DNA of 10,442 bases from Nitrososphaerota archaeon (GCA_002317795.1 NVWC01000008.1:47493-57934); one strand, 5' to 3'. Counted from the stretch's first letter, positions 1 to 10,442 are shown. Notes: a model not told the origin generated them from the sequence alone. A program made the numbers and translations.

Positions 1-1454
1 ATTGGTTTCTTTGTTTCTTTCATTACACGTTTTGCAGTATTGATGAATTTTCTACCATCACCAAATCCTTCAACGTATAATCCAATTACTTTAGTTTGAG
101 GATCATTTGCAGCATACCATATCATGTCTGCTTCATCAACATCAGAACGATTTCCAAAACTGATCATTTTTGATAAGCCAAATACATCAGCACTTTCCAA
201 CATACTAATTCCCATGGTTCCACTTTGTGAGAAAAATGCAACAGGACCAAGTTTTGAACGTACCATTCTTTCTTGTCCTTGGAATGCACAATCAAGTCTA
301 TTTGCTGCATTAAACATTCCAATACAATTAGGACCAATTACACGAATTTTGTGTTTAATTGATAACGCTTTTACTTCAGCCTCCATTGCTGCTCTGTCAC
401 CACCAAGTTCTTTACCGCCACCAGAAACAATTACAACATTATGGATTCCTTTTTTAGCACAAGTCTTCATAATCTGACCACATGCTGAAAGATCAATACA
501 AACAACAACCAAGTCAATCTTTCCAGGAACTGCTTCTAATGATGGATAGCATTTGATTCCAAGAATGGATTTTTGTTTAGGATTAATTGGATATACTTTG
601 CCTTTGAAATCTTGTTTTCCTAGTGCATCCAATACAGAATTACCAATTTTACCAGGTGTTGCAGATGCACCAACTAGTGCAACAGATTTTGGAGTAAAGA
701 AAGACTCCATTGATGTGATGTTTGGTTTTGCTTTAGAGATTGAATTTTTCCTTAATTCTTTATTTAGAATAATTTTTGCGTCAACTACAAAATGTGATTT
801 TGGATATACAATTACTGGGTTAAAGTCTATACTGTTAATGTAATCGGCATTTTCTACGCCTAATTTTCCAATTTGAACTAACATTTTTGCAATCATGTTT
901 AGATCAATTGGAGCACTTCCACGGAATCCTTTGAGAAGTTTTGCACCCTTGAGTTCATTTAACATTGATTTTGCATCAGATGTTGTAATTGGAAGCATTC
1001 TAAATGCAACATCTTTGAAAACTTCAGTCATTACTCCACCCAATCCTACCATAATCATTGGACCAAATTGTGGATCATTTTGAATACCTACAATTAGTTC
1101 AACACCTTTTGGAACCATCTTTTCCAAAAGAATTCCTTTGACATCAACTCCTTTCTTTTTAGATAGTCTACCAAACATGTCATTGAATATTTTTTTAACA
1201 TCAGCAATATTTTCTAATCCAACTTTAACTCCTCCAACATCAGTCTTGTGTAAAATTTGTGGTGATACTACTTTCATTACAAGTGGAAATCCAATTTTTT
1301 TTGCTTGTTTTGCTGCCTCATCTGCAGAAGTAACAAGTGCATAAGGTGGAACTTTAACACCATAAGTTTTGAGAATAGATTTTGATAATTCTTCAGTAAT
1401 GACTTTGTGATCAGTTTGAATTGTTTCTTCAAAAATTTTCTTAACAGCAGTCAT
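1..1454 (-). CDS. 3-hydroxypropionate--CoA ligase (ADP-forming), Nmar_1309-like; 3' end lies outside the window
   Basis: Manual translation from ATG at 1454: [38 protein letters not shown]...[17 protein letters not shown] (ATP-grasp)...[20 protein letters not shown] (CoA-binding)...IGPNCIG...SQSGTMG...[12 protein letters not shown]...[12 protein letters not shown]. The frame is open to the window edge. This is the beta-alpha fused ADP-forming acyl-CoA synthetase architecture and closely resembles my recollection of the Nitrosopumilus maritimus 3HP-CoA synthetase. Confidence 0.93.
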
Positions 1455-1481
1455 CTTTCGATCGATAAAATTAGAATTAAC

Positions 1482-1500
1482 TATATTAAACTTTATAATG
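1482..1500 (-). promoter_or_regulatory. Putative archaeal TATA region of the 3HP-CoA ligase gene
   Basis: The minus strand reads ...TTATAAAG TTTAATATA..., with TTTAATAT about 29-36 nt upstream of the ATG at 1454. AT-rich background limits certainty. Confidence 0.4.
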
Positions 1501-1706
1501 AAACTTTTTGAAACAAAAAATTATACAGTTTTTGAGATATTATTGTATAATAATCAATATTGAATGTTGTTTTATTTATGAATTTTTCTTGATGAATAAT
1601 TCAAGAGCTTCAATAATAGAAATGCATTCTTAGAACCCAACTGAATAGATAACTTGTAAAATCTGTAGAGACTTAGTATCACACAAAGATACAGAGATGG
1701 CTAATC

Positions 1707-1794
1707 ATATCCGATTCAGGTATAGTTCTGACATAATAATGAAAAATAAACTACAGTTGAACCAAAAAGAACAGATATCAGATTCAGGTATAGT
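1707..1794 (+). repeat. Pair of 20-bp direct repeats, 68-bp period
   Basis: ATATCCGATTCAGGTATAGT (1707-1726) and ATATCAGATTCAGGTATAGT (1775-1794) match at 19/20. Both are followed after a few bases by ACATAAT. Confidence 0.85.
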
Positions 1795-1860
1795 CATACC
1801 TACATAATTGGGAATAGTTGCATACTATGAAGCTGTACAATCCTGACCAGATATTGGGGA

Positions 1861-2026
1861 AAAGCTACAGAAGCTACAGTGTTTTCTATTGAGGGGAATT
1901 TAAGAAAATAAAATAATTTTACACAGCGGTAGGAAAAGGTAGTAGCTTCTGTAGATTCTGTAGCTTTACGAACAAATAATTATTTTCTAGTCGTAATGAA
2001 AAGCTACGAAAAGCTACTAAAGCTAC
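1861..2026. repeat. Iteron-like AAGCTAC array in alternating orientation
   Basis: Forward copies at 1862 and 1871. Reverse copies (GTAGCTT/GTAGATT) at 1942, 1951 and 1960. Forward copies at 2001, 2011 and 2020. The period is 9-10 bp within clusters, and the clusters are separated by AT-rich tracts. Confidence 0.85.
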
Positions 2027-2072
2027 ACCCTCAATTTTCAAAAAAGGGGAAAAATTTAGTCCTAGTCATGTA

Positions 2073-2258
2073 TTGTTAACATTAGATAAATCAAAATTCA
2101 AAGTATATTCTGAAATTTCTGACACTACTTTGACTGATTGGTCTCAAGATAAAAACGATAAAAAATTTGTGAGATTCACATATTTGCCAGACTTTGACAA
2201 AGTGGTAATAAACGATTATGAAAAAGATGCTGTCTGTGAAAATCTTTATCAAAAATAA
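2073..2258 (+). pseudogene. Possible C-terminal relic of a degraded gene (hypothetical)
   Basis: TTG-start 61-aa ORF. The frame is open upstream to 1980 (LFSSRNEKLRKATKATPSIFKKGEK...) through the repeat array. No recognisable domain. Confidence 0.25.
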
Positions 2259-2354
2259 ATTTTGGTAATTACTTTCGTCATAACGTTTAACCAATTTCCA
2301 ACAAAACATCTTTTTTGTAATCGCTAGAGTAGCGTCTGTTTTGTCGCCTGAGAG

Positions 2355-2398
2355 GGGGCATTCTATTTTTACTGACAATCTCTAAAAATAGAAGCCCC
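2355..2398. other. Strong inverted repeat / hairpin
   Basis: GGGGC(A)TTCTATTTTTA, an 11-nt loop, then TAAAAATAGAAGCCCC: a 16-bp stem with a single-nucleotide bulge. Confidence 0.75.
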
Positions 2399-2530
2399 AT
2401 CCATTGTGCATACATTTGTGACAGTGACTAAAGATGTGACGGATGATGGTTTGTTGGAAATTGCTTATGTTCATCTAATCTATATTATACAAACTATTGA
2501 GATTCTAAATTTTTAAAATCTTAATGCTAG

Positions 2531-3163
2531 CTAAAATAATATTTTTAATGGATTTTGTTTGTTCAAACTTAATTCGATAACTTCCTTATTTCTTAAAATA
2601 AAAATCCTATCATGCTCTTCAAATAAATTCAAAATCTCATTAAAATCTGATTTGAATACATCATTTGTATTATAAATACACAATACAACACCATTGATCC
2701 TTTTATTATTGTATATATTTTCAAATTTATTTGCTGATTTTAGGGATTCTGGTTTTACTATTCCTATGATGCAAGCTTGTTTATATTTGGATTCAGAAAA
2801 TTTTTTATACATTCCATCATGGAATTGTTCAGGTTTTTTTGTTTGTTTTAGATTAATAGATACATCTTGCCATCCTTGTTTTGTTAGAAATTTTTTGACA
2901 TTAGATGATTGAGAATTATTGTATCCTTGATACCAATCATTTTTAGTTGCATCATCCATTTTTTTAATAAAATACATCAGTGATTCTTCATCAGAGTATA
3001 GAACAAGATGGTGGTTTTTTGTGATCTCTTCTTTTTGTTTTTTCCAATTTTCAATGGCATCTTCGATGATGGCAGCAGGTGTAACTCCTTCTTTTTTTGC
3101 CATTTCATTTAGTTCATCATGTATTTTTTCACTGAACCCTCTCACATACAACACTTTAGTCAT
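2531..3163 (-). CDS. Putative transcriptional regulator: N-terminal ribbon-helix-helix plus C-terminal MEDS-like sensor domain
   Basis: The N-terminus KVLYVRGFSEKIHDELNEMAKKEGVTPAAIIEDAIENW has a beta-helix-G-helix RHH/CopG pattern. The rest has MEDS-like motifs HHLVLYSDEE, FENIYN, VVLCIYN and HDRIF. Divergent from a two-gene unit. Confidence 0.7.
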   Translation of the reverse strand: MTKVLYVRGFSEKIHDELNEMAKKEGVTPAAIIEDAIENWKKQKEEITKNHHLVLYSDEESLMYFIKKMDDATKNDWYQGYNNSQSSNVKKFLTKQGWQDVSINLKQTKKPEQFHDGMYKKFSESKYKQACIIGIVKPESLKSANKFENIYNNKRINGVVLCIYNTNDVFKSDFNEILNLFEEHDRIFILRNKEVIELSLNKQNPLKILF

Positions 3164-3164
3164 A

Positions 3165-3242
3165 ATTTTGATTCAAAATCATTGTATTTAAATGCAAGTG
3201 CGCTTGCAAATTGGGTAAATTATAAATAGTGCTTGCATGCAA
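3165..3242. promoter_or_regulatory. Back-to-back archaeal promoters with palindromic operator candidates
   Basis: Minus-strand TATA TTTAAATA (3185-3192) lies 22-29 nt before ATG 3163. Plus-strand TATA TTATAAAT (3220-3227) lies about 30 nt before ATG 3256. Palindromes: ATTTTGA-T-TCAAAAT (3165-3179), TGCAAG-TGCG-CTTGCA (3193-3208) and TTGCATGCAA (3233-3242). Confidence 0.7.
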
Positions 3243-3255
3243 TCATCTTTAGAAA

Positions 3256-3828
3256 ATGAGCAAAACACTAACAAAAGTTTCCATTCGCAAACAAATTCTT
3301 TCTGGTTCTATAGGTGGAATTATTGGTGGAATTTTTATGATGATTCCGATATTTTTTCTATCTATGATGATGGGAATGCCTGCAGATGGTTTTGTCACTA
3401 TGATGGGGGTTGCATTGGGTTCTTCTATTGAAAATGCCGCAATAACAGGTGGCGTATTGCATTTTCTTGCAAGTGGCATAATTGGAATTCTCTTTACAAT
3501 TGTAACTGGTAAATCAAAAAAACTGTCTATATTTGGGGTGAAAAAAGGAGTTGCACTTTCTGTAGTTACTGCAGCAATTTCTATGGCGGTACTTGGAATG
3601 CCAATAATGTTTGGTCTAATGCCCCCAGTAATGATGCAAATGATGTTAGAACAAAATCCTGAAACAACTCAAGAATTTTTAATGGAACAAATGCAAGGCA
3701 TGTTTCCATTTTTATTAATTTTTGATTCAATGGCTCATTTACTATATGGAATAACTCTGGGAGTAATTCATGGAACATTAATGAAAAAATGGAGTTTGCA
3801 ATCAACCATTGCAGTTAATGAAGATTAA
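3256..3828 (+). CDS. Met-rich integral membrane protein (about 4 TM) with intramembrane His residues; DUF1440/DUF6789-like
   Basis: Four Gly-rich hydrophobic segments, motifs GGVLHFLASGIIG (H69) and MAHLLYGITLG (H161), and 22 Met in 190 aa by hand count. Confidence 0.8.
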   Translation: MSKTLTKVSIRKQILSGSIGGIIGGIFMMIPIFFLSMMMGMPADGFVTMMGVALGSSIENAAITGGVLHFLASGIIGILFTIVTGKSKKLSIFGVKKGVALSVVTAAISMAVLGMPIMFGLMPPVMMQMMLEQNPETTQEFLMEQMQGMFPFLLIFDSMAHLLYGITLGVIHGTLMKKWSLQSTIAVNED

Positions 3829-3841
3829 AGGAGGTGAAATA

Positions 3842-4267
3842 ATGAAAGTACAAATAACAAAAATTATTGATGCCCCCGCAGAAAACATCTGGAAGACAAT
3901 TCGTTCCTACGATAACGTGGAAAGATTCAATCCAATGGTGACTAGCTCAACCATTACTGGAACAAATGAAGGATCTGAACGTGTATGTCAAATACAATTT
4001 GGCGATCAGCAAGCAGAACTTGTCGAAAACCTAGATTTAGTTGATGAGGAAAACAAAACAATCAAAGTCAGTATAACACATGCTCCACCTCCATTTGGTG
4101 GACAACAAATAACATTTCAGGTGAAATCCTTGGATGAGAACAAAGCAGAACTTGTAATCTCTACTGACGTAGCAGATGATAACAAACAAGCAGCAAAAGG
4201 ACTAGAAGATGTATTCCAAATGATGTCTGTGGGTCTCAAAAAACTACACGAAAAGGAGATGAATTAG
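3842..4267 (+). CDS. SRPBCC (START/Bet v1/polyketide cyclase-like) family protein
   Basis: MKVQITKIIDAPAENIWKTIRSYDNVERFNP...G-GSER...ENL..VDE and a C-terminal helix ending GLKKLHE. Start re-assigned from 3809 to ATG 3842 because of the Shine-Dalgarno GGAGGTGA at 3830-3837 and to avoid overlap with the upstream gene. Confidence 0.88.
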   Translation: MKVQITKIIDAPAENIWKTIRSYDNVERFNPMVTSSTITGTNEGSERVCQIQFGDQQAELVENLDLVDEENKTIKVSITHAPPPFGGQQITFQVKSLDENKAELVISTDVADDNKQAAKGLEDVFQMMSVGLKKLHEKEMN

Positions 4268-4595
4268 AATAAATGAAATAAAATCTTCACAACAATTTGA
4301 ACAATAGGTTCTCAATTCATTACTTGAATTCTAATAGAACAACCATCCTTGAAAATGAGTGAAGGATAAGAATTTGATATACTCGAAGATGATGATATTA
4401 CAAACTTGGCGATGCATCATCAATTAAACTAGTTTCAGAAATTGGAAATGTTTATGCAATAAATTATGATTTTACATCTCCCTATGTATGTGCAACTTAG
4501 AGTTAAGACAATGAAAATTATTCACCATCAAATTAGATATTTTCAACCAGTAAATGTTTTCCTAGTATGCTCATAATGATCTTCCAGGATTTCTT

Positions 4596-4772
4596 TTATT
4601 TTTCTTCCGTCTTTGGTTCTTCTTTAGCTGGTTCTGGAGTTGACTCTTCTTTAGCTGGTTCTGGAGTTGACTCTTCTTTAGCTGGTTCTGGAGTTGACTC
4701 TTCTTTAGCTGGTTCTGGAGTTGACTCTAGTTCTCCCTTTTTCTTTTTGGAGAAAAAGTCAAAGAATCCCAT
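4596..4772 (-). CDS. Small acidic low-complexity protein (58 aa), MGFFDFFSKKKKG followed by (ESTPEPAKE)x4
   Basis: ATG at 4772 gives an MGFFDFF-basic N-terminus, a common amphipathic start. The in-frame 27-bp repeats preserve the frame. The longer start at 4844 is less likely. Confidence 0.65.
   Translation of the reverse strand: MGFFDFFSKKKKGELESTPEPAKEESTPEPAKEESTPEPAKEESTPEPAKEEPKTEEK
4620..4727. repeat. Tandem repeat, 4 perfect copies of 27 bp
   Basis: TTCTTTAGCTGGTTCTGGAGTTGACTC at 4620, 4647, 4674 and 4701. Confidence 0.97.
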
Positions 4773-4978
4773 AAATATTCGTATATTATCCTGCCTAATA
4801 TAATCTTCTAGGTTGTCAACATGTAGCCTTACAGTAAGTGCCACAATCTTTCAAACCCGTCTTTTGATATGTCATTATGCAAATCTTGAATTTGAAAAAT
4901 ATTTGTCATTATATTTTCCTACCACATTATACTATCATTAGATATGGCATCAAAGACCAATGGATTCTCATTTACACT

Positions 4979-5104
4979 ATCCAAAAACAAGCAAAACAAA
5001 TCAAGGAATCTACAAAATCAATAAGCTTTTCTAAAGTTTTGAATGAAACTGTACGTATTGGTTTAAAAAAAAGCATAGAAAAAGATCGTCAAAATTTTCA
5101 ATAA
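4979..5104 (+). pseudogene. C-terminal relic of a small thaumarchaeal RHH-like protein
   Basis: QKQAKQIKESTKSISFSKVLNETVRIGLKK resembles, from memory, the C-terminal half of about 50-aa Nitrosopumilus proteins (…QAKMI…S.SFS.VLNE.LR.GLK). The expected N-terminal KR[IV]TI..DDD strand is not visible in ORF 4877..5104. Confidence 0.45.
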
Positions 5105-5191
5105 CATTATAACTTGTAATAATTACTTGATTGACCAAAATATTAGTCCCAAAAAATGTAACATGATTTGTGTGTGATATGTATTTAAAAT

Positions 5192-5614
5192 TTATAAATT
5201 AAATTTTTGTTTGTATTCTTGAATTTTTTTTTCCCAATCTGATTTGGATGAACGATAACCAAACAGATAAGCTAAAAGTATTTTCAATAATACAATGTAT
5301 TTTTTATTAATTTTCACCATCACCAGATCATGATGATTTAGTAAATTACTTCGTGCATTGTGGTATTTTTTAATGTCATTTTTTTCATATACTGTAATCT
5401 TGTTATCATTTTCTAACAGATCTAGCAAAAAATCAAAATCATTGGAGGTAATGTCATTATGCTCCCTTGCAATATAACTACTAACACACATCATAACTGC
5501 ATCATCTATACTGATAAAAGCAAGATGTTTCGCATGTTTTCTTGAGTTTTCACTAAGTATTCTACCAAAACATAACTGTTCAATAATTATTTGAATTGTG
5601 TGGTTTGTAGTGAT
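5192..5614 (-). CDS. HEPN-like domain protein, probably start-codon-less or degenerate
   Basis: The frame stays open upstream of ATG 5494 to a stop at 5633-5635, adding ...IIIEQLCFGRILSENSRKHAKHLAFISIDDAV. AFISIDDAV...FDFLLDLL...IKKYHNARSNLLNHH matches the HEPN pattern (A.I.ID.AVE ... F..LL..L ... Rx4-6H). Confidence 0.55.
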   Translation of the reverse strand: MTTNHTIQIIIEQLCFGRILSENSRKHAKHLAFISIDDAVMMCVSSYIAREHNDITSNDFDFLLDLLENDNKITVYEKNDIKKYHNARSNLLNHHDLVMVKINKKYIVLLKILLAYLFGYRSSKSDWEKKIQEYKQKFNL

Positions 5615-5721
5615 GTATGTAATTAGGATAAATTATGATTTAAAAATTTTTAAAATTATTTTTTAAATCTAAAAATACTCTATTCAATTCCTTAGAGATT
5701 TGAATCAATTCTAAAACTCTT

Positions 5722-5738
5722 TGGGTCCGTAGGGATTT
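5722..5738 (-). mobile_element. Possible att-site scar: 17-nt tRNA 3'-end-like fragment
   Basis: The minus strand reads AAAT CCCTA CGGACCC A, which parses as T-loop end, T-stem 3' strand, 7-nt acceptor 3' strand and discriminator. It is a GC-rich spot in very AT-rich DNA. No full tRNA is present. Confidence 0.4.
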
Positions 5739-5934
5739 ACTCATTAATTGGGACCCAGATAGGCATGAATTATTTTAAAATCTAAATTTCAATATCATTG
5801 TAACCACTTTCTTTACCACAATGAGGACATGTTCTTTGGTTTTGGAATAGTTCTTTTCCACAATTTCGACATGATTGAGGTTTCACAAAATAATTAGCAT
5901 TTTATTTAATTTAAACAGTGATTTCATCTTAGGT

Positions 5935-6020
5935 TCAATTCCTGAAGCTGAACGTACAGTTTTGGGTTTAATGGAGGGAAACTTAGTCCAAATAATTAGT
6001 GTGTCAATAAATAAAAACAA
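5935..6020 (+). pseudogene. Fragment of an AbrB/MazE/SpoVT-type DNA-binding protein
   Basis: SIPEAERTVLGLMEGNLVQII fits the AbrB consensus (GRI)xIPxxxRxxLGlxxGDxV. The N-terminal strand is missing, and ORF 5875..6123 overlaps the convergent gene. Confidence 0.5.
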
Positions 6021-6036
6021 AAATCAAACAAAAAAT
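6008..6036 (-). terminator. Putative oligo-T archaeal terminator of the glutamate synthase-like operon
   Basis: The minus strand immediately after the stop at 6040 reads TTTTTTGTTTGATTTTTGTTTTTATTTATT. Confidence 0.45.
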
Positions 6037-6039
6037 GAT

Positions 6040-6948
6040 TTATTGCATAGTATTTTTATCTGCAATTATTTTTTCAAATTCTTTAAAATCAATTTCATCA
6101 TGTTTAATGTTGGTAAGAATTAATTTGGTATTTGTATGAGAAAAGTCATTTAGATTTTCAATCAAAAGTTCTTGTTCAAATATTTTCAAGACGTTTTTAA
6201 TTTTTACATAATCATTTTCATCTAATTTTTTTATTACTGCTCCTTTTCCGGTAGTAGTTCCTTGTCTAGTGTAAATAGCACCGCCTACCATACCCGAGCC
6301 AAATTGTTCACCAGGATCACCCAAGTTAATTAAAATACCGTCTGACATGTATATTCCAGAATTAAATCCGGCACCAAATGTAACTAGATTACCACCTCTA
6401 GCTTGAGCCATAGCTCTTTCCATACATCCTTTTCTAACAAGAATATCAACACCATGACTGTAACTAGTAGATTGATTGTTTTGTCCTACAAGTTCTGTAG
6501 CTAACCCGTCGATAACAAATTTTCCACAGTATCCCTTATCTGCCAAACCATTTTCAGCATGACCTTTGACAGTCCAAGTTCCATAAAAATTACAAAACGC
6601 TCCAAAAAAATTTCCCACATTTCCTTCTATAGTTAAATTAAGATTCACAGGTTCTAAAAATCCCAAAACTCCAATTCTATAAAGCGCTTTAGGATTTTTT
6701 ATAGTGATATTGTTTTCACCTTCTTCTATTTTTTTCCTAATGATAGAATTTGTTACATTTTCATATAGGATGGGGGAGCTAGCAACATCTCCAAATTTCT
6801 CTATTGCCGCAGTTTTTAGACCATTAGGTAACAAGATCCCAAATTTTTCTTGTAATGTCTTTTTCAATAAATCAAATTCATTTTCAGTTTCTTTTGAAGC
6901 GATTTCAAACGCTAGTTCTCTGATTTCATCAATATCTAAAATAAACAT
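6040..6948 (-). CDS. GXGXG beta-helix protein (glutamate synthase domain 3 / GlxC-MgsB / FwdC-like)
   Basis: Repeats LTIEGNVGNFFG, TVKGHAENGLAD, ARGGNLVTFGAG, GIYMSDG and GDPGEQFGSGMVGGAIYTR. There is an extra segment of about 45-50 aa near the N-terminus. Confidence 0.9.
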   Translation of the reverse strand: MFILDIDEIRELAFEIASKETENEFDLLKKTLQEKFGILLPNGLKTAAIEKFGDVASSPILYENVTNSIIRKKIEEGENNITIKNPKALYRIGVLGFLEPVNLNLTIEGNVGNFFGAFCNFYGTWTVKGHAENGLADKGYCGKFVIDGLATELVGQNNQSTSYSHGVDILVRKGCMERAMAQARGGNLVTFGAGFNSGIYMSDGILINLGDPGEQFGSGMVGGAIYTRQGTTTGKGAVIKKLDENDYVKIKNVLKIFEQELLIENLNDFSHTNTKLILTNIKHDEIDFKEFEKIIADKNTMQ

Positions 6949-6950
6949 GA

Positions 6951-7805
6951 TTAATTCCTGAAAAAGATTTTAGGTTTTCCTGGATGAGGTGTCTCAATTT
7001 TTGCAGTTGCTCCTATTACATCTAGAGCCGACAAATCAGTTGCCATTGCCCAAAATGGAGGATGTTCTTCTGTTCCTGGATTGTATCCCACAATTCCTTT
7101 TCTTGTCCCAAATTTATCTCTGACAATTGCAAGTGAATCTGGAGTTGCTGCAATGTAGGTAAACGGACCATCAGCTTTTGCTATAAATTCACGATGTGCT
7201 CTTTCAACATTACCATGTTTGAGAAGTCTACTTGCAAAAAAAACTGCAATTACTTCTGAATCACTATGGGTGTAAAAGTTATACCCTTCTAATTCCAGCG
7301 AGTTTCTAAGCATGTTATAATTTGTGATCTCCCCATTATGCACAATTGCAATATCAGGTAAAATAGTAGTACTAAATGGATGTGTGTTGTATGGTGTTAC
7401 TCTACTGCTTGTAGCAATTCTTAGATGACCTATACCATGCGAACCAACCATTTTTCTAATATTGTATTTTTTATCAAGATCTTTTGCTAAACCTACCTCT
7501 TTGACTATTGTCATTTCATTTTCAAGACTGAAAAAAGTACAATCATCATTACCAAACAGATTCATCAAGTTCTCATCTACTTTTTCTTGAGATGAACTAG
7601 TTTCATTAACAATGTAATCTCCTTCATTATTTCTAAAACTCTTTATTCTAAAAGTATCACTAGCGTTAGTTTTGTTAAATATTGCAACACCTGCTCCATC
7701 TTGTGCCCGTATCTGTTGACTTTCCATCATATCTTGTAAAAGGGATCCCACATGTGGATGACGTAACTCTGCATTATCAATCATAATTCCACATATTCCA
7801 CACAT
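6951..7805 (-). CDS. Class II (Ntn) glutamine amidotransferase (glutamate synthase domain 1 / GlxB-MgsA-like)
   Basis: N-terminal MCGICG (catalytic Cys after Met removal), R..DGAG, GIGHLRIAT, HPF, HNGEITNY, DSEV and DGPFT. A Shine-Dalgarno GGAGG lies in the end of the upstream gene. Confidence 0.93.
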   Translation of the reverse strand: MCGICGIMIDNAELRHPHVGSLLQDMMESQQIRAQDGAGVAIFNKTNASDTFRIKSFRNNEGDYIVNETSSSQEKVDENLMNLFGNDDCTFFSLENEMTIVKEVGLAKDLDKKYNIRKMVGSHGIGHLRIATSSRVTPYNTHPFSTTILPDIAIVHNGEITNYNMLRNSLELEGYNFYTHSDSEVIAVFFASRLLKHGNVERAHREFIAKADGPFTYIAATPDSLAIVRDKFGTRKGIVGYNPGTEEHPPFWAMATDLSALDVIGATAKIETPHPGKPKIFFRN

Positions 7806-8957
7806 TTAATTTTCCTCCAAGGATATCATCTCAATAATTTTTTGTTTTTGTTGTTGAACAACTGAAATTTTTTTTGTATCGATGTACTCATCTAAAACTT
7901 CTTCAATTATTTTCTTGTATGTTTTGTTAACACCCTCTAATAGTATTTCTCCTTCTAAACTTGCTTTAAGACTAGAAGTTCTAAAATCACTAGGAGACAT
8001 ATTATGAAAATTGCTATATCCTAATGCTGCAGGAATTCCTATCAGCTCATTTTTTGTAGCAATCATATGATTGTGAATTTTCTCTGCAGTGATTATACTA
8101 TCAAAGAAATTTTCGGTGTAGAATCCAACTTTTGCTATTAATAGGCTTAGATCATAACCAACAATATCTGCCCCCAATCCAACAGATTTTATAATTTTTC
8201 CGGTGCTATCCACATCACCTGCAACAATAAGACAAGTACCATCATTTTCTTTTCCCTGATAAAATTCATTGATTATTTTTCTTGCGTCATGTATTACAGA
8301 TATTGCATGTTTTTCTACATATTTTTTACTTTTTGTAATCTTTTCAGTATTTACCAAAATTCCATCAACACCAGATGCTAATAATCTATGAGTATAATCT
8401 GAAAAATTTTCATCAACTTCCACTATAATGGGACCCCAAAATTCTTTTCTAATTTTTCTAATTTTTTCAATAATCCCAATATCATCATATTGCATTACGA
8501 TTCCTTCAGAGTCAGAAATTTTATTGACATCATTAATAATTTGAAAGTGAGGATATTTTCTTTCATCGTATGGTTCTTCTTTAGAAATTATCCCGACAGT
8601 TGAATTATTATCCACTAAATTATTTAATGCAAAATTTAATGCATCTTGTGAACTTTGAGATAGATTAAATTCACCATAAAGTAGAATAGGTATTTTTAGA
8701 ATTGTTTTTGTAGTTCCTTTTCGACCAACTTCAGTTTTAAGTTTAATTTTTTCTCTATAAGGATCAAATGGAGGTCTTGAGAGTTGAGCTCCAAGTGCTA
8801 CTACATAATCCCACAAATTTTCTTTATATTTAGTCCCACGTTTTTCTCTAATTGCTCTTATAGCATCATCAGTTGATTCTTTTCGTATTGAATCTGTCTT
8901 GCAAAGATCTAGTATAGATCTTCTAATAACTGCTTTTTCATTTAATCTCAAAATCAT
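7806..8957 (-). CDS. Degenerate FMN-binding glutamate synthase-like paralog (pseudo-enzyme candidate)
   Basis: Retains WDYVVALGAQLSRPPFDPYREKIKLKTEVG..LKIPI, IRKIRKE..GPIIVEV, GVDGILV, LIVAGDV...IIKSVGLGADIVG and EL..I.AALG...HNMSPSD. Lacks MSYG, NTGEGG, Q.ASGRF, EIKIGQGAK.G.GG, DG..GGTGA and the CX5CX4C loop. Confidence 0.8.
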   Translation of the reverse strand: MILRLNEKAVIRRSILDLCKTDSIRKESTDDAIRAIREKRGTKYKENLWDYVVALGAQLSRPPFDPYREKIKLKTEVGRKGTTKTILKIPILLYGEFNLSQSSQDALNFALNNLVDNNSTVGIISKEEPYDERKYPHFQIINDVNKISDSEGIVMQYDDIGIIEKIRKIRKEFWGPIIVEVDENFSDYTHRLLASGVDGILVNTEKITKSKKYVEKHAISVIHDARKIINEFYQGKENDGTCLIVAGDVDSTGKIIKSVGLGADIVGYDLSLLIAKVGFYTENFFDSIITAEKIHNHMIATKNELIGIPAALGYSNFHNMSPSDFRTSSLKASLEGEILLEGVNKTYKKIIEEVLDEYIDTKKISVVQQQKQKIIEMISLEEN

Positions 8958-10426
8958 TCACCTTGGAAATTAAGAAAGGGCATTACATTTTCTATTTTTT
9001 GTTTGATTTTCATTACATAATCGTCCCCATTTGAAAAAGATAATCTTGAAACAATACTGGTCAACATATCATTTACAACTAGATCACTCATTTCAAGGTC
9101 TTTGATATTTTTTCTTCCTAGTGAACCGGCAATATTTTCAAGTTCAGTTTTTGTTGTTTTGATATAATTAAAAATCCCCTCTACACTGTTTTCAATATCT
9201 AGTTTTTCATGAGAACCAGTTATTCCTGCAGGACAAATATCTGTGTGACACTCCTGAATTAGGGTACATCCCATTGCTAGTAGAAATCCTGTGCCTATTC
9301 CAACACCGTCTGCACCTAATGCCATTACTTTTACAATTCTTTCAGAATCCCAAATACCACCATTTACCAATAATTTGAACCCGTCCTCATCATGTGTTTT
9401 ATAATAATCTGCTATTGTATTTCTAAGGGGAAAAAGAGACGCAATTGTATTGATTCCAATGTCTTCTCGTACTTCAAATGGTGCAGCACCTGTTCCTCCT
9501 GATACCCCATCTACAGTGGCACAATCAGCATATGATTTTAGAATTATTTCCATATCATCATAAATACGAGATGCACCAATTTTAACAATTATGGGGATTT
9601 TCCATTCAGTTAATTCTCTTATCTCGAGTATTTTTGCAACTAAATCTTCAGGCCCTAAAATATCTAAATGTCTTGAGGGGGAATGAGCGGGTTTGTTTGG
9701 AAGTATTCCTCGATTTTCTGCAACCAGTTCTGTAACTTTTGAACCTGGAAGTAATCCTCCATGACCTATCTTTGCTCCTTGACCAATTTTAATTTCAATA
9801 CCATCTGCGTTAAGGAGATATGATGGATCTTTCCAAAATCTACCCGAAGCATATTGAACTACTAGAGGATATTTTCGTTGAAATAATTCATCAATACAAA
9901 TATCTTCCAAGTGACTATCTTTTAGTAATTTGTTTGTATATTCTAAAATTGAATTCCAATGATTTTTAGATAAATTTTCTCGAGATTTTTCAGAACCATA
10001 TATTTCCCAAGGTAATGCCCCACCTTCCCCAGTATTCATTAAAACTTTAATTCCATTTTCTGCAAGTTTGTTTAATGCAAAATGTAATGCAATTTTTGCA
10101 GGTAATTTAACAGAACCATAACTCATCCCAGCAACTGAAAATGGAACATCTGTTTTGATAATATTTTTAGAGTAACGACCCCCAATTGTTAATGAAGTAT
10201 CGACATCAGAATAATTTTGTGATGTATTTAATTTTGCATCTTTAATCTTAATATTTGAAAAATAATCATTAGGAACATGGGCTCCTAAACTAGCATATGG
10301 CACTAATCCATTTGTTGCTTTTTCAGCATCAAGTAATAGATTTTTCAGATTAGTTTTATGACCATCTTTTCTTGCAATTTTTTCCATATTCCATCTCAAG
10401 TTCAAAATATCTTTTGAAAGAGGCAT
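8954..10426 (-). CDS. FMN-binding, 3Fe-4S glutamate synthase family subunit (GltB domain 2 / GlxD-MgsC-like)
   Basis: AGMSYGS, MNTGEGG, QYASGRF, IEIKIGQGAKIGHGGLLPGSKV, HSPSRHLDI, VKIG, VDGVSGGTGAAP, NGGI, ALGADGVGIGT and CTLIQECHTDICPAGI (CX5CX4C). Confidence 0.95.
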   Translation of the reverse strand: MPLSKDILNLRWNMEKIARKDGHKTNLKNLLLDAEKATNGLVPYASLGAHVPNDYFSNIKIKDAKLNTSQNYSDVDTSLTIGGRYSKNIIKTDVPFSVAGMSYGSVKLPAKIALHFALNKLAENGIKVLMNTGEGGALPWEIYGSEKSRENLSKNHWNSILEYTNKLLKDSHLEDICIDELFQRKYPLVVQYASGRFWKDPSYLLNADGIEIKIGQGAKIGHGGLLPGSKVTELVAENRGILPNKPAHSPSRHLDILGPEDLVAKILEIRELTEWKIPIIVKIGASRIYDDMEIILKSYADCATVDGVSGGTGAAPFEVREDIGINTIASLFPLRNTIADYYKTHDEDGFKLLVNGGIWDSERIVKVMALGADGVGIGTGFLLAMGCTLIQECHTDICPAGITGSHEKLDIENSVEGIFNYIKTTKTELENIAGSLGRKNIKDLEMSDLVVNDMLTSIVSRLSFSNGDDYVMKIKQKIENVMPFLNFQGE

Positions 10427-10442
10427 TGTTTCAAATTACACC

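What the first reader, a model, noticed from the sequence alone, without database searches (positions are those of the whole stretch)
6040..10426. Four-gene split glutamate synthase-like / N-methylglutamate synthase-like operon in an ammonia-oxidising archaeon
Seen: four co-directional, tightly coupled genes (ATGA overlap at 8954-8957, TAA-ATG abutment at 7806/7805, 2-nt gap at 6949-6950). They encode an FMN/3Fe-4S subunit, a second FMN-type subunit, an Ntn amidotransferase and a GXGXG protein. Known: the three domain types correspond to the split archaeal GltB1/2/3 and to GlxBCD/MgsABC N-methylglutamate synthase, and Nitrosopumilus-type AOA are usually described as assimilating ammonium via glutamate dehydrogenase/glutamine synthetase without a typical GOGAT. 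Inference: a laterally acquired four-subunit variant giving either ferredoxin-linked GS-GOGAT assimilation, or an amine/amide-to-ammonia route (e.g. methylamine + glutamate -> N-methylglutamate + NH3) that could feed ammonia oxidation.
Basis: partly seen in the sequence, partly recalled or inferred. Interest (0 to 1): 0.8.

Follow-up and report, generated by a model that had tools for sequence, protein, structure and literature searches.

The report
Four-gene archaeal glutamate synthase module
A minority of marine ammonia-oxidising archaea carry a glutamate synthase split into four small genes next to its own extra glutamine synthetase, a high-affinity nitrogen-assimilation kit that most of their relatives lack and that was known before only from a few soil relatives.

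Summary
Four tightly coupled minus-strand genes (6040-10426) encode an FMN/[3Fe-4S] synthase, a cofactor-stripped paralogue of it that matches the GltB central domain, a Cys1 Ntn amidotransferase and a GXGXG protein. These are all four domains of a GltB large subunit, as separate genes in the order FMN-central-GAT-GXGXG.

Just outside the window, a third type I glutamine synthetase is transcribed divergently. It accompanies the cluster in every related locus that reaches far enough (17/17 Nitrosopumilaceae-type, 25/25 Nitrososphaeraceae-type metagenome loci).

The best reading is an accessory GS-GOGAT module, probably ferredoxin-dependent: the cluster cysteines are kept, and no GltD or fused ferredoxin domain was found.

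The N-methylglutamate route is disfavoured. MgsC-like proteins lack the cluster cysteines, and their partner is a type III GS.

The module is rare in the genus (5/151 genomes) but present in 17/111 sampled Nitrososphaeraceae. Its proteins diverge between families about as much as a core GS paralogue, so old inheritance with loss fits better than recent lateral acquisition.

The four-subunit enzyme was already reported for two Nitrosocosmicus species (Alves 2019). This is therefore a new member of a known kind, with added detail on the second subunit and the linked GS.

The parts
8954..10426 (-). ORF1 (490 aa): FMN-binding synthase subunit with [3Fe-4S] ligands. It equals the GltB FMN/synthase domain.
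   Evidence: Pfam PF01645, 3.6e-80. phmmer to A. brasilense and Synechocystis GltS, E about 1e-29 to 1e-32. Cys387, Cys393 and Cys398 align with GltS Cys1102, Cys1108 and Cys1113. The C-x5-C-x4-C motif is present in the window ORF1 and in 6 of 6 other AOA homologues checked. No Fer4 domain.
7806..8957 (-). ORF2 (383 aa): stand-alone, probably cofactor-less TIM-barrel paralogue of ORF1. It equals the GltB central domain.
   Evidence: hhalign A1 vs the AOA ORF1 family: 99.6 %, E 1.6e-23, 316 columns. A1 vs 12 bacterial GltB: best hit is the central domain 460-717, 94.4 %, E 8.9e-8. The invariant motif GAQLSRPP(F/Y)DPYRE aligns to FAQVTNPPIDPxRE. Fused FMN+central proteins occur in non-AOA relatives. 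AF2 model pLDDT 81.7; best VIA match is A. brasilense GltS, Z 20.8, tied with other FMN-type barrels.
6951..7805 (-). ORF3 (284 aa): GlxB/PurF-type class II (Ntn) glutamine amidotransferase, the glutaminase subunit.
   Evidence: Pfam GATase_6 and GATase_7. Starts MCGI. R129, N157-G158 and D182 align with E. coli GlmS R73, N98-G99 and D123. 28-30 % identical over its full length to MgsA-like proteins; no BLAST hit to the GltB N-terminal domain.
6040..6948 (-). ORF4 (302 aa): GXGXG beta-helix subunit. It equals the GltB C-terminal domain.
   Evidence: Pfam PF01493, 1.8e-11. phmmer to A. brasilense GltS residues 1253-1394, E 1e-3. BLAST to the Fd-GOGAT and GltB C-termini and to MgsB-like proteins.
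6003..6039 (-). T-rich tract directly after the ORF4 stop; likely end of the transcript.
   Evidence: Read from the sequence. That oligo-T tracts terminate archaeal transcription is general knowledge, not tested here.
10427..10442 (.). First 16 bases of the 196-bp divergent intergenic region between ORF1 and the linked glutamine synthetase. That gene lies outside the window at G000:C1:58115-59623, which equals window 10623-12131 on the + strand.
   Evidence: ORF table of contig C1. GS is TIGR00653, 513 bits against a cut-off of 429. A TATA-like box and GGTAA/TTACC-like repeats upstream of ORF1 were seen in an alignment of 8 loci; not tested further.

Best explanation
The four genes encode one heteromeric glutamate synthase (GOGAT) whose subunits are the four domains of a bacterial GltB or plant Fd-GltS large subunit.

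Proposed mechanism:
- ORF3 uses its N-terminal cysteine to hydrolyse glutamine.
- The ammonia passes through a tunnel lined by ORF2 (central-domain equivalent) and ORF1.
- On ORF1 the ammonia adds to 2-oxoglutarate, and the imine is reduced by FMNH2.
- FMN is re-reduced one electron at a time through the [3Fe-4S] cluster of ORF1 by an external donor, most likely a ferredoxin.
- ORF4 is the structural beta-helix.

Together with the divergently transcribed extra type I glutamine synthetase, this forms a self-contained, ATP-consuming, high-affinity GS-GOGAT ammonium-assimilation module. The module is accessory in Nitrosopumilaceae, commoner in Nitrososphaeraceae, and probably old in AOA.

Shown: gene structure, domain identities, conserved catalytic and cluster residues, linkage to GS, and distribution. 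Inferred: assembly into one enzyme, the reaction, the ferredoxin donor and the physiological role.
For: 1. All four GltB domain types are present.
2. Catalytic and cofactor residues are kept:
   - Cys1 plus R129, N157-G158 and D182 in ORF3.
   - The three cluster cysteines, and the Lys/Arg that align with GltS K937/R957, in ORF1.
3. Fusions support a physical association. Non-AOA genomes of the same order and class, and P0139, encode FMN+central as one 711-792-aa protein (773 aa in G028). One of the two examined (G039) fuses GAT and GXGXG into one protein; in the other (G028) the amidotransferase frame is cut by the contig end before any GXGXG part. Both keep the same domain order.
4. A type I GS (TIGR00653 over cut-off) is adjacent in 17 of 17 Nitrosopumilaceae-type and 25 of 25 Nitrososphaeraceae-type metagenome loci that extend upstream of ORF1, and in 9 of 9 such genome loci.
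   - It is a third GS copy in this genome (paralogues at 50 % and 43 % identity).
   - It forms a clade with the other cluster-linked GS (support 99/98).
5. Evidence on the electron donor:
   - No GltD-type Fer4_20 domain in the 95.6 %-complete genome; the control rang in 10 of 14 genomes.
   - No Fer4 domain on ORF1.
   - The genome has a 2-oxoacid:ferredoxin oxidoreductase and at least 5 Fer4 ORFs over cut-off.
6. In soil-type loci an Lrp/AsnC regulator lies beside the module in 6 of 7 inspected. Two were confirmed by Pfam; the rest were judged by their N-terminal sequence.
7. The stretch is not an assembly chimera. An independent study's contig of 5048 nt covers 6224-10442 with 5 differences, and depth is even across cluster and flank in three runs.
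Against: - There is no biochemical, transcript or protein evidence. No RNA run holding the stretch was listed.
- The electron donor is not identified, and no ferredoxin gene lies in this locus.
- ORF3 is more like MgsA-type amidotransferases (E 1e-36 to 1e-38) than the GltB glutaminase domain, to which it gave no BLAST hit.
- ORF1 is about as similar to MgsC-like proteins (36 %) as to GltB (30-34 %).
- The AOA ORF1 clade sits on a very long stem (3.1 changes per site) and carries a lineage-specific insert of about 36-44 residues, so a changed substrate cannot be excluded.
- Central-domain homology of ORF2 rests on 94 % hhalign probability and one strong motif. Structure search ties GltS with generic FMN barrels.
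- Why an organism living on ammonia and holding GDH (contig C1) would need GS-GOGAT is unexplained.
Confidence: 0.75

Rival explanations
1. N-methylglutamate-synthase-like or GlxBCD-like enzyme. The complex would take an amine or gamma-glutamyl-amide (for example methylamine or gamma-glutamylmethylamide) and exchange it on glutamate/2-oxoglutarate without external electrons, releasing ammonia that could feed ammonia oxidation.
For: ORF3 and ORF4 are of the small GlxB/MgsA and MgsB size class. ORF3 is 28-30 % identical to MgsA-like proteins and ORF1 36 % to MgsC-like proteins. A GS-family gene is adjacent, as gmaS is to mgsABC in the three bacterial loci.
Against: - ORF1 and all 6 other AOA homologues checked keep C-x5-C-x4-CP. 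All 3 MgsC-like proteins have lost it and carry an insertion there.
- The linked GS passes the type I GlnA model and fails the type III model (203 bits against a cut-off of 470). The bacterial partner scores 656 bits on the type III model.
- No type III GS over cut-off is in the genome.
- There is a fourth, central-domain gene, and the gene order differs.
- The labels Mgs/GmaS for L022-L024 are my inference from gene content, not curated names.
Confidence: 0.04
2. A GOGAT-derived amidotransferase/reductase with a different acceptor or donor, such as another 2-oxoacid or another amide. It would be a glutamine-dependent reductive aminase that is not glutamate synthase proper.
For: Very long stem of the AOA ORF1 clade and a lineage-specific insert of about 36-44 residues next to the substrate loop. 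The ORF2 family is tiny: 25 representatives at E <= 1e-3 among 1.84 billion. AOA already have GDH.
Against: The Lys and Arg aligning with GltS K937/R957 are invariant in 11 of 11 AOA ORF1 sequences; their role in 2-oxoglutarate binding is recalled, not tested. The constant partner is a glutamine synthetase, which makes the GOGAT substrate.
Confidence: 0.12
3. Artefact: the cluster does not belong to the AOA genome, because of a chimeric contig or a mis-binned contig.
For: All five holders in the genus are multi-contig assemblies. The far end of contig C1 (68237-68949) has ORFs of quite different, high-GC composition. Logan contigs do not bridge the whole window in one piece.
Against: - GC is 0.27-0.35 across the window.
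- Depth is even across cluster and flanks in three runs, one of them from another study.
- The same contig carries 3-hydroxypropionate-CoA ligase and an archaeal GDH.
- In other assemblies the module is flanked by genes 70-91 % identical to genes on other contigs of this genome.
- The module's relatives are found only in AOA families.
Confidence: 0.02

Closest known systems
Four-subunit 'archaeal type' GOGAT of Ca. Nitrosocosmicus arcticus Kfb (NARC_80135-80138) and Ca. N. oleophilus MY3 (NMY3_03179-03182), from Alves et al. 2019, PMC6657660 (passages read)
   Same: Four adjacent genes in AOA. The ORF2 homologue of N. arcticus (TVP40406.1) is 45 % identical over 98 % of ORF2. Nitrososphaeraceae loci have the same order O1-O2-O3-O4, with 59-69 %, 39-49 %, 37-69 % (mostly 54-61 %) and 47-66 % identity respectively.
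   Different: - Here the host is a Nitrosopumilaceae member, a family the paper's text counts among AOA without GOGAT.
- GS is divergent here but co-directional in the soil type.
- The paper calls the reaction NADPH-dependent. No NADPH-binding subunit was found here.
Ferredoxin-dependent glutamate synthase (Fd-GltS, e.g. Synechocystis, PDB 1ofd/1llw) and the bacterial GltB alpha subunit (A. brasilense, 1ea0/2vdc/6s6s)
   Same: The same four domain types, the FMN + [3Fe-4S] site, and a Cys1 glutaminase. Like Fd-GltS there is no beta subunit.
   Different: - Four polypeptides instead of one of about 1500 aa.
- The order is FMN-central-GAT-GXGXG instead of GAT-central-FMN-GXGXG.
- The glutaminase is of the short GlxB/PurF type (284 aa) rather than PF00310.
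- The central-domain equivalent is a full 8-stranded barrel in the model and is still recognisably paralogous to the FMN domain.
Methanogen-type archaeal glutamate synthase (Fer4 + FMN protein of about 490-510 aa, with separate GAT and GXGXG genes)
   Same: A split GOGAT in archaea with small GAT and GXGXG proteins.
   Different: - That type carries an N-terminal 2x[4Fe-4S] ferredoxin domain: Atlas cluster 'Archaeal glutamate synthase [NADPH]', Fer4 in 100 % of members, 493 aa (row 9). The details for M. jannaschii are recalled.
- ORF1 has none.
- No sequence of this type was in hand for a tree.
MgsABC / GlxBCD (N-methylglutamate synthase type), with gmaS
   Same: Small class II amidotransferase, GXGXG protein and Glu_synthase-domain protein, next to a GS-family gene.
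   Different: - No central-domain gene.
- The FMN subunit lacks the cluster cysteines (3 of 3).
- The partner is a type III GS.
- The gene order is GAT-GXGXG-FMN.
Fused [FMN-central] and, where seen, [GAT-GXGXG] GOGAT-like genes of non-AOA Nitrososphaeria (G028, G039; f21, f24, f25)
   Same: The same domain order; the ORF2-like part follows the FMN part.
   Different: The domains are fused, with FMN+central as one protein in both genomes examined; the GAT-GXGXG fusion was seen in one (G039), while the G028 frame is cut by the contig end. Identity to ORF1 is only 35-36 % and to ORF2 23-26 %. In the ORF1 tree they do not group with the AOA clade, though long branches make that placement unreliable.

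Membership tests
Glutamate synthase large-subunit type (GltB / Fd-GltS) | Ntn (class II) glutaminase with N-terminal Cys and glutamine-binding Arg, Asn-Gly and Asp | tested here: met
   ORF3 starts MCGI. R129, N157-G158 and D182 align with GlmS R73, N98-G99 and D123. The roles of these residues are recalled from the GlmS/PurF literature.
Glutamate synthase large-subunit type (GltB / Fd-GltS) | FMN-binding synthase domain (PF01645) with three Cys ligands of a [3Fe-4S] cluster | tested here: met
   PF01645, 3.6e-80. Cys387, Cys393 and Cys398 align with A. brasilense Cys1102, Cys1108 and Cys1113; that these are the cluster ligands is recalled. They are invariant in 11 of 11 AOA ORF1 sequences.
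Glutamate synthase large-subunit type (GltB / Fd-GltS) | Central domain (PF04898) | tested here: met
   ORF2 alone is below the Pfam cut-off (16.2 bits against 22.8). Its family profile hits the GltB central domain 460-717 at 94.4 %, E 8.9e-8. Its fused relatives pass PF04898 at 1e-15 to 4e-18.
Glutamate synthase large-subunit type (GltB / Fd-GltS) | C-terminal GXGXG beta-helix domain | tested here: met
   ORF4: PF01493, 1.8e-11, 44.3 bits against a cut-off of 32.5.
Glutamate synthase large-subunit type (GltB / Fd-GltS) | One polypeptide of about 1500 aa with domain order GAT-central-FMN-GXGXG | tested here: not met
   Four genes in the order FMN-central-GAT-GXGXG.
Glutamate synthase large-subunit type (GltB / Fd-GltS) | Glutamine + 2-oxoglutarate + 2 e- gives 2 glutamate | not testable with these tools
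   Needs an enzyme assay.
NADPH-dependent bacterial GOGAT (GltBD) | GltD beta subunit (Fer4_20 + FAD/NADPH domain) | tested here: not met
   PF14691 was not found in the genome (95.6 % complete). The control rang in 10 of 14 genomes.
Four-subunit archaeal-type GOGAT of Nitrosocosmicus (Alves 2019) | Four adjacent genes, including the ORF2-type protein, in an AOA genome | tested here: met
   The ORF2 homologue in Ca. N. arcticus is 45 % identical. The same four-gene order occurs in all Nitrososphaeraceae loci wherever the genes lie within the contig. Mapping to the paper's locus tags was not possible.
MgsABC/GlxBCD N-methylglutamate synthase type | FMN subunit without Fe-S ligands (redox-neutral enzyme) | tested here: not met
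   ORF1 has C-x5-C-x4-CP; 3 of 3 MgsC-like proteins do not. This feature is defined from those three loci, not from a curated definition.
MgsABC/GlxBCD N-methylglutamate synthase type | Adjacent type III GS (GmaS-like, TIGR03105) | tested here: not met
   The linked GS scores 203 bits on TIGR03105 (cut-off 470) and 513 bits on TIGR00653 (cut-off 429). None in the genome is over cut-off.
MgsABC/GlxBCD N-methylglutamate synthase type | N-methylglutamate dehydrogenase (sarcosine-oxidase-like) genes in the genome | tested here: inconclusive
   PF04267 was not found, but the control rang in 0 of 14 genomes, so the search proves nothing.
Methanogen-type archaeal GltB | N-terminal 2x[4Fe-4S] ferredoxin domain on the FMN subunit | tested here: not met
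   No Fer4 family on ORF1. ORF1 has 5 Cys in all, 3 of them in the [3Fe-4S] motif.

The most novel reading that the evidence does not exclude
The GS + four-gene GOGAT module is an ancestral AOA trait, kept in a minority of Nitrosopumilaceae and Nitrososphaeraceae and lost many times. [quoted passage not shown]

Its second subunit would be a surviving intermediate. It is still 99.6 % hhalign-recognisable as a copy of the FMN barrel, yet carries the central-domain signature. That would show that the enigmatic GltB central domain arose by duplication of the synthase domain, in a multi-subunit ferredoxin-dependent ancestor of modern GltB.
Probability: 0.35. Interest if true: 0.6.

Novelty: new member of a known kind. 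Interest (0 to 1): 0.45.

Why it matters
AOA are usually modelled as assimilating ammonium through low-affinity GDH.

A complete, dedicated GS-GOGAT module in some Nitrosopumilus-type lineages would mean these populations can invest ATP and low-potential electrons in high-affinity assimilation. That bears on competition for ammonium, on isotope and N-budget models, and on reconstructions of AOA evolution.

The ORF2 protein also gives sequence-level support to an old structural conjecture: that the GltB central domain is a degenerate copy of the FMN barrel (PMC8097209, passage).

Practically, ORF2-type genes are annotated 'hypothetical'. Pathway callers may therefore miss this GOGAT, while other papers infer GS-GOGAT from glnA alone (PMC12097351, passages).

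Tried and rejected
- **Complex prediction (ORF1 family + ORF2 family).** There is no information on binding.
- **RNA evidence.** The look-up of sequencing runs listed no RNA holder, so nothing can be said on expression.
- **Foldseek of the ORF2 model against PDB**. The rows shown (to rank 50) are generic FMN-dependent barrels and no GltS row is among them. VIA-align puts A. brasilense GltS first, but tied with other barrels. Structure therefore shows a TIM barrel and does not by itself tell central domain from FMN domain.
- **Genome-wide PF04898 search** in the window's genome found nothing, in line with ORF2 being below the Pfam cut-off.
- **PF04267 (SoxD) search.** Uninformative, because the control was silent.
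- **ORF1 tree**. Deep branches are unreliable (long-branch warnings), and the relation of the two AOA families inside the clade is unresolved. It cannot decide between vertical and lateral origin.
- **Bacterial sigma-70 promoter and terminator scan**. Not meaningful for an archaeon.
- **Rfam and tRNA scans of the window.** Nothing found.
- **The search of earlier findings.** Nothing found.
- **Distant ORF2 relatives** P0125, P0126, P0128 and P0132 (23-28 % identity in the alignment).
- **A hit in G025.** From the start of its protein it looks like a dihydroxy-acid dehydratase, so I read it as a chance match; I did not confirm this with a family search.
- **Searches for prior description of this cluster in Nitrosopumilaceae**. 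None was found in the library. Supplements of the cited papers were not read and may list such genes.

Full report
**What is in the window**

The window is G000:C1:47493-57934, part of a 1.9-Mb, 37-contig genome that is 95.6 % complete.
- ORF1: 8954-10426, 490 aa.
- ORF2: 7806-8957, 383 aa.
- ORF3: 6951-7805, 284 aa.
- ORF4: 6040-6948, 302 aa.

The junctions are an ATGA overlap, a TAA-ATG abutment and a 2-nt gap. A T-rich tract follows ORF4. At the other end of the window lies a 3-hydroxypropionate-CoA ligase (NF045492, 939 bits, truncated by the window end). This enzyme belongs to the thaumarchaeal carbon-fixation cycle. Close homologues of the four proteins come from records titled Nitrosopumilus sp. 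or Nitrosopumilaceae.

**The four proteins**

ORF1 is a Glu_synthase (FMN) domain protein (PF01645, 3.6e-80).
- Its alignment to A. brasilense GltS puts Cys387, Cys393 and Cys398 on Cys1102, Cys1108 and Cys1113. I recall these as the [3Fe-4S] ligands.
- It also conserves the Lys and Arg that align with K937 and R957. These equal K972 and R992 of Synechocystis Fd-GltS, recalled as 2-oxoglutarate ligands.
- The cysteines are invariant in 11 of 11 AOA ORF1 sequences aligned.
- ORF1 has no ferredoxin domain.

ORF3 starts MCGI and is a short GATase_6/7-type Ntn amidotransferase. R129, N157-G158 and D182 sit on GlmS R73, N98-G99 and D123.

ORF4 is a GXGXG protein.

ORF2 has no Pfam family above cut-off and is annotated 'hypothetical' in public records.
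- Its family is tiny: 25 representative clusters at E <= 1e-3 among 1.84 billion proteins, 6 of them below 1e-30.
- A profile of 20 members matches the AOA ORF1 family over 316 columns (hhalign 99.6 %, E 1.6e-23). ORF2 is therefore a paralogue of the FMN barrel.
- The alignment shows ORF2 has lost three elements: the GQGAK...GG substrate loop, the GGTGA loop and the cysteine loop.
- Against 12 bacterial GltB large subunits, its best match is the central domain (residues 460-717, 94.4 %, E 8.9e-8). The invariant GAQLSRPP(F/Y)DPYRE motif aligns on FAQVTNPPIDPxRE. The FMN domain comes only second (78 %).
- Proteins that fuse an FMN domain to an ORF2-like part pass Pfam Glu_syn_central. These are P0139 (792 aa) and those of G028 (773 aa) and G039.
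- The AF2 model (pLDDT 81.7, pTM 0.81) is an eight-stranded barrel.
- Foldseek lists generic FMN-dependent barrels. VIA-align ranks A. brasilense GltS first (Z 20.8, rmsd 3.6, 301 aligned), but tied with other barrels.

Together, the four genes are the four domains of a GltB or Fd-GltS large subunit, in the order FMN-central-GAT-GXGXG.

**The neighbour outside the window**

A 502-aa ORF is transcribed divergently 196 bp upstream of ORF1. It passes the type I GlnA equivalog model (TIGR00653, 513 bits against a cut-off of 429) and fails the type III model (203 against 470).
- It is a third GS in this genome; the two others are 50 % and 43 % identical.
- Orthologues of at least 83 % identity occur in only 4 of 150 other genomes of the genus. 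A fifth is cut by a contig end.
- Nitrosopumilaceae-type metagenome loci (21 in all): a divergent GS lies next to ORF1 in all 17 that extend upstream. The other 4 end at or within ORF1/ORF2.
- Nitrososphaeraceae-type loci (37 in all): a co-directional GS lies directly upstream in all 25 that extend far enough. The other 12 start inside ORF1 or ORF2. Some of these contigs are duplicates of each other or of genome-contig loci.
- All 9 genome-derived loci with upstream sequence also have the GS.
- In a tree of 24 GS sequences the cluster-linked GS form one clade (99/98), with the two AOA families as sub-clades (100/100 and 95/96).
- Contig C1 also carries a class I amidotransferase and GDH within 6 kb.

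**Distribution**

- Genus: close ORF1 orthologues (78-87 % identity) occur in 4 of 150 other genomes. With G000 that makes 5 of 151, all multi-contig assemblies.
- Order (sample of 400): ORF2 at E <= 1e-20 in 1 of 112 Nitrosopumilaceae-family genomes (another genus), in 17 of 111 genomes of family f15, and in 0 of 177 genomes of 18 other families. Family f15 is where the Nitrososphaeraceae/Nitrosocosmicus-named homologues belong.
- Class (profile search): stand-alone ORF2 only in those two families. Weaker matches lie inside 711-786-aa frames in other orders, and one in a 478-aa frame (f24 5/10, f25 1/8, f21 1/9, f23 1/1).
- Four further genus hits in that search are a different protein: a Rieske-domain/FMN-domain fusion of about 530 aa with no GAT or GXGXG neighbour.

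**GOGAT or N-methylglutamate synthase?**

Three bacterial loci came up by weak similarity: L022 to L024, from Rhodobacter, a Pseudomonadota MAG and Tateyamaria. They carry GAT (311-326 aa), GXGXG (225 aa), an FMN protein and a GS homologue scoring 656 bits on the type III model. I read these as mgsABC-gmaS-like clusters. That naming is my inference; the literature on them was seen only as a search listing.

Their FMN proteins lack all three cluster cysteines and have an insertion at that place. ORF1, 6 of 6 other AOA homologues, the non-AOA fused protein and the Rieske fusion all keep C-x5-C-x4-C.

So the AOA enzyme is built to receive electrons, has a central domain, and is partnered with a type I GS. 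All three are GOGAT traits, and none was seen in the Mgs-like loci. No type III GS over cut-off is in the genome. The search for an N-methylglutamate dehydrogenase marker was uninformative.

Against a clean verdict, two similarities point the other way. ORF3 resembles MgsA-like proteins (28-30 %, E 1e-36 to 1e-38) more than the GltB glutaminase domain. ORF1 is about equally distant from MgsC-like proteins, the fused archaeal form and bacterial GltB.

**Electron donor**

No GltD-type domain (PF14691) is found in the genome; the control rang in 10 of 14 genomes. ORF1 has no fused ferredoxin domain. This differs from the methanogen-type protein, for which the Atlas cluster has Fer4 in 100 % of members. 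The genome has a 2-oxoacid:ferredoxin oxidoreductase and several 4Fe-4S ORFs.

In one related locus (L017) and in G133, a homologue of one of these ferredoxin-domain ORFs lies next to the GS. In 6 of 9 related loci a siroheme sulfite/nitrite-reductase homologue does. A free ferredoxin is therefore the most likely donor. This is inference. Alves et al. describe the reaction as NADPH-dependent, which the gene content here does not support.

**Origin**

- A concatenated ORF1-4 tree of 16 loci splits the two families with support 1.000 (FastTree), and the GS tree agrees.
- Identity of the linked GS between families (63-64 %) is like that of a core GS paralogue (59.6 %). Between genera of the family it is 84.6 %, against 88.7 % and 82.1 % for the two core paralogues.
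- G133 keeps the linked-type GS but has no GOGAT genes beside it, which looks like partial loss.
- Non-AOA relatives have the same domain order in fused form.

This fits an old module with many losses, or one ancient transfer. The flanks of the module differ among Nitrosopumilaceae assemblies, so it has moved or its surroundings have been rearranged. The ORF1 tree cannot root the AOA clade because of long branches. Abby et al. inferred loss of GOGAT at the AOA ancestor (PMC7554672, passage). The present data do not refute that but make it worth re-examining.

**Is the contig sound?**

GC is even across the window. Logan contigs of a run from a different study cover all 30 bins of the window. 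One 5048-nt piece covers 6224-10442 with 5 differences, and depth is 12.8 on the cluster against 13-17.5 on the 2444-5933 flank. Two runs of the probable source study show the same evenness. No single piece spans the whole window. The breaks lie at a 27-bp tandem repeat and near position 2310-2342.

**What is known already**

- Alves et al. [quoted passage not shown] N. arcticus and N. oleophilus, 'but not in ... other AOA' (passages).
- Wright and Lehtovirta-Morley 2023 repeat this.
- A 2025 paper states that GS-GOGAT occurs in some Nitrosarchaeum and Nitrosopumilus. In the passages read it names only glnA genes.
- A 2024 soil-MAG paper lists GOGAT in a figure legend.
- Five literature searches found no description of this cluster in Nitrosopumilaceae, of its dedicated GS, or of the nature of the second subunit. 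Supplements were not read.
[quoted passage not shown] ORF2 speaks for duplication.

**Verdict**

This is a real, well-conserved accessory GS-GOGAT module of ammonia-oxidising archaea, here in a Nitrosopumilus-type genome. It is a new member of a kind already noted in Nitrosocosmicus. Function as a ferredoxin-dependent glutamate synthase is the best-supported reading (about 0.75), and the amine route is unlikely (about 0.04). Interest is moderate: it corrects a common generalisation about marine AOA and adds an evolutionary point on GltB, but it is not a new kind of system.

Noticed in passing
window 4618-4728: A perfect 27-bp tandem repeat, 4.1 copies. It lies inside overlapping ORFs 4567-4803(+) and 4596-4844(-); the minus-strand frame reads ESTPEPAKE four times. 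Logan contigs break here.
   Followed up: partly
window 5782-5886 (-): A 34-aa ORF with two CxxC pairs (zinc-ribbon-like), about 150 bp downstream of ORF4.
   Followed up: no
window 2198-4368: One contig of an independent run joins 2197 to 4369, skipping 2171 bases that hold the RHH (CopG-like) ORF, a 190-aa ORF and the SRPBCC ORF (table 5). This may be a strain variant lacking that stretch.
   Followed up: no
L012-L016 (G122, G085, G004, G133, G021) and four more genus genomes: A fusion of about 530 aa between a Rieske [2Fe-2S] domain and a GltB-type FMN/[3Fe-4S] domain, followed by a conserved 234-238-aa ORF and with no GAT or GXGXG genes. It occurs in 9 of 150 other genomes of the genus. 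Its function is unknown.
   Followed up: partly
L104 (G133:C1:577000-596000): The linked-type GS (84 % identical) occurs without GOGAT genes. Its divergent neighbours are ETF beta-like and ETF alpha-like genes and a 623-aa FAD oxidoreductase. A siroheme sulfite/nitrite reductase and a ferredoxin-domain ORF lie downstream.
   Followed up: partly
G000:C1:68237-68949 (L044, far end): The last 700 bases or so of contig C1 give Arg/Pro/Gly-rich ORFs typical of high-GC DNA, unlike the rest of the contig. The contig end may be chimeric. From about C1 62.5 kb onward (the GDH gene and the ORFs after it) the sequence has many ambiguous bases.
   Followed up: no
window 10427-10442 and beyond (C1 57919-58114); L017, L018, L052-L065: Upstream of ORF1 the related loci share a TATA-like box preceded by repeated ATTGGTAA / TTACCAAT-like words. 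This is a candidate operator in the divergent GS/GOGAT promoter region.
   Followed up: no
L078, L081, L084, L086, L088, L090, L092: In Nitrososphaeraceae-type loci an Lrp/AsnC-family regulator lies beside the module in 6 of 7 loci inspected. Two were confirmed by Pfam. An ORF-free AT-rich gap of about 600-800 bp separates ORF3 and ORF4 in 6 of the 7 inspected (not L092, where the two overlap); the gap was searched for small ORFs in two loci only (L084, L078). In the window these two genes are 2 nt apart.
   Followed up: partly
Atlas rows: Stand-alone proteins of 319-384 aa resembling ORF2 (partial PF01645/PF04898 hits) appear in clusters from Pseudomonadota, Thermodesulfobacteriota and Thermoplasmatota. 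Free central-domain-like proteins may exist outside AOA.
   Followed up: no
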